From contig CAVRVY010000004.1 in the NCBI GenBank assembly GCA_963724765.1, positions 1,664,001 to 1,728,000 of the forward strand: a DNA stretch of 64,000 nucleotides. Reading direction: 5' to 3'. The DNA comes from an uncultured delta proteobacterium. GTDB lineage: Bacteria; Desulfobacterota; Binatia; Binatales; Binataceae. How positions within the stretch are numbered: the first letter of the stretch is position 1; every line of letters starts with the position of its first letter. Below are positions 1 to 64,000 of the stretch, in pieces. The notes beneath the pieces were generated by a model. It was not told the DNA's origin and did no database searches. It saw nothing but the letters and a program-made list of their open reading frames with translations. A program made the translations under genes and the position numbers.

Positions 1-1
1 G

Positions 2-1585
2 TCACCAAGTGCCTTTGTTTGGGAATCTGAGCTTGCCTGCCCAGACATCCCATCGCCCCCTTTGAACTGGATAATCGTCACCGTGTGAGCCACGGTAAAA
101 AGGTGACTTTGGATTCTGAAGTTCGCGAACCGAATGCCATTCAAAAACCTGATGTGGTCTGCCTAGCGCAAGCATAAGCGCCTCGGCACGATCCGGCGAT
201 TGCACGCCGCGCTGCCTGGCCTTTTCTTTGGACTCGATCATGATCCGACCGCGCGGATCGATTTCGTAGAGGATGCCAGCCAGTTGTCCGATCGTGGTGT
301 CGTCAATCAAGCCATCGATCCCGTCGCGCTCCAGAAGATCCGCAACGCGCTGATACAATTGCGCTTTCTTATTCAGAAAGCGTAAAGCCGGATCGTCCGC
401 TCTCAAGTTGGGTTTGCTTTCTACCGGGATTCCGACGTGAACGAGCTCGACGGGCAGGCCTTGGTCGCGCAGATGCAGACCGAAATTGTATCCGACACCA
501 TCAGCATCCACACGCACGGTGGCTAGTCGGTCGCGGTACGGTTTCAGAAAGGCGACCGCGTAACCGCGAGTGTCTTCGCCACGCCACGCACCGAACTTGA
601 GGATCTTGGGGTTGCCCTTTGTTATCTCGCAGAGATAGACGACCGTCTCCGAGTCGACGCCGCCCACGTCGACGCCAGCGACCAGTCGCTCGCCCGCATC
701 CTTAACGGGATTTTCCAGGGCACGCCGTTTTGCGCGCTCCAGCCATGGTAGCTTGATGAGCGCATTGTGCGACTGATCTGAAAACTGTCCGCGTACGCGC
801 GACATCCAGTTAGGCGAGCTGCGTTCGTCGCCGTGCCACCATACGAGATGCTGGTCATACACCCACCGTTTTGTGACCAGATATGGCACCGGGTTGCGAT
901 CAAGCGGACCGCCTGTGGCCGAATCCATCGCAAGCAATTGCTCAAGTGTGATGCCTTCAAGATTAGGTGAATCGAAAGCATCGATGGTGATGCAGTTCCA
1001 CAGTCCGCGCTCCCGGTTGAAAGCGTCGAAGAATGGGCCCGAAGGAATGGTTGGATTGCCCGCGACCACGATGTGGACTTTGCCGCCGGCCATGGCGCCG
1101 GCGATGGCATCCCAGATCTCAGCCGCAATCCCCGGAGCCTCGTCGACGATGATGAGGACGTACTTGCCGTGGTAGCCCTGGAAATTCTCGGCCTGATTCG
1201 TCGAAAGGCCGAGGGCAAAGTTATCTTCGCCGCGAAACTTGAGCTCGGTCGTCTTCAACTCTGGATATGGAATTTTTGATCCCGCGGAGATTCGATGAAG
1301 CTCCGACCACACCTGGGTTCTAACCTGTCGGAGAGTCGGACAGGTGGTCAGAACGATGCCTTGCGGGTAGCGGGCCAGCCACCAGAGCGCGGCTAACGCA
1401 AGCGAATAGGTCTTGCCGGCCCCATGGCAGGCCTTGATCGCGGTGCGGCGGCTGCTCTGAATCGAGCGTAATATGTCAGCCTCGCGCTCCCAGAGCTCCG
1501 CCCCGAGAATATTGGTTGTGAACAGAACCGGGTCAGCAATGACCTTTCGTACGTATGCCTTTTGATCTGGGGTAAGTTCGCTCAT
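2..1585 (-). CDS. Phage terminase large subunit
   Basis: Walker A KACHGAGKT, Walker B IIVDEA, GNPT coupling motif, nuclease motifs GVDVG / DADG / SPDRAEA; ATG at 1585 directly after the upstream gene's stop. Confidence 0.9.
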   Translation of the reverse strand: MSELTPDQKAYVRKVIADPVLFTTNILGAELWEREADILRSIQSSRRTAIKACHGAGKTYSLALAALWWLARYPQGIVLTTCPTLRQVRTQVWSELHRISAGSKIPYPELKTTELKFRGEDNFALGLSTNQAENFQGYHGKYVLIIVDEAPGIAAEIWDAIAGAMAGGKVHIVVAGNPTIPSGPFFDAFNRERGLWNCITIDAFDSPNLEGITLEQLLAMDSATGGPLDRNPVPYLVTKRWVYDQHLVWWHGDERSSPNWMSRVRGQFSDQSHNALIKLPWLERAKRRALENPVKDAGERLVAGVDVGGVDSETVVYLCEITKGNPKILKFGAWRGEDTRGYAVAFLKPYRDRLATVRVDADGVGYNFGLHLRDQGLPVELVHVGIPVESKPNLRADDPALRFLNKKAQLYQRVADLLERDGIDGLIDDTTIGQLAGILYEIDPRGRIMIESKEKARQRGVQSPDRAEALMLALGRPHQVFEWHSVRELQNPKSPFYRGSHGDDYPVQRGRWDVWAGKLRFPNKGTW

Positions 1586-1586
1586 G

Positions 1587-2114
1587 TCATTCCTCCTCTG
1601 AAATCGGACCAACTTCGTTAAGTAAGTGAACCAGCGTCAGCGGCTTGCCGTCTTTGCCGGTGAGCTCGTGTCTCTGTGCTGCAGCGTAACCCTGGATTCT
1701 CGCCGTGTGGTCGAGCACCTTAACTCCAACCTCGATCGAGCGTGGATTGCCCTTGCGGATCCCGGGCTGTAGATTCATGAACATCTCTTCGCTGCGTGCA
1801 CTGTCGAGCTTTCTCAACTCGTCGACTGCAAGCGCCGGCTCCCGGGCGATGGCCCTCGTGAACGCTTTGTGGCACGCTTGCTTAGAAATCTTGTAATCCG
1901 GTGGAAACGTCAGGCTGTCGGGGATAGCGACCATCGCGGTCGCCTGGCCGCAACCGACGCGACTGATCTGGTCAGCGATCGCATCGAACGACAGCCCCAT
2001 CCTCTTGAGGTGAACCGTCTCGGTTTCCACCCATCTGGCTCTCAAAACCGCTTCTGACACCATCACCGCCCTCTTCGTGCTCCGCCACGTGCCATCCGGG
2101 TTGCGCTTCATCAT
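1587..2114 (-). CDS. Putative terminase small subunit / HTH DNA-packaging protein
   Basis: HTH-like LKRMGLSFDAIADQI...ISKQACHKAF; C-terminal RHELTGKDGKPL typical of small terminases; directly upstream of terL. Confidence 0.65.
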   Translation of the reverse strand: MMKRNPDGTWRSTKRAVMVSEAVLRARWVETETVHLKRMGLSFDAIADQISRVGCGQATAMVAIPDSLTFPPDYKISKQACHKAFTRAIAREPALAVDELRKLDSARSEEMFMNLQPGIRKGNPRSIEVGVKVLDHTARIQGYAAAQRHELTGKDGKPLTLVHLLNEVGPISEEE

Positions 2115-3503
2115 TGACTAATCACCTCCGGCTTGAGGCCAAGGGCGACCATGCGTTCCAATGCCACCGCTACGAATGGCGCGGACTTCTCAATCGCGTA
2201 ACACCGTCGTCCAGTTTGCTGCGCAGCGACTAATTGAGATCCGCTGCCCGAGAACGGCTCATAACAAATCTCATTGGGTTCGGTGTGCATCTCCATCGGC
2301 AGCGCAAAGAGTTTGCAAGGCTTCGAGGTGGGATGCGCGTCGGTCTCGACTTCAGAACTCGGAATCTGCCAGATCGTGGTCGGAAACTCGTCCGCCGTCT
2401 GACCGACTTGCGCTCGAAAAGTTTTAGGTTTCTCGCCCTTAATCCAGCCGAACAAGCACGGCTCGTGCTGCCACAAATACACAGAGTAAGTCAGCACCGG
2501 ACGAGTCTTAACCCAGATGATTTGCTGGTGCACAAATGCGCCGAACTCCATCCAGATGCGTTCCAACATCGACTGGCGTTTGCTCGCGTGCCAGCAGTAC
2601 CAGGCGGCGTCGCGGGTGATGGCATGCTTGATCGCCATATCCACGAACCCGCGATATAGCTCGACGCCCGACTCCTCGGTGTTCTGCACGTCCGCGCTGT
2701 TGGCTTCCAGGTACTGGCCCGACCAGTCTTTGTCTCGATTCGCAGCACCCTTATTTCCCCAGCTTTGCGGGTGCGAGCCGCCCGTATAGCCCACCGCATA
2801 CGGCGGATCAGTCGCGAACAGAACGGCCCGCTCGCCACCCATCAACCTCGACCACGTCTTCAGCCTTGGTTGAGTCGCCGCACAGCAGCCGATGCTCGCC
2901 AATCCGCCAGAGTTGGCCGGCTTCGGTGCCCCACTTCTTCTGCAGTTCGCCCGCCTTGTCGATCTGCGCCGGAGGCTCAACGAATTCGTGCGGATGAATG
3001 CGCTCCCACAGTTGTTCGCCGGCTGTGCGCCGCAGCAGCTCTTCCACCGCGGCGCTGTTGGTGCCGACCGTCTCGATAAGCGCCTTGATTCGCTCGGCGT
3101 CCGATTCTGCCATCGCGGCGAGCGGGTCAAGCGTAAGCAAGATCTTGTCGGCTTCTTTTTCGGTGACATCCAGGATCAGTACGGGGACGAGAGCGTCAGG
3201 TGTGGTCTCGGCGCGCAAGTGACCGTCGATCAGCATCAGCCTGTTGTCTGACAACTCGCGGACGAGCAAAGCATCCGCGTATCCGATCTCCGTCAAAAGA
3301 GCACGCAGCGCGTTCGCCTGAGCTCTGGGATGTCTCCTCCAGTTCTTCGGATTAGGCACAAGGTCTCCCGCTCGCACCCGACGAAGGTCCTTAATCCGGT
3401 CCCTAATCTGTAGCGGTGTTCCCTCGCAAGCCTGGTCTGCAGTTACGCGGACGGTCGATTGCTGCTCGCTGTGAGAATCGGACACTGTTTCTGTCGTCGC
3501 CAT
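2111..3503 (-). pseudogene. ParB-like N-terminal domain fused to N4/N6 DNA methyltransferase, frameshifted near 2850
   Basis: ORF 2808-3503 has PNPKNWRRH / LIDGHLR (ParB-like) and HRLLCGDST; ORF 2111-3169 continues with TDPPY, HPTSKP, EPFSGSGS. Confidence 0.85.
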
Positions 3504-3658
3504 GTTGCATTCCCCTCACTTGGACACGCCCGATCGCAGCTCCGCTATCTGTTCACGATCGTGTTGAGCGTGGCGGTGTTCGATGCGCGACGCTCTTTGC
3601 ACCGTGATCAATAGCTTGAAGCGCGAATCGTGAGAGGGAAACTAATCGCGCGTCAACT

Positions 3659-4375
3659 TCAGCGAGTCTTCGCGGAAGTTGACGACCGCAAGGTGAGTTC
3701 GATGTATCTCGCTAGCTCGACGACTGCTTTGCGGATGGTCTGCCGGCCGCCATTGAATTTGTACGAGGAATGTCGCGCGATCGATGCGAAGGGTTCGCTC
3801 CTGATCTGGTAACGTACCAGCCAGTCGAAGTGGCCAACGTCCCGTCGGCGCGGAGATCGTTTCAAGCCCGCGGCCAGCGCGGCAGCCTCGATGCGATTGC
3901 AGTAGGCGTCAAGCGCTTGGTTCACCTGTTGAAGAACGTCTTTCTTGAAGTCACGCCGCCGCCGCCACGTTGGATCGTGGTAGAACGGTCCGAGCTTTAG
4001 CGGCTCAAGCTTGAATGGGAAGAATCCCGCAAAAATGCCTGTGCTCTCAAATTCCCAGCCCCTAACCTCAGGATGAGCAACCCACCAGCGCAGGGTGTCG
4101 TGCGCGAGCAGCGTGCACCATCGATCGGTCAGGTGCCAGCGCTCTGCCCACGCTGCCAATGCACGTTCGTCATCGACGGACACATTGCGGAGCGTTGCGA
4201 CCAATTCTGGTTGCAGCTCTGCGGCGCGTGCAAGGAAAAGCCTCCGATGCGCATCGGGCGCGCCAGGTACCAAGCCAGTACGGCCGTCAGAGGCGAATCC
4301 CGGTACATAGAAATCGCCTAACGGCCACGCTAGCCCTGGTGACGTGATCGTGCCTTCTCTTGCCGCTGGTTTCAT
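3659..4375 (-). CDS. Hypothetical protein with possible C-terminal HTH
   Basis: 238-aa ORF with GGAGG RBS; C-terminal FASIARHS...GRQTIRKAV resembles an HTH. Confidence 0.55.
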   Translation of the reverse strand: MKPAAREGTITSPGLAWPLGDFYVPGFASDGRTGLVPGAPDAHRRLFLARAAELQPELVATLRNVSVDDERALAAWAERWHLTDRWCTLLAHDTLRWWVAHPEVRGWEFESTGIFAGFFPFKLEPLKLGPFYHDPTWRRRRDFKKDVLQQVNQALDAYCNRIEAAALAAGLKRSPRRRDVGHFDWLVRYQIRSEPFASIARHSSYKFNGGRQTIRKAVVELARYIELTLRSSTSAKTR

Positions 4376-4571
4376 CCTCCACCTCCCCTCCCGGGTTTCT
4401 TGGGGTCAGGAAACGCCAAGCCGAATGACTGTCGCTAGCTGTCCCGGTTGAGAGGAAGCAGGCGACCAGAGACAACAAGTATAGCAACTCGTTGGTTCAG
4501 TTCAGGTAGCCGACCGTCGCGCCCCACTGTTTGGCGAAGCGCGGTGCGTAGAAATAGGGGCGTGGCGCAGA

Positions 4572-4822
4572 GATGGACGCAAGATCCGCCTTGATCGTGC
4601 GACTCTGTCGGATCGCGTATGGTCCGAGCCCATCGAGAGAGTGGCAAAGGAGTGGGCGCTCTCTGGTCGCGGCTTAGCGAAGGCATGCGGTCGTCTCAAG
4701 ATTCCAGTGCCGCCCCGCGGGTTTTGGGCAAGGCCCAGCATGGTAAGCGGATACACCGACCGCGTCTCCCCGAGTTGCCGTCGGGCGAAGCCGAAGAGAT
4801 CGTTATTCGTATGCCGGAGTGA
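4572..4822 (+). pseudogene. Small mobile-element-associated DNA-binding protein (VWSEP..VAKEW..GLAKAC..PVPPRGFW family), frameshifted near 4730
   Basis: One frame gives DRVWSEPIERVAKEWALSGRGLAKACGRLKIPVPPRGFW and a second continues KAQHGKRIHRPRLPELP. Confidence 0.6.
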
Positions 4823-4875
4823 CTATGGCACGTACCAGAACGTCGTTTTATGAAAGGTCCGGCACCGGTCGACTT

Positions 4876-4937
4876 TGTCAACCGCCGGCTGTCAACCACC
4901 GGATTGTCAACCGCCGCTCGGGTGTCAACCGGTTGAC
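4876..4937. repeat. Four direct TGTCAACC copies ending in the palindrome GTCAACCGGTTGAC
   Basis: Copies at 4876, 4890, 4905 and 4923; inverted copy at 4931-4937. Confidence 0.8.
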
Positions 4938-5408
4938 GACTCTGCGGGAGAGGGGTTCGCAGCAGACTGGGTCATCCGCCAACGAGTCCTTCTCGATCCT
5001 GCTCTTAGCGCATAGACATTGACCAGGCCGCTTAGCAACCCGAAGATTTTCGATCTCGATTCAGCGCCGTCCGTTTTAAAGTTCAGATTGCACTCCGACT
5101 CACCTCAGCGCATCAATTCGATAGCAATTCTCGCAGCTGCTTAAATTAACGGCTCCGATGGAATTTTTAGTAGGCACACGCGTTCGATCTGGCGGCGAGG
5201 ATGGCGGGCGCCGAGGAGGAGACTGAAGTCGCTGCGGAAGCGCGCAAGGACGGCGAGGAGGGCGGCGGGGAATGATGCGGCGGTGGATGGCGCCCCCCCC
5301 CCAGGGTTTCAGGGACGTTACGCTAAAAATTTATAGAAATGACACGGCGCGCAATCGGGCGACGGTTTGCGTCTTGCCGGCGAGTAACGAACGACGTTGT
5401 CTCAACAA

Positions 5409-6424
5409 CTATGGTAAGCTCGCGGTTACCCGACCTTCAAATCTGGGATTCGAGAAGCGAAGAAAGTGCAGTCCGAGGCGCCACCCTGACTCAGTGGTGC
5501 TATCGAGGTCCGAGACATAGTCGATCTGAAACGCGTGCTTCGCCCTCTCCCGGCCGAAGAACTGGAAAGTTAGGGTCCTAATGCCGCTGTCCGACTCCAT
5601 ACCCGCGAACGAGCTAATCTCCGGAACGTAGCACACGATTCGAGCGGGTATTCCATCCGAGAGCTGGTCAGAGGCCTTCTCAAGGTCTTCTTCTATGCCT
5701 TTCAGGTACTCATCTTGCGTGCGACTCCAGCAGGCCAACACGATCGGACTCTGTCCGGAAGGACTCTGACCAAAAGCGGCAATATGGACGAACGGTCCGG
5801 CACGGCGGGCGGTCCTTTCTGCTTCGGTTTGTAACGATTTTGTCGGATTCAGTTCAGGTCGCAAGATTACTGAAATTCGCGTGTCGTCAGGCAAACATGT
5901 CTCGCCGCCACCTTGCAATCGCAATACGGCTTCAGCCGTCCTTCGGCGCCATTCCGATGTCGTGGGCATTGCTCCAGGCGTGCGTACTTCTATGGATGCG
6001 ATCAGGCCTAAACGCGTCGGAAACTTTGGGATCACGTCATCACAGAACTCGAAGAAGTGTCGCCGCTTGACGAGTCGCTTTGCATCAACGGTTTTACACT
6101 TGCACTCGACCTCAAACTCAAAACTCGCGAATTTCGCGCGCATGTCGGCCGTCTTGCTATTTTTTTGGGGCGGAATCCAGTGAAGCTCAGTGCCACCGAG
6201 CACGAGATGATTGGCGGTCTGAATCTCTACAATCACCGGTTCTATTGGATCCTTGCTCAGCAGACGACGTCTTATCTCCTCTCTCTTCCATTCGGGCATT
6301 CGTTCCGACGCAGAAGCGATCTCTGCAGCGGTACTGAGCGCGTGCCTGACCTTTGGATTCGAGATATCCACTCGTCGTTTGCTTCGAGCTGCGTGCATGA
6401 GGTCCTCGAGCCCTAACCAAAATT
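5409..6424 (-). pseudogene. 3' part of an IS-interrupted PD-(D/E)XK-nuclease-like hypothetical gene
   Basis: TADMRAKFASFEFEVECK motif; the computed ORF start (6638) lies inside the IS1595 end; in frame with 8697-8957 once the IS is removed. Confidence 0.6.
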
Positions 6425-6473
6425 GGGGAATAATATACTTGACTAATCCTCGCTCGTTCGCTATGATTCTGAC

Positions 6474-7442
6474 ATGGACGCAGGAATACCGAGAACGTTG
6501 ATCGACGCGGTTCGGTTCTTTAAGAACGCCGATAACTGCCGCGAGTTTATGGCGACTATCCGCTGGCCGGACGGCATCAAGTGTCCGACATGCGGAAGTG
6601 ATAAGGTTGGCTTCCTTGCCAATCAAAGCCGCTGGCAATGCAGTTCAAAGCATCCGAAGCGTCAGTTCTCCGTTAAGGTTGGAACCATCTTTGAGGATTC
6701 GCCCATCGGTCTCGACAAGTGGCTTCCGGCTGTCTGGCTGTTGGTCAATTGCAAGAACGGGATTAGCAGCTATGAAGTTGCACGCGATCTCGACGTGACA
6801 CAAAAGACCGCATGGTTTATGCTTCATCGGATTCGCAAGGCAATGCAGACCGGAACATTTGAGAAAGTCAGCGGTCAGGTGGAAGCCGACGAAACTTTTA
6901 TCGGTGGCCTCGCCCGATTCATGCACAAGGCAGATCGCGCAAGAAAAATCGGGGGCACGGGCGGGGCCGGTAAAGCGATTGTGATGGGCATCCTCGACCG
7001 CAACAGCGGCAAAGTCCGCATCAAGCATGTTCCGAATACTCAGCGCCGGACGCTACAGGATGAAATCCGCCAGCACGTTGAAGCCGGTTCGGAAGTGTTC
7101 ACCGATGAATGGGTCGCGTACAACGGCCTAGACCGTGAGTATGTTCATCAGGTTATCAATCACACGGAAGCCTACGTTAAGGGCAACGTTCACACGAATC
7201 GAATCGAAAACTTTTGGTCCTGCCTAAAACGCGGCCTCAAAGGAACCTACATCAGCGTCGAGCCGTTCCATCTGTTCCGCTATCTCGATGAGCAGGCGTT
7301 CCGATTCAACGAGCGCAAGGGCACGGATGCGGCGCGCTTTGTTCAGGCGCTCGGCAACGTGACAGGACGGCGCTTGACGTACAAAGAGCTTATCGGCGGC
7401 GGCGCGCCAGCGTTTGAGCCCTCATCGACTCCGGCAGAGTAG
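6474..7442 (+). CDS. IS1595-family DDE transposase
   Basis: N-terminal Zn ribbon CPTC...C..H, VEADETFIGG, VFTDEW..Y, HTNRIENFWS, YLDEQAFRFN. Confidence 0.95.
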   Translation: MDAGIPRTLIDAVRFFKNADNCREFMATIRWPDGIKCPTCGSDKVGFLANQSRWQCSSKHPKRQFSVKVGTIFEDSPIGLDKWLPAVWLLVNCKNGISSYEVARDLDVTQKTAWFMLHRIRKAMQTGTFEKVSGQVEADETFIGGLARFMHKADRARKIGGTGGAGKAIVMGILDRNSGKVRIKHVPNTQRRTLQDEIRQHVEAGSEVFTDEWVAYNGLDREYVHQVINHTEAYVKGNVHTNRIENFWSCLKRGLKGTYISVEPFHLFRYLDEQAFRFNERKGTDAARFVQALGNVTGRRLTYKELIGGGAPAFEPSSTPAE

Positions 7443-7481
7443 AGGCAGACTGACGCGACCAAAACGTGATAGACTGAAGTT

Positions 7482-7655
7482 ATGAAGGATTCAGCCGTCA
7501 CGCACGTCACGCACGAAGCACGGCCTGACGAACAACCACCAGAATCAGCATTTCAGCGGTTCGCGAAAGCCATGCGCGCGTTGGTTGCTGTACCCAAACA
7601 TGAACTTGCGGAACAGCTGACGAAATCCAAGAGAAAGAAACGTGGCGTTACATGA
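7482..7655 (+). CDS. Small basic 57-aa protein of the kind found downstream of IS1595 transposases
   Basis: MKDSAV...AFQRFAKAMRALVAVPKHELAEQLTKSKRKKRGVT; translated by hand, below the ORF-track cutoff. Confidence 0.55.
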   Translation: MKDSAVTHVTHEARPDEQPPESAFQRFAKAMRALVAVPKHELAEQLTKSKRKKRGVT

Positions 7656-8157
7656 CCTTCTGATCCTGACAGAGTATGAGACTGGCCACGCCGTTACCGC
7701 AATTGAATGGGTTGCGCGCGGTGGCAAACCTATCATCGAAATTGGCGGGCGCGTTTTAAGCGCCGAAAAAATTGAAAGTCTTTCAGACGATTTGAATCGT
7801 TGCATCGATATCGCGGGAGAATCGGAAGTCTATGGATTCGTTCTGCGCGATGGCGATTGGTGGCGATTCGGGTTTTACCGGTACGAGTGGGCCATTGCTG
7901 GCCTGCTTCATCTTTTTGGTGAAGCCCCCGCAATCCATGGCACACACGCTCACTGGATACGGGGGCTTCTGTTCGGTTATAGCTCAGACTCTATTCATCG
8001 ATTCATTTCGTCTGAGTGCGACGGACAAGAGTCCACGTCGCATTCGCACCCTTACAGGAAAATCCGCGTTTATCGCAGGGTGGAAATTTATGATACTCCG
8101 GAACAGCCCGCTCCACTCCGCAGCAGTCAGAACGGTAAATTCCGGACACTTGATTAA
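7642..8157 (+). CDS. IS passenger hypothetical protein (HWIRGLLFGYS motif)
   Basis: 171-aa ORF overlapping the stop of the upstream small ORF. Confidence 0.6.
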   Translation: MALHDLLILTEYETGHAVTAIEWVARGGKPIIEIGGRVLSAEKIESLSDDLNRCIDIAGESEVYGFVLRDGDWWRFGFYRYEWAIAGLLHLFGEAPAIHGTHAHWIRGLLFGYSSDSIHRFISSECDGQESTSHSHPYRKIRVYRRVEIYDTPEQPAPLRSSQNGKFRTLD

Positions 8158-8176
8158 CTTCGCCTGGTTTAGGCAT
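8003..8176 (-). CDS. Small Cys-rich YjzC-like / Zn-ribbon protein
   Basis: MPKPGEVNQVSGIYRSDCCG...FPPC...C...ATWTL resembles the KPGE..SGIY...PP...W pattern; AGGA RBS upstream. Confidence 0.65.
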   Translation of the reverse strand: MPKPGEVNQVSGIYRSDCCGVERAVPEYHKFPPCDKRGFSCKGANATWTLVRRTQTK

Positions 8177-8326
8177 TTGTTTTTGCTTCCTATTTGATGC
8201 TGTTAAATTTTGCGAGTTGCCTGTGAGCAATCCGCCCCCTTTCGGGGGCGTCGGTCTTTTTATGATGTATCGTAGGCCATAAGGCACACCTTTCCCGTTG
8301 GCTCGCGGCCTGACCACACGAGCCCG

Positions 8327-8355
8327 TTGCAGGGTTGCCTTTATGGTGGTAAGCT
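8327..8355 (+). promoter_or_regulatory. Sigma-70-type promoter TTGCAG-N17-TAAGCT with extended -10 TG
   Basis: Exact 17-bp spacer; TGn precedes the -10. Confidence 0.5.
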
Positions 8356-8393
8356 AAATTCTGAATCGGATCCGGCCTGCCAGTCAGGCACCC

Positions 8394-8430
8394 AAGCCCC
8401 TGCCATCGGCAAAATGACAGGGGCTTTTTT
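8394..8430 (+). terminator. Intrinsic terminator
   Basis: AGCCCCTG...CAGGGGCT stem followed by a T run. Confidence 0.75.
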
Positions 8431-8696
8431 CTTATTCTCTTATTGGATTGTGAAATGCGGCCCCACTCATCCTCCCTGCGCGCCCGATTAAGACCTTGCC
8501 CACCCTGCCACCGCTCTTAGCGTAACGGCTTGCCACGCTTGAGTCAACTACTTAAGACATTCTAAAAGATCATTAAAGATCACTTAGATCACCATGTAAT
8601 ACGTAAATGAGTGGACACGAACGCGGTTTGTCGGCCAGCCTGTCACGTCCCGTTCAGCCTAGCACACGGATTAGTCAAGTATATTATTCCCCAAAA

Positions 8697-8957
8697 TTAG
8701 ACCCTCGGAAGCCCCCAGTATTCGCGAAGAACGGGCCTCATTGACCGCAAGTCCCGATGAACGCGATCGAGTTTCTGCTTCAGTTCGGTTTGGCTGACTA
8801 GATGCCCGAACTGCCGGAGTACGAGAGGAACGTCCTGAGGACGTAAATTAAGACTACTTCCTCTTACGAGCGAAGAGACTCTTGTTTCGTCCTTGTTCAC
8901 CAGCTCGATCGACAGTCCATCGGGCTGCGGTAACGGACTATTTCGGTCGAGCTTCAC
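8697..8957 (-). pseudogene. 5' part of the IS1595-interrupted gene
   Basis: Removing the IS gives ...YWGLPRV*FWLGLEDLMHAA..., in frame with 5409-6424. Confidence 0.5.
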
Positions 8958-9042
8958 GCAAGAACGTCTGTCCCAAAGGGCTTGTTACCCGACCGGCCGG
9001 CGCACAATCGTGATTGTGAACGGCGTTGTGCCTAGTCAAAAC

Positions 9043-9440
9043 CTAGTGCCGGACATATTGATGATGCAACCCGCCAAGGATGGGAATTGCCGCGATGTCG
9101 CCCACCGGTAGAGGGCGACGGAAGTTCGGCGCATTTTTATCCAATGAGAGGTGTGTCCGGACCTTGTTGTAATACGAGGCGTAGGTTTTCAGAACACGAT
9201 GCAGATGCGCCTCGCCGAACACGACTACGTGATCGAGGCATTCGCGACGTATTGATCCAATGAGCCGCTCGACGTGGCCATTCTGCCATGGCGAGCGTGG
9301 CGCCGTAGGGTGATCGCGGATTCCCATTGCCCGAATGCGGCGGGTATAGGCTGGACCGAATGCAGCGTCGCGGTCTCGAATCAGATGTTGAGGGGCTTGA
9401 TCCCAAGGGAAGGCATCAGTGACTTGACCCGCAATCCAAA
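9043..9440 (-). pseudogene. rve-integrase-core (IS481/IS3-like) transposase 3' fragment
   Basis: APRSPWQNGHVERLIGSIRRECLDH...LGGLHHQY. Confidence 0.85.
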
Positions 9441-9844
9441 ATATACGGCTCTATTTTGCGATTAGGCGGCATTTCTGGAGGTGCGACAAATTCGATTCGC
9501 AAGCTGAAGCGCTCTGCGACGCCGGATTCTTCTCGAAGGCGCGAATCCCATTCGCTCAAAGAATCGAAGCGCTGGACAAAAGGCGTCGACTAGGCGTTCG
9601 CCACAGCCGGAGCAAATGAACGGTCGACGCACGTTGATCCAATAGACTCCATTGCGACGCTGGCGCCGCAGCCGGTACGGCTCGTTCCGGCCATGTCCGA
9701 TCTGGCATTTTTTGAGCCACTTGATCTCACCGCCACCTCCAAGTCCGCCCGCCGCATACCTCTCGCGGCCACTCCGACTCGATCCCGAACGATATTGCCT
9801 CCTTATCCTTCATCCGAGATGAGGTTTTCGCCAGCCACAGGCCT

Positions 9845-10800
9845 CAAACCCTCAGGCTCGCCTGCGCGATATGGATGCGATGGGTTATCGACCAGGCCTT
9901 CTCTATCCGACCTGGTTTGCCGAGGGTTTCCACCTGGTTGAAGATCCGGACGTGGCGTATGCGCTTGCCCGCGCGTACAACAACTGGATCGCGGACTTCT
10001 GCAGGACCGCGCCAGACCGACTGTTTGCGGCGGCCATGGTCCCACTCCAGAACATGGATTACACGGTGGAGGAGCTGCGCCGCGTCGCCAAGATTCCATG
10101 TTTCCGCGGCGCGTTCATCCGGCCCATGTTTATCGAAGGGCATTACTTCACTCATCCCTACTATGATCCCCTCTGGGCCGAGTTGGAAAGCCTCGGGATT
10201 AATGCGGCGGTGCATTCCGCAACTGGATTGTGGAATCCCGAATGGACGTCGCACGGACAGTTTTTTGAGAAGGTAAAGCGCCGATTGAATCAGCGGTCTA
10301 TCATTGCTGACGCGGGAGGCGGGCCACATGCCGGAGGTGGCGGAGATCAGGGTTTCACTTTCCTCGCATCACCGCCCCTCAGTCATCCGATCGCTCCAAT
10401 TCTATCGTACTGGCTCGACAACCATATGTTTGTCGCGTCGACCTTGATCGGTCTCACGGTGATGCAGCGCTACCCTAAAATGAAAGTGGTGGTGGCCCAC
10501 GGCAAGGCCTCATGGATCGAGGAGGTGCTCGAGAAGATGGAAGCCTCGACCCGCACGGTGCCGCTACTCCATTATTATCCTGTCCGCACGGACACCGAGG
10601 AGTTGTGGAAAGAAGGACGTGTGATGCTCGGTTTCGATGCCGAAGAGCGTGTGATTCAGAAACTGCCAAACGACTTCGCTGAAAAAGTCGTCTGGGGATC
10701 TCGCTATCCGCATCACGATACCACCAGTGCGATCGAGGCGATCGAAACGCTCACGCGCGCTCGGGTTGACGAATCCATTCTCGCGCGCATGTTGCTCTGA
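9845..10800 (+). pseudogene. Amidohydrolase_2 family protein, truncated at both ends
   Basis: RLRDMDAMG, ARAYNNWIADFC, YYDPLWA, WGSRYPHHD; N-terminal metal-binding motif absent; frameshift near 9885. Confidence 0.8.
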
Positions 10801-11014
10801 GCCGATCGGGCTGGGTTTCTCGCTCAAGCGCGAGGGCGGCACCTGGAAGATCTGCGATGTCGCGGTCGACAACGTGAGCTCGCTGAACAGCTATCGCACC
10901 GAGTTCCAGCGGATCATGGGCGAGGAGGGCTTCGACGAGCTGATGACGCAGATTCAGCGCCGCGACCGCGAGCTGGCATCGACGCTGGGTAGCCCTACGG
11001 GCCTGCCCTTCTAG
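10799..11014 (+). pseudogene. MlaC/Ttg2D-like phospholipid-binding protein C-terminal fragment
   Basis: WKICDVAVDNVSSLNSYRTEFQRIM..EGFDEL. Confidence 0.7.
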
Positions 11015-11780
11015 AGCGAACGCGGCGGTTGCGCCGCCTGCTGGCCGCGCAACGGCGGTGCATGTTCGTTCACGCTTTAAGATTGGCGCAGGGCCGGGCC
11101 GCTGGCTGGCGGACGGGGCGCATGTGTCCGAATGCATATCGAATCGTACTTCGCACCTACAACCGTTCGTGAGGCGCTTAATCGCGACAGCGCCAAGCTC
11201 CTGGCCGGCGGCCCAGAGTCCTGATGCCGCTGCTTAAGCCGCGGCAGGTGGAGCCCGACTGCCTCATCGATCTTAACAGTGTCCCGGTCTTATGGCCGAT
11301 GCGAGCGGGCGATGATAGCGATTGGCGGCTTTGCCGGCGCGGCCGGCGTATGCGCGGCAGGCGGCGCTTCTGGCCGGCACCGTCTTGGACGACGCCGTCG
11401 GCGCGCGGGCGGGCGAGGTGGCCGCCGGCGAAGTCGCATAGCAAACTGCATCTGCTCGTGCCTCAGCGTCTGGAAGTGCGCCTCACGTTGGGCGCGCCGG
11501 TCACCATCCGGTTTTCGCCTCTCCCGCAACAGCTCGGAACACTGTTCTCTGAGGCTTCAGAAACCGCGCTAGTTTGCTTTTTCACCGCGGACAACGCTCC
11601 GTCAGCTGTGTGTTCTCTGATTCTCTGCGCTTGGGGGTTAGCGCAACCTTCGTGCACGCGAGAGAAGCAACCAGATAATCTCATCATCATTTCTCGCCGG
11701 CGCAAACGTAACTCCTACGTGATTGCGAGTTAGGTTAGGCTTTGGGCGCACATCGAAGCGTATTCTCAAAGGAGACAAAA

Positions 11781-13247
11781 ATGGAAACCGCAAGAGTCCC
11801 ACGAGGCGACCGGACTTATAAATTCGGCGCGTTGATGGTGGTAGCTCGTCGCGGGATGTCTGTGGGGCGCGGCGGCATCTCTATGGAGCGGAGTTGCTAG
11901 CGCCCAAATGCCGGAGAAGGTCTATACCCGCGCCGACTACACTGACTGGCTGACCAAGTACGCCAACGCTAAACCTGACTTCAAAGTGGGCGATGTGCTC
12001 ACCGCCAAGGATATCGAACGGATGCGGCCGTTCGTGATTCCCGGTTACCTGGACTATTTGAAGTTTCCGGACTTCAAAATGCGCATCGTGGCTCCGATCG
12101 ATCATACGCCGATTGGGAAGTTCCAGGATTGCACGGAGAAGTACCAGCCGCAGGTCAGGCTCAAGCCCGACGGCACGATGGACAAACTACGGCTGCGGAC
12201 AGCCCTTCAACAATGCCGAGCTTAAGGTGGGCGACCCTACGTCGGGGATCAAGGCGGGCTGGAACTGGAACCAGAAATGGATGTCGTACGGGCTCGCACA
12301 ATCCAACGTGATATGGATTTGGGTGCGCTTCGACGGCTCACCGAGACATACGCCGCCCACGATGATCCCGCCCGGGAACTTCATGCTGCTGGCGCCGCCG
12401 GAGGGCTGGACGCTGCCCACCGATTTTTCTCCCTTCTACCGCGGGGGTGGAACTTTCCAGCGGACCCTGCAAAGCAATTACGAGCACCTGGTTCTGAGCC
12501 ACCTGGCGAATCTCGACGGCGGCGGATCTTCCCGGCGCCAACGGGGTGGAGTGGAAGGAGATCACGGGGTTTTATTCGCCGTTCGATATTCGCGGCACGG
12601 AATTCATCATTTACCGCTACACCGATCCGTTCAGGAACGACGACGCATGGGCCTACATTCCGACTCTGCGGCGCGTGCGCCGGGTCTCGGTCGAAACCAA
12701 GTATGATTCGCTGTTGGGGACCGACCACACGCTGGACGACTTTTACGGCTATGCGGGCCGGACTCTGGAGACGGACTGGAAGTTCCTGGGTTGGAAAGAC
12801 GTTCTCTGCGTGTGCGATCCGGCTAAAATGTACGACCATCTCTACGGCCCAAATGGCATAATCCCTGACGAAGACTGGGAACTGCGAAAGCAAATCGTCC
12901 TCGAACGCATTCCCAAGAACCCGCGCCATCCATACAGCAGCGCGATCATGTTCATAGATCCGCAAATCTGGTACGACTCGTTCCACGTGGCGTTCGATCA
13001 TTCGGGAAAGCTGTGGAAGATATTCCAGTGGCAGTGGAAGTGGACGGAGACGATCCCGCCCCCGTGGGATAAGTACAACAAGGGCGTCAACACCGTTACC
13101 TGGCAAGCCGTTAATGACATCGATGTGCAGAATAAACGGGGCACTATCATAAATGCTTTTGGCGACGGCTTCCCCGATGTCAGCTCCGACCTGACCATGT
13201 ACCAGAAGCGGTTCGACATCAATTCGCTGGAAGAGGTTCATCGCTAG
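11781..13247 (+). pseudogene. DUF1329 (outer-membrane lipoprotein-sorting-like) protein with several frameshifts
   Basis: GGAG RBS and ATG at 11781; pieces 11908-12225, 12113-12706 and 12546-13247; DDAWAYIPTLRRVRR, GTDHTLDDFYG, GKLWK motifs. Confidence 0.8.
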
Positions 13248-13387
13248 ACGATCAAGCTAAAGAAGGGCCTGCCTACTCTCCTCAACCGTTCTCCACCGAC
13301 GGGCGTGCGCCAATTGTCGCAGCGCACGCCTGTTGGCCCTTGCCAAAACGCGGTCCGAACCCTGGCTGCCTGAGACGAGGAGCGAAC

Positions 13388-14410
13388 ATGAAATTCGGAG
13401 TGATGTATGACTTCCGTAATCCGCGCGGAGCGTGGTGGAAGCCGTACCCGAAGCTACTGCGGGAGTTGCTCGATCAAATCGTTGCGGTCGACGGCATGGG
13501 ATACGACAACGTCTGGGTTACCGAGCATCACTTTGTCGAGGACGACTACAATCCCTCCGCGATGACCGCCCTGGCGGCGATTGCCGTGCGCACCGAGCGA
13601 ATCAGGATTGGTTCGTTCGTGATGCTCATGCCGTTTCAGGATCCGCTGCGGATCGCCGAGGACGGTGCCTGCGTCGACAACTGGTCCAACGGACGTCTGG
13701 AGCTGGGAGTGGGACAGGGCTACCGGATCGACGAATTCTCCGGGTTCTGCATGTCCAGGCCTGAACGTACGGCTCGCATGGCTGAAGGTATTGCGCTGGT
13801 CGACCGGCTGTGGACGGAGGAAAACGTCACCTTCGAGGGAAGATTCAGCCGCGTCAGGAACGTTACCATCAGTCCAAGGCCGGCGCAGAAGCCGCGGCCG
13901 CCTATCTGGATCGGGGCCAGGACGGCAAAGGCGGTACGGCGAGCGGCGGAGCGCGGCTACAACCTGATGGCCACCATCGGGCCCGATCCGGCAATCCCGT
14001 ACCGCGCCGCGCTCAAGGAATTCGGCCGCAATCCCGCCGACTATTCGATCGCGCAGCTTCGCATGGTGTACGTAGCGAAAAACTCCGGCCAGGCTTGGGA
14101 CGATACCCAGGAACATATCCACTACATGATGCAGCACTACGCCAAATGGTTGGGCGGCGAAGCGAAGGATGCGCCGGGTGACGAGAACGTATGGGATCTG
14201 AGCGAGGCCCGGGAGCTGCGCAATTCTAAGTATGCCGAGGGGCTGGTGATCGGAACGCCCGAGGAGTGCGCGAGAAAGCTGGAGAGGTTTTGCAAAGAAT
14301 ATTCTTGCACGCACTTCGTCATCACGAGTCATTTCCCGGGGATGGATCCAAAAAAATCAACTCAATCCCTCGAGCTTTTCGCCAGGGAGATCATGCCGCA
14401 CTTCCGTTAA
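13388..14410 (+). CDS. LLM-class (luciferase-like) flavin-dependent oxidoreductase
   Basis: MKFG, VWVTEHHF, GRLELGVGQGY, PRPPIWIG; GAGGAG RBS. Confidence 0.92.
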   Translation: MKFGVMYDFRNPRGAWWKPYPKLLRELLDQIVAVDGMGYDNVWVTEHHFVEDDYNPSAMTALAAIAVRTERIRIGSFVMLMPFQDPLRIAEDGACVDNWSNGRLELGVGQGYRIDEFSGFCMSRPERTARMAEGIALVDRLWTEENVTFEGRFSRVRNVTISPRPAQKPRPPIWIGARTAKAVRRAAERGYNLMATIGPDPAIPYRAALKEFGRNPADYSIAQLRMVYVAKNSGQAWDDTQEHIHYMMQHYAKWLGGEAKDAPGDENVWDLSEARELRNSKYAEGLVIGTPEECARKLERFCKEYSCTHFVITSHFPGMDPKKSTQSLELFAREIMPHFR

Positions 14411-14757
14411 GCGGAACCCGACGTGCGCTTTCTCGGTTGGTCACTGATCTTCTTCAATCGTTTCGACGATCTGACGATCTAGGGAGCGAGAATGCTTCCA
14501 TAAGGGGTGGGGGAGCCCCGGTCGAGACAGGATCGTACAGGCACAACTGGGCCGGGTGTCCCTGCTGAAAATTCGATCTGAACGGAAACTTGGGCAGGCG
14601 CGAGAGCGAAGATCGTTCGGCTGGCGGCACGCGGAAGCAGCTGCGATCAAAGTCGGTCACGGCTTCCAGCCGAATCAGATGGGCAGGTTTCGACCAGGAA
14701 AGGCGTGGACGATGTGGCACCGGTCGCTGCGGCGGCATCAACGGTGAGTGCGAAGAG

Positions 14758-15779
14758 TCACGCCGCGAGGCGCTGGTAGCGATGGTGCATACCACCGACT
14801 TGGGGGATGGCGATGATTTTTCCGACCTTGGGCACCTGTATCGGCCGCTGCTCAGGGCAATCCTTGTTCAATGAAAGATGCGTCCGGGTGCGATGGTAAT
14901 AGTCGAGGTAAGATGTGAAGACGCGACGCAGATGGCGCTCGTTGAAGATGACCAGGTGGTCCAGCACTCGCGGCGTATCGAACCGATGACCCGTTCGACG
15001 TACGCATTCTGCCAGGGTGAGCGTGGCGCAGTTATGACCTCGACGATGCCCATCGCTTCGACCCGTCGGCGGAAGTTTGTGCCATACGAGGCGTCGCGAT
15101 CGCGCAGCAGATAGCGCGGAGCGGTGTCCCACGGGAATACTTCGGTTACCTGCTGTGAAAGCCAGCTTGCCGTGGGGTGCTCGGTGACATCAAACCGCAC
15201 AATCCTCCTGCGATCGTGAGCCAGGATGATCATCACATACAAGAGCTGAAACGACGCCGACACAACCACGAACATGTCGATGGCGGCGATTCCCGCAGCC
15301 GGATTGCGCAAGAAACTGCGCCAAGTCGGCGAAGGCCTTCTGACTCGTCGCACCATGTACTTGGCGACCGTCGCCTGGCTGACCTTAATGCCGAGCTTGA
15401 GGATCTCGCCATGGATACGTGGCGCGCCCCACAACGGGTTAGCTTTGCTCATCTGCCGGATCAGGTCACGGACCTCGCGAGCCGCGCGCGGCCGTCCCGC
15501 CCGTCAACGCCACCGCCAGTAGAGCCGGAAACCCGCGCGATGCCACTGGACCACGGTCGCTGATTTGACCAGCACCATGACTTTCAAACAGCGCGGCCAT
15601 ACCCGATAGAGCCAAACCCAGAGCAGGCGGTCCAGCGATGTAAGCTTCGGACGACCGGGCTGCTGGCGCCGCAAAACCGCTAACTGATGACGTAGCGCGA
15701 CCACCTCAAGTTCCAGCGCCGCCCTGCTTCGAAACCTGCAAACTAACAGTGAAGAGAGCGTCGTCATGAGTGCGAGCAT
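14758..15779 (-). pseudogene. rve-integrase-core (IS481/IS3-like) transposase, frameshifted
   Basis: LELEVVALRHQL..., NPLWGAPRIHGE, AIDMF, LLRDRD, PWQNAYVER, GGMHHRY spread over three frames. Confidence 0.88.
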
Positions 15780-15909
15780 GCCGGCCAGCCTACGGCGCCG
15801 TCTTCCAAAACCCCAATGGTTGCCTCGCTTTTGGAATTTTCAGCAGCCACAGGGAAGACGTCGTGAACTCATCCGACCCACCGCCAGTCGCTCGACATTG
15901 TGCAAGACC

Positions 15910-16374
15910 TCAATCGCGCCGCCGTTTGGAAACGTCAGCCGCCAAGCGAGCGACTTCAGCATCAGTCACGTAACGGTTGGCGGCTCCCCGCGCGTATTCC
16001 TCGTCAGCATGCCTGGCAATGTCGCTCAATGAGAGGAGACCCACCAGACGGCCCTCCTTGTTAAGCACTGGTAGGCGGCGAACCTGCTTGTCGTGCATGA
16101 TTCTTTCAGCCGCAGAAAGATCATCATCTGAAGTACAATCGAAAAGCTGCCTCGACATCACCGCGGAAACCTTGATTTCGCCTATCGGCACGCCCTGAAA
16201 GAAAGCTGCCATGCAGATGTCTCGATCGCTAAGCATTCCCACCACGCGCGCATGTTCATTCAAGATCGGAACGCATCCACAATCATGGTCCCACATCAAT
16301 TGCGCCGCTGTGGCCAGACTATCGGACGTGAAGCACGTTCTGACGTTCGTGGTCATGACGTCTTTAACTTTCAC
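15910..16374 (-). CDS. CBS-domain protein
   Basis: MKVKDVMT, HDCGCVP, GMLSDRDI, VRRLPV, GLLSLSDI. Confidence 0.9.
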   Translation of the reverse strand: MKVKDVMTTNVRTCFTSDSLATAAQLMWDHDCGCVPILNEHARVVGMLSDRDICMAAFFQGVPIGEIKVSAVMSRQLFDCTSDDDLSAAERIMHDKQVRRLPVLNKEGRLVGLLSLSDIARHADEEYARGAANRYVTDAEVARLAADVSKRRRD

Positions 16375-16663
16375 GGCGGTTCATCCTGCTTCTAGCGACA
16401 TGCCAATCCTCGGTCAACTCATCCGCCGTTCGGCTCAGATCTTGGAGGCTTCGCCCATGGATGACTGTCCGGTCACTGGCCAATCGCCGCAAGGCTGCCG
16501 CCGGAATCCAGATCCTTGCAGTCGATCCGACTACGGTCTCGCCCGCAAGCCGCTCTCCGCCCCGCAAACTTGGTTACGCTCGCGCCGCTGTTTTTGAACG
16601 CGACCATCCGTTGGCAGGTGCGGCGACGTAGACTGACATTTCAATCGGTACCAGAGATCGGGC

Positions 16664-19189
16664 TCAGCGAAACCACAAAATGCGAGCGTTCTCGAGCGGG
16701 ACGCGAACCACCGGATGGTAGGGAATGATACGGGGCGTGTAGTGCCACGCCGGCCGACCCGCCGATACGCTAGCATGGTATACATAGCCCGCGTCGGTGA
16801 TCGGACCATTCACCTCCATCTCGAGTCGAAACGGAAGCTCGTCTCTCAGCGGATCGGCGTAGAGCTCGACGCGCACGGCATCGGGAGACAAACTACCGAG
16901 GTAAACCTCCACGTCGAAGACATGCCCCTCGTCGGCAGAGCCTGCCACGCGAAGTTCGCCGAAGCGCACGTCGCGCCAGTGCGATGCCACGTCCTGCTCC
17001 CACTTCTGCAACGACGCGCCCGCGGCGCCGCGATTTCGGGCCCGCTCGCGGTAATGCGCAGCCGCATCAAGGTAATAAGTCTCCGTGTATTCGCGCACAG
17101 CACGATTAGCCGAAAAGCGCGGCGTCAAGCGCGCCATGCTTTCGCGCATCCGAGCGATCCATGCTGAAGGAATCCCGTCAGCGTTCCGGTTGTAGAACTC
17201 CGGAATAACCTCTTTCTCGAGAATTCCGTACAACGCCCGCGCTTCAGCCGCATCCCACTCCGGATCGTCGCCGTGCTCCTGTCCGTCATCCAGCGCCCAG
17301 CCCAGCTTTGGCGAGTAAGCCTCGGCCCACCAGCCGTCCAGTTCCGACAGGTTGAGGCCGCCGTTGACCAACACTTTCATCCCGCTAGTGCCGCACGCTT
17401 CCCAGGTCCTGCGCGGAGTGTTGATCCACACGTCCGCGCCTTGCACCAAGTGCTCGGCCAGGATCAAATCATAGTCGCTCAGAAAAACCGCGTGGTTGCG
17501 AACCTCGGGACGCTGAACGAAGCGCACCCACGTCTGCACCATTTGCTGGCCGGCTTCGTCTCGTGGATGCGCCTTGCCGGCAATCACCAGTTGAACCGGT
17601 CGCTCACGATTGGTCAGGATGCGAATCAGGCGCTCGGGATCGCTCAGCAGCAGGGTCGGTCGCTTGTAGGTTGCAAAACGCCGCGCGAAACCCAACGTTA
17701 GCGTATTCGGGTCGAACACCTTACGAGCGGTCTCCGACTCCGCGCCGCGGCGCGCCAATTCCAGCGCGAGCCGCTCGCGCACGTAGCTCACCAGCTCTCG
17801 CCGATTGCTGGTGCGAAGCTGCCAGAGATCAGCGTCGGAGACCCGGGTTATGTCGGCCTCAACGGTCTCCATCGTTCCGCGCCAACGATCGCGCCCGCAG
17901 GCCTGCGTCCATAACGTGTCCGCCGCGATGGAATCCCAAGTCGGAGTGTGGACGCCGTTGGTGACATGACCGATTGGCACCTCCACCTCGGGCCAGCGAG
18001 GAAACAGACACTGAAAGATACGCCGGCTTACCACGCCATGGAGACGGCTGACGGCATTGACCGCCGCGCTGCCGCGCGTAGCGAGATAGGCCATGTTGAA
18101 GGGCTCGTCCAGATCGTTCGGATTCCGGCGACCGAGCGCCAGCAGCCGTGGCAGATTGATACCAAGCCGCTGCTCGGCATAGCGCGTCATGAACCGGTCG
18201 ATCAGGCTCGGCGCGAAGCGGTCGAAGCCCGCAGCGACCGGAGTGTGAGTCGTGAACAGATTGCCGGCGCGCGTGACCGTAAACGCGACGTCGAAGGGCT
18301 GCCCGCTCTCTTCGCTGAAGCTTGCCGCGCGCTCCAGGACCGCGAGTGCGGCGTGCCCCTCGTTGAGATGGCAAACCTCCGGTTTGATTCCGAGCTCGCG
18401 CAGGAGGCGCCATCCGCCGATTCCGAGCACCATTTCCTGCGCCAGCCGCAATTCGGGGCCGCCTCCGTAGAGTTCGCTGGTGATTCCGCGAAAGGCCGGC
18501 GCGTTGGCGGGATCGTTGCTGTCGAGAAGATACAGCGTCACGCGGCCGACCCGCGCCTGCCATGCGCGCAGCCACAGCGCTTGGCCCGGCAACTGGACTC
18601 TGAGCCTGAACCATTCGCCGTCCTTGTCGCGCACGGGTGTGACCGGCATTTGCCCGGGATCGTTGAAGGGATAGAGCGCGCGCTGGCTTCCGTCTGCCTC
18701 GATGACCTGGCGGAAATATCCCTGCTGGTACAGCAGTCCCACGCCGGCGAGCGGCACACCGAGATCGCTTGCGGCCTTGAGCTGATCGCCGGCAACATTG
18801 CCGAGCCCGCCCGAGTAAATTGGGAGCGCCTCACTAAGCCCGAACTCCATGCTGAAATAGGCAACACAGCTAAGACTCGAATTATTATGCGTGTTCTGAA
18901 ACCATGCCGCACTCTTGAGGTGCTGCCGGGAGCGCTCGACCAGCCCTTGGACTGTTTTGCGGAACTCACGGTCGGCCAGTAGGACTCTGAGTTTCGCGCG
19001 GGAGGCGGTCTGCAAAACCACCCATGGATTATGGGTGAGAGACCATAGCTCGGGTTCGAGTCTGCTCCATATCGGATCGGTTGTGTGGTCCCAGCAGTTT
19101 CTGAGGTCCAGGGCGAGTTCGGACAAATGTTCCAGACTTCCGGCCACCGTAGCCGGGAAATCGCGCGTCGGTTCGGATATCGATCTCAT
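16664..19189 (-). CDS. glgP: Alpha-glucan (glycogen) phosphorylase
   Basis: AYFSMEFG, YSGGLG, HLNEGH, GFARRFATYKR, EACGTSGMK (PLP lysine). Confidence 0.95.
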   Translation of the reverse strand: MRSISEPTRDFPATVAGSLEHLSELALDLRNCWDHTTDPIWSRLEPELWSLTHNPWVVLQTASRAKLRVLLADREFRKTVQGLVERSRQHLKSAAWFQNTHNNSSLSCVAYFSMEFGLSEALPIYSGGLGNVAGDQLKAASDLGVPLAGVGLLYQQGYFRQVIEADGSQRALYPFNDPGQMPVTPVRDKDGEWFRLRVQLPGQALWLRAWQARVGRVTLYLLDSNDPANAPAFRGITSELYGGGPELRLAQEMVLGIGGWRLLRELGIKPEVCHLNEGHAALAVLERAASFSEESGQPFDVAFTVTRAGNLFTTHTPVAAGFDRFAPSLIDRFMTRYAEQRLGINLPRLLALGRRNPNDLDEPFNMAYLATRGSAAVNAVSRLHGVVSRRIFQCLFPRWPEVEVPIGHVTNGVHTPTWDSIAADTLWTQACGRDRWRGTMETVEADITRVSDADLWQLRTSNRRELVSYVRERLALELARRGAESETARKVFDPNTLTLGFARRFATYKRPTLLLSDPERLIRILTNRERPVQLVIAGKAHPRDEAGQQMVQTWVRFVQRPEVRNHAVFLSDYDLILAEHLVQGADVWINTPRRTWEACGTSGMKVLVNGGLNLSELDGWWAEAYSPKLGWALDDGQEHGDDPEWDAAEARALYGILEKEVIPEFYNRNADGIPSAWIARMRESMARLTPRFSANRAVREYTETYYLDAAAHYRERARNRGAAGASLQKWEQDVASHWRDVRFGELRVAGSADEGHVFDVEVYLGSLSPDAVRVELYADPLRDELPFRLEMEVNGPITDAGYVYHASVSAGRPAWHYTPRIIPYHPVVRVPLENARILWFR

Positions 19190-19381
19190 TTAAACAAGAT
19201 ATCGAAATATCGGCAGAGAGCATCGCATCGCGCGTGACAATATGGCTCGCTGCGGACACGGATCCGATGCAATTTAACCTAAGCGTAACGGTGCGATAGA
19301 TTTTTCTGCGTCCACGTGCCTGACGTTCCGCGAACCGGCGGCGCGCTTTAGATTGGGAGACCCCACGAGGGCCGACGGTGC

Positions 19382-19537
19382 CTAGATAGCAAAGCCACGT
19401 TTGTAGGCGGATTTCCATTCGGTCAGCAGCGCCCCATCGCCGAGATCCAGGCGGGAGGGTTGCTCGGCCACGTTTATGTAGACTGCCGCCCCGGCAAACA
19501 GCGCGGCGGCAATGAGTGCGAGTTGTCCCGCGAGCAT
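19382..19537 (-). pseudogene. DUF1772-like membrane protein 5' fragment
   Basis: [25 protein letters not shown]...EWKSAYKRG followed by a premature stop. Confidence 0.7.
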
Positions 19538-20015
19538 CCTGAACTCTCCTCCGACGCTCGAAAAGCCGTGCGGGCTGTCGTAGCAGACGCCGCAGATCGT
19601 TACAAAAATCCTGAAGCGACCGGTAATGCTGCGCCGCCGATCTTCTCCGCCATGACACGGTAGCCGCAGGTCCCGCCCCTGGGGAAAAGACCCGTCGAGT
19701 GCGCAATTTACCGCCCGTAGTGTTTGGATCAGCCTCCTGCCGAAAGCCCATCGTCCGGTTTCCTCTTGCAAGGGCCCCCCGTGAAGGGATGAAAGATGAG
19801 CTTCGCTCGAATCTTGGCATTCGCCAAAGTTGCCTGCGCCATGCAAGCATGCAGATGACGCTGCTGCAGCGCGTCCAGAAAGTCTGTGATTTTCCGAGCT
19901 TCAGCGCCATCAACGTCTTGGATGCGTTGCTGTAATTGATTCAGGTTATTCTCGACGGCCCCGCAGGGCCTTGAGCACTGCGCTCGTGGTCCGCGGAGAA
20001 CGCAAGGAGGAGCAT

Positions 20016-20450
20016 ATGCCAGAGGGCACTCTCAATCCGTCCAATCGAAAGGAATTCAACCGCCAGCTAATCGAGGAGTTCCGCGCCAACGGCGGCAAGG
20101 TCACCGGCCAGTTCGCCAATCGGCCCTTGCTTCTCCTCACTTCGACCGGCGCCAAGAGCGGGCGCCCCTATACCACCCCGGTGGTGTACACGACGGACGG
20201 CGACCGCCTGGTCGTGATTGCGTCCAAAGGCGGCGCACCGAGCAATCCGGACTGGTACTACAACCTCGTGGCGCATCCCATGGCGACGGTGGAGCTGCCC
20301 AAGGAGCGCTTTCAGGCCAAGGTTATCATCACGACCGGCGCCGAGCGCGAGCGGCTCTTCAACCACCAGGCCGAAGAGATGCCGCAATTTGCCGAGTATC
20401 AGAAAAAGACCACCCGCCCTATCCCGGTGCTCGCGCTGGAAAGAATCTAA
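20016..20450 (+). CDS. Deazaflavin (F420)-dependent nitroreductase family protein
   Basis: EEFRANGGKV, LLLTSTGAKSG, ASKGGAPSNPDWYYNL; AAGGAGG RBS. Confidence 0.92.
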   Translation: MPEGTLNPSNRKEFNRQLIEEFRANGGKVTGQFANRPLLLLTSTGAKSGRPYTTPVVYTTDGDRLVVIASKGGAPSNPDWYYNLVAHPMATVELPKERFQAKVIITTGAERERLFNHQAEEMPQFAEYQKKTTRPIPVLALERI

Positions 20451-20561
20451 GCCGGGCGAACGAGGCCGGGCGGTCTTGCCCTCCCTTGATTGGCGATGCG
20501 GTTGTTGTGCAAATGGTGAAGGACGAGGCCGAGGCTATCGCTCCTACCCGCTAAGCGCGGT

Positions 20562-20912
20562 TCAGCACGTCACGTGGAGAATGGCGTTGGTGTCGTCGGA
20601 TTTCTGGGCAAGCGTCTCCATTGCCTCGTCGGTAGGCAGAATCAGCAGATCGATTTTTCGGCGGCGCGCTTCACGTTTCACCTCGTCCATCACCGGAAGC
20701 GATCCATATCTTCCGGTGCCGATTACGAGGCGTCGGCACTTCCACGGCACCTCCTCCTCAACCGAGATCGGAGTGTGCCCAAACTTCTCGCGGAATTTCT
20801 TGGAGGGCTTCTTCTTGCGCTTGCGAATCTTGCCGCGGTCGATGACCACGTCATATTCGTAGGTGACACCGTCAATTTTGATCGTACCGAAGTGAAATTT
20901 GCCGAAGTCCAT
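20562..20912 (-). CDS. Mth938-like domain protein
   Basis: FGTIKIDG..Y..DVVI, LVIGTG..G, C-terminal HVTC. Confidence 0.85.
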   Translation of the reverse strand: MDFGKFHFGTIKIDGVTYEYDVVIDRGKIRKRKKKPSKKFREKFGHTPISVEEEVPWKCRRLVIGTGRYGSLPVMDEVKREARRRKIDLLILPTDEAMETLAQKSDDTNAILHVTC

Positions 20913-21222
20913 GGCGGAGCCTCCAACTGAGATCGTTCTCTATTCGTCTCTTGCGGGATCTTTCAGACCTGGTCAAGGATCCGAATGAAATCCGCACCGG
21001 ACTCGTTTGTCTCGGGTCGCGGACTCGGCGTTCGCATCTGATCGTGGTTGATACCAGTCCCCGCGCGGAGGGCCGTTTTGGTTATCACGCTTGGCAAGGC
21101 GTTCGGCGCCCGGATCGTCGGCTACTGCCTCGATGCCAGCGTGTCCGATTGCCTGCGACGCGACGCCCTGCGCCAAGGCCGCGAGCGGACAATCCGAGCT
21201 TAGAGCGGTATTGAGGGGTGTT

Positions 21223-21711
21223 ATGGCCAAGACTAGTGCAGGATTGGTGATGTACCGAGTTCCGAACAATCGACTGCAGGTGCTCCTGGTCCATCTCGGA
21301 GGTCCTTTTTGGGCTAAGAAGGACGAAGGAGCCTGGTTTATTCCGAAAGGGGAACTCTCCCCGGCCGAGGATGAGTTTGCCGCCGCAGAGCGAGAGTTTC
21401 GGGAGGAAACCGGCTTCGAGCCTCACGGCAACTTCATCTCGCTGGGCAGCGTTAAGCTTAAAGGAGGCAAGATAGTTTATGCATGGGCTTTCGAGGGCGA
21501 TTGCGACCCCTCATCGATAAGAAGCAATAGCTTTACTATGGAGTGGCCTCCGCGCTCTGGTAACAAAAGGGCGTTCCCTGAAATAGATCGAGCGCAGTTC
21601 TTTACCGTCGAGCAAGCGAGAGCAAAGAGCAACACCGCCGAATTCGAATTTATTAATCGACTAGAGAAAATTTGTATCGAGCGAGGTGCCATCCGCCCCA
21701 GCTCCTCCTAG
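21223..21711 (+). CDS. NUDIX hydrolase
   Basis: PKGE...AAEREFREETG Nudix box; EWPPRSG...FPEIDR. Confidence 0.9.
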   Translation: MAKTSAGLVMYRVPNNRLQVLLVHLGGPFWAKKDEGAWFIPKGELSPAEDEFAAAEREFREETGFEPHGNFISLGSVKLKGGKIVYAWAFEGDCDPSSIRSNSFTMEWPPRSGNKRAFPEIDRAQFFTVEQARAKSNTAEFEFINRLEKICIERGAIRPSSS

Positions 21712-21999
21712 GAGCGTGGCCCGAGCAAAGAAACCTGACCCGAAAAATGGAACTCATTCGCAGGATCGGATCAAGCACTTGAAGAGCTTTTGAAGAACCC
21801 ATTCCCAGCGCCTCGATCTCCGCGGGCGAGCTGTTCGAGGTAGGCTTTTGGAAAGTGAGCTTACGAAGAGTATTTCTTTGAGTGCTGACAATAACCATTC
21901 CGCGATAGCGGTGTCCTTATAGGACCATGCGGTTCAAGCCCTCGGTTTCTAGTTAATCATGAGCGGCGCGTGGCGGCATGATCTCATACCGGTTCTGAG

Positions 22000-23478
22000 T
22001 GTTCCCCGTCAGCACAAGTTGGACAGAATGGTTTGATTGAGGAAGAGAGGGTGTTTGGCTCATCTTAACCGCGCAAGAGCGGAGATGAGATCGAAAGTGG
22101 AGCCGCATTCGGAGGAAGCGGAGAAGGCGGTACGGGATATCCGGCGGGCGACCCGCCGGCAGTACTCGGCGGAAGAGAAGGTTCGGATCGTGATTGCGGG
22201 TCTGCGCGGCGAGGACAGCGTGGCTGAGCTGTGCCGCAAGGAGGGCATCAACCAAACCTGTATTATCGCTGGTCGAAGGACTTCCTGGAGGCCGGAAAGA
22301 AGCGGCTGGCGGGTGATACCGCGCGCGAGGCGACCAGCGATGAGGCGAAGGGTTTGCGCACGGAGACTCACCAACTCAAGGAGCTGCTGGCCGAGCTGAT
22401 GGTGGAGAACCGCCTGCTGAAAAAAAAACGTGCTCGGGGATGGGGAGTCCGATATATGAGATACCCGGCCGCTGAGAAGCTGGAAATCATCCGGCTGGTC
22501 GAGCAGTCGTCGTTGTCGGTGCGGCGCACCCTGGCCCAGCTCGGCATCCCGCGCTCCACCTTCTACGCCTGGTACGAGCGCTATCTGGCGCGCGGCGCCG
22601 GGTCTGGAATAAGCTGCCGGATACCGTGGCTGGAGCAGTGCTTGAGCTCGCGCTCAAAGAGCCAGCGCTGTCACCGCGGGAGCTGGCGATCTCCTTCGTC
22701 GACCAGCAACGCTACTTTGTCTCGGAATCATCGGGCTATCGGCTCCTGAAGGCGCACGACCTGATCACCAGTCCGGCCTTCATCCTGATGAAAGCGGCCG
22801 ATAGCTTCGCCCAGCCAACCAGCGCACCCAATCAGCTCTGGCAAACCGACTTTACCTACCTGCGGGTGATCGGCTGGGGCTGGTTCTATCTGTCGACCGT
22901 GCTCGATGATTTCTCGCGCTACATCCTGGCCTGGAAGCTGTGCACGACCATGACCGCCACCGATGTCTCTGACACATTGACGATCGCCCTGCGTAGTTCC
23001 GGCTTGGAGCGCGTCCGGGTCCGGCACCGACCGCGGCTGCTGAGCGACAACGGGCCGTCCTACCTCTCCGCCCAGCTCGGTTCCTGGGTCGCGGAGCATG
23101 GCCTGACGCACACCCGCGGCAAGCCCTATCACCCGATGACCCAGGGCAAGATCGAGCGCTGCCACCGCTCCATGAAGAACCAGATCTTGCTCGAGAACTA
23201 ACTACTTGCCAGGTCAGCTCGAACAGCGCCTGGCCGAGTTCGTCGCTTACTACAACCTGCGGCCCGCTACCACGAGAGTCTAAACAATCTGGCCCCGGCC
23301 GATGTCTACTTCGGCCGGGGTCAAACCATCCTGACCCGGAGGGAAAACATCAAGCTCAAAACCATCGAGCTACGACGCCGGCTGCATCATGCACCTGCAG
23401 CCCCAACTTCAACTCAGATGGACCAGATCCTCTCTTAAATTTATTGCTAACTTGTCCGAAAGGTTCTGACGACATACA
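22000..23478 (+). mobile_element. IS3/IS481-type insertion sequence, degenerate
   Basis: TGT...ACA termini with imperfect IRs (TGTTCCCCGTCAG / CTGACGACATACA); orfA RRQYSAEEKVRIV, A-run slip site near 22420, orfB WQTDFTY / LSDNG / TQGKIER; additional frameshifts. Confidence 0.85.
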
Positions 23479-23691
23479 GCAGCCTTGGGCAAGCGCGCAG
23501 AAGTGACTGAGGAGGGAGTAACAGAAACTCTTGCATCCATCTGCGAGCCGCGGACATCGCACGAAATGGCTGTGGCGGCGAGCCAGGCTGCGTGATCGAC
23601 CATAGTCTGTATGAGGGCGGGCGGGCCGCCGCCCGCCCGTCGTTTAACGCCTGAACGGTTTGTCACGACGGGAAACAGGGAACTTTACAAC

Positions 23692-23894
23692 ATGAGATGT
23701 CCGCTTGTGGAAGCACAAGCATGCATTTCGACGAACGGGCAGAAGGATCGATAAGTGCTTACTGCGTCCGATGCGGTACGCTTGCGAAACAGTCCAAGCC
23801 TTTTTGCGAGCAGTGTGGCAAGAAGGTCGTCGAGGAACTCCTCGATGCTCATCATGTGTGCGCGCAGGGCCGAGAGCTTCCGTCTGTCGGTTGA
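23692..23894 (+). CDS. Small multi-CxxC zinc-ribbon protein (start probably frameshifted)
   Basis: CGS...CVRC...CEQC...HHVC in about 65 aa. Confidence 0.45.
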
Positions 23895-24077
23895 TTAGCT
23901 GCAACGCAAATAAGGCTGACCCTTCACGGTCATTGCTGCCCGGGCGATGCGCTTTTTTGGCCGGATGCTTTTTCATTTTCGGCGCCTCCGGATTATGTGG
24001 TCTTTTCAGGCACAGGCACATTTGTGCTTATCAATGCAGAGCAGACCGACAGGAAATTCCGATCTCCGATTTTGGCT

Positions 24078-24093
24078 TGGCACAAAGTTCGCT
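24078..24093 (+). promoter_or_regulatory. Sigma-54 (-24/-12) promoter
   Basis: TGGCACAAAGTTCGCT, GG-N10-GC, upstream of the DksA-like gene. Confidence 0.6.
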
Positions 24094-24258
24094 CCTCTAA
24101 TTCTCACGTCCGAACTAGAGGCAGTTTAGGTTTAAGAGTCCATGCTTCAACGCGAATGGCGGGTTCAAAATAGGTCGAATAATCTAAGGATTTCCTGATG
24201 CACGAAAAGAATCTCGCCCTGGCCCGGGTGCACGATTATCGGACCGCTCAGGAGCAGG

Positions 24259-24726
24259 ATGCAACACCGCCGCCCCAGTGACGAACTCGATAGTGCGCGC
24301 GCCCTTTCCGATGTAGAGACGAACGCAAGCCTTATAGAACGGGTAGAGGAACGCCTTCGAGCCATCGATTCCGCACTCGATCTTTCTGGAGCAGGGCCGC
24401 TATGGAAGTGCACTCAGTGTGGAGAGGAAATTCCTATGGAGCGGCTGCGAGCGCTGCCCCTTGCCACGCGTTGCGTACATTGCCAGAAGGAGGAAAACTG
24501 CACACGGCATGTCGACGAAAGAACGGTGGATGAGCCTTTCGGCCGGAAGTGGGACCTTCCGGAGGAAATGGCCGAAGCGACCGAAACGTCGCGTGATGAG
24601 TACGTAAACCTTTTCGGAGCGGGGCGCTGGCGAAGAGGAGCCTCCGTTTGCGCCCGATTTGGAAACGAGCAGGCGAAGACGCCGTGGAAGGCCGCGCAAG
24701 GGATCTGCTACCCAAGGGCCAAATGA
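24259..24726 (+). pseudogene. TraR/DksA C4 zinc-finger protein, probably degenerate
   Basis: DELDSA...LRAIDSAL, CTQCGEEIPMERLRALPLATRCVHCQ; N-terminus and tail appear shifted. Confidence 0.75.
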
Positions 24727-24769
24727 CCAGAGGCGGGTGAGGTGACTCCAAAGGCGCCACGGTCAATCT

Positions 24770-25513
24770 ATGAGAGTCGTATCCAAGGCTAATTCACGAA
24801 CCGCAAAAAGGCGGCCACTTGAGCGCAACAACCGCTCACCCGCCGGACTGGTTCAAGCGCTTGGAGGAAAATTCTCGCGGCAGCTGGGAATACATCTCGC
24901 CAGCCGCAAATCATCTGAAATTTTCAAATGGTTTCTGGCCTCGATATTGTTTGGCGCGAGGATTTCGGAGACCATCGCCGTCCACACATACAGAAAATTT
25001 GAAAATGAGGGACTCGTCGACCCGAGGCAGATCGTTGATCGGGGATGGGACGGGCTGACGGTGGTTCTGGATAGGGGAGGCTACGTCCGCTATGACTTCA
25101 AAACCGCTACCAAGCTGCTCGACGTCAGCCGCGCACTGCTGGAAAAATATGGCGGCAATCTGAACACTCTGCACGCTACAGCTCCGGACGCGCGCGACCT
25201 CGAAAGAAGACTTAAGGCGCTGGGTAAAGGCATCGGCGACGTGACCATTAACATCTTCCTGAGAGAACTACGGGGCATCTGGCCCAAGGCCGAGCCTTTA
25301 CCCTCTGAGCTCGTGTTGACAGCGGCCAAGAATCTGGGACTGATTCCGAGGGCAAGCGATGAGCGTGCCGCCCTTCAGTTGCTTAAGGAAGAATGGAGAC
25401 GCGATGGTAACGACCCGAGGGGATTTGCCGATTTCGAAGCGGCTCTCGTGAGGAGGGGCCTCGCTTTGCGCAAGGAGAGCCGCTCTCAAGGCGCGAGCAG
25501 GAAATCTCACTGA
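24770..25513 (+). CDS. HhH-GPD / endonuclease III-like DNA-binding protein
   Basis: FKWFLASILFGARI, GGYVRYD, KGIGDVTINIFLRELR. Confidence 0.8.
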   Translation: MRVVSKANSRTAKRRPLERNNRSPAGLVQALGGKFSRQLGIHLASRKSSEIFKWFLASILFGARISETIAVHTYRKFENEGLVDPRQIVDRGWDGLTVVLDRGGYVRYDFKTATKLLDVSRALLEKYGGNLNTLHATAPDARDLERRLKALGKGIGDVTINIFLRELRGIWPKAEPLPSELVLTAAKNLGLIPRASDERAALQLLKEEWRRDGNDPRGFADFEAALVRRGLALRKESRSQGASRKSH

Positions 25514-25654
25514 AGACGGGTGTTGCTAGTCGGACTCGACTCCGAGCGCCGGGCTCGACGCCTCTGCTGGCCTGAGCGTGCGGAAGGGTGGCCCTCATAG
25601 ATTCGAAGTCGAGGCATCCAGAGGGAACAAGTGCGGGTCGCAGCAAAAGCGCTT

Positions 25655-26665
25655 CTACACGCCCGGGATTTCCAGCGTTGCCCGCGCATCGAGCCAGCGC
25701 GAGCGAGTTCCGAGGCGTTCGCACAGCCGCCTCATTTTGAGCGCGATCACCCTTGCTCTCTCGCCTTGCGCCATCCTCGCCTGACAGCCGGTGATCACCG
25801 TGGGTAGCAGAGTCATGCGCGTCATCCGGGCGCCGTCCATCTCGAGCATGAAGATGAACGATTCATCGTTGCGGTCAACCTCGTCGACCGCGTAGTCGTC
25901 AATGAAATTGCCCGTGCAGTACATGATCGGGCGACCCTTGTATAGCTCGATTCCTTGAGAAACATGCCCGGAATGGCCGAATACGATGTCCGTGCCGGCT
26001 TCGATCAGCGCATGGCCGAAGCGCACGTGCGCGGCGAGCGGTTCGTGGCCCCAGTTCGGGCCCCAGTGCGCGGAAACGACAACCAAATTGTTCCGTTTGC
26101 GCGTCTCGCGCACCGTCTCGAACAGTCTCCCAGCGCGCTCGTCGCTGACGTCGATTGGCAGATAGAAGAGGCCAGGACTCTGCGGGCCCGCCTCCCATTC
26201 CGGTTCGTTGTCGGTGAACGCGATCAGCCCTATCGATGTGCCCTTTACAACAGAGACCCCGGGTCGGACCGCCTCGGCTGGATTGGTTCCCGCCCCTGCG
26301 TGCTGGATTCCGGCACGGTCGAGCAGCTTCAGCATGTCGAGCATAGCATCGTACCCGAAATCCAGCGCATGGTTGTTGGCCAGCGAAACCGCATCGATTC
26401 CAGCCGCCCTTAGGACCGCGACATTCTTGGCGTCCGAGCGAAAATGGAACTCTTTGGGAGTTCTCGACCACGGCCGGCCGCGGTCGGAAATCACGCATTC
26501 GAGATTGCAGGCGCGCCAATCCGCTGCTTGAAGCTGAGTCCTAGTGTCGCCCCACGGGTAATCGGCATCAACCCGCCGGAGAAGGTCATTGACCATCCTG
26601 CCCAGCATTACATCGCCAACGAACAAGAGTCTCATGCGGCCGGCGGCGTCGGATTTCATAGCCAA
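25655..26665 (-). CDS. CapA-family metallophosphatase (poly-gamma-glutamate synthesis-like)
   Basis: GDVMLGR, NLEC, SLANNH..D.G, HWG, GHSGH, GNFIDDY. Confidence 0.92.
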   Translation of the reverse strand: MAMKSDAAGRMRLLFVGDVMLGRMVNDLLRRVDADYPWGDTRTQLQAADWRACNLECVISDRGRPWSRTPKEFHFRSDAKNVAVLRAAGIDAVSLANNHALDFGYDAMLDMLKLLDRAGIQHAGAGTNPAEAVRPGVSVVKGTSIGLIAFTDNEPEWEAGPQSPGLFYLPIDVSDERAGRLFETVRETRKRNNLVVVSAHWGPNWGHEPLAAHVRFGHALIEAGTDIVFGHSGHVSQGIELYKGRPIMYCTGNFIDDYAVDEVDRNDESFIFMLEMDGARMTRMTLLPTVITGCQARMAQGERARVIALKMRRLCERLGTRSRWLDARATLEIPGV

Positions 26666-27141
26666 GCGAGAGGTCAGTTTGATCGGTGGAGCCGATCGTC
26701 CAGCGATTCATCCGTTTCCTTCTGAAACGATAGTCTCATCGGGAAAGAGAAAGGTCGTACCTCCGTCATGGAAGCGGACGAGAAACATTCGGCGACCGAG
26801 ATTCTCAATCTTTCTCAGAATCTCTGGCGCTTCACCAAACCACATGTCCCTCGCGATCCCGAATCGGCTTGACTAGCGAGCAATCTTTACGACTGCTTCT
26901 TAGACACGCTTCCATAGCGGTTCTCCAAGTTTCTGAACGATGACACATTCCACCGAGGCAACCCGCGTGCCAGACCACATCAAACGTGTTCGCAGATTCG
27001 CGCCACAGTCACGGGCCGCGATCGGTAAGCATGCGAAAATTCTGGTAACGCCTGGGGTAATTGGAAGTCTCCACGCCGCCCCACTGGGACATTGATGCCC
27101 CAATTCTGCTCCCGTGAGGGAAAATTTCTTTCGCTCTGCGG

Positions 27142-27612
27142 CTAAGCGGCTCCCGCAGCATAGCCGATCGGTAGCAGGGCTATTGGTCGCCAATCCGGCT
27201 TGATTTCTTTCCGAAAGATGCTTCGCACGGCTTCTTCGTCGAACGCGCCCACCCAGCACGCGCCCAATCCTGACTCGACTGCCTGAATCCACGCAAAGCT
27301 CGCGGCGATGGTTGCATCCTGAATCGAGAAGAGCCTCCTGCCTCGTTCGCCGTATTTCGCCCCTGATCGTGACTCAACGGCCCAGAAGACCAGCACTGCC
27401 GGCGCTTGGGCGATGAATTCCTGGCCGAAGGCCGCGTTGACAAGCTGCTCCCTCGTTTCGTCTTCGATGACGACAAAGACCTCCCGCGCTTTCAGACCGC
27501 CGGCAGACGGCGCGGAGTTGATGGCGTCAAGGATCTTGCGGAGTTGTTCACGGCTTGGCTTGCGTTCCAGGAAGCTCCTGACGGAATGACGTTTGTTGAG
27601 TACGTCTAGCAT
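27142..27612 (-). CDS. Nitroreductase family protein
   Basis: RHSVRSF, APSAGG, QDATIA, GLGACWVGAF, LPIGY. Confidence 0.9.
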   Translation of the reverse strand: MLDVLNKRHSVRSFLERKPSREQLRKILDAINSAPSAGGLKAREVFVVIEDETREQLVNAAFGQEFIAQAPAVLVFWAVESRSGAKYGERGRRLFSIQDATIAASFAWIQAVESGLGACWVGAFDEEAVRSIFRKEIKPDWRPIALLPIGYAAGAA

Positions 27613-27845
27613 CGCAACTCGCACGCTCAAAATAACTGAACGCTTTCTCGTCTGACACGACAACGCCGCCGTATCGGTGCTTTTAACAAGCAAGCCCCGC
27701 GCCGATCGTGCGTTTCCTTAAGGCAGCGTCTCTGTATCCATTCGCGCCAGCTTACAATTCGGATGGCTCGATCGGAGCCAGACACGGAACCTGTGGCTTC
27801 GTGCAAGGCGTGCCGAGCATAAAAGACAAGGGCCAACCGTCGCGG

Positions 27846-27861
27846 CGGCATGTTTCATGCT
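27846..27861 (+). promoter_or_regulatory. Sigma-54 promoter overlapped by an inverted repeat
   Basis: CGGCATGTTTCATGCT (GG-N10-GC); TTCATGCTC...GAGCATGAA spans the -12 element and the ATG. Confidence 0.55.
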
Positions 27862-27873
27862 CGAGTTTTGAGC

Positions 27874-28422
27874 ATGAAAATCTGGGAATTGATGGAGCGC
27901 GATGTAGCATCGTGCGCCCGGACCGACTCGTTGAACGTTGCAGCGCGCATCATGTGGGAGCGCGATTGCGGATGCGTTCCGGTGGTCGATCGAAATAATG
28001 TTGTCGTGGGAATGGTCACCGATCGCGACATCTGCATGGGTGCATATACCCAGGGGCGATCGTTGCACCTGATCCAAGTGCAGGACGTGATGGCGAGGCC
28101 GGCGGTTTCGTGCGAGCCGGAGGACGACTTGGTCACAGTGGAGAGCCTGATGCGTGACAACAAGATCCGCCGGCTTCCCGTATGTGATGTGGACGGCAAG
28201 CTGGTCGGCATGATCTCGCTCAGTGATATCGCGGTCGAGAGTGAGCGCGAACGGCGGGCGGGCAGGGACCGCTCGATACGCAGCACAGAGGTCGCGGATA
28301 TCCTGGGCGCGGTTTCCCAGCCTCGCTCGCATGCGGTCGCGCCAATTCCGTTCGCGCCCGAGGCGGGAGAGGTGGAATTCACGCCCAAGCCGCCGATCAA
28401 GCGAGGGCAAACCTACAGATAG
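27874..28422 (+). CDS. CBS-domain protein (paralog of 15910-16374)
   Basis: DCGCVPVV, GMVTDRDI, IRRLPV, GMISLSDI. Confidence 0.9.
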   Translation: MKIWELMERDVASCARTDSLNVAARIMWERDCGCVPVVDRNNVVVGMVTDRDICMGAYTQGRSLHLIQVQDVMARPAVSCEPEDDLVTVESLMRDNKIRRLPVCDVDGKLVGMISLSDIAVESERERRAGRDRSIRSTEVADILGAVSQPRSHAVAPIPFAPEAGEVEFTPKPPIKRGQTYR

Positions 28423-28434
28423 CGCAGGTGAGCC

Positions 28435-28722
28435 ATGGAAGAGGAAAAATTCTCCGGTCGGTCGCCGAGCAATTGGGCGTTGATCAAGAATGCGCTTGGG
28501 CAATCATTTCTGCTGTCTTTCGTGAATTGTATGATCGTTTAACCCCAAAAGAGGCCGCCGATGCCGGTGCGCAGATGCCGCAGCGGTGAAAAGTCCTATG
28601 GGCGTCGTTCGAATCCCCGGGAAGGGAAGTCAAACGCATCCACAAGGCGGAGTTCGTCAGAAAGGTCTCCGAGCTCGCAGAGATCCCGGAGAGTGAAGCT
28701 GCGCACGCGGTTAGAGGAAGTT
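28435..28722 (+). pseudogene. DUF2267-like protein remnant
   Basis: Hand translation: MEEEKF / RSVAEQLG...AVFRELYDRLTPKEAADAGAQMPQR*K...EFVRKVSELAEIPESEAAHAVR; frameshift, internal stop and truncation. Confidence 0.65.
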
Positions 28723-29274
28723 ATGCAACGGCCTTTGAAAATAACCTCGCGCGATTTCTCACTCAGCGAAGCCGTCGAGACCGAGATTCGCGAGAAAGCA
28801 AGCGCACTCGAGAACTATTACGAACGGCTAAGCGGCTGCGAAGTGACAGTGCAGGCGCCTGCCATCAAGCATCATCGCAAGGGCGGTCCGTTCCTCGTAG
28901 GAATCCGCCTGACGGTTCCCGGAAAAGAGCTGGCTGTAGATCGCCAGGCCGAAGAGGAGCTGTCGCAGGCAATCCGTGAAGCATTCGATGCCGCGCGTCG
29001 GCAGTTGGAAGACTATGTTCGGGAACTGCGCGGCGCGGTAAAGACGCACGAAGCTGCAGCGCTCGGCCGCGTCGCTCGCCTCGAACCCGAACTCGACTAC
29101 GGCATTATCGAGACCCCCGACAACCGCGAGATTTACTTCCATCGCAATAGCGTGCTCGGCGCTGACTTCGACAAGTTGGAGATAGGGGCGGAGGTCCGCT
29201 TTGTCGAGGAGGAAGGCGAGCAAGGTCCTCAGGCCAGCACCGTGGTCGTGAGGAAGATGGCATCGCATCGTTGA
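28723..29274 (+). CDS. HPF/RaiA ribosome hibernation domain fused to a cold-shock domain
   Basis: PLKITSR...AIREAFDAARRQL followed by YGIIETPDNREIYFHRNSV...GPQASTV. Confidence 0.9.
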   Translation: MQRPLKITSRDFSLSEAVETEIREKASALENYYERLSGCEVTVQAPAIKHHRKGGPFLVGIRLTVPGKELAVDRQAEEELSQAIREAFDAARRQLEDYVRELRGAVKTHEAAALGRVARLEPELDYGIIETPDNREIYFHRNSVLGADFDKLEIGAEVRFVEEEGEQGPQASTVVVRKMASHR

Positions 29275-29480
29275 TGATATCCATCGTTCGGGCAATCGCG
29301 TATATGTAGCGGCCAGGCAGCGGCTCCTGGTCTTCGTGCTGGTCGAAATCACTCGGTGCGATGCAGCGCTGGCAAGCCAAGCTTGGAACATAACGATCGT
29401 GCAGCAGGGGCGGAGCCCAACTAGCGATCACGATCGAGCCTAGCCGCCTGATGTGCATCGCGCTCACGCAGCGCGGAGCT

Positions 29481-29966
29481 ATGAAAAGAATATCGTTGAT
29501 CTCAGAGGCCGCCGCTATACTTAGACCTCGACGAGTGGCCGAGCGACAGCTCGAAGGCGCTTTGAATATACTCGGCTCTCAGTCCGTGCCCATTGAGACC
29601 GCTATTGATTACGGTCCCAGCATTTCCGCCGGAACTTCGCTATGCATCGTGGCAGAGTTCGAGCACACAGTTATCGGTATGGATAACCTCGGGGCAAGAA
29701 GCAAGCTGGCAGAGACCGTTGGCAAGGAAGCGGCTATTGTTTTCTCCCGAGAACTTCAATCGATGGCCTGCGTCGATCGACAGATGGCGGATCAGATTCT
29801 TCCGTACCTGGCGCTTGCGGGTGATGGCAGTCGCGTCACAGTGTCGGAAATAACCAGCCACTGCCGCACGAATATGTGGGTAATCGAGCAGTTTCTCGAC
29901 GGCAGGTTTGAGGTAAACGGTAACCTAATTTGTTGGGCTAAACGGTCGACGGTGTCTAGTTGCTGA
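29481..29966 (+). pseudogene. rtcA: RNA 3'-terminal phosphate cyclase, C-terminal fragment only
   Basis: VAERQ, AETVGKEAA, VD..MADQILPYLALA, ITSHCRTN (catalytic His); N-terminal half absent. Confidence 0.8.
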
Positions 29967-29989
29967 CGTTGTTTGAGCGATCTTATCGG

Positions 29990-30357
29990 ACGCCCTGGAT
30001 GAGGCTGCGGTACTCGGGCTCGTAAACTTGCGATTCGATGAAAAAACCGGAGTTTCCTTAGGCTCCCACGCGCTGAGCGTCTGTCCTGGACGCGATCCGT
30101 AACGATAAGCGGTCAACCCCCTTGAGCCGAAGCTGATGCGCTGTCAGGAAGATTTCACGTACCGCCTGCGGGCTTGCATCGGCTGGAAGATTCACCGTTT
30201 TCGAAACGGCGGCGTCGACGTGTTCCTGGAAGGCAGCCTGCATCCGTAGGTGAAGTTGCGGTTCGATCTCGTGCGCGACCGGAAACCGACGTTTGACCTC
30301 CTTGAGTATCGCGGCTTCACTAATCGAGCCGCTCCGGCGCACCAATGTCATCGCTTC
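29990..30357 (-). pseudogene. nrdJ: Class II (B12-dependent) ribonucleotide reductase C-terminal fragment
   Basis: HLRMQAAFQEHVDAAVSKTVNLP...KG / TAYRYGSR..Q.L. Confidence 0.8.
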
Positions 30358-30709
30358 ATCGTACAGTGCCTTGCGCAATAATTGGAATCCCAACGGCCAA
30401 CGACCGCTAACCTGGCTCGCGGGTTATCTGCGCAATCGTGGTATCGAAGAGATTTTTCTCTGCGGTCTAGCGCGCGACTTCTGCGTCAAATGGACTGCGG
30501 AGGACGTCGTTCAAGAAGGTTTCAGCGTCTGCGTATTGTGGGACCTCTGTCGGTCGATCGAGCCTTCGTCGGACCAAGCTCTACATGAGAGTCTAATCGC
30601 TCGCGGTGTCGAGATCATCGAAACGCCCCAACTTTACCGTTCAGTTTTCGGATTCGTGGCGAACGCATCGCGCAAATCCGCGTTGAGCTATTTCTGCTCG
30701 GAGGAGTAG
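30358..30709 (+). pseudogene. pncA: Nicotinamidase/pyrazinamidase C-terminal fragment
   Basis: SYSA.RNN..., LAGYLRNRGI, GLARDFCVKWTAED. Confidence 0.8.
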
Positions 30710-30776
30710 CACCCAACGTCGGTACGCAACCAGATACTTACGAAGGAGTCTAATCCTTGAGGCTTGTCGGACCTGA

Positions 30777-30792
30777 TGGCACGCAAATCGCA
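30777..30792 (+). promoter_or_regulatory. Sigma-54 promoter
   Basis: TGGCACGCAAATCGCA (GG-N10-GC) about 70 bp upstream of the USP-CBS gene. Confidence 0.62.
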
Positions 30793-30862
30793 TTGTTCTA
30801 AATGAAGCCAGCGCCAGCGACAATGCCCGGACACGCTTCGGGTTTAGAGCCGGAGGTTTGCG

Positions 30863-31666
30863 ATGGGCCCGATGTTCTCTACGATTCTTTGCGCAGTCGA
30901 CCTCGACGACAACTCCCTCATGGCGCTGGACGTCGCCAGAAAGATTGCACAGCGAGACACCGCGCGGTTGGTCGTTCTGCACGTGCTGCCAACCAAATTG
31001 TCTCCTACCAGGAAACTAAACCTCGACCTTTTCCTGGTTAAGGAAGGCGAGGATCGGAGGTTCTTGGAAGGATTGATGCGCGACCGCTTCGGGGATCTTC
31101 CATTCGAGGTGCTCACTCGCTCCGGGTATCCGGAGGTCGCAATCCTTCATGTCGCTGACGAGGTTCACGCAGAATTGCTTGTGATGGCCACTCATACGCG
31201 CGGCGTTATATCCCATCAATTCGTGGGCAGCGTGGCGGAGAAAGTCGTTCGCCAATCGAAATGTCCGGTGCTGATGGTTCCGGCGCCAGTGCGCGGAAAT
31301 GTCGAGATGGTCAGTGCATGGATGACGGCTAACCCGGCTACGACAAGTCCAGAGAACACCTTGGCAGAGGCTTACGCGAGAATGCGCGAGGGTGGCTTTC
31401 GCTGCATCCCCGTTGTCGAAAGCGGCGAACTGGTGGGGATGATTACCGATCGCGATATCCGAAATCGCGCCGGCGAACTGGAAGACTTCGAGGTTAGGCA
31501 GGCGATGACCGCTGAGGTGGTTACGGTTGCGCCGACAACGTCGGTTCAGGAGGCCGCGCGCCTGCTGCTCGAATGCAAGGTCGGCGGTTTGCCGGTGCTG
31601 GAGGACGGACGGGTGATCGGAATCATTACGGTCGAAGACGTGATCAAGTTCATGCTCAACGAGTAA
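30863..31666 (+). CDS. Universal stress protein fused to a CBS pair
   Basis: ILCAVD...LLVMATH...GSVAEKVVRQSKCPVL followed by two CBS repeats. Confidence 0.92.
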   Translation: MGPMFSTILCAVDLDDNSLMALDVARKIAQRDTARLVVLHVLPTKLSPTRKLNLDLFLVKEGEDRRFLEGLMRDRFGDLPFEVLTRSGYPEVAILHVADEVHAELLVMATHTRGVISHQFVGSVAEKVVRQSKCPVLMVPAPVRGNVEMVSAWMTANPATTSPENTLAEAYARMREGGFRCIPVVESGELVGMITDRDIRNRAGELEDFEVRQAMTAEVVTVAPTTSVQEAARLLLECKVGGLPVLEDGRVIGIITVEDVIKFMLNE

Positions 31667-31670
31667 GTAC

Positions 31671-32012
31671 ATGCTCATCACCCATAACGGTAAGCTAAGA
31701 GGGATTTTCACCGAGCACGACGTACTGATGAAGATCGTGGACACGGGGATCAATCTCGCGCGTACGGCAGTTAGCTCTTACATGACGCCCGATCCAGTTA
31801 CACTGCCGGTCGACGCAGGGGTCGCGTACGCGCTGAACAAGATGGTCGTGGATGGCTTACACCGCCTCCCGCTGATCGATTCAGAGGGCGATCCGGTAGG
31901 GGTGGTGTCGATGCGCAATATCATTGGATATTTGTCCGGCTTCTTTCCAAAGGATGTGCTCAATCTGCCCCCTGATCCGACGAAAATTTTTCGCCGGCGC
32001 GAAGGCGCATAG
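31671..32012 (+). CDS. CBS-domain protein (possibly 5'-truncated)
   Basis: GIFTEHDV, MTPDPVT, HRLPLID, GVVSMRNI. Confidence 0.75.
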   Translation: MLITHNGKLRGIFTEHDVLMKIVDTGINLARTAVSSYMTPDPVTLPVDAGVAYALNKMVVDGLHRLPLIDSEGDPVGVVSMRNIIGYLSGFFPKDVLNLPPDPTKIFRRREGA

Positions 32013-32092
32013 CACCGACATTCGATAGGCGGTCCTGATGCGCTGTGAAACGATCTGAACCGATGCGGCAATTTCGCGCGCTGGACTATTCA

Positions 32093-32569
32093 ATGGCTCT
32101 CAAGCTTACTTCTTCGGCCTTTGCATATGGTGAGCAAATTCCAGCGGTTCATACATGTGACGGGAAAGATCGTTCCCCAGCACTGAGGTGGTCGAATATT
32201 CCGGAAGGAACCCGAAGTCTTGCTTTGATCGTGGACGATCCGGACGCGCCCGATCCGGCTGCGCCGAAAACGATATGGGTGCACTGGGTACTCTACAATC
32301 TTCCGGCTGACGCTGTGGGCTTACTCGAAGCGGTAACCCCGGCAAAGTTGCCGGCCGGGACTTTGGAGGGAGTCAACGACTGGAAGCGTACTGGTTATGG
32401 GGGGCCGTGCCCACCAATCGGGCGGCACCGATATTTCTTCAAGCTCTACGCACTGGACACAGTCTTGCCCGATTTGCATCGGCCAACCAACTCGAAGCTC
32501 GAAAAAGCGATGAAAGACCATATTCTGGCTCAGGCGACGCTCATGGGGACTTATCAGCGTCATCGTTGA
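32093..32569 (+). CDS. YbhB/YbcL (PEBP / Raf kinase inhibitor-like) protein
   Basis: DDPDAP, WVHW, YGGPCPP.GRHRYFF. Confidence 0.93.
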   Translation: MALKLTSSAFAYGEQIPAVHTCDGKDRSPALRWSNIPEGTRSLALIVDDPDAPDPAAPKTIWVHWVLYNLPADAVGLLEAVTPAKLPAGTLEGVNDWKRTGYGGPCPPIGRHRYFFKLYALDTVLPDLHRPTNSKLEKAMKDHILAQATLMGTYQRHR

Positions 32570-32641
32570 ATTGGCGCCGATGGCGCCAGATTTCGTCGGC
32601 GGCGTCGGTATCGGCGTGGAATCAGCGACGCGTACGAAATC

Positions 32642-34092
32642 TTAGCGGAAGGCCGGCTCGTCGAAGCCCCGAAGCTTGCGCGAGTGAAGACGCTCTACGC
32701 CTTGCTCACGCAGAAGCCGCATGGTCTCGATGCCGACCCGCAGGTGCTGGCTGACGCGTTCCCGATAGAATGAATTGGCCATACCGCGAAGCTTTAGCTC
32801 CCCGTGAAGTGGTTTATCTGACACGCACAGGAACGTGCCGTAGGGTACGCGGAAACGGAAGCCGTTGGCTGCCACCGTCGCCGACTCCATGTCGACCGCT
32901 ATGGCACGGCTGAGATTGAGTTCTCCGAACAACTCGTTGAAGCGAAGTTCCCAGTTACGGTTATCAGTGGTGGCAACCGTGCCGGTGCGCATCCGCGTCT
33001 TTAGGTCCTGGCCACGCAGGCCGGTCACCTTCGCAGTCGCTTCCTGGAGAGCCACCTGCACCTCGGCAATCGGCGGCACCGGCACCCAGGAGGGAAGGTC
33101 CTGATCGAGGACATGATCGTCGCGCACGTAGCCATGTGCAAGCACGTAATCGCCTAGCAGTTGGCTTCGCCGCAATCCCGCACAGTGGCCAAGCATCAAC
33201 CAGCAATTCGGTCGCAGGACTGCGATGTGGTCGGTAATTGTCTTGGCGTTGCTTGGGCCAACCCCAATGTTGACAAGGGTGATGCCGTCACCGTCCTCTC
33301 GCTTGAGATGGTAGGCAGGCATCTGCGGCATCTGCGGCACTTGCGACTCGCGTGAGGCGCGGCCCGGAGTCGTCGCGCTTCCCGGCTCGACGAAGCCTAC
33401 GTACTCTGCTTGTGCACTGACCTGTGCCCGTCCCAAGGCAACAAACTCGTCCACGTAGCGCTGGTAGTTTGTCAGGAGCACAAAGTTCTGAAAGTGCTCG
33501 GCGGATGTGCCGGTATAGTGGTGAAGGCGCGCCAGTGAGTAATCGACCCGTTCTCCGGTGAAGAGCGCAAGCGGCCGGGGACTGCCAGGCTCCGGGCGGT
33601 GTGTGCCGTTGGCGATGGAGTCGTCGGTTGCACTCATGTCCGGCAGCGCAAAATGCTCCTGGAGAGCCCGGATGTCGGTTTCGCCGACGTCGGTAACCGC
33701 CTCCTCGACGACGAATGGCAACGGGATTTGTCTTTTGCTTACGCCCACGACAACCGGGACTCGGTGGTGTCGGAGCAGCAGATCGATCTGTTCGCGATAA
33801 TAGCGGCCGAAGAGATCAGGGCATGTTAGCGTCGTTCCGTAAACGCCTGGTTCGAGAAGCACGCCATAGGACAGGCGCGCGTCCACATGCAGATGAGCGC
33901 GGCCGATGCAATTCCGAGATAAGGGTAGGCAGCGTCGACCGGGCGCGCGAACCTACCCCCAGCAAACGCGGCAAAGGTCTCGCGGATGGTGCGCACGCTG
34001 GCGGTGTAAATTTCAACGATGCGTTCGACTGCCGCATCCGCATCATGGAACTCAACAAGATCGCGGGCAGCGTTGTGCTGGGCTGGTGTCAC
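32642..34092 (-). pseudogene. amn: AMP nucleosidase with one frameshift near 33890
   Basis: RLHHYTGT, LLTNYQRYVDEF, PQMPAYHL, NIGVGPSNAKTITDH, DMESAT, CVSDKPLHGE; N-terminus in ORF 33826-34092. Confidence 0.9.
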
Positions 34093-34110
34093 GGCACTTT
34101 TGCCAACCTT

Positions 34111-34835
34111 TCAGCCCTTGATGACCAAAAAGGGCTTGAGTCTGGCAACTCTCTGCATCACCCGCGCGGCCTCGAGCACTTCAACGACGTCAGCGACATC
34201 CTTGTAGGATTCCGGCATCTCCTCGGCTACGCCCGCCCGACTCTGTGCGCGAACCGTCACGCCTATGGCTGCAAGTTCAGCAAAGACATCGCGCCCGCGC
34301 GACTCGCGCATTGCCTGGGCGCGGCTCATCAAGCGTCCCGCGCCGTGGCATGACGAGCCGAACGTTTCGCGCATCGCCCCCTCCAGCCCGATGAGCACGA
34401 AAGAATAACGTCCCATGTCACCCGGGATTAGAACGGGTTGGCCGAGGCGCCGGTACGCCTTGGGGAGCTCCGGATGGCCCGGGCCGAACGCACGAGTCGC
34501 ACCTTTTCGATGGACGCACAGTACCCGCTTCACTCCGTCGACGACATGGTCTTCGAACTTTGCAATGTTGTGGCAGACATCGTAGATGAGCGTAAGGCCC
34601 GGGTCGCGCGGGCTAATCCCGAGCGCCTCTATGAAGGCGTTGGTCGCGAGATGCATCATGATCTGACGATTGCACCATGCGAAGTTGGCCGCCGCCGCCA
34701 TCGCGCCCAGGTAATCCTGTCCCTCTGGAGAGTGATCGGCACGGCTGCAAGCTGGCGGTCGGGAAGGACAATTTCGTATTTTGCCATCGCGGAGCCGATC
34801 GTCTTCAGGTGATCCTCGCAGGTCTGATGGCCGAA
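34111..34835 (-). pseudogene. rtcB: RtcB RNA ligase C-terminal fragment
   Basis: YLGAMAAAANFAWCNRQ, YDVCHNIAK, HRKGATRAF, PGDMG, SSCHGAGR, EEMPESYKD; N-terminal half absent. Confidence 0.9.
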
Positions 34836-36108
34836 CTCGTTCCCTACCTACGGCTACGGAATCGCGCACCCCGGGTACCCGGTTTAGAACCAGTTCCACG
34901 TCCTCTGGGAATACCTTGAGACCTTCGGGCGTGACGATCATCTCATTCTTGCGTCCGCGTACGATGAGATAACCGTCCTCGTCGATTGCTCCAATGTCTC
35001 CTGTGTGGAACCAGTCGCTCTCGAAAGCCTCGGAGGCTTCGGCAGGCGCGCTGAAATAACCAGGGGTCACGCAGTCGCCCCGAACCAGAATTTCACCGTC
35101 GGTCGCGATGCTGACGCTGACACCTCGAAGCGGCTTCCTCGCGGTCCCGGGTTTAAGATGGAACGGGTGATTGAAGCTCACAATGGGCGCGGTCTCGGTA
35201 AGCCCGTACCCTTGTATAACCATAAAACCCAGACTGCGCCAGAACTCCTCGAGCCGGGGGTCGAGGGGCGCGCCGCCGACTACAAAGCCGAAGAACTTCA
35301 GATGCCGAACAGCCGATGGACCTTGCGATAGCGCCAGCGGCGGATGAACCAATGCGAACTATGTTCCGTAACCCGGGCGAGTTCGGGTACCTGTCTCACC
35401 ATGTATTGGCGAAGGACCTCAAGCATCTTCGGCACTCCCACCAGGAACGAGACGCGCCGCCTATGGATTCGACTGATTACCTCATGCGGAGCGTAACTGT
35501 GCATGAAGACGACGACACCACGTAGCATTGGCGGAAAAAACGTGGCGAGCGCCTGCCCGAACATGTGACTGAGCGGCAAAAGGTTGAGGAATCGGAGCGG
35601 ATGCAGAGGCCGCACCCAAGGGCCGTATTTCTCAACCTCCCCCTCGATTGGGGCAAGGTCGGCGACGATGTTGCGATGGGTGATAATCACGCCCTTGGGA
35701 CTCGCCGTCGAGCCTGAAGTAAAGACGACCTCAGCGACGTCATCCGGACTGACCTCAACCGTTGACACGGGGTACGATTGCGCGGAGATGCCGATGTCGG
35801 CGAGACGACAAACCGGTATTCCATCGCCGAGAACGGACTGTTTGACCTCTTCTCCCACCAGAATCACCCGGGCACGGACAACTTGCTGTATGTTGTTGCG
35901 CAGCGCATCCGCAGAGGCGCGGTAGTCCACCGGAACTACAATCACACCCTGCAGGAGACATCCCCAGAAAGCTGCAAGCCATTCCGGACGGTTCTCAGAC
36001 CAAAATAGGATTTTCTCGCCCTTGGTGATCGATTCGTCGCGAAGCCGTGCCGAAAAAGCCTGTGCAGCTGTCGCGATCTGACGATAGGAGTATCTCCACC
36101 GCCTGTCC
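34836..36108 (-). pseudogene. AMP-binding (long-chain acyl-CoA ligase-like) enzyme, truncated and frameshifted
   Basis: WSENRPEW, FTSGSTASPKGV, QGYGLTE, FHTGD; 5' end cut by an IS1111-type end, 3' end fused to the rtcB remnant. Confidence 0.85.
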
Positions 36109-36109
36109 C

Positions 36110-36775
36110 TTATATGGACCCAGCCCCGAGCGCAAAGCCGTTTGCCGGAGTGAGGGTGAAGCCGGTTGCAGCCATATATTCGGCCTCTTTAAGGAGCTTC
36201 ATTTTACGCTCCGGGCCTTGATGGAAATCCGCGCGCCTTCTCCTGGTCAACTAAACGGCCTCGAGGGCCTAGGGACAGGACAGGTTATGAAAGCGCCGGT
36301 CCGACCGGTTACTCATCACCGACAAAACGACCTCCGCAACCATGGCGAGACGTGTTCCTCCCTTATATGCGCTTGATTAGGATGCTTTCGGCCACCGCCC
36401 TCCTAACCGACGTTGGAGGGCGATGGCCGAAAGCAGCCGTCCACTCGGCTTTGCTGGATCGCTGCTGCCCGATAGTTTTCGCCGCGCGTAAGCAACGCCC
36501 AGATGATACGGGCATTCTTGTTCGCTAGCGCCACCGCCGCCACATTGAATCCGCGCGCGAGCTTAAGCTTGCTCGCCCATATGCTGCGGCGGTGGCGACG
36601 GCGCTGGTAGCCGCGGTTGGTAATGCGAACGAATTCAAGAGCGGTCGCGAACTCTCGGCGTGGCTGGGGCTGGTGCCGCGTCAGGACTCCAGTGGCAATC
36701 GTAATGTGCTGCTTGGGATCAGCAAGCGCGGCGATCGCTACTTGCGCACGCTGCTTATCCACAGGGCACAGCTTC
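36110..36775 (-). mobile_element. IS110/IS1111-group element remnant: transposase C-terminus plus right non-coding end
   Basis: AAVALANKNARIIWALL (minus strand, about 36460-36590); FKSGRELSAWLGLVPRQDSSG...GDRYLR (plus strand, 36592-36770); sub-terminal GGGTCCAT at 36114-36121; 20-bp hairpin at 36384-36434. Confidence 0.75.
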
Positions 36776-37182
36776 AATAGCTCGCCGTGGATGCGCGGCG
36801 CACCCGACAGTGCGTTGGCTCTGTTCATCTGCCGGATCAGATCACGAACTTCGCGATCTACTAACGGCCGTCCAGATCTTGAGCGCCAACGCCAATAGAG
36901 CCGGAAGCCTTGACGGTGCCACTGGACCACGGTGGCCGGCTTCACCAAGACCAAGATGTTCAGGCACGGTGGCCAAACCCGGTAAAGCCAGGTCCAAAGT
37001 AATCTATCGAGCGCGGAGAGCCGGGTGCGGCCGGGACGCTGGCGACGTAGGACTGCCAGTTGGTCGCGGAGCGCAAAAATGACCTCGAGTTCCAATTCCG
37101 CGCGGCTGCGAAACCGACCAGCGAGCCACGAAAGAAGCTCTGAGATGAATGCGACCATGCCCGTGACACTATGGTCGGGCAA
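36776..37182 (-). pseudogene. rve-integrase-type transposase 5' fragment
   Basis: RSRAELELEV..LRDQLAVLRRQ...GAPRIHGELLKL; paralog of 15504-15779. Confidence 0.8.
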
Positions 37183-37237
37183 GATAAATCGCTAGACTTT
37201 TCGATACTTTCCGAGTTTTAAGTAGGGACAGGTAATC

Positions 37238-37471
37238 ATGTCGGTGGCGCACCTCAATGCCGGACTGCTATCCGCGATCGCGTTGCTGATAATTTTTCTG
37301 CTCGGGCTTTCCGCTTTTCAGAATTGGGACGCTAGAAAGCATCATGCCGGTTCGATATTCGTGAGCAAGGCGGCGCCCATCGCCAGATGGCTATTGGGAC
37401 TCCTCATCGTGGCCTACGTTCTCTTCATCGCCTTCCAAATGCAGTATCAGTTCGCGCCCGCTATGAGATGA
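37238..37471 (+). CDS. Small two-TM membrane protein
   Basis: 77 aa with two hydrophobic helices, upstream of the cytochrome c gene. Confidence 0.5.
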   Translation: MSVAHLNAGLLSAIALLIIFLLGLSAFQNWDARKHHAGSIFVSKAAPIARWLLGLLIVAYVLFIAFQMQYQFAPAMR

Positions 37472-37539
37472 GTGGGCCTGGCGGTCATCCGGTATACGGC
37501 CGCGCCGGCAAATAGTATCGTGAGCGCGGGACACGACTG

Positions 37540-37959
37540 ATGGCCTCGATGCGCAAATGGACCGTTGCACTGGCTGGACTCCTGTTGATGTTCGGCACCG
37601 CCGCAAGCGCGGGGGCCGACGACGTTGCGCAAGGGCGGCAAATGTATCTTGAGTATTGCGGTTCGTGCCATGGACTCACCGGTGAGGGTGACGGTCCCGT
37701 GGCGCCCGCGTTGACCACGCCGCCGGCCAATCTGCGCAGGCTTTCGGAGCGTTTCGGGAGTCCGCTGCCCGAGGACCAGGTCGCCCGCTTCATCGACGGC
37801 CGCGCCGAGGTTAAGCCTCACGGCCCGCGCGACATGCCGGTATGGGGCGCACGTTTCTACGCCGAGACGCATAACGAGAGCGCGGTCCGGGCGCGGATCG
37901 CCAAGCTGGTCGCCTATCTGCAATCGATCCAGACCGGCGCTCGCCACGCGCAAAAGTAA
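37540..37959 (+). CDS. Monoheme class I cytochrome c
   Basis: Signal peptide, CGSCH heme motif, distal Met in HGPRDMPVWG. Confidence 0.92.
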   Translation: MASMRKWTVALAGLLLMFGTAASAGADDVAQGRQMYLEYCGSCHGLTGEGDGPVAPALTTPPANLRRLSERFGSPLPEDQVARFIDGRAEVKPHGPRDMPVWGARFYAETHNESAVRARIAKLVAYLQSIQTGARHAQK

Positions 37960-37984
37960 GGCGCCGCGAGAGATTGATTACGCG

Positions 37985-38195
37985 CGCCAGCGGCCAATCG
38001 GGGCCGCTTGCACTTGGCCGCAACCATCAACCGATCGTCCTCCACCTGCATATCGATCGAGCCATCTTTGAGCCCGGGCATATCGACGTAGAAAAGATAG
38101 GTATCCTTGTCCTCGATCACGTCCGCCCGGGGCGCCCTATGGTCGCCGGCTGCTCCGTCGATGTCTCGTCGAAACCTGTTCAACCTATCGAACAT
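37985..38195 (-). pseudogene. Hsp20 small heat-shock protein fragment
   Basis: PRADVIEDKDTYLFYVDMPGL...VEDDRLMV; C-terminus absent. Confidence 0.75.
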
Positions 38196-38219
38196 GCATT
38201 GGTCGCCGTTCCATCCGGT

Positions 38220-38672
38220 TCAACCACGCGCCTTCTTGCCGAGTCGAGCTCGAGCTGGCCGCGCCCTGGGTCTTACGGTAAGAACAGGGCATGGTGCCTC
38301 CCGCATAACGCCTTCGGCGACGCTTCCGAGGAGGAGACGACGAAGTCCTTTCCAGCCGTGAGTCGCCATTACAATCATATTGGCACGCAAACGCGTCGCC
38401 ATCAGGAGGATCTCCACGTCCGGATTGCCATTCGTAACATGAACTCTATACCGCACCGCTTCGCCGAGTCTCTTCCTAGCCAATCGCTCAAGCTTGCGTT
38501 TGGCAATGGCTTCGAGCTTTTCGAAAGATGATGCATCGGACGGTATCCCCACGACATGAAATATATGGAGGAACCCTTTGCTCGAGCGCGTCAGCTCCGA
38601 GGCGACGCGGAGCGCCAGAAGCGAGTTTCGGTCGAAGTCGACTGCGCATAGGATGTTGTTGAACGAGATCAC
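38220..38672 (-). CDS. Universal stress protein
   Basis: NILCAVDF, IVMATHG..G...LLGSVAEGVMREAPCPVLTV. Confidence 0.9.
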   Translation of the reverse strand: MISFNNILCAVDFDRNSLLALRVASELTRSSKGFLHIFHVVGIPSDASSFEKLEAIAKRKLERLARKRLGEAVRYRVHVTNGNPDVEILLMATRLRANMIVMATHGWKGLRRLLLGSVAEGVMREAPCPVLTVRPRARPARARLGKKARG

Positions 38673-39034
38673 TAAGCTTTCCTCAAACCAGTGGAGAGAT
38701 CCTGAAATCCTTCCGCCCAGCGCATGGCTCGTTTCGGCCTGCGTCGCGGCGACGACGTGCGGGAAGACGTGCGACAATTTTGCGGGTCAGAATATAGCGC
38801 CTCAGAGAACCTGACGGGTAACGCGGCAGCATCTCCGGTGAGCGGCATCACACCTTCGATTCGGCTTACTGCTTGGGCACCGCCGCACTGTATCCCTATG
38901 AGGTAACCGCGCCGGCGCGTCGCTCAAAACCACCTCCATTTGCTTCGCTTCCGCTCACTCGCAGCCGGATGTAAGCGCACGCGTCCGTGGTGATCGCCAA
39001 GTGCACCTACAGCACCAGATTTCTCAACTGGTCT

Positions 39035-40078
39035 CTATTCATCGCGTTGTGCTAACCAGCTGTTGATTTGAGGCCAGAGCTTGGAATGTGCCTCGGCGCT
39101 CGCGGCTATTCCGATGTGTCCGGTAGGAAAAACCAGATTGGTCTTGTCCACGCTGCCAACAAGATCGATCAGCGGAAGGCTAGACTTGGGGTGCACGATC
39201 ACGTCTGCCGCCGCGACCACGTTTAGCAACGAAGCATCGATGTGCCCAAGGTTTACGACTTTGCCGCCTACGGTCATCTGGCCGCGAACCAGCAGATTCT
39301 TCTTGAACACGTCAACAACCAGCTCGCGGAACAGTCGCCCGGCAAGGGGCACGTCACTGGCAAGCCAGTTTCTGAAGGCAGGCGACACCTTCGCATAGAG
39401 GTCCCGCTCGCTCTCCTGGCAAAGGCCGAAGTACTGGCCGAAACGGTAGGTTGCTGACAGCCCGGCGAAGACGTTTTGTAGCAGCCAGGCCGGGCAGTTG
39501 CCGTACGCGGCCGTGACGAAACTTACCGCGCTCTCGTCCAGCCAGTCAGTCAGTTGATAGGCGGGAGGTTCACGCACGCTTGTATCGAGCGGCAGGGTCA
39601 GAGTCACGAGGTTCCTGACGTGCCGGGGATGAAGCGCGGCGTAGATTACGCTGAGCAAGGCGCCCAGACAGTAGCCGAGGACGGTGACCTGCTCGACGCC
39701 CTGATGGACACGTACAGCGTGCACCGCGTTGGCGAGATCCTGATTGACATAAGCATCAAAACCGCGCCAGCTATCGGCCGCGTTGGGCGGAAGCCAGTCT
39801 ATCAGAAACACCTCGAAGCCTTGCCGGGTAAGGCCTTCTACCACGCTTCGTCCGGGCTCCAGGTCGAGCACAAACGGCCGCTTGATGAGCGCGTACACGA
39901 GAACGATCGGGATCCGACACCGCGGTTCGACTGCCCTGTAATGGCGTACACTCGCCTTTCCGCTTCGATAGATGACGCGATAAGGGGTCAGAGATGGCGG
40001 ATCGATGGATGCCCCATGGGTCAGGTCGAGCGTGGGAATCGTGCTTCCCATCCAGCTGTTCGCGACGTCTGTCCGCAT
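39035..40078 (-). CDS. Class III PHA synthase PhaC-like alpha/beta hydrolase
   Basis: VYALIKRPFVLDL.PGRS, lipase box GYCLG, D in ADVIV, GHIG. Confidence 0.8.
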   Translation of the reverse strand: MRTDVANSWMGSTIPTLDLTHGASIDPPSLTPYRVIYRSGKASVRHYRAVEPRCRIPIVLVYALIKRPFVLDLEPGRSVVEGLTRQGFEVFLIDWLPPNAADSWRGFDAYVNQDLANAVHAVRVHQGVEQVTVLGYCLGALLSVIYAALHPRHVRNLVTLTLPLDTSVREPPAYQLTDWLDESAVSFVTAAYGNCPAWLLQNVFAGLSATYRFGQYFGLCQESERDLYAKVSPAFRNWLASDVPLAGRLFRELVVDVFKKNLLVRGQMTVGGKVVNLGHIDASLLNVVAAADVIVHPKSSLPLIDLVGSVDKTNLVFPTGHIGIAASAEAHSKLWPQINSWLAQRDE

Positions 40079-40199
40079 TGGATTGCCTCATGCGGGCGAA
40101 CCCGAACACCGATACGGCAACGAATTGCACAGGAGGTGCTGGTGGAGGATTCGGATTCAGCCGTGGGGGCTTCAACCTCAATGATCTGCTTCCTTGTCA

Positions 40200-40215
40200 C
40201 GCATAAACGATGCCG
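40200..40215 (-). promoter_or_regulatory. Sigma-54 promoter
   Basis: CGGCATCGTTTATGCG on the minus strand, upstream of the PhaC-like gene. Confidence 0.55.
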
Positions 40216-40847
40216 AGCCTTGCCAAGCAAGGGGGAACCGATGCAGCAGACATAGATCGTTCAAATGAACCTCAAAGTCGTGACTTTCAGGGATCAACGC
40301 ACAGTTTCACGTCTGGTTTTTGCCAGGGACTCGATTCGAGGCTTGTGACTCCAGAGGAGACAACTAATGATTGTGATTGTTCCCTTTTGACATAACGCAG
40401 GCCAATCCTTCGGCGGATCGCAGTTTACCGCGTCGCCCGCGGCTCGCAAACTCGGTTACGCTCGCGCAGCTCTTTGAGCTCGACTACCCGTTGGCAACCC
40501 TAGCGGTTGCTGGAGGGTAGTAAAAGTTCAAATCCCCCTTGTATGTAACGGATGTAGTAGGACCATCGACAGACGTGGCGTGGCAGGCCGATGCAGCCTT
40601 GGGGCCAAGACCCCGTCTAGCAGCGAAGGTCGCCGCGCCTTCACAGAACCGCAGACATCCAAAGCACCAATCAATCCACACGGATTAGGTTTTGAGGAGC
40701 CACAGGCTCGCGATCGAGTCGGCGGACGGAACTGGACGATCCGGCGCGGTACGCGCGTCAAGCTGAACGATGTCACTGAGCAGCGGTGCACATTCGATGA
40801 CCGCCTTTACTTCAATGCAGGCCCGGCGCGCATTCCCAGCCACTATC

Positions 40848-40950
40848 AAGCGCAGCTCGCCGTGGATCCGGGGCGCGGCCCAGAGCGGATTGGCGCTGCT
40901 TCATCTCACGAATCAGCTTGCTAATTTCGCGATCCACTGACGGCCGTCCT
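40848..40950 (-). pseudogene. Short relic of the same rve-type transposase family
   Basis: GRPSVDREI.KLIRE...ANPLWAAPRIHGEL. Confidence 0.65.
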
Positions 40951-41029
40951 GATCTCGAACGCCAGTGCCTCGGCAACGGCGCTCTCTAACGCTGGCGAGT
41001 TTTCAATTACACAACTTCACGTTCGGGAG

Positions 41030-41057
41030 TTGACATCGCCCTTCAGCGGAGTATCTT
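41030..41057 (+). promoter_or_regulatory. Sigma-70 promoter TTGACA-N16-TATCTT
   Basis: Perfect -35 and near-consensus -10. Confidence 0.55.
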
Positions 41058-41144
41058 GATACCTCCATGCACACTATGCTTTTCACAGCATAGCGACACA
41101 ACCAACAGCCTTCTCCAACAACACTGCTAGCACTTCAGCCTAGC

Positions 41145-41384
41145 ATGACAACAGGGGTATGTATCGTGGCAGAGCAACCAACCTACTCAGCAGAGCGACC
41201 AATCTGCACAATGGAACGGCCTATACCATGCGAGGGTTGTGGGCAAGTGTTCACACTAAACCGCATGCGGCAGGTGATTCTTGGGTTGAATGGTGATGAG
41301 ATCCGGTTCGAGACCCCTTACTTTTGCGCGACATGTTACGATTCACTAACGATCATTCCGCGTGCACTTCCGATGCAAGATTAA
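41145..41384 (+). CDS. Small zinc-ribbon protein (CEGC...CATC)
   Basis: Two CxxC motifs; has its own promoter and terminator. Confidence 0.55.
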   Translation: MTTGVCIVAEQPTYSAERPICTMERPIPCEGCGQVFTLNRMRQVILGLNGDEIRFETPYFCATCYDSLTIIPRALPMQD

Positions 41385-41408
41385 CTGTCATCTACGTCTC
41401 ACAACTCT

Positions 41409-41445
41409 GGCCCGTCAGGCTCTAACGCTGGCGGGCTCTTTTTTG
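41409..41445 (+). terminator. Intrinsic terminator
   Basis: GCCCGTCAG-loop-CTGGCGGGC followed by TCTTTTTT. Confidence 0.7.
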
Positions 41446-41896
41446 GTACCAATTTTTAAACGATGGGATTAGACGATTGCCTTGGTCACAAGATGTCGCT
41501 CTTGCGTCAGGAACTACTAATCCAGTCTGTCTGGGGATGCGTGTCTCTTAAAGCCTCTCGGTATCGACTAACACAATTGATTTGACTTTTGAATATTCTT
41601 AATATTTATTTCGAGAGTCAGATTGAAGTACGAATCAAGTCTGATTTTGATCCAGCCTGACGGTGGTCCTTTCTCTCGCCTTTGACCACTCTCTACTAGA
41701 CCAACGCAAAGCGATAGAAACGAAGGCCCGCGGAGGCCGCCTTGTCTCCGTTCAAACCGGAACGTACTCCGACGGCTTCGAGATTCTACTTTCAGCGCAC
41801 GAGCGTGCTTGAAGTTGGTTTCGACAAGTTGCAAGTGAGCGCAGTGCGCTCCACGGGCGTAGGCAGATTAGACAAACAAACAGGAGGATAAAGACA

Positions 41897-42252
41897 ATGG
41901 GATTTCTCGAATAATGGAACAAGCCAAGGGAGCTATATAGATTCCACAGCGAGGTTGAGGACTTGCTCGGACTATTCGAGCTTGACCGCAATTGGTTCGG
42001 CCGGTTTCCGTTCGACCGCGAGATCTCCGGCTCCCGGGAATCGAGAGCAACGCGGCCTGCAATCGAGTCGAGCGGGAAGACGGGAAGTTCATCGTTCGTA
42101 CCGATCTTCCTGGTGTCGACGCAAAGAATGTCGATATCAAGGTCGTAGGCGATGTCCTGACGATCAGGGGTTCGCGAGAGGAGAAGCGCGAGACGAAGAA
42201 AGCCGAAATTGCGTTCATCCTCAAAACGACCGCAAAAATTCGATTCGCGTGA
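41897..42252 (+). pseudogene. Hsp20 small heat-shock protein, frameshifted and truncated
   Basis: AGGAGG RBS; RPAIES / EDGKFIVRTDLPGVDAKNVDIKVVGDVLTIRGSREE. Confidence 0.8.
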
Positions 42253-42554
42253 AAATTCGTTCGTGCGCGAGAACTCAGCTTAACGCCTAGCCAGGAATCT
42301 CGTTCTGTATAGCGTGTATATCGCCCAGTCGACGGTAGCCCAAATTCGTGACCAGGCGTCGGCAGTGAACGTCACAGAAAATTTGGCTCGATACTCGCCG
42401 AAAATTTCGCCCAATGACAGAAGTTCGAGTCCGGTATGTGCCAACGTCAAGCGGAACGCCTAGAACCTGACCGACACCAATACACCGCTCGCCTTGCAGT
42501 CGTATCGACTTGCCGCAGGGTCTTAAGTACTCGAGTGAGCTGCGGCAGCGAGGC

Positions 42555-42929
42555 TTACTTGGCCGACCGTGCCTCACCGTTCGCAATAGAGTTCTCAGGT
42601 TCAGGGGTTATCAGCTTCTGGATTCGGGTCTCAGGCACTCGAAGCAACGAAACAGGCACATGGTGCGGTCTATCGTCGCCTTTGGCTCCCAGGTCACGGT
42701 GCTCCAGGAAACGCATTCGCGTAGTACTGATTCCCACAAAGACCGCAGCCGGGTGGGAGTTACGGCGCTCAGGCGCCCGGCCTTCGAAACGGACGGTGAC
42801 GTGTGGAAAACCCTCAATCACCCTGGACGCCTGGACCGTGCCGGGCCACCATCTCCCCTTGCCCAAACGCACGATCCACACCCATACCGGCGCGCCAGCC
42901 GAAAGCTCAACTACCTCTGATGGCTCCAT
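42555..42929 (-). CDS. Hypothetical protein (Tudor/PWWP-like VWVW...RWWPGTV)
   Basis: 124-aa ORF with AGGA RBS, downstream of PEPCK. Confidence 0.5.
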   Translation of the reverse strand: MEPSEVVELSAGAPVWVWIVRLGKGRWWPGTVQASRVIEGFPHVTVRFEGRAPERRNSHPAAVFVGISTTRMRFLEHRDLGAKGDDRPHHVPVSLLRVPETRIQKLITPEPENSIANGEARSAK

Positions 42930-42983
42930 TTCTTCCTTTGACCGATCCCCCCACGCGCTCGTCGGTCGGCAAGCCTCCTTCGC

Positions 42984-44762
42984 TCACAATTCGAATGCTG
43001 CGGCGAGAGTTTCGTGCTGGACTTCGATTTCGCGAGGGAGCTCGCAGTCTAGCCGGTAGAAAAATTCATCCTGGGATCGAAGCTCGGCGCTCCAGTCGTC
43101 GCGCTCGATGGCCATTGCGGCGCGCAAACGCTCGCTGGCCATTTCAAGTCCTTCAAGGTTGATGTCTGAGGTGCGTGGTACCAGCCCAACGGGCTTGTCC
43201 TCCGCCCCGGCCCGCCCGTCAACACGGTCCACGATCCATTTCAGGACGCGAAGATTTTCTCCGTATCCGGGCCACAGAAACGATCCGGCGGCGTCCTTCT
43301 TGAACCAATTGACCATGAAGATTTTGGGCGAGCGCTTGAGCCGGGGGCCCATGGCGAGCCAGTGCGCGAAGTAATCTGCGATGTGGTAGCCACAAAACGG
43401 CAGCATCGCCATCGGATCTCTGCGCACCAGCCCCACTTGTCCGGTCGCCGCCGCGGTGGTTTCGGAACCCATGGTCGCGCCCAGATAGACTCCGTGTTTC
43501 CAATCGAATGCTTCCATCACGAGCGGAACGGTGGTCGCGCGACGGCCGCCAAAGATGATCGCCGAAATTGGCACGCCCTGCGGATCGCCGGCGTGCGGCG
43601 ACAGCACGGGGTTGTTCGTCATCGGAGTGGTGAAGCGGCTGTTCGGATGCGCGGCCGGGTGCCCCGAATGCGGAACCCAGGGTGTCCCCTGCCAGTCCAG
43701 CGTTCCGCGTTGAGGATCAAGTCCGATCCCCTCCCACCACACGTCGCCGTCCGGGGTCAGCGCCACGTTGGTGAAGATCGTATCGTGCTCGACCATGCGC
43801 ATCGCGTTGGGATTGGAGCGCGCATTGGTGCCCGGCGCGACGCCGAAGTATCCTGCCTCCGGGTTGACCGCCCATAACCGCCCGTCCGACCCAACGCGCA
43901 GCCATGCGATGTCGTCGCCGACCGTGAATACGCGCCAGCCGTCGAGCGAGCGTGGCGGCGTGAGCATCGCCAGGTTGGTCTTGCCGCAGGCGCTCGGGAA
44001 GGCCGCGGCCACGTACGTCGTCGCGCCTTGCGGGCTCTGCAACCCTAGAATGAGCATGTGCTCGGCAAGCCAGCCTTCCCTTCGCCCAAACCAACTGGCG
44101 ATGCGCAGGGCGAAGCACTTCTTGCTCAGGAGGGCGTTGCCGCCGTAACCGCTCCCCACCGACCAGACCGCGTTGTCCTGCGGAAAGTGGCAGATGAGCC
44201 GACGCTGCGGGCTCAGGTCGAGCGTGCAATGAAGTCCCCGATTGAACCCCGCCGCGTCACCCTGCGCGTCGAGTGCGGGGCGCCCCATCCGCGTCATGAT
44301 GCGCATGTTGAGCGCGACGTAAATGCTGTCGGTGAGCTCGACACCCACGCGCGCGAATTCCGACCCCGGCGGCCCCATCAGGTACGGCACCACGTACATC
44401 GTCCGCCCGCGCATCGAGCCTTGCAGCCAGTGTCTGAGTCTCTGATAAGTCTCCTCGGGCGCCATCCAGTTGTTGGTCGGACCCGCCTGCTCGCGAGTGG
44501 GCGTGCAGATGAAAGTGGCGTCCTCAGTCCGCGCGACGTCGCTTGGATGGGAACGGTGCAGGTAACACCCCGGACGCTGGCGGTCATTCAACGGGATTAG
44601 AATGCGCTCGCGGACCGCCCGCTCTGTCAGGCGCGCTCTCTCATCCTCCGAACCATCGCACCAGAACACCCGAGTCGGCCTTGTGAGACGGGCCACTTCT
44701 TCAACCCAGGCCGTAACAGAATTTGAAGCCGTGGCCGCCGGAAGGAAAACACTCATTGCCAT
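42984..44762 (-). CDS. pckG: Phosphoenolpyruvate carboxykinase (GTP)
   Basis: WCDGS, SGYGGNALL.KKCFALR, EHM, FPSACGKTNLAM, GDDIAW, HPNSRF, RRDPMAMLPFCGY. Confidence 0.95.
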   Translation of the reverse strand: MAMSVFLPAATASNSVTAWVEEVARLTRPTRVFWCDGSEDERARLTERAVRERILIPLNDRQRPGCYLHRSHPSDVARTEDATFICTPTREQAGPTNNWMAPEETYQRLRHWLQGSMRGRTMYVVPYLMGPPGSEFARVGVELTDSIYVALNMRIMTRMGRPALDAQGDAAGFNRGLHCTLDLSPQRRLICHFPQDNAVWSVGSGYGGNALLSKKCFALRIASWFGRREGWLAEHMLILGLQSPQGATTYVAAAFPSACGKTNLAMLTPPRSLDGWRVFTVGDDIAWLRVGSDGRLWAVNPEAGYFGVAPGTNARSNPNAMRMVEHDTIFTNVALTPDGDVWWEGIGLDPQRGTLDWQGTPWVPHSGHPAAHPNSRFTTPMTNNPVLSPHAGDPQGVPISAIIFGGRRATTVPLVMEAFDWKHGVYLGATMGSETTAAATGQVGLVRRDPMAMLPFCGYHIADYFAHWLAMGPRLKRSPKIFMVNWFKKDAAGSFLWPGYGENLRVLKWIVDRVDGRAGAEDKPVGLVPRTSDINLEGLEMASERLRAAMAIERDDWSAELRSQDEFFYRLDCELPREIEVQHETLAAAFEL

Positions 44763-44772
44763 GAGTTCCAGC

Positions 44773-45525
44773 TCAATTGCTGCTCTGAGAGGGGAACAGC
44801 GTCCGCTCCGCGCGGGAGAGGGAATCGAAGATTGCCTCGGCATTCGGCGCCGCAATCAATTGCGCAGTCGCCTCGGGGCGCCCGAACAACTGCGCAAGCT
44901 TGGCCAGCCACGGAAGGTGAAGCTCGTGGAATTTAAGTCCGAGGACAAAGAACAGATGCGTCGAATTGCCGTCCAGCGAGTCGAAATCAACCCCCTCGTG
45001 CGAGCGACCAAGAACCATGAAGGGTCGAACCACCTGCTCGGGATGGCGATACATCGTGTGCAGAAAGGCGACACCGTTGCCGACTGCACTCGGCATGATG
45101 TTCTCACGCTCGATGAGCGCACCGACGAACCAGTTCTTGTCGCGCACCAGGCCCAGCCGATTGGAGAGATCTGCGAGTTCCTCGATGACTCCAATCTTGG
45201 TAGATGCTTCCAGTTCCGGGACGATGTGGCTGGGTTGAAAGCAACTCGCAAAATCAAGCATCCGGCGCGGTGCGCGATTTCGACTCTCGAGTTCGAGGTG
45301 CTTCGGCACCACGCCCAGCATCTGATCATCCAGCCATGCGTCCAGCATGGCTTTGCGAAAGCGCCATTGATTTCCGATTTTCACGCCAGGCAGCGCACCC
45401 TCGGATACGAGCTTGATGACCGTGCGCTCGTTCACGTTCAGATACGCGGCGACTTGACGGGCAGTCATCAGGCGATCCGCCGTTTCGACTGATTTCGTCG
45501 TAGTCTTCCGTAGAATGTCTGACAT
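44773..45525 (-). CDS. Excisionase-type HTH fused to a PTS EIIA (Ntr/Fru-type) domain
   Basis: LMTARQVAAYL...LPGVKIGNQWRF; ERENIMPSAVGNGVAFLH; GVDFDSLDG. Confidence 0.88.
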   Translation of the reverse strand: MSDILRKTTTKSVETADRLMTARQVAAYLNVNERTVIKLVSEGALPGVKIGNQWRFRKAMLDAWLDDQMLGVVPKHLELESRNRAPRRMLDFASCFQPSHIVPELEASTKIGVIEELADLSNRLGLVRDKNWFVGALIERENIMPSAVGNGVAFLHTMYRHPEQVVRPFMVLGRSHEGVDFDSLDGNSTHLFFVLGLKFHELHLPWLAKLAQLFGRPEATAQLIAAPNAEAIFDSLSRAERTLFPSQSSN

Positions 45526-45650
45526 GATCGCTAGATTACGGAAAAATACTCCAAAGTGCAATCAATTGCCGTATTGGCGAAGAAAATACCAAGTCGACGA
45601 TAGCGACCGACGCGACCAGTGCGGCGAAACTCGCTGCTCCGGCCAACTGC

Positions 45651-46032
45651 ATGCCGTCTTCACTGCCACACGAGAAGCGTCCTTTGGGGGCGCAGACGTT
45701 CCGAGACTGTGAACTGAACAGGATCGATTTCTCGAATGCAGATCTCAGGGAAACCCAGTTCCTGAACACCTCGCTCAGCGGAGAGCGATTTTTCGGGCGC
45801 CGATCTGCGTGGAGCCAGGTTTATCGCCTGTGACTTGCGCGGCGCCAATTTCGCCGGATCGGTGTTCGGCTGGACACGCTTCGATGAAAGTTGGCTCATC
45901 GGTGCGCGTGGTCTTTCGACCCGACTAATCGATTACGCCAGGAGGAACGGCGGCCTGGTAATGGCTGTCGTGAAGTCTCGAACCGCCGCGCTGCGCGGCT
46001 TCACTGAGCCAGTGAACTTGTACTTCGCCTAG
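45651..46032 (+). pseudogene. Pentapeptide-repeat protein, frameshifted
   Basis: FSNADLRETQF, ADLRGARF..CDLRGANFAGS split across frames. Confidence 0.7.
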
Positions 46033-46197
46033 TTTAACAGCTGCTCGACTTCCGTGGTGCACCACGGCGTCTCGCCTGCAACGCGATGTCAGCGTCTGCA
46101 CCGCGGCAACCTTGGGCGAATCTCCTCGAATGCTTGATCGGCAATATCCCGCTGCCCGATTCCGAGCGCTCTAGCTTCCGACGGCTCATAGGTCCGG

Positions 46198-46625
46198 CTA
46201 CTTTGTCACGTCGATCTCGCCGATCATGTTGTCCTTCTCATGCGGCATGCAGACGTAGACGTACTTGCCCGGCACGGTAAATGTCGGGGTGAACGTGCCT
46301 CCGGGAGGCATGAATCCGGAGTCGAACGGTTTTGCTCCCTCAGGGAGCAAAACGTCGGACTTGTTCTGAGCCTTTTCCGGATCAGTGGTCACGGCGTGCA
46401 ACGTGGCTCCGGTATTTTTTCCATTCCACAGCCGTACCGACCTTGATGGTCAACTTTGGTGGATCGAATTTGGGCGGCGTATCCGTCATGGTGACGACGA
46501 CTGGCGTATCGGCGCTAACTGACAGCGTTCCAAACAGCCGCAAGCTGACGGTGAATGTCGCCGCGAAAATCGAAAGAACGGAAATCAAGGTGAGGTGAGG
46601 TGAGGTGATTCCAGCGTGATGTCAT
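46198..46625 (-). pseudogene. Plastocyanin/azurin-type blue copper protein, frameshifted
   Basis: FDPPKLTIKVG..V.W, LHAVT, YVCMPHEKDNM (His/Cys/His/Met ligands). Confidence 0.85.
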
Positions 46626-46672
46626 ATGTGACTCCTTCTTTTTGATTGCAGCCACGAAACCGAACGCTTGGT

Positions 46673-46822
46673 TCATCTGTTTAACGGCATCAGATCGTCT
46701 ATCCACTGCTCGGCATCTGCTTCTCGCGCAAAATCAACCGGCTGCCTTGTTTCCTTCCAGAAAATTTCCCACCTGCCAGTCTCGAGATTTAATCTGATGG
46801 TGTAACCCTGATATTCGCTCAC
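46673..46822 (-). CDS. Small hypothetical protein (49 aa)
   Basis: GGGAG RBS and GTG start; MSEYQGYTIRLN...FAREADAEQWID. Confidence 0.45.
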   Translation of the reverse strand: MSEYQGYTIRLNLETGRWEIFWKETRQPVDFAREADAEQWIDDLMPLNR

Positions 46823-47124
46823 GTCTCCCTGCCTCCACGCCGTTGGCCCTTCGCAATTGAGCAAGAAGGAAGCCAGCTGTACTGAATGTATGCCTTCATT
46901 TTGCTCCGCCAGGCCAACGAACTTTGATCCTCCTCTCTTCTTCCGTGCGCGGATCTGTATCCACAGGGATCACATTCAGGTGAGGCGAGTGCGCCATCGG
47001 GGAGCAAACGGAGACATCATGACGGCAGGAGGCATCTGATCGTTCCAACCAGGGCCGAGGAAAACATTTGGTTAGACGCGAACTTTTGGCCTCTGTCGAA
47101 GCTTTTCGCCCGGTCTTTTCGCTT

Positions 47125-47140
47125 CGGCACGATGTTCGCT
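47125..47140 (+). promoter_or_regulatory. Sigma-54 promoter
   Basis: CGGCACGATGTTCGCT upstream of the hydrolase-LLM-cox gene run. Confidence 0.62.
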
Positions 47141-47225
47141 CTACCGGGAGCTTCGACATGTTCTGAGAGCAACAGCGACCAAGCCGCAGGCGCGCGGCAA
47201 TCAGCGAGGAGACGAAAACTGCTGC

Positions 47226-48008
47226 ATGGGGACGCAGAGAATAGACGAGTTCAGTGCGGGGGGCGAGCAGCTGCTTGCGGTTAAGGGCGGGAGTGGAAAG
47301 CCGCTACTGGTGCTCCACGAAGAATTGGGTCATCCCGGCTGGCTCGGATGGCATGAGACACTGAGCCGCCGGCGAACGTTGCTAGTTCCACTTCATCCCG
47401 GTTTCGGCCAGACGCCGCGGATCGAGTGGATGACGAACGTACGCGACCTGGCGTGTTTCTACGCGCGATTTCTGCGAGAGCAGCGCTTGGCTCCGATCGA
47501 CGTGATTGGATTTTCCTTTGGCGGGTGGCTGGCGGCCGAAATGGCCGTTAACGATCCACATCTCTTCTGCAGAATGGCGCTGGTCGCGCCAATGGGTATC
47601 CGTCCACCCAAGGGTGAGATCATGGATATGTTCACCGTGACCGCGCGCGCCTACCTACAGAAAACGGTGTTGGACCCCGCACACACGCCTGAATTTTCGC
47701 ACCTGTACGGCGGAGCCGAATCGCCGGAGCAGTTCGAAGCGTTTGAGGACGCACGGGCGGAGGCGGCGCGAATTGGCTGGCAGCCCTACATGTTCAATCC
47801 CAGTTTGCCTCACCTGCTGGAGGGAGTCTCGGAAGTGCCTGCGCTCCTGATGTGGGGCCGGCAGGACGCTGTGGTGCCGGTGTCAGCGGCAGACGTTTAC
47901 CATCGGGCCCTTCGGGATTCCAGGCTGGTGATCTTCGATCGAAGCGGCCATCGGCCGGAGATCGAAAAGTCGGCCGAGTTCATCAACCAGATTGAAGCGT
48001 TTCTGTAA
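47226..48008 (+). CDS. Alpha/beta fold hydrolase
   Basis: GFSFGG nucleophile elbow, WGRQD, SGHRP. Confidence 0.9.
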   Translation: MGTQRIDEFSAGGEQLLAVKGGSGKPLLVLHEELGHPGWLGWHETLSRRRTLLVPLHPGFGQTPRIEWMTNVRDLACFYARFLREQRLAPIDVIGFSFGGWLAAEMAVNDPHLFCRMALVAPMGIRPPKGEIMDMFTVTARAYLQKTVLDPAHTPEFSHLYGGAESPEQFEAFEDARAEAARIGWQPYMFNPSLPHLLEGVSEVPALLMWGRQDAVVPVSAADVYHRALRDSRLVIFDRSGHRPEIEKSAEFINQIEAFL

Positions 48009-48029
48009 GGGAATGGGTGAGGTATCGCC

Positions 48030-49352
48030 ATGCACATAATGTGGTTTACCGAGCGCTCGTACAGCATTCACTTGTCCGAAGATGAGGTTCTGAGAAACCG
48101 CAGTTTCTTCGGCATATCGAATAAATATTTCGATCCGCCCAAGGGCGCCAAACTACTCAATCAGTACCTCGACGAAAAGATCTATTCGGAGGAGCTGGGA
48201 TTCGATGGGGTAATGCTCAACGAGCATCATGGCACACCCTTTTGCCTCGGCGCAGTCATGGACGTTGAGGCTGCGATCCTGGCCAGGACTACCAAAAAAG
48301 TGAAGATCGTGCTGCTCGGCAATCCGACGCCGACGGTTTCCAATCCGCTTCGGCTCGGTGAAGAGCTTGCAATGATAGACCTGATATCCGGAGGTCGCCT
48401 AGTTCCAGGATGGGTCCGCGGGGCTGGCAGCGAGCAGCTGGCGAACAATTCAAACCCGGCCTACAACCGCGAATATTTCGACGAAGCGCACGACCTTATC
48501 CTGAAGTCATGGACCACGCCCGGACCATTTCGCTGGGAAGGCAAACACTTTCACTTTCGTTTCGTCAATCCATGGGTGCTTCCGCTGCAGAAGCCGCACC
48601 CACCGATTTGGATTCCCGGCCTAGTGAGCCCGGAAACCGTTGTCTGGTCGGCGCGCCATCGCTATCCGTACGTCGCGCTAGCGACCTACCTGCAACCCAC
48701 GACTGAGTTATGGAACATGTATACAGCGGCGGCCGCGCAGGAGGGCTACCAAGCCGGGCCCGAGAACTTTGGCTACCTGCAGCCGATCTTCGTCGCGAGC
48801 AACCAAGCCAAGGCCGAGGAAATGGGCAAACGTTTTCTGTTCGGCGGCGGCTTTTCCAATTTTGCCCGGCCCGAATGGATGTTCCCGTCAGGATACAACT
48901 CAAAGGAAGCGACCCGACGGCTGGCTCGTCAGTTCGCGAATCCGAATCAGCCCGGTAAAACGATCATGCCGGCGGACCAGAACGCTTCGGGCGAGACGGT
49001 CGACATACAGGCGGCCAAAAAAGCGCTCTATGCCGACTACGATCAGTGGCAAAAGAACTACCAGATGATTGCCGGCACGCCGAAGAACGTGATCCCTAAG
49101 CTGCGCAAGGTCCTGGAAGTATTGCGCCCCGGCATCTTCTCGTTTTGGCTCGACGGCCCCATTCCGAAAGCCGACCGAATCTCGTGCCTGAAATTGCTGG
49201 CAGAAGAAGTGGTCCCGGCTTTACGCGAGATTGGAAAAGAACTCGAGCTGCTGGATCCGTTCCAGCGCAAGCCGGGATCGCGCTCACTTCCGGCGAGCGG
49301 CAGACCGGAGATGGTGGCGCGGCCCGAAGCGTTGGCGGCGCTCAGCGCGTAA
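48030..49352 (+). CDS. LLM-class flavin-dependent oxidoreductase
   Basis: GFDGVMLNEHH, PLRLGEELAMIDLISGGRL, PLQKPHPPIWIPG. Confidence 0.92.
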   Translation: MHIMWFTERSYSIHLSEDEVLRNRSFFGISNKYFDPPKGAKLLNQYLDEKIYSEELGFDGVMLNEHHGTPFCLGAVMDVEAAILARTTKKVKIVLLGNPTPTVSNPLRLGEELAMIDLISGGRLVPGWVRGAGSEQLANNSNPAYNREYFDEAHDLILKSWTTPGPFRWEGKHFHFRFVNPWVLPLQKPHPPIWIPGLVSPETVVWSARHRYPYVALATYLQPTTELWNMYTAAAAQEGYQAGPENFGYLQPIFVASNQAKAEEMGKRFLFGGGFSNFARPEWMFPSGYNSKEATRRLARQFANPNQPGKTIMPADQNASGETVDIQAAKKALYADYDQWQKNYQMIAGTPKNVIPKLRKVLEVLRPGIFSFWLDGPIPKADRISCLKLLAEEVVPALREIGKELELLDPFQRKPGSRSLPASGRPEMVARPEALAALSA

Positions 49353-49366
49353 AGGGAGATCAACCC

Positions 49367-49408
49367 CAGGCCGGCGCTGGTCCTGATCTCGGCACCAGCG
49401 CCGGCCTG
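49367..49408. repeat. Perfect 15-bp inverted repeat without a U-tract between LLM and coxB
   Basis: CAGGCCGGCGCTGGT / ACCAGCGCCGGCCTG. Confidence 0.75.
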
Positions 49409-49458
49409 CGAGTCGCGGCCGTATGCGCCTGTCTGCGCTATTCGACCGGCCGTAGCGA

Positions 49459-50181
49459 TTGCAAATGCTGATGCACTGGCTCCCGCTTGACGTTTCGACC
49501 TTCGGTCCGAGCGTTGACTACGTCTTTCGCTTGATTCTTTACGTGGTCGGCGCGTGGTTCATCGTGGCCGAGGGCGCAATACTCTATTTCGCCTTCCGGT
49601 TTCGTCAGCGACCAGGCCGAGCTGCCGCCCACCTTCGCGGCGACAATTTCAAGCAGCTCGCCTGGATTCTGGTTCCAGCTCTGGTCGTAGTGATGTTCGA
49701 TTTTGGTATCGACGTAGCGGCTGGACACGCATGGGAAGAAATCAAGCTCGAATCGCCTCCGCCTGCCTTGAACGTCAGCGTAACTGCCGAGCGGTTTGCG
49801 TGGATTTTCGACTACCCCGGCCCGGATGGAAAATACGGGACACCCGATGACTATTGGTCGATGGCCAAGCTCTATGTTCCGGTTAACCAGATAGTACGCC
49901 TGAATATGCGCTCGATGGACGTGATTCACAGTTTTGCGGTGCCGAATTTGCGCCTGCGACAGGATGTAGTTCCCGGCCGCACGATCTCCGCCTGGTTCAA
50001 AGCGACCAAACCCGGCAGCTACGAGATCGAGTGCACTGAGTTGTGCGGGTTCGACCATTACAGGATGCAGGGTTCCCTGGTAGTGCTGAACGAGACTGAG
50101 TATACCCGATGGCAGCATGAGCACTGGCCATCCATCGCCGCAAAGCCGGCTTCCGCTGATAACACTGGAGTGAAGCAATGA
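49459..50181 (+). CDS. coxB: Cytochrome c oxidase subunit II (CuA)
   Basis: Two TM helices, DVIHSF, CTELCGFDHYRM CuA motif. Confidence 0.95.
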   Translation: MQMLMHWLPLDVSTFGPSVDYVFRLILYVVGAWFIVAEGAILYFAFRFRQRPGRAAAHLRGDNFKQLAWILVPALVVVMFDFGIDVAAGHAWEEIKLESPPPALNVSVTAERFAWIFDYPGPDGKYGTPDDYWSMAKLYVPVNQIVRLNMRSMDVIHSFAVPNLRLRQDVVPGRTISAWFKATKPGSYEIECTELCGFDHYRMQGSLVVLNETEYTRWQHEHWPSIAAKPASADNTGVKQ

Positions 50182-51902
50182 GCCAGGCCACGGTACATCG
50201 AAAGAGCGCCGACTTTGAACATCTCGAAGAGCTGAGCTTTGTTCGGAAATATGTATTCTCTAGCGATCATAAGACGATCGCGAAACAGTATCTTGGCATA
50301 AGCCTCTTCATGGCGATGGTCGGGGGTTTTACTGCCTACGCGATACGCTGGCAGCTCGCGTGGCCCTCTGCTCATATTCCGGGAATGGGCGTCATTACTC
50401 CTGACGCTTACAACACGCTGGTAACCATGCATGGCACCATCATGGTTTTCTTCGTGGCAATGCCACTGTTACTGGGCGTGTTTGGCAACTTCTGTATTCC
50501 GCTGATGGTAGGGGCGGGCGACATGGCTTTCCCCCGGCTCAACATGGTGTCGGTGTGGACGCTTTTCGTTGGCGCCCTGATACTTTTTGCCAGCTTCTTC
50601 GTGCCCGGCGGCGCGGCGGCCGCGGGATGGACCGCGTACGCGCCGCTTTCAGCTAATCCTAGCCTAACTCCCGCGGTGCTAGGTCAGGACATGTGGATTC
50701 TGGCGCTCGCGCTTGAATTCTCCTCGTTTCTAATGGGCGGAGTGAATTTCGTCACCACCGCGCTGAACATGCGCGCGCCTGGGATGGGACTGTGGCGGCT
50801 GCCGTTGCTGGTCTGGTACGAGATCACGGCAAGCGTGCTGTTTTTGCTCTCTGTGGGGCCGCTGATCGGTGGTGCGGTGATGCTGTTGCTCGATCGTTTG
50901 GTTGGCGCGGGGTTCTTTCTGCCGGCCAAGGGCGGAGATCCGTTGCTGTGGGAGCATCTGTTCTGGTTCTTCGGGCATCCCGAGGTCTACGTGGTAGCGT
51001 TGCCCGGCTTCGGAATCATGCTTGAAATTTTGCCGGTCTTCGCACGCAAGCCAGTCTTCGCTTATCGCGCACTGGTGTACTGCGCGCTGACGACGACAGG
51101 TCTCAGTCTAATCGTCTGGGCGCATCACATGTTCATCAGCGGAATGGACCCGAGACTGGCGACTCCGTTCACCGTTACGACGATTCTGATCTCGGTGCCG
51201 TTCGCGGTGATTGTATTCGCGATGATCGCAACGCTGTGGGGCGGCGCCATCAGGTTCGACACACCGATGCTGTTCGCACTAGGTGGCCTTACGAGCTTTC
51301 TGCTCGGCGGCGTGACCGGCATTTTCCTCGGTTCGGCCGCGACCGACATATACCTGCACGGAACCTACTTTGTCGTGGCGCACTTCCATTACACCCTCTT
51401 CCCGGTCACGTTCTTCGCCGGGTTTGCAGGACTCTACTATTGGTACCCAAAGATATTCGGGCGCATGATGAACGAGACATTGGGCAAGGTACACTTCTGG
51501 GTGACAATGCTCACGTTTCAGGGTGTGTTCCTTCCGCTGTTTCTCTCCGGAATCGCCGGAACACCGCGCCGCGTATTCGCTCCCAATGAATACCCGCTGT
51601 TCCATTCAATTCAGCCGCTCCAGGTGCACTCGACCATCTTAGCGGTCGTCTTACTGCTGGGGCAGATTCCATTCGTTGTAAATTTCTTCTGGAGTCTCGC
51701 ACGTGGCAAGCAGGCCGAGGAGAATCCGTGGCTCGCCAACACGCTCGAGTGGAGCGTGGCTTCTCCGCCGCCTCACGAAAATTTCGGGAGGACACCGCGC
51801 GTGAGTCGCTGGCCTTACGAGTATAGTGCGCCCGGCGCCAAGCTTGACTGGAAGCCGCAGGCCGAACAGGTCGATATGACTCTTCCCGCGGCCGGCCGGT
51901 AA
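50178..51902 (+). CDS. coxA: Heme-copper oxidase subunit I, A1-type signature with atypical K-channel
   Basis: TMHG, DMAFPRLN, WFFGHPEVY, WAHHM, AHFHY, PRR. Confidence 0.95.
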   Translation: MSQATVHRKSADFEHLEELSFVRKYVFSSDHKTIAKQYLGISLFMAMVGGFTAYAIRWQLAWPSAHIPGMGVITPDAYNTLVTMHGTIMVFFVAMPLLLGVFGNFCIPLMVGAGDMAFPRLNMVSVWTLFVGALILFASFFVPGGAAAAGWTAYAPLSANPSLTPAVLGQDMWILALALEFSSFLMGGVNFVTTALNMRAPGMGLWRLPLLVWYEITASVLFLLSVGPLIGGAVMLLLDRLVGAGFFLPAKGGDPLLWEHLFWFFGHPEVYVVALPGFGIMLEILPVFARKPVFAYRALVYCALTTTGLSLIVWAHHMFISGMDPRLATPFTVTTILISVPFAVIVFAMIATLWGGAIRFDTPMLFALGGLTSFLLGGVTGIFLGSAATDIYLHGTYFVVAHFHYTLFPVTFFAGFAGLYYWYPKIFGRMMNETLGKVHFWVTMLTFQGVFLPLFLSGIAGTPRRVFAPNEYPLFHSIQPLQVHSTILAVVLLLGQIPFVVNFFWSLARGKQAEENPWLANTLEWSVASPPPHENFGRTPRVSRWPYEYSAPGAKLDWKPQAEQVDMTLPAAGR

Positions 51903-51963
51903 TCGGGAGCGACGATCGTGTTGACGTGCTCAGCGCGCATCAACGAAGGGTTGAAGCTATAAG

Positions 51964-52569
51964 ATGGAAGCGACGACTAACCTCCAGGTTGCTACGAGGC
52001 TTGGCGGCGGCGACTCGATTCGAAGCATTCCGGCCGCCCGGCTCGCGCTCTGGTTGTTTCTTGCCTCCGAGATAATGATTTTTGGGGGCCTGATATCGTG
52101 TTTCATTCTTCTTCGCATAGCGCATGGAGGTTGGAACGCCGAGGCGGCGCACGTCCACTGGCGCATCGGCGCCTTCAACACGCTTGTTCTCCTTACCAGC
52201 AGTCTCACGATGGCCCTGGCATGCACCGGCGCCAAAGAGGGAATGACCCGCCGGGTGAGAACCTGCCTCGCTCTCACGATTGTGCTTGGGATGACGTTCC
52301 TGGGCGTCAAAGCCTACGAATATTCTCTCGAAGTCTCCAAGGGTCTGACGCCGGGAGCTGGGCCGTTCTGGGCGTTCTACTACACATTGACCGGCCTGCA
52401 CTCATTACACGTGCTAGCGGGGATCATCCTGAACACCACACTCTGGATCGCCGCGGGACGGACACAAATGTGGTCTTTGGTGCAACGCCGGATTGAATAC
52501 GCTGGTCTCTACTGGCACTTCGTCGACGTTGTGTGGATCTTTCTTTTCCCTCTCGTTTACCTGAGCTGA
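51964..52569 (+). CDS. coxC: Cytochrome c oxidase subunit III
   Basis: WLFLASE, NTLVLLTSS, LTGLH..HV, LYWHFVDVVWIFLFP. Confidence 0.93.
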   Translation: MEATTNLQVATRLGGGDSIRSIPAARLALWLFLASEIMIFGGLISCFILLRIAHGGWNAEAAHVHWRIGAFNTLVLLTSSLTMALACTGAKEGMTRRVRTCLALTIVLGMTFLGVKAYEYSLEVSKGLTPGAGPFWAFYYTLTGLHSLHVLAGIILNTTLWIAAGRTQMWSLVQRRIEYAGLYWHFVDVVWIFLFPLVYLS

Positions 52570-52580
52570 GGAGGCGGCGC

Positions 52581-52883
52581 ATGGTTAGTTCGATACGAGA
52601 GCAATCGGTACACGCCGGAGGAACGGCGCTGGACCTTCGAATCTGGGCGTGGTTGGTGGGGCTGCTAATCGCGGGGTTGACGGTGTTCGTCATGCCTATC
52701 CCGAAGATCGCGGCGATCGGACTCGTATTCGCGGCGGCGATCATAAAGGCCGCATTGGTGGTGCGTAAGTACATGCATCTCGAAGCGGCACACTGGCTAC
52801 TGTACGTGATCGCACTCGTTCCGGTGTTCCTGATCATAGCCATGGCGGTCGCATTGCTACCGGATATCGCTCTCAGACAATGA
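52581..52883 (+). CDS. Cytochrome c oxidase subunit IV family
   Basis: Three TM helices, KAALVV..YMHL. Confidence 0.85.
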   Translation: MVSSIREQSVHAGGTALDLRIWAWLVGLLIAGLTVFVMPIPKIAAIGLVFAAAIIKAALVVRKYMHLEAAHWLLYVIALVPVFLIIAMAVALLPDIALRQ

Positions 52884-53527
52884 GACTGGCGCTGCGATCC
52901 CAGACTTCTGTCGACGCACTCGCGACTGCGCAAGTTTTGCAGCCCGTCGAAAGCGAGGAAGAGATCGGCGGGGCGAGCCCGATTGCGAGCAACGTGCTTG
53001 CGGTCGCCATCTTCATCGCTTCTGAAGTCATGCTCTTCGGCGGGCTGCTGAGCTCCTTCATGATTTTGCGCGCCGAGAATTCCCAATGGCCGCCCGTCGG
53101 TCAGCCGCGCCTCCCGCTCCAGGTTACGACGCTCAACAGCCTTATCCTGTTTGCTAGCTGCTGGACCGTCATCCGCGCGGTAGGAGCAGCAAGAAACGGT
53201 CAACGCGACGCATTAATCAATCGGCTTTCGTGGACGCTGCTGCTCGGCGCAGTATTTCTTTTGGTTCAGGGTTCCGAATGGGTTCGGCTGATTCATTTCG
53301 GCCTTACCGTGAGCTCGAGCGTCTATGGCGGCCTCTTCTACACGTTGGTCGGCATACATGCGGTCCACGTGATAGGCGCGGTGGTGGCTCTGTGTGTCGT
53401 GCTCCGGCTCGCGCGACAGGGCCGTTACTTGCCCGGTGATTACAGCGGCGTGGTCGCCTGCTCATTGTACTGGTGTTTCGTCGTGCTGCTCTGGGGGGTG
53501 ATCTATGTCACTGTCTATCTCGGTTAG
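52880..53527 (+). CDS. Second subunit III-like protein
   Basis: FIASEVMLFGGL, WPP.GQPRLP, LVGIHAVHV, YWCFV. Confidence 0.9.
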   Translation: MRLALRSQTSVDALATAQVLQPVESEEEIGGASPIASNVLAVAIFIASEVMLFGGLLSSFMILRAENSQWPPVGQPRLPLQVTTLNSLILFASCWTVIRAVGAARNGQRDALINRLSWTLLLGAVFLLVQGSEWVRLIHFGLTVSSSVYGGLFYTLVGIHAVHVIGAVVALCVVLRLARQGRYLPGDYSGVVACSLYWCFVVLLWGVIYVTVYLG

Positions 53528-53528
53528 G

Positions 53529-53780
53529 ATGGCCCGGTTGCTGGCGGCGGAGATTGGCGTATCGCTGATACCGACGACTGTTCTCGCGTGTCCCTTCTGC
53601 TACGCAGCCAGCAATCCACGCACGCTGCATGCCTTTTACGTCAGCACGGCCGCGCTGACGCTTATGCCGCTCATGTTGATAGCTGGCTTCGCTATATGGA
53701 TTTCACGAGCTTACAACAATCCCAAAATCCGCCGCGGCCAGTCCACGGCGGCGACGACGACATCATCGGTCGAACGATGA
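53529..53780 (+). CDS. Small exported or membrane-anchored CxxC protein
   Basis: Signal-like segment ending VLA, then CPFC and one TM helix; coupled to its neighbours. Confidence 0.7.
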   Translation: MARLLAAEIGVSLIPTTVLACPFCYAASNPRTLHAFYVSTAALTLMPLMLIAGFAIWISRAYNNPKIRRGQSTAATTTSSVER

Positions 53781-54328
53781 GTGCTCCAGTTTCCGAAGAA
53801 AGTATGTCGGCGTTTGCTGAACGTCGTCGCTCGCTCCTGAACTTTTATTGGGAGATCGAAATCCAAGGTCTTCGGCTTGTCTTCGCGATGCTGAGGCAAC
53901 TCGAGGACGAGGATTCACTGGCCAATCTCACCCGACTGGCCGCCGACGAGGCGCGGCATGTATGGCTGTTAAGTAAAAAGATCGTCGATCTTGGCGGCAC
54001 GCCGATGCCTGATAGCCGGGCCCATCGGACGCGCAGGGCCCAGATGGTGAGAATTCCGAAGGACGCGGCCGAGTTGCTGGCCGTGGTGGTGGCGGCGAAA
54101 GAGCGAGCTTACAACCGCTACACGATGGAGTCCTCCCCCGAAGATCTGACGCTCGCCGAATTGCGCCGAACGATCGGCGAGGACGAAAAATCGCATTTGG
54201 CCTGGCTCAAGCAGAAGCTCGCGCGCGTCAGCGGCGAACAGCATTCGCTGGGCCGCGTCGAGAGTTACCTGGCAGCGGAACAGGCAGTATATGCTGCCTT
54301 CACCACAGCACAGCCGCACTCCTGGTAA
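53777..54328 (+). CDS. Ferritin-like (di-iron four-helix bundle) protein
   Basis: EIEIQG...DEARH...KE...DEKSH; ATGA overlap with the upstream gene. Confidence 0.8.
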   Translation: MSAPVSEESMSAFAERRRSLLNFYWEIEIQGLRLVFAMLRQLEDEDSLANLTRLAADEARHVWLLSKKIVDLGGTPMPDSRAHRTRRAQMVRIPKDAAELLAVVVAAKERAYNRYTMESSPEDLTLAELRRTIGEDEKSHLAWLKQKLARVSGEQHSLGRVESYLAAEQAVYAAFTTAQPHSW

Positions 54329-54390
54329 AAACGCAAAGCCTTTTGTGACTATATTTTGTCCGGGGCGTGAGCGTTTAATAGTGCTGTGGG

Positions 54391-55920
54391 ATGATGACGA
54401 AGAAAGCCGATTCTCCGCGCGAGACGCGCCACGAGGCCGGGCCTCCGTACTTTGATCTTCTTTGGGATAGCGATCTCAACGAGTTGATCCCGCTCCTCAA
54501 CGCCATCGCGCATAGCCGCCAGCAGGTACTTGAACGCTGGCACGATCTCTACCTCCTTTATTTCGGCGATAGGCGGGCACTGTCCCGCGCCGACTTCTTT
54601 CGAATATACGGTGCGGACCTCGATGCGACTGTGAAGGGCTTTCGCGAGAAAGCGATGGACCGCTTCGTTGACGAGATCAGCCGGATCGGTGAGCTACTGG
54701 TTGTAAACAATGTCCCTTTTTCAGAAGTTGTAGTCTCGATGCATCTGTTCGAGGAAAGCGCGAGCGCCACCTTTCCGCCTGACGCGCCATCCGACGTCTA
54801 CCGTCTGTTCGACAAGATCAGCCATTGCCGCACGGTGATCCTGGCCGAGACATATTTCCGCTCTCGGAAGGCGACTTCGGCCGTGCGTATTCGGCAGTTG
54901 GAGAAGGAAGCGGGTCAACTGCCTACTGGGATTAGGGCGCGCTTTCATGGTCTGGTCGGAGCAAGTTCGCCTATGCGGCGTCTGTACGAGCTGATTGAAG
55001 CCGCGGCCGGTGTGCGCAGCACGGTCTTGCTCGTTGGGGAGACTGGCAGCGGCAAGGAACTTGTCGCGCGCGCACTCCACGAGTGCTCGGCCGCCGCGCG
55101 CGGTCCCTTCGTGGCGCTCAATTGCGCCGCGGTTCCGCGTGATCTCATCGAGAGCGAACTGTTCGGTCACAAGCGAGGCGCGTTCAGCGGCGCGACCGGC
55201 GACTATGCAGGACTGTTTCGTGCGGCAGAGGGCGGAACGCTTTTTCTCGATGAGATCACCGAGATGAGCGCCGAGACCCAGAGCAAGCTTCTGCGTGCGA
55301 TACAAGAGCGCACCGTGCGGCCCGTGGGCGCAACCAGCGAAGTGTCGGTCAATGCCAGGCTGGTAGCCTCGACCAACCGCGACCCGCAAGTCGCCACCCA
55401 GGAGGGACGCCTGCGCGAGGACCTCTATTATCGGCTCCATGTCAACGTTCTGCGTGTGCCATCTCTGCGCGAGCGGCTCGACGACATTCCCCTGCTGGTT
55501 GATCATTTTGTCCAGCTCTTTAACGAACGGCTGGAGCGAAGAATTCCGATCATGGAGGTTGAGCCAGAGGCGCTGGAAGCCTTGCAGCGCCACCTCTGGC
55601 CGGGGAACGTTCGCGAACTGGCGAATATCATCGAGGCGGCGTTTACTTTCAATTCCTCAGAGTCGATCGGACTCAAAGATTTGCCGGAAGCGATCAGCGA
55701 TCGCGTTCATACGGCACCGCCTAACAGCTTAAAGGCCGGCACCGCTCTCAACCTGGCTGAGACTGAGCGTGATGTGATCTCTCGCGCGCTCGAAAGCGCG
55801 AAGGGTAACAAATGCCGCGCGGCCGAATTGTTGGGAATCTCGAGGAAGATGCTTTACGCACGGATTGCAAAATATCGTCTTGCTTCGCCACGGTACTCGA
55901 AGCAACGCAAGCGGGTTTAA
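54391..55920 (+). CDS. Sigma-54 enhancer-binding protein with an N-terminal all-helical (RsbR/globin-like) sensor
   Basis: [42 protein letters not shown], Fis-type HTH; no receiver Asp motif in the N-terminus. Confidence 0.9.
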
Positions 55921-56109
55921 GCCACTTTTCGCAACTCGATCTGGTCCTCGCGGGCGCAATCGCTCTCGATCGTTTGGTCCATACGGGCACAATGCGAACC
56001 GCGATGCTTGTTGGACGCGCTGCCCGAGAAGGAGTCGTCCGGCGATACATCGTTGATAACGGGACGTTCTGTCTGTTACCCGGCGCACAGCGACTCCCCT
56101 GCCCCAAAG

Positions 56110-56125
56110 CGGCACGATTGATGCT
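56110..56125 (+). promoter_or_regulatory. Sigma-54 promoter
   Basis: CGGCACGATTGATGCT 56 bp upstream of the LLM start. Confidence 0.65.
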
Positions 56126-56180
56126 GTCTCATAAACAGGCCGCGGGTCTATCCCAAACAGGCCGAAGAGAGGACGCCAGA

Positions 56181-57254
56181 ATGAAATTCGGCATGCTTCA
56201 TCTTTTCGAAAACCCCATCGACAAGACGGAACACCAGATCGTAAAGGAGCAACTCGACCTCATGCGGGCCGCGGAGGATTTTGGCTTCGATTCGGTCTGG
56301 CCAGCGGAGCATCATTTCACCGAGTATGGCTATTGCGCCTCGCCGGCAGTCACGCTGGCCGCGATAGCGGCCGTGACCAAACGGATTCGCCTCGGCACCG
56401 GCGTCGTGGTGCTGCCCTTTCACAATCCGATCCGTGTGGCCGAGGACTTCGCGATGCTCGACCTGATGAGCGACGGGCGGGTCGACTTCGGCGTCGGCCG
56501 CGGCTACCAGCCAGTCGAGTACCGGGGTTTCCAGGTTGAGCAGGAAAAATCGCGCGGCATCTTCAACGAGGCCCTTGAAATGATCATACAGGCGTGGACC
56601 CAAGAACGGGTCAATTTCAGGGGGGCTCACTACAACATCGTCGACCAGCCGGTCCGTCCCAAGCCGCTCCAGAAGCCGCATCCGCCGATATGGGTCGCTG
56701 GCATCACCGATGCGACCTTTGCGCTGGTCGGAAGGCTCGGTTGCAACCTGCTATGCGCGCCGGTCTTTGGCTTTCAGGGCAAGAGCGCGGAAAAGCTGCT
56801 TGACGACTACCGGACGGCGCTGCGCGAGGGAGGCCACGACCCAGCGAGCAAGGAAATCGCCGCCCTGACCATGGTTTACTGCGGCGAGACCACCGAGCAG
56901 GCGCGGCGCGACTTCGGCGAGCGCGTAATGTGGTACTACCGCACGATCGCGAAGTATGTCGCCCCGCCCTCGGGCGAGCGGCCGGTGAAGACCTACGAGC
57001 TTTACGCCAAAACCCGCGAACTGGCGGAGACGATCACGTGGGGGAAGCTTCTGGAGGCCGGCGCGGTCATCTGTGGCGACCGGGATCACTGCATTGAACA
57101 GCTGGCCAAGATCCAAAAGGCCTACGGAGTGACACAGATCCTGTGCTGGACGCGGCTCGGCGGGCTCGATAGTCGCAAGGTCACCCGGAGCATGGAGTTG
57201 ATGCAAAAGTACGTAATGCCGCATTTCCAGCACGGCGAGAAGCGAGCCGCCTAG
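56181..57254 (+). CDS. LLM-class flavin-dependent oxidoreductase
   Basis: MKFG, SVWPAEHHF, GRVDFGVGRGY, PLQKPHPPIW; GAGG RBS. Confidence 0.93.
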   Translation: MKFGMLHLFENPIDKTEHQIVKEQLDLMRAAEDFGFDSVWPAEHHFTEYGYCASPAVTLAAIAAVTKRIRLGTGVVVLPFHNPIRVAEDFAMLDLMSDGRVDFGVGRGYQPVEYRGFQVEQEKSRGIFNEALEMIIQAWTQERVNFRGAHYNIVDQPVRPKPLQKPHPPIWVAGITDATFALVGRLGCNLLCAPVFGFQGKSAEKLLDDYRTALREGGHDPASKEIAALTMVYCGETTEQARRDFGERVMWYYRTIAKYVAPPSGERPVKTYELYAKTRELAETITWGKLLEAGAVICGDRDHCIEQLAKIQKAYGVTQILCWTRLGGLDSRKVTRSMELMQKYVMPHFQHGEKRAA

Positions 57255-57362
57255 AGCCCGCGAGGGCTCCTCCGGCTCCGGCGCGTGGAGGATGCAGGTC
57301 GAGGCAGGAGCTTAAAGGGGCAGACGACAAAGCTTTCCCTTTGGCAAATGCGTGAGCTCCTG

Positions 57363-58189
57363 TTATCTCTCCGAGCCGGGTGCGCTCTTCTCGGATTGAT
57401 GGAGCAGCGCGAGTTTTGCTGCGCGCTGTTTAAGCGTCGCCTCGTCCGCGACCTTGTAGCGCCGATAAATCGATTCCGTGCGGTGGCCGACCATCGCCAT
57501 AGCGGCCGAGCGCGGGACGCCCGCCCGTTCGAGATTGCGAACTGCGGTGCGGCGAAAGTCGTGGGGCACCTTTCCTACTACGCCGGCACGCTCGCAGGCC
57601 AACGCCCAAGCTTTCCTGAAGTCCTTAATCGGCTTCCCGTTATGATGGAATAGCCACGGAATGCTCCGGTTGGTTTTGCGCTCAAGTTCGTTTACCTTTT
57701 CGAGCTGTCGCTCTAGTAGTTCGCGCATTCCCGGCGTGAGTGACGCCTCAAGGCTGCTAGTTCCCGATTGATCGTCGCGCTAGCCGCACGTTGCTCCTGT
57801 CGCCAGCTAATGTAGCTCGGGATGCGATCGTTCATGATCTTGACCGCGACGCTGCCGCCGAAAAATCCGCGCAGATGACCCAACGCGTCCTCCACGCGTT
57901 CAAGGCTACGGCGTGCGTTAGCCTGATAGTCGTCGAGCAGAATCCGGGCAAGGTCCTCGAACGTCGCCCTGCCCCTCCTCGGGCCTACGGGATTGCCTTG
58001 CGCTGCCGCCTCTAATCGCTGCTGAAGAACCCTTTTAGCCTCCGCTCGATTGCGGGAACCGGAGTCGCGAAATCGCGTGCCCCGGATAGAGTACTGAACC
58101 CACCAGGTGGAGGCTGCCTTCCGCTCGCCGGTGTTTTTGTCGACGTATGTAGGCCGATATACCAGCCCCGTTCCACGACTCTTCTTCAC
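57363..58189 (-). pseudogene. Tyrosine integrase with an internal deletion
   Basis: N-terminal arm/core-binding region (ATINRELAALRR) joined out of frame to HDFRRTAVRNL...GH...Y; the first catalytic Arg region is missing. Confidence 0.85.
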
Positions 58190-58311
58190 CAGGTTCTCGC
58201 CGATCCGCTCGTCCAGGCGTATTTACGGAAGTCTTCCTCCAGAGACGCACGTCGCCGCGGCCTGAGGTCAATTCCTAGCGCAAATGCGCCCCAGCCCAAA
58301 AGCGCGCAGCG

Positions 58312-58364
58312 CTCAAAATCCTCCGTGCGCAAGCACATGCGGGTTCAAGTCCCGCCCTCGGCCA
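58312..58364 (+). other. 3' half of tRNA-Leu(CAA), probable attachment site (attR)
   Basis: CTCAAAA anticodon loop, variable arm GTGC-GCAA-GCAC, T-arm GCGGGTTCAAGTCCCGC, CCTCGGCCA; no matching 5' half; next to the integrase. Confidence 0.85.
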
Positions 58365-58425
58365 ACGACGCCGTAGCGGCCGATTCGGCTTTTTGAAAGG
58401 GAAATCTCTAGAGACAGTGACTCGT

Positions 58426-58462
58426 TGGCGGAGAGAGAGGGGAATTTGAACTCGCGACCCCC
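58426..58462 (-). other. Degenerate tRNA(Ser-like) 3'-end fragment at the end of the serine-recombinase element
   Basis: Reverse complement ...GAGTTCAAATTCCCCTCTCTCTCCGCCA (T-loop, acceptor strand, CCA). Confidence 0.6.
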
Positions 58463-58721
58463 ACTATCGGTTGTGTTCGGGAAATTGTCGGCGACTTTGG
58501 CCCAGTATCTAGCTGAGAGAAAAGCAAGCAGTGCTGGAGAGAATCTCATCGCCGGAAATTCGCCTCTCATTTCTGAACCTCTTTGCGCGTTCAGCTCCTG
58601 TTGAGAACCTGGATGATTTGGCCACACTTGGCGCTGATTTCTAAGCGGCAGGACTGGCTTCATAGGCGAAGCAGAGCAATGTGTGTGTCTGTCCGCGGAG
58701 GCGGAGGAGAGTGGACAGCCC

Positions 58722-59204
58722 ATGAAAAGCAAAATCTTCATAGGCGATAGAGCAACTCTGCCGAATGAAATCGCCATCTTAGCTGAAGCAACCCCAGCAG
58801 ATCTCAAAAGCCGCTGGCGTGTGCTCTACGGTACTGAGCCGCCGCCGCGCATCAGCCGTGACCTGCTAACTCGCGCAGTCGCATATCGGATTCAGGAGGA
58901 GGCGCTCGGCGGCCTGAAACCGTCGAAGCTCCGATTGCTGGCGAAACTTGCTGCCGATGCCTCGGCGCGACGGCCCATCCAGGTGACGCCTGCGCCGATT
59001 CTCACCCCCGGAACCGTACTGCTGCGCGACTGGCACGGCACCCAACATCAAGTGATCGTCCGTAAGCACGGCGTGGAGTTTCAGGGCAAGCATTACAAGT
59101 CTCTGTCTCAAGTCGCGCGCCGGATTACCGGCAGCAACTGGTCCGGTCCGTTGTTCTTCGGTCTGAAGGCCAAGCCTCGGGAGCACGCCGATGGATCATT
59201 CTAA
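58722..59204 (+). CDS. DUF2924 domain protein
   Basis: AYRIQE..LGGL, PGTVLLRDW.G, SLS.VARRITG..WSGPLFFG. Confidence 0.9.
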   Translation: MKSKIFIGDRATLPNEIAILAEATPADLKSRWRVLYGTEPPPRISRDLLTRAVAYRIQEEALGGLKPSKLRLLAKLAADASARRPIQVTPAPILTPGTVLLRDWHGTQHQVIVRKHGVEFQGKHYKSLSQVARRITGSNWSGPLFFGLKAKPREHADGSF

Positions 59205-60871
59205 ATCTCGAGCCCGCCGCTGCGCGATCTACACCCGTAAAAGTTCGGAGGAGGGCCTCGACCACGACTTCAACTCCCTGCAAGCCCAGCGCGAAGCCTG
59301 CGAGGCGTTCATCAAGAGCCAGGCGAGCGAGGGCTGGAAACTCATCAAGACCGCGTACGACGATGGTCGAATATCAGGCGGTACCATGGAGCGACCGGCG
59401 CTACAACGGCTGCTCGCAGATATCGGCGAGGGTCTGGTCGATGTAGTGGTGGTCTACAAGGTCGATCGGCTCACGCGCTCGCTGGCCGACTTCGCCAAGA
59501 TGGTCGAGATGTTCGATGCGCGCGGGGTATCGTTCGTGGCTGTGACTCAGCAGTTTAACACCACCACCTCGATGGGCAGGCTGACGCTGAACGTTTTGCT
59601 CTCCTTCGCCCAGTTCGAGAGAGAGGTCACTGGCGAGCGCATCCGCGATAAAGCCTCCAAGCGCAAGGGCATGTGGATGGGCGGTGTCCCTCCGCTGGGA
59701 TATGAAGTTCGCGAGCGTAGGCTGGTCGTCAATCCAACCGAAGCCAACACGGTCCGGTACATCTATGAGCGCTACATGGAACTGGGCTGCGTCAGGCAGC
59801 TCAGCAGGGAACTCGACGAGCGTGGAATCTTATCGAAGGTCCGGATCTCGAAGAAGGGTATCAAGTCAGGAGGGTGCCGCTTCTCGCGCGGAGCCTTGTA
59901 TGAACTGCTGGCGAACCCTGTCCATATGGGAGAGATCCGCCACAAGCAGGAGCGCTATCCGGGGCAGCACGAAGCGATTGTGCCGCGCGAGCTTTGGGAG
60001 AGAGTGCAGCAGCGATTGCGCGTGAATGGCTGCTCGCGGCCGGCAATCCTCGACCTGCGCGATTGCGAGTCCGCTGGCGGGAAAGATTTTCGATGCGGAC
60101 GGTGAGCCGCTCTATGCCCAGGGGGCGGCAAAGGCGGGGCGGCGGTACCGTTACTACGTATCTCGAAGTCTGGTGAACGGTTCCTCAAGCGATGACAGAA
60201 AAGGCTGGCGACTCGCTGCACCGGAACTCGAGCGAGCGGTGGCGATTGCTACGCAGCACATCCTCAGCGATCGCGCCGGGATGCTGGAGGTGCTGGAACG
60301 GTCGGGGCTCCAATCGCTCGACGTAAGAGCCACTATTGAATCGACCTACGCTCTTTCCCGCCGATTGGAAAACGAAGCCGATTCCAAGGAATGCATGGTC
60401 GAGCTCGTCAACCGGATCGAACTGTGCGACGATGGCGTACGGGTGACACTCAAGATCCGGGTTCCCTGTTCGCGCGCGGGAGTGCAGACCAGCAGCATTC
60501 TTGGTCTGTCCCGCTTCGTGCCACTCAAAATGAAGCGCCGCGGTGTGGAAACGCGGATCATCATCGCCGGGGGTAATGAGCCGCCGCGCGAAGTAGACTC
60601 GGCACTGCTCAAAGCCGTAGCACGTGCGAGGGTGTGGTTTGACGAACTGGCGTCCGGCCGGGTGCACTCGCTCGCCGAGATCGCGCGAAACGAAGGTATT
60701 GCCAAGCGCTACGTCGAGCGTCTCTCGCGCCTGGCGTTCGTAACACCCGCAATCGTGGAAGCGATCTGCCAGGGGCAACAACCCGCAGAGCTTAACGCCG
60801 AGACGCTGCTCAACCGCATCGATCTGCCGCTCGAATGGCCGGCGCAACTAAACGCTCTCGGTATCAACTGA
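59191..60871 (+). pseudogene. Large serine recombinase, frameshifted near 60030
   Basis: CAIYTRKS, RPALQRL, YKVDRLTRS, FAQFERE; C-terminus in ORF 60026-60871. Confidence 0.9.
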
Positions 60872-61369
60872 GTGCGGTCTTCACTTGCGTCGATCTGACG
60901 CGGTCATTCTCGGACGGTCAGACCTGATCGATTGAAAGTAAGCAATGGTCGGGCGAACGCCACCCAGCGCATTCAGACGCTGAAGCGAACGAAAGAACGC
61001 CACATCCCGCGCGGAGTCCTAGCCTTGACGCTTGAAGCAATAGACGCAAGTTCCTGCGTCACAACCTGCGCGGCCGTTATTTTACCGTCGGCCTCTACCT
61101 TTTTGGTTAGAAAGCCACAGTCGGACTGCGCCATCTAAAGGAGATGATACCGACTGTTGGCGGGTGATGGTCGGAACGGACCCGGAAGGCGACAGGCATG
61201 CACACGAACGAATCTACCTAGGGAATCCAAACCTTGGGGACGATCCGCTTGTCCGCCAATGTCGGTGAATTCAGAAGTGTCTTAATGACCTGTTGTCGAC
61301 GACGCGGCGTTGGACTATCCCTCTGATGAAGCAATCTTAAAAGCGCTTCAAGGGAAGCGGAGGTAGTGT

Positions 61370-62185
61370 ATGTCACTATGGCCCGAAGGTGTCCGCTGTT
61401 GCGCCGTCTTGAGTTTCGATCTCGACGCTGATCTGTTCTGGAGCGTTTGGCTCAACGGGAAGCCGACCCTACTAGACCGCTCGCAGGGCGAGTACGGGCC
61501 CAGAGTCGGCCTACGCCGCATTCTCGCGATGCTCGCGCGCCATGACCTTGAGGCTACCTTCTTCGTGCCGGGGCGCATAGCCGAGCGATATCCGGACGCC
61601 GTGCGGGCAATTGCCGAAGCGGGTCACGAGATTGCGCATCATGGGTACAATCATGAGGACTTCTCAAAGCTCTCGGCTACCGAGCAGCGTGAGGTCCTGG
61701 CTAGAGGGGCACAGGCCCTACAGGCTGTGACGGGACGCGCGCCGCGCGGCACCCGTTTGATACCGGGTGAGGACACAGCGGCCATTCTTCATGAAGCCGG
61801 CTACCTATATTCGAGCATCATGATGGACGCGGAAACGCCTTACCGTCACGTCATCGACGGTAAGGCCACCGATCTTATCGAGCTGCCAACGACGTTCGCC
61901 CTGAATGACTCTTCCTGTTTCGCCTATAGCTTCGGTCTGGCGAAGCCGCTCCTCACTCCCGGAATCGTAGAGGCTATGTATCTTGAGGAGTTCGAAGCCG
62001 AATACGAGGAACGCGGCTTTTGCATGTTCATGTTACATCCTCAGCTTATCGGACGTCCCGGGCGGCTGCGCATGCTGGAGCGCGTGGTTACTCACATGAA
62101 GTCATGCGGGGACGTGCTTTTCACAACGGCTGAAAAGGTAGCCGAACGGTGCCGGCAGGTACTACCCCGAGATAGTGTGCAGTAG
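61370..62185 (+). CDS. Polysaccharide deacetylase (PuuE/PgdA-like)
   Basis: SFDLD, YGPRVG..RIL, ATFFVPG, HEIAHHGYNH, HPQLIGRP.R; GGAGG RBS. Confidence 0.9.
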   Translation: MSLWPEGVRCCAVLSFDLDADLFWSVWLNGKPTLLDRSQGEYGPRVGLRRILAMLARHDLEATFFVPGRIAERYPDAVRAIAEAGHEIAHHGYNHEDFSKLSATEQREVLARGAQALQAVTGRAPRGTRLIPGEDTAAILHEAGYLYSSIMMDAETPYRHVIDGKATDLIELPTTFALNDSSCFAYSFGLAKPLLTPGIVEAMYLEEFEAEYEERGFCMFMLHPQLIGRPGRLRMLERVVTHMKSCGDVLFTTAEKVAERCRQVLPRDSVQ

Positions 62186-62304
62186 ACGTGCATCTTGGGT
62201 TGCGTGTTGCAGCCAACGTTCGGTCGCGCGTATTTTCCGGACCTAGGGCGTCGCCAACAGGACGCTCCGCCGCAGCAGCTCTTGGAGGCTCCTTCGAGGC
62301 GGGC

Positions 62305-62398
62305 CCGGCGCAGCTAAACGCTCGCGGTATCCAGTAAGGTGCCGGTTTTCAGCTGCGTCCTTCTCGGACACACAGACCCGATCGATTGGAATTTAAGC
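62305..62398 (+). repeat. Degenerate copy of the recombinase 3' end and downstream sequence (60839-60943)
   Basis: CCGGCGCA.CTAAACGCTC.CGGTATC and TTCTCGGAC...CAGACC.GATCGATTG shared by both copies. Confidence 0.75.
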
Positions 62399-62521
62399 CC
62401 CCGGTCTCCTGGAGCGGCGATGTTTGGACGAACCTGTCTGTGGCGAATTGCTGAATCTGGCAGAGAACACTTCAGCATCGCAATCTTGTGAATCCTTCAC
62501 TTACCGTTAAAGTTCGCTTTC

Positions 62522-62938
62522 ATGCGAGAACTATTCATCTTGACCGCCCATCTGCTGGTGACCCTGGCAAAGCTTGGCACCCGGGGCGGTCTTGGCGCAG
62601 TGGCGGCAGAATCACTGGCGGTCAAACACCAGCTGCTCATCATGAAGCGTGCGCAGCGTCGTGCGCCGAATCTGACCTCATGGGATCGGCTGGTGCTGGG
62701 AGTTTGTGCGCTTTTGGTGTCAGCCAAACGCCTGAGCAAGATGGCTGTGATACTGAAGCCTTCCACCCTTCTGTGCTTTCACCACGCTCTGGTGAAGCGC
62801 AAGTATCGCCTGCTCTACAGCCCGAGAAAGCGCCTTCGCCCTGGACCCAAAGGCCCGTCAAAGGAACTCATTGGCGCGGTTATCGAGATGAAACGGCGAA
62901 ACCCCCGCGAACTCTCCGCACCCGCCATCATCAGTTGA
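62522..62938 (+). pseudogene. rve-type transposase 5' fragment
   Basis: AESLAVKHQLLI..R..RRAPNL...KPSTLL.FH...PGPKGP..ELI..V.EMKRRNP; truncated. Confidence 0.8.
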
Positions 62939-63492
62939 TCGAGATGTGACCGCGGAATCTAGTGTCATGTCTCGTAAGATTCTGTAACAATGCGAACGGA
63001 TTCCCCTCCGTTTGTCCCTTAAGGAGCGCGGCGTTTCGCCAGTTTAAGGTCTTCTCGTTCGCTCTAGATATTTGCGAAACACGACACTAGCCGGAGAGAT
63101 CGCGCGCCCAAGAGGCACATCGAGCAGGCGGTAGATCAGTGTGAGTCCGGGACGGCCAAAACCATCAACTGATCGCGGAAAGCGACGACTCGAGTTCCAG
63201 TTCGGTCCAGCTTCGCAAGCGGTACCGAGCAGGGAAAGCACCGCAGACATGAGCGCGAAGGTGCCAGCGATACTATGGCGACCAGTTGACAAATTCTAGA
63301 CTCTCCTCACATTTGGACTTTTGAGTAGGCATAAGTGCGAGGCGTTGATGGATCGCCACCATGGACAGCAAACCGACGTACTTGAGACCGTCATTAGAAT
63401 CAAGCATCGAGCGGCACCGGATGAGACTGTAGCAATAGCAGCACCCGAAGTCCGGCGCATCCCTGACGTTAGGATCGTCGTGAGATAGCTAG

Positions 63493-64000
63493 TCAGGCGC
63501 CGGCAAAGAAGTCATCGCGGAAAATGCGGTTCTCTGAAATTCCCTTCGCCAGAAGCAAGGTCGAAACCGATTCGCACATCTCGGGTTGACCGCAAATGTA
63601 CGCATCGTACGCGCTGGCGTCGAGGATCTCGCGCTGCAAGACCTGAGTAACCCGGCCGACAGCGCCCAGCCATTCATCGCTGGCGACCGGTGCGGATAGT
63701 GTGGGTTTGAAAGAAAAGCGCGGCATCCGTGCTTCAAGCTGATGAATCTCCTCCCGGAAAATCAAATCGCTCTCCCGTCGCGCCCCGTAATAGAACTGAA
63801 AGGATCGATCGACATTTTCGGCCGCGCAATAACGAAGTATTGACAGTAGCGGAGCGGCGCCGGCGCCGGTCGCCACAAGCAGAACCGGCCGATTGCCCGC
63901 GCGCAGATAGCTCATGCCATAGGGTCCGCGTATAGCCAGTTCGAAGCCGCGGACGAGGCGGTCAACTTGATCGGAGAACCCGCCGCCGGGGATCCGCTTC
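63493..64000 (-). CDS. FNR-family FAD/NAD(P) oxidoreductase (oxygenase reductase-like), partial at the window edge
   Basis: GPYG, LVATGAGAAP, YYGAR, YICGQPEM, C-terminal DDF. Confidence 0.88.
   Translation of the reverse strand, partial: KRIPGGGFSDQVDRLVRGFELAIRGPYGMSYLRAGNRPVLLVATGAGAAPLLSILRYCAAENVDRSFQFYYGARRESDLIFREEIHQLEARMPRFSFKPTLSAPVASDEWLGAVGRVTQVLQREILDASAYDAYICGQPEMCESVSTLLLAKGISENRIFRDDFFAGA

What the first reader, a model, noticed from the sequence alone, without database searches (positions are those of the whole stretch)
49459..51902. A1-type heme-copper oxidase that has lost the whole K proton channel in both subunits
Seen, by manual alignment to R. sphaeroides aa3 numbering: all six His ligands, HPEVY (E286, Y288), CuA and the D-channel (Y33, N121, D132, N139, S142, N207) are kept. 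Helix VIII reads ISVPFAVIVFAM instead of IAVPTGIKIFSW (T359F, K362I, S365A). Helix VI reads PGFGIMLEI (S299L). Subunit II reads NFKQLAW instead of xLEIxW (E101Q). The Mg ligand D412 is G (LHGTY). New acidic residues appear in helix IV (ALEFSS, near the S197 position) and helix V (VWYEIT). Known: the K-channel is nearly invariant in A-family oxidases, and K362M abolishes O2 turnover while keeping peroxidase activity. Inference: concerted hydrophobic replacement in an intact operon indicates a functionally distinct subfamily, such as a D-channel-only or rerouted oxidase, an H2O2 reductase, or an NO-related enzyme.
Basis: partly seen in the sequence, partly recalled or inferred. Interest (0 to 1): 0.88.

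Follow-up and report, generated by a model that had tools for sequence, protein, structure and literature searches.

The report
Heme-copper oxidase lacking the K proton channel
This soil bacterium carries an intact respiratory oxidase whose second proton channel is replaced by greasy residues and whose main channel has gained an extra acidic residue, and many relatives share these changes.

Summary
All six His ligands, E286, Y288 and the D-channel entrance are kept. The pattern is a clade feature. In 123 of 123 aligned close relatives residue 362 is I, L or M and 359 is F. dN/dS against the nearest relative is 0.08.

Two parts of the finding need correcting:
- **Subunit II E101Q is not clade-wide.** K-less operons show E in 19 rows, Q in 16 and L in 1.
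- **The D-channel is not simply kept.** Its upper part is rebuilt: S197E, G198F, S201F.

The clade is derived. It sits inside a K-containing A-family lineage whose operons carry two subunit-III genes. Loss of K362 is also not unique. It changed at least 6-8 times on my trees. Degli Esposti and co-workers already described K-less COX1/COX2 in acidophilic iron oxidisers.

My best reading is a working O2 reductase that takes all its protons through a modified D-pathway, with E197 as an added relay. One 99%-complete relative has it as its only detected terminal oxidase. I class it as a new variant of a known kind. The mechanism is inferred, not shown.

The parts
49459..50181 (+). coxB-like subunit II (240 aa). 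The CuA centre is intact and there is no cytochrome c domain. The K-channel entry residue E101 is Q here.
   Evidence: PF00116 at 58.9 bits. The alignment to 2gsm_B shows Q at E101, H..CxExCxxxHxxM, and W at the electron-entry Trp. NCBIfam CoxB scores 139.3, below its cut-off of 147.7.
50178..51902 (+). coxA subunit I (574 aa), an A1-type (HPEVY) heme-copper oxidase. It carries F359, I362, A365, L299, S356 and M366 (K-pathway lining changed) and E197, F198, F201 and E232 (upper D-pathway and helix V changed).
   Evidence: PF00115 at 460.6 bits. PDB hits reach 1.5e-131. NCBIfam CtaD_CoxA scores 606.5, below its cut-off of 670.75.
51964..52569 (+). First subunit III-like gene (201 aa, the 5-helix CtaE/CyoC-like form).
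   Evidence: PF00510 at 67.7 bits. NCBIfam CyoC and aa3_CtaE hits are below their cut-offs. It is syntenic in L006, L009, L010 and L011.
52533..52883 (+). Small subunit IV-like gene (116-aa ORF; the true start may lie later).
   Evidence: PF03626 at 27.3 bits, just under its cut-off of 28.9. TIGR02229 caa3_sub_IV at 28.2, below its cut-off. Syntenic.
52880..53527 (+). Second subunit III-like gene (215 aa).
   Evidence: PF00510 at 89.5 bits. The two-subunit-III arrangement is shared with the K-containing sister operons L012, L159 and L160.
53529..53777 (+). Small membrane protein with a signal peptide, an AxA|C-x-x-C motif and one TM helix. It is a conserved operon member in both K-less and K-containing sister operons.
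   Evidence: Alignment A1. An HMM built from it finds 34 loci. No Pfam or NCBIfam family matches.
53777..54328 (+). Ferritin/bacterioferritin-like four-helix protein. Its ATG overlaps the stop of the small ORF (ATGA).
   Evidence: The overlap was read. Weak hits only: DUF455, Ferritin_2 and Rubrerythrin at E about 1e-3, and bacterioferritin 9viw_A at E 4.6e-4. Homologues lie beside coxB in L009 and L092.
54391..55920 (+). Sigma-54-dependent transcriptional activator with an uncharacterised 185-aa N-terminal domain. It may regulate the operon (inferred from position only).
   Evidence: PF00158 at 212.6 bits and HTH_8. A homologue lies next to the K-less operon in L010. The N-terminal domain has no family hit.

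Best explanation
This is the catalytic core of a real, expressed-type operon: coxB-coxA-cox3-cox4-cox3, a small CxxC protein and a ferritin-like protein. It encodes a derived subfamily of A1-type heme-copper oxygen reductase found mainly in Binatia.

Shown:
- The active site is that of an O2 reductase: six His ligands, E286, the cross-link Tyr in HPEVY, and CuA.
- The D-pathway entrance is intact.
- The side chains that make the K-pathway are replaced by hydrophobic ones throughout the clade: T359F, K362I/L/M, S299L, mostly S365A, and W366M.
- The K-pathway entry Glu of subunit II has lost its constraint and alternates between E and Q.
- The upper D-pathway has been rebuilt with an invariant new carboxylate, S197E, packed by G198F and S201F.

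Inferred:
- The enzyme still reduces O2.
- It takes up all chemical and pumped protons through the modified D-pathway. E197 acts as an extra internal proton relay or reservoir below E286, which makes the K-pathway dispensable.
- It would then be the mirror image of the B and C families, which use only a K-analogue channel.
For: 1. Residue assignments rest on gap-free HMMER alignments to solved structures and 24 of 24 consistent anchors.
2. Clade-wide conservation in 123 aligned homologues of 53-92% identity: F359 123, S356 123, residue 362 I/L/M 123, E197 122 (D 1), F198 123, F201 122. All catalytic and D-entrance residues are at 120-123 of 123. None of 85 K-containing sequences has E or D at 197.
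3. Purifying selection: dN/dS is 0.078 against L090 (dS 0.40) and 0.106 against L091.
4. The loss is derived. On the careful ML tree of 65 rows the E/D197 clade has 100/100 support. It lies inside a 45-row clade (98/99) that also holds the K-containing Binatia, Acidobacteriota, Bacteroidota and Ralstonia/Neorhizobium ctaD enzymes.
5. Constraint on E101(II) is relaxed only where K362 is lost. K-containing operons have E in 48 of 48 and 20 of 20. K-less operons have E 19, Q 16, L 1.
6. Physiological competence. In G327 (99% complete, 40 contigs) the K-less gene is the only PF00115 match, and no cytochrome bd (PF01654) was found. G399 (94% complete) shows the same.
7. Precedent. COX1 of acidophilic Fe-oxidisers has K354 replaced by Ile and COX2 E78 replaced, with the D-channel kept (10.1101/2020.03.01.968255, section 7). 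The coxBACD aa3 oxidase of A. ferrooxidans is the terminal O2-reducing enzyme of Fe(II) oxidation (PMC2754497, passages).
8. S197, S200 and S201 are D-channel-lining residues, and A356, S365 and W366 are K-channel-lining residues, in the R. sphaeroides structure (PMC10341450, methods passage).
Against: - No activity, expression or structure data exist for any member.
- No 3D coordinates were available to me. The position of E197 relative to E286, and the absence of a water-filled substitute channel, are inferred from sequence position only.
- K362M abolishes oxidase activity in R. sphaeroides while leaving peroxidase activity (PMC7601700, passage citing Vygodina 1998). A simple loss would therefore be expected to kill O2 turnover unless it is compensated.
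- New hydroxyls line the former K-pathway region: S356 123/123, S327 123/123, T234 112/123. A re-lined channel is therefore not excluded.
- The window's own genome also has two canonical K-containing A-type oxidases and a qNOR-like gene. Here the K-less enzymes (two paralogues) are accessory.
- The absences in G327 and G399 come from draft genomes.
- The acidophile K-less enzymes could not be placed in my trees, because no named sequence of them was obtained.
Confidence: 0.55

Rival explanations
1. The K-pathway is not lost but re-lined. Protons still enter on the N-side near subunit II residue 101 and travel along waters held by new hydroxyls (S356, S327, T234, with T352 and Y288). This would resemble the lysine-free K-analogue channel of B-family oxidases.
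For: - S356 is in 123/123, S327 in 123/123 and T234 in 112/123 of the clade. Among K-containing enzymes the figures are 1/85 for S356 and 31/85 for S327, and T234 is not among the four commonest residues at that position.
- A356 and G327, together with helix V residues L227 and L238, are corners of the K-channel volume in R. sphaeroides (PMC10341450).
- S or T at 356 accompanies loss of K362 in about 6 of 8 independent pairs on the tree and never the reverse, median sign-test p 0.03.
- E101(II) is kept in about half of the operons.
- That B-family channels lack a lysine is recalled knowledge. It is consistent with PMC11214002, which describes the B-family K-channel by residues such as S309.
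Against: - The lower half of the path is uniformly hydrophobic in the clade: L/M299, A365 in 99/123, M366 and V363.
- Bulky F359 and I/L/M362 sit in the centre of the path.
- E101 alternates freely with Q, which argues against an essential entry carboxylate.
- In one search the trait's own columns were not removed from the tree alignment, and there are only 8 pairs.
Confidence: 0.18
2. The enzyme does not run the full oxidase cycle. It works mainly as a proton-pumping cytochrome c:H2O2 reductase, using the peroxidase half-cycle that needs only the D-pathway, or on another oxidant such as NO.
For: - K-channel mutants such as K362M lose oxidase activity but keep peroxidase activity, and that activity depends on the D-channel (PMC7601700, passage citing Vygodina 1998 and Konstantinov 1998).
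- A ferritin/rubrerythrin-like gene is translationally coupled within the operon. Its homologues recur beside coxB in L009 and L092.
- In this genome canonical oxidases coexist with the K-less ones.
Against: - The active site is unchanged from O2 reductases, including the cross-link Tyr. Known and proposed NOR families alter it and are related to the B or C families (PMC11214002, passages).
- G327 and G399 have this enzyme as their only detected HCO and no bd oxidase.
- K-less COX of A. ferrooxidans reduces O2 (PMC2754497 together with 10.1101/2020.03.01.968255).
- The ferritin-like hits are all below the family cut-offs.
Confidence: 0.1
3. Protons for the reductive phase come from the periplasmic (P) side through a remodelled Mg-site and exit-water region, as in cNOR. 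This would give a less electrogenic oxidase.
For: - The Mg ligand D412 is G in 109/123 of the clade. G412 also occurs in two other K-less lineages: the 'RG' group and P0141/P0147.
- Other P-side changes are clade-wide: R343, P347 and H472F.
- That cNOR takes its protons from the periplasm is recalled knowledge. PMC11214002 says only that cNOR lacks conserved proton channels.
Against: - D412 is kept in 13/123 clade members and in the second paralogue of this genome (L003).
- The association of non-D/E412 with K-loss is not significant on the tree: about 3 pairs for and 1 against of 8, p about 0.6.
- No new polar chain was identified.
Confidence: 0.07
4. The gene is a decaying, non-functional paralogue.
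For: The genome has two canonical A-type oxidases that could make this one redundant.
Against: - All frames are intact and the genes are translationally coupled.
- dN/dS is about 0.08-0.1.
- Catalytic residues are conserved at 120-123 of 123.
- The same substitutions are fixed across at least 30 of 201 sampled Binatia genomes.
Confidence: 0.02

Closest known systems
Canonical A1-type aa3 cytochrome c oxidase (R. sphaeroides 1M56, P. denitrificans 1AR1, M. smegmatis 6ADQ)
   Same: The fold and length match (E 1e-112 to 1e-131). Also shared are the six His ligands, the HPEVY motif with E286 and Y288, the D-pathway entrance (Y33, N121, D132, N139, S142, N207), R481/R482, and CuA in subunit II.
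   Different: - K-pathway residues T359, K362, S299, S365 and W366 are replaced by F, I/L/M, L, A and M.
- S197E, G198F and S201F change the upper D-pathway.
- D412G occurs in most members.
- Scores are below the NCBIfam equivalog cut-offs.
The K-containing A-family lineage with two subunit-III-like genes (Binatia, Acidobacteriota and Bacteroidota 'VPSxxK..N' enzymes; ctaD of the Ralstonia and Neorhizobium replicons L159 and L160). Its link to alternative complex III and to Bradyrhizobium coxMNOP is recalled, not tested here.
   Same: These are the nearest relatives, at 44-53% identity, in the same 45-row clade (98/99). The operon plan is the same, with two COX3-like genes, a COX4-like gene and the small CxxC membrane protein.
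   Different: They keep S/T359, K362, S299, N/S365, W/Y366 and E101(II) (48/48 and 20/20). They have F or L rather than E at 197.
K-channel-less COX of acidophilic Fe(II)-oxidisers and relatives (Acidithiobacillus coxBACD, Thioclava), described by Degli Esposti et al. 2020/2021
   Same: The K-pathway Lys is replaced by a hydrophobic residue such as Ile. The subunit II entry Glu is substituted. The D-channel residues are conserved (10.1101/2020.03.01.968255, section 7). The Acidithiobacillus enzyme is a working terminal oxidase (PMC2754497).
   Different: - Those enzymes are described as A2-type and deep-branching. This clade is A1-type (E286) and nested in a K-containing lineage.
- The paper's main text does not mention E197/F198/F201 or Binatia: 'binat' occurs 0 times in PMC8239418.
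- I could not place an acidophile sequence in my trees, and I could not see their supplementary figures S9-S11.
B-family (ba3) and C-family (cbb3) oxidases
   Same: They share the functional concept of a heme-copper O2 reductase that works with a single proton input pathway. This is recalled, and is also stated in 10.1101/2020.03.01.968255, section 7.
   Different: There the single pathway is the K-analogue and the D-pathway is absent. Here it would be the reverse. Sequence similarity is distant: ba3 at E about 1e-11 to 1e-13, cbb3 at 1e-6.

Membership tests
Heme-copper oxidoreductase superfamily, A-family, subunit I | COX1 fold with six invariant His: heme a ligands H102 and H421, heme a3 ligand H419, CuB ligands H284, H333 and H334 | tested here: met
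   PF00115 at 460.6 bits. All six His are aligned. They are conserved in 122-123 of 123 clade members.
A-family, type A1 | HPEVY motif with E286 at the top of the D-pathway and the cross-link Tyr Y288 on helix VI | tested here: met
   GHPEVY is present. E286 and Y288 are in 123/123.
A-family | D-pathway: D132, N121, N139, N207, S142, Y33, then S200, S201 and S197 up to E286 | tested here: inconclusive
   The entrance and Asn gate are in 123/123 and S200 in 120/123. However, S201 is F in 122/123, G198 is F in 123/123 and S197 is E in 122/123. The pathway is kept in its lower part and rebuilt in its upper part.
A-family | K-pathway: K362, T359, S299 and S365 in subunit I, and E101 in subunit II | tested here: not met
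   The query has I362, F359, L299, A365 and Q101. In the clade, residue 362 is never K (0/123). E101 is E in 19 rows, Q in 16 and L in 1.
Cytochrome c oxidase (CuA-type) subunit II | Cupredoxin domain with CuA ligands H, C, (E), C, H, M and the electron-entry Trp | tested here: met
   PF00116. IHSF...CTELCGFDHYRM and FAW align to R. sphaeroides and Thermus subunit II.
NCBIfam equivalogs CtaD_CoxA (TIGR02891) and CoxB (TIGR02866) | Score at or above the curated cut-off | tested here: not met
   606.5 against 670.75, and 139.3 against 147.7. Public records name relatives generically as 'cbb3-type cytochrome c oxidase subunit I'.
HCO-type NO reductases (cNOR, qNOR, eNOR, sNOR, gNOR, nNOR) | Altered active site: the cross-link Tyr is lost, or a Glu, Asp or FeB ligand is added. 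They are related to the B or C families. | tested here: not met
   The active-site residues are those of O2 reductases. The closest structures are A-family oxidases. The features of the NOR families were taken from PMC11214002 (passages).
K-less COX group of Degli Esposti et al. | Membership of their deep-branching clade with the COX1 of acidophilic Fe-oxidisers | not testable with these tools
   No named Acidithiobacillus or Thioclava sequence could be obtained. P0156, tried as a proxy, proved to be a Chloroflexi type. Plasmid hits were K-containing. Supplements are closed.

The most novel reading that the evidence does not exclude
These enzymes would be natural peroxidase-cycle heme-copper enzymes. 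They would be proton-pumping cytochrome c:H2O2 (or other two-electron oxidant) reductases that never run the K-pathway-dependent reductive half of the oxidase cycle, teamed with an operon-encoded ferritin/rubrerythrin-like protein. That would be a new bioenergetic function for the A-family scaffold. A less radical but still new reading is that they are the first A-family oxidases to feed all eight protons per O2 through a two-glutamate D-pathway (E197 plus E286).
Probability: 0.08. Interest if true: 0.9.

Novelty: new variant of a known kind. Interest (0 to 1): 0.55.

Why it matters
The division of labour between the D- and K-pathways is central to models of proton pumping in cytochrome c oxidase. 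It has been studied almost entirely with laboratory mutants that cripple the enzyme.

This clade has run the K-knockout experiment in nature and stayed under strong purifying selection. It is large, appearing in at least 30 of 201 sampled Binatia genomes plus many metagenome sequences.

It also has a precise candidate compensation: an invariant extra carboxylate at position 197, two bulky Phe in the upper D-pathway, and S356 in the former K-pathway lining. These give testable predictions. S197E, G198F, S201F and A356S could be transplanted into a K362M background of R. sphaeroides or P. denitrificans aa3.

A practical point follows for annotation. These genes fall below the NCBIfam equivalog cut-offs and are named 'cbb3-type' in public records. 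Metabolic reconstructions of Binatia and other soil and peat bacteria may therefore misjudge their oxidase repertoire.

Tried and rejected
**Small CxxC protein as a K-less signature: rejected.** phmmer with one sequence found the small CxxC membrane protein (53529-53777) only in K-less operons. An HMM built from six copies also found it in K-containing sister operons, 34 loci in all.

**Complex prediction of CoxA, CoxB and the small protein.** The verdict was 'no answer', score 0.00. This is not evidence either way.

**The look-up of sequencing runs.** No RNA holder was listed, so nothing can be said on expression. DNA holders were soil, peat and freshwater-sediment metagenomes. I did not lay reads.

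**Anchoring the published acidophile K-less group.**
- P0156, an A2-type K-less representative, turned out to be a Chloroflexi lineage.
- The best tblastn plasmid hits I looked at (Ralstonia, Neorhizobium) were K-containing.

**Sigma-54 promoter search.** Window-wide, TGGCAC-N5-TTGC with up to 2 mismatches gave 54 matches against 65 expected, so not above chance. The two sites at 47125 and 56110 are only noted in passing. The sigma-70 and terminator scan was not above its shuffles.

**N-terminal domain of the sigma-54 activator.** No hit in Pfam, NCBIfam or the ESM Atlas.

**D412G as a companion of K-loss.** Not significant on the tree.

**E232 or E101(II) as an essential replacement carboxylate: rejected.** Both alternate with Q, and members with Q at both exist, for example G327.

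My first R. sphaeroides numbering map was wrong, because mafft --keeplength dropped an insertion. I redid it.

**Structure prediction.** I did not run it. The tool returns no coordinates, so channel geometry could not be measured.

**Literature.**
- Searches for a K-less A-family description were. One search found nothing. One search found the Degli Esposti preprint.
- Searches for Binatia oxidases were. They found no statement on this clade.
- Supplementary figures S9-S11 of the preprint, and Supplementary Figure 7 of PMC8239418, list the K-less sequences. I could not see them, and they may already include relatives of this clade.


Full report
**What is there**

The finding's coordinates hold two overlapping genes on the + strand.
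- The subunit II gene is at 49459-50181 (240 aa). It matches PF00116.
- The subunit I gene is at 50178-51902 (574 aa). It matches PF00115 at 460.6 bits.

They open an operon that continues as follows:
- a 5-helix subunit III-like gene (51964-52569);
- a subunit IV-like gene (52533-52883);
- a second subunit III-like gene (52880-53527);
- a small signal-peptide/CxxC/one-TM protein (53529-53777);
- a ferritin-like protein (53777-54328), whose ATG overlaps the preceding stop.

A sigma-54 activator gene follows at 54391-55920. An alpha/beta hydrolase gene and a 440-aa luciferase-like monooxygenase gene precede the operon.

Public names of close homologues place the organism in Candidatus Binatia (Binataceae). 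The genome is 5.4 Mb in 4 contigs.

**Checking the observation**

HMMER aligns subunit I to solved A-family oxidases at E 1e-112 to 1e-131, with no gap across helices VI to X. To fix the numbering I used P0160. This Rhodobacteraceae-type sequence aligns to R. sphaeroides 1m56_A without gaps from residue 96 on. I added it to my 253-row alignment.

All 24 anchor residues from H102 to R482 give the same rule: query position + 17 equals R. sphaeroides number. My first attempt at this map was wrong and was discarded.

- T359F, K362I, S365A and S299L;
- D412G;
- a new Glu at 197 and a new Glu at 232.

All His ligands are kept, as are E286, Y288, Y33, N121, D132, N139, S142, N207 and R481/R482. Subunit II aligns to R. 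sphaeroides 2gsm_B and to Thermus caa3 with Q in place of E101, and its CuA ligands are intact.

**Is it a clade property?**

Yes, for subunit I. The 120 best hits among 5.8 billion proteins are 64-92% identical to the query. A helix VIII pattern matched 118 of these 120, and none of the 118 had Lys at 362. The other 2 did not match the pattern.

I then aligned 253 sequences that cover the domain. They came from 339 collected sequences, and I dropped those that did not cover query residues 40-520. Of the 253, 123 form the core clade.

| Position | Core clade (n = 123) |
|---|---|
| 359 | F 123 |
| 362 | I 49, L 40, M 34 |
| 356 | S 123 |
| 299 | L 114, M 6, Q 2, C 1 |
| 365 | A 99, S 22, C 2 |
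| 366 | M 121 |
| 197 | E 122, D 1 |
| 198 | F 123 |
| 201 | F 122 |
| 232 | E 103, Q 20 |
| 412 | G 109, D 13, A 1 |

Catalytic and D-entrance residues are conserved at 120-123 of 123. Among the 85 K-containing rows in the same alignment, none has E or D at 197, one has S356, and 82 have S299.

Pairwise dN/dS of coxA is 0.078 against the closest relative (dS 0.40) and 0.106 against the next. More distant pairs are saturated. The pattern is therefore selected, not decay.

**Two corrections**

*First correction: subunit II.* Its Glu is not lost clade-wide. In 36 K-less operon rows the position is E in 19, Q in 16 and L in 1. L098 and L142 are the same locus fetched twice, and the L row is a truncated ORF. 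K-containing operons have E in 20 of 20 and in 48 of 48. The title's 'in both subunits' is true of this gene. For the clade, the right description is relaxed constraint on E101.

*Second correction: the D-pathway.* It is not simply kept.
- S197, S200 and S201 are D-channel-lining residues in the R. sphaeroides structure (PMC10341450, methods passage).
- In this clade S201 is Phe, G198 is Phe and S197 is Glu.
- A356, S365, W366 and G327 line the K-channel in that same paper.
- Here they are S, A (mostly), M and S.

**Where it comes from**

A quick ML tree of 106 rows and a careful one of 65 rows with ultrafast bootstrap and SH-aLRT support agree.
- The E/D197 K-less clade is monophyletic (100/100).
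- Its sister, with weaker support (92/81), is a second K-less group from Verrucomicrobiota and Omnitrophota with S359, I362 and C365.
- Both lie inside a 45-row clade (98/99). That clade also holds K-containing enzymes of Binatia themselves, Acidobacteriota and Bacteroidota.
- It also holds the ctaD genes on large Ralstonia and Neorhizobium replicons, whose annotated operons likewise carry two subunit III genes.

For these trees I thinned the core clade to 16 or about 20 rows. I dropped four representatives that lacked a His ligand (P0149, P0229, P0242, P0258). With K-containing enzymes on both sides, loss of the K-pathway is the derived state. The root itself was not inferred.

**Distribution**

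I sampled 201 Binatia genomes.
- I verified K-less copies by sequence in 29 genomes, the window's own among them (loci L090-L115, L117, L118).
- One more genome has a K-less copy of the S359/I362 type (L130).
- L116 (G076) was K-containing.
- Genomes with a single A-type oxidase in families f4, f106 and f108 carry the K-containing sister type (L119-L124, L131, L138).

The window's genome has five PF00115 genes:
- two canonical genes with VPTGxK, one of them a I+III fusion;
- two K-less paralogues, this one and L003, which has D197, V201 and D412;
- one qNOR-like gene.

In G327 (99% complete, 40 contigs) the K-less gene is the only PF00115 match, and no cytochrome bd subunit I was found. G399 (94% complete, 400 contigs) gives the same result. 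The G327 enzyme has M362, Q232 and Q101(II). None of the three candidate carboxylate or lysine groups other than E197 is therefore needed.

**Is loss of K362 unusual?**

It is less unusual than the finding assumes. Among the 150 best cluster representatives out of 1.84 billion, several other lineages lack K362:
- an 'RG' group with F359 and R411-G412 (11 rows);
- P0141 and P0147;
- P0148 and P0163;
- P0156, a Chloroflexi A2-type;
- a 13-row group with Q362, most of whose members also have E at N207;
- single Acidobacteriota or Bacteroidota genes (L054, L026, L082).

Parsimony needs at least 8 changes of the K state on the 106-row tree and 6 on the 65-row tree.

S or T at 356 goes with loss of K362 in about 6 of 8 independent pairs and never the other way (median p 0.03). 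In that test the trait's own columns were left in the tree alignment, and there are few pairs.

In print, Degli Esposti and co-workers reported the following:
- COX1 of acidophilic Fe(II)-oxidisers and relatives such as Thioclava has the K-pathway Lys replaced by hydrophobic residues.
- COX2 has the entry Glu replaced.
- The D-channel is conserved (bioRxiv 10.1101/2020.03.01.968255, section 7, read in full).

The A. ferrooxidans coxBACD enzyme is the terminal O2-reducing oxidase of Fe(II) oxidation (PMC2754497, passages). 'Binat' does not occur in PMC8239418. I could not see the supplementary figures that list their K-less sequences.

**How it most likely works**

*Shown.* The enzyme has an O2-reductase active site, an intact D-entrance, a hydrophobic former K-pathway and an invariant new Glu in the upper D-pathway. 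It is under purifying selection. In at least one near-complete genome it is the only detected terminal oxidase.

*Inferred.* The enzyme reduces O2 and draws all protons through the D-pathway, with E197 as an added relay or reservoir below E286. I put this at about 0.55 overall. Within that:
- that it is a real subfamily is near certain;
- that it is an O2 reductase is about 0.7;
- the specific role of E197 is about 0.4.

*Rivals.*
- A re-lined, hydroxyl-based K-analogue using S356, S327 and T234 (0.18).
- A peroxidase-cycle or other-substrate enzyme (0.1). This rests on the fact that K362M keeps peroxidase but not oxidase activity (PMC7601700, passage), and on the coupled ferritin-like gene.
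- P-side proton uptake through the altered Mg-site region (0.07).
- Decay (0.02).

No clade-specific Lys, Arg, His, Asp or Glu other than E197, E/Q232 and the P-side R343 appears in the transmembrane part.

**What I could not do**
- No coordinates were available, so channel geometry is inferred from sequence position and from published lists of lining residues.
- No RNA data were found.
- The complex prediction for the small protein gave no verdict.

**Verdict**

This is a real and well-conserved K-pathway-less variant of an A1-type oxidase. It has its own signature (E197, F198, F201, S356, M366). It is derived within a K-containing lineage, and as far as my searches reach this clade has not been described. 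The general phenomenon is already in print, and K362 is lost repeatedly in the family. I rate it a new variant of a known kind, interest 0.55.

Noticed in passing
window 53529-53777; also L006, L009, L010, L011, L093, L161 and 28 further loci: A small unannotated protein has a signal peptide ending AxA, a mature N-terminus of C-x-x-C-[FGK], and one TM helix. It sits at the end of cox operons of the two-subunit-III A-family lineage, both K-less and K-containing. It matches no Pfam or NCBIfam family. It may be an undescribed small subunit or a copper/redox accessory.
   Followed up: partly
window 53777-54328; L009 5551-6273; L092 3-632: A ferritin/bacterioferritin/rubrerythrin-like protein, with only sub-threshold hits, is translationally coupled to the cox operon here. 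Its homologues lie directly upstream of coxB in two other K-less operons.
   Followed up: partly
representatives P0159, P0166, P0172, P0176, P0180, P0190, P0205, P0218, P0246, P0247, P0260 (and P0162 with H362): This separate A-family group consists of proteins of about 650-860 aa (mostly about 840). It has K362 replaced by Gln (His in one member). In most members N207 is replaced by Glu and N121 and N139 are altered. It is another K-less lineage that gained a D-channel carboxylate.
   Followed up: no
alignment, tree: Ser or Thr at position 356, a K-channel-lining residue that is Ala or Gly in K-containing enzymes, recurs in nearly every independent K-less lineage. This suggests convergent compensation.
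   Followed up: partly
window 47125-47139 and 56110-56124: Two GG-N10-GC sigma-54-like sites share the sequence CGGCACGAT. They lie about 75-90 nt upstream of the hydrolase-monooxygenase-cox gene string and of a second luciferase-like monooxygenase gene. They flank a sigma-54 activator gene. Window-wide, such matches are not above chance.
   Followed up: partly
G000 C1:254592-256253 (L003/L006): The same genome holds a second K-less operon with the same gene order. Its subunit I has D197, V201 and M362 and keeps D412, and its subunit II keeps E101. It belongs to a subclade nested in the E197 clade.
   Followed up: yes
L112 (G309:C26): One member of the I359/M362 K-less subgroup reads HGY in place of HEY, so E286 is replaced by Gly. 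The other seven members of that subgroup I looked at keep E286.
   Followed up: no
window 48030-49352: A 440-aa luciferase-like monooxygenase and an alpha/beta hydrolase lie directly upstream of coxB on the same strand. The gap to coxB is 106 nt and no terminator scored above chance, so co-transcription with the oxidase is possible.
   Followed up: no
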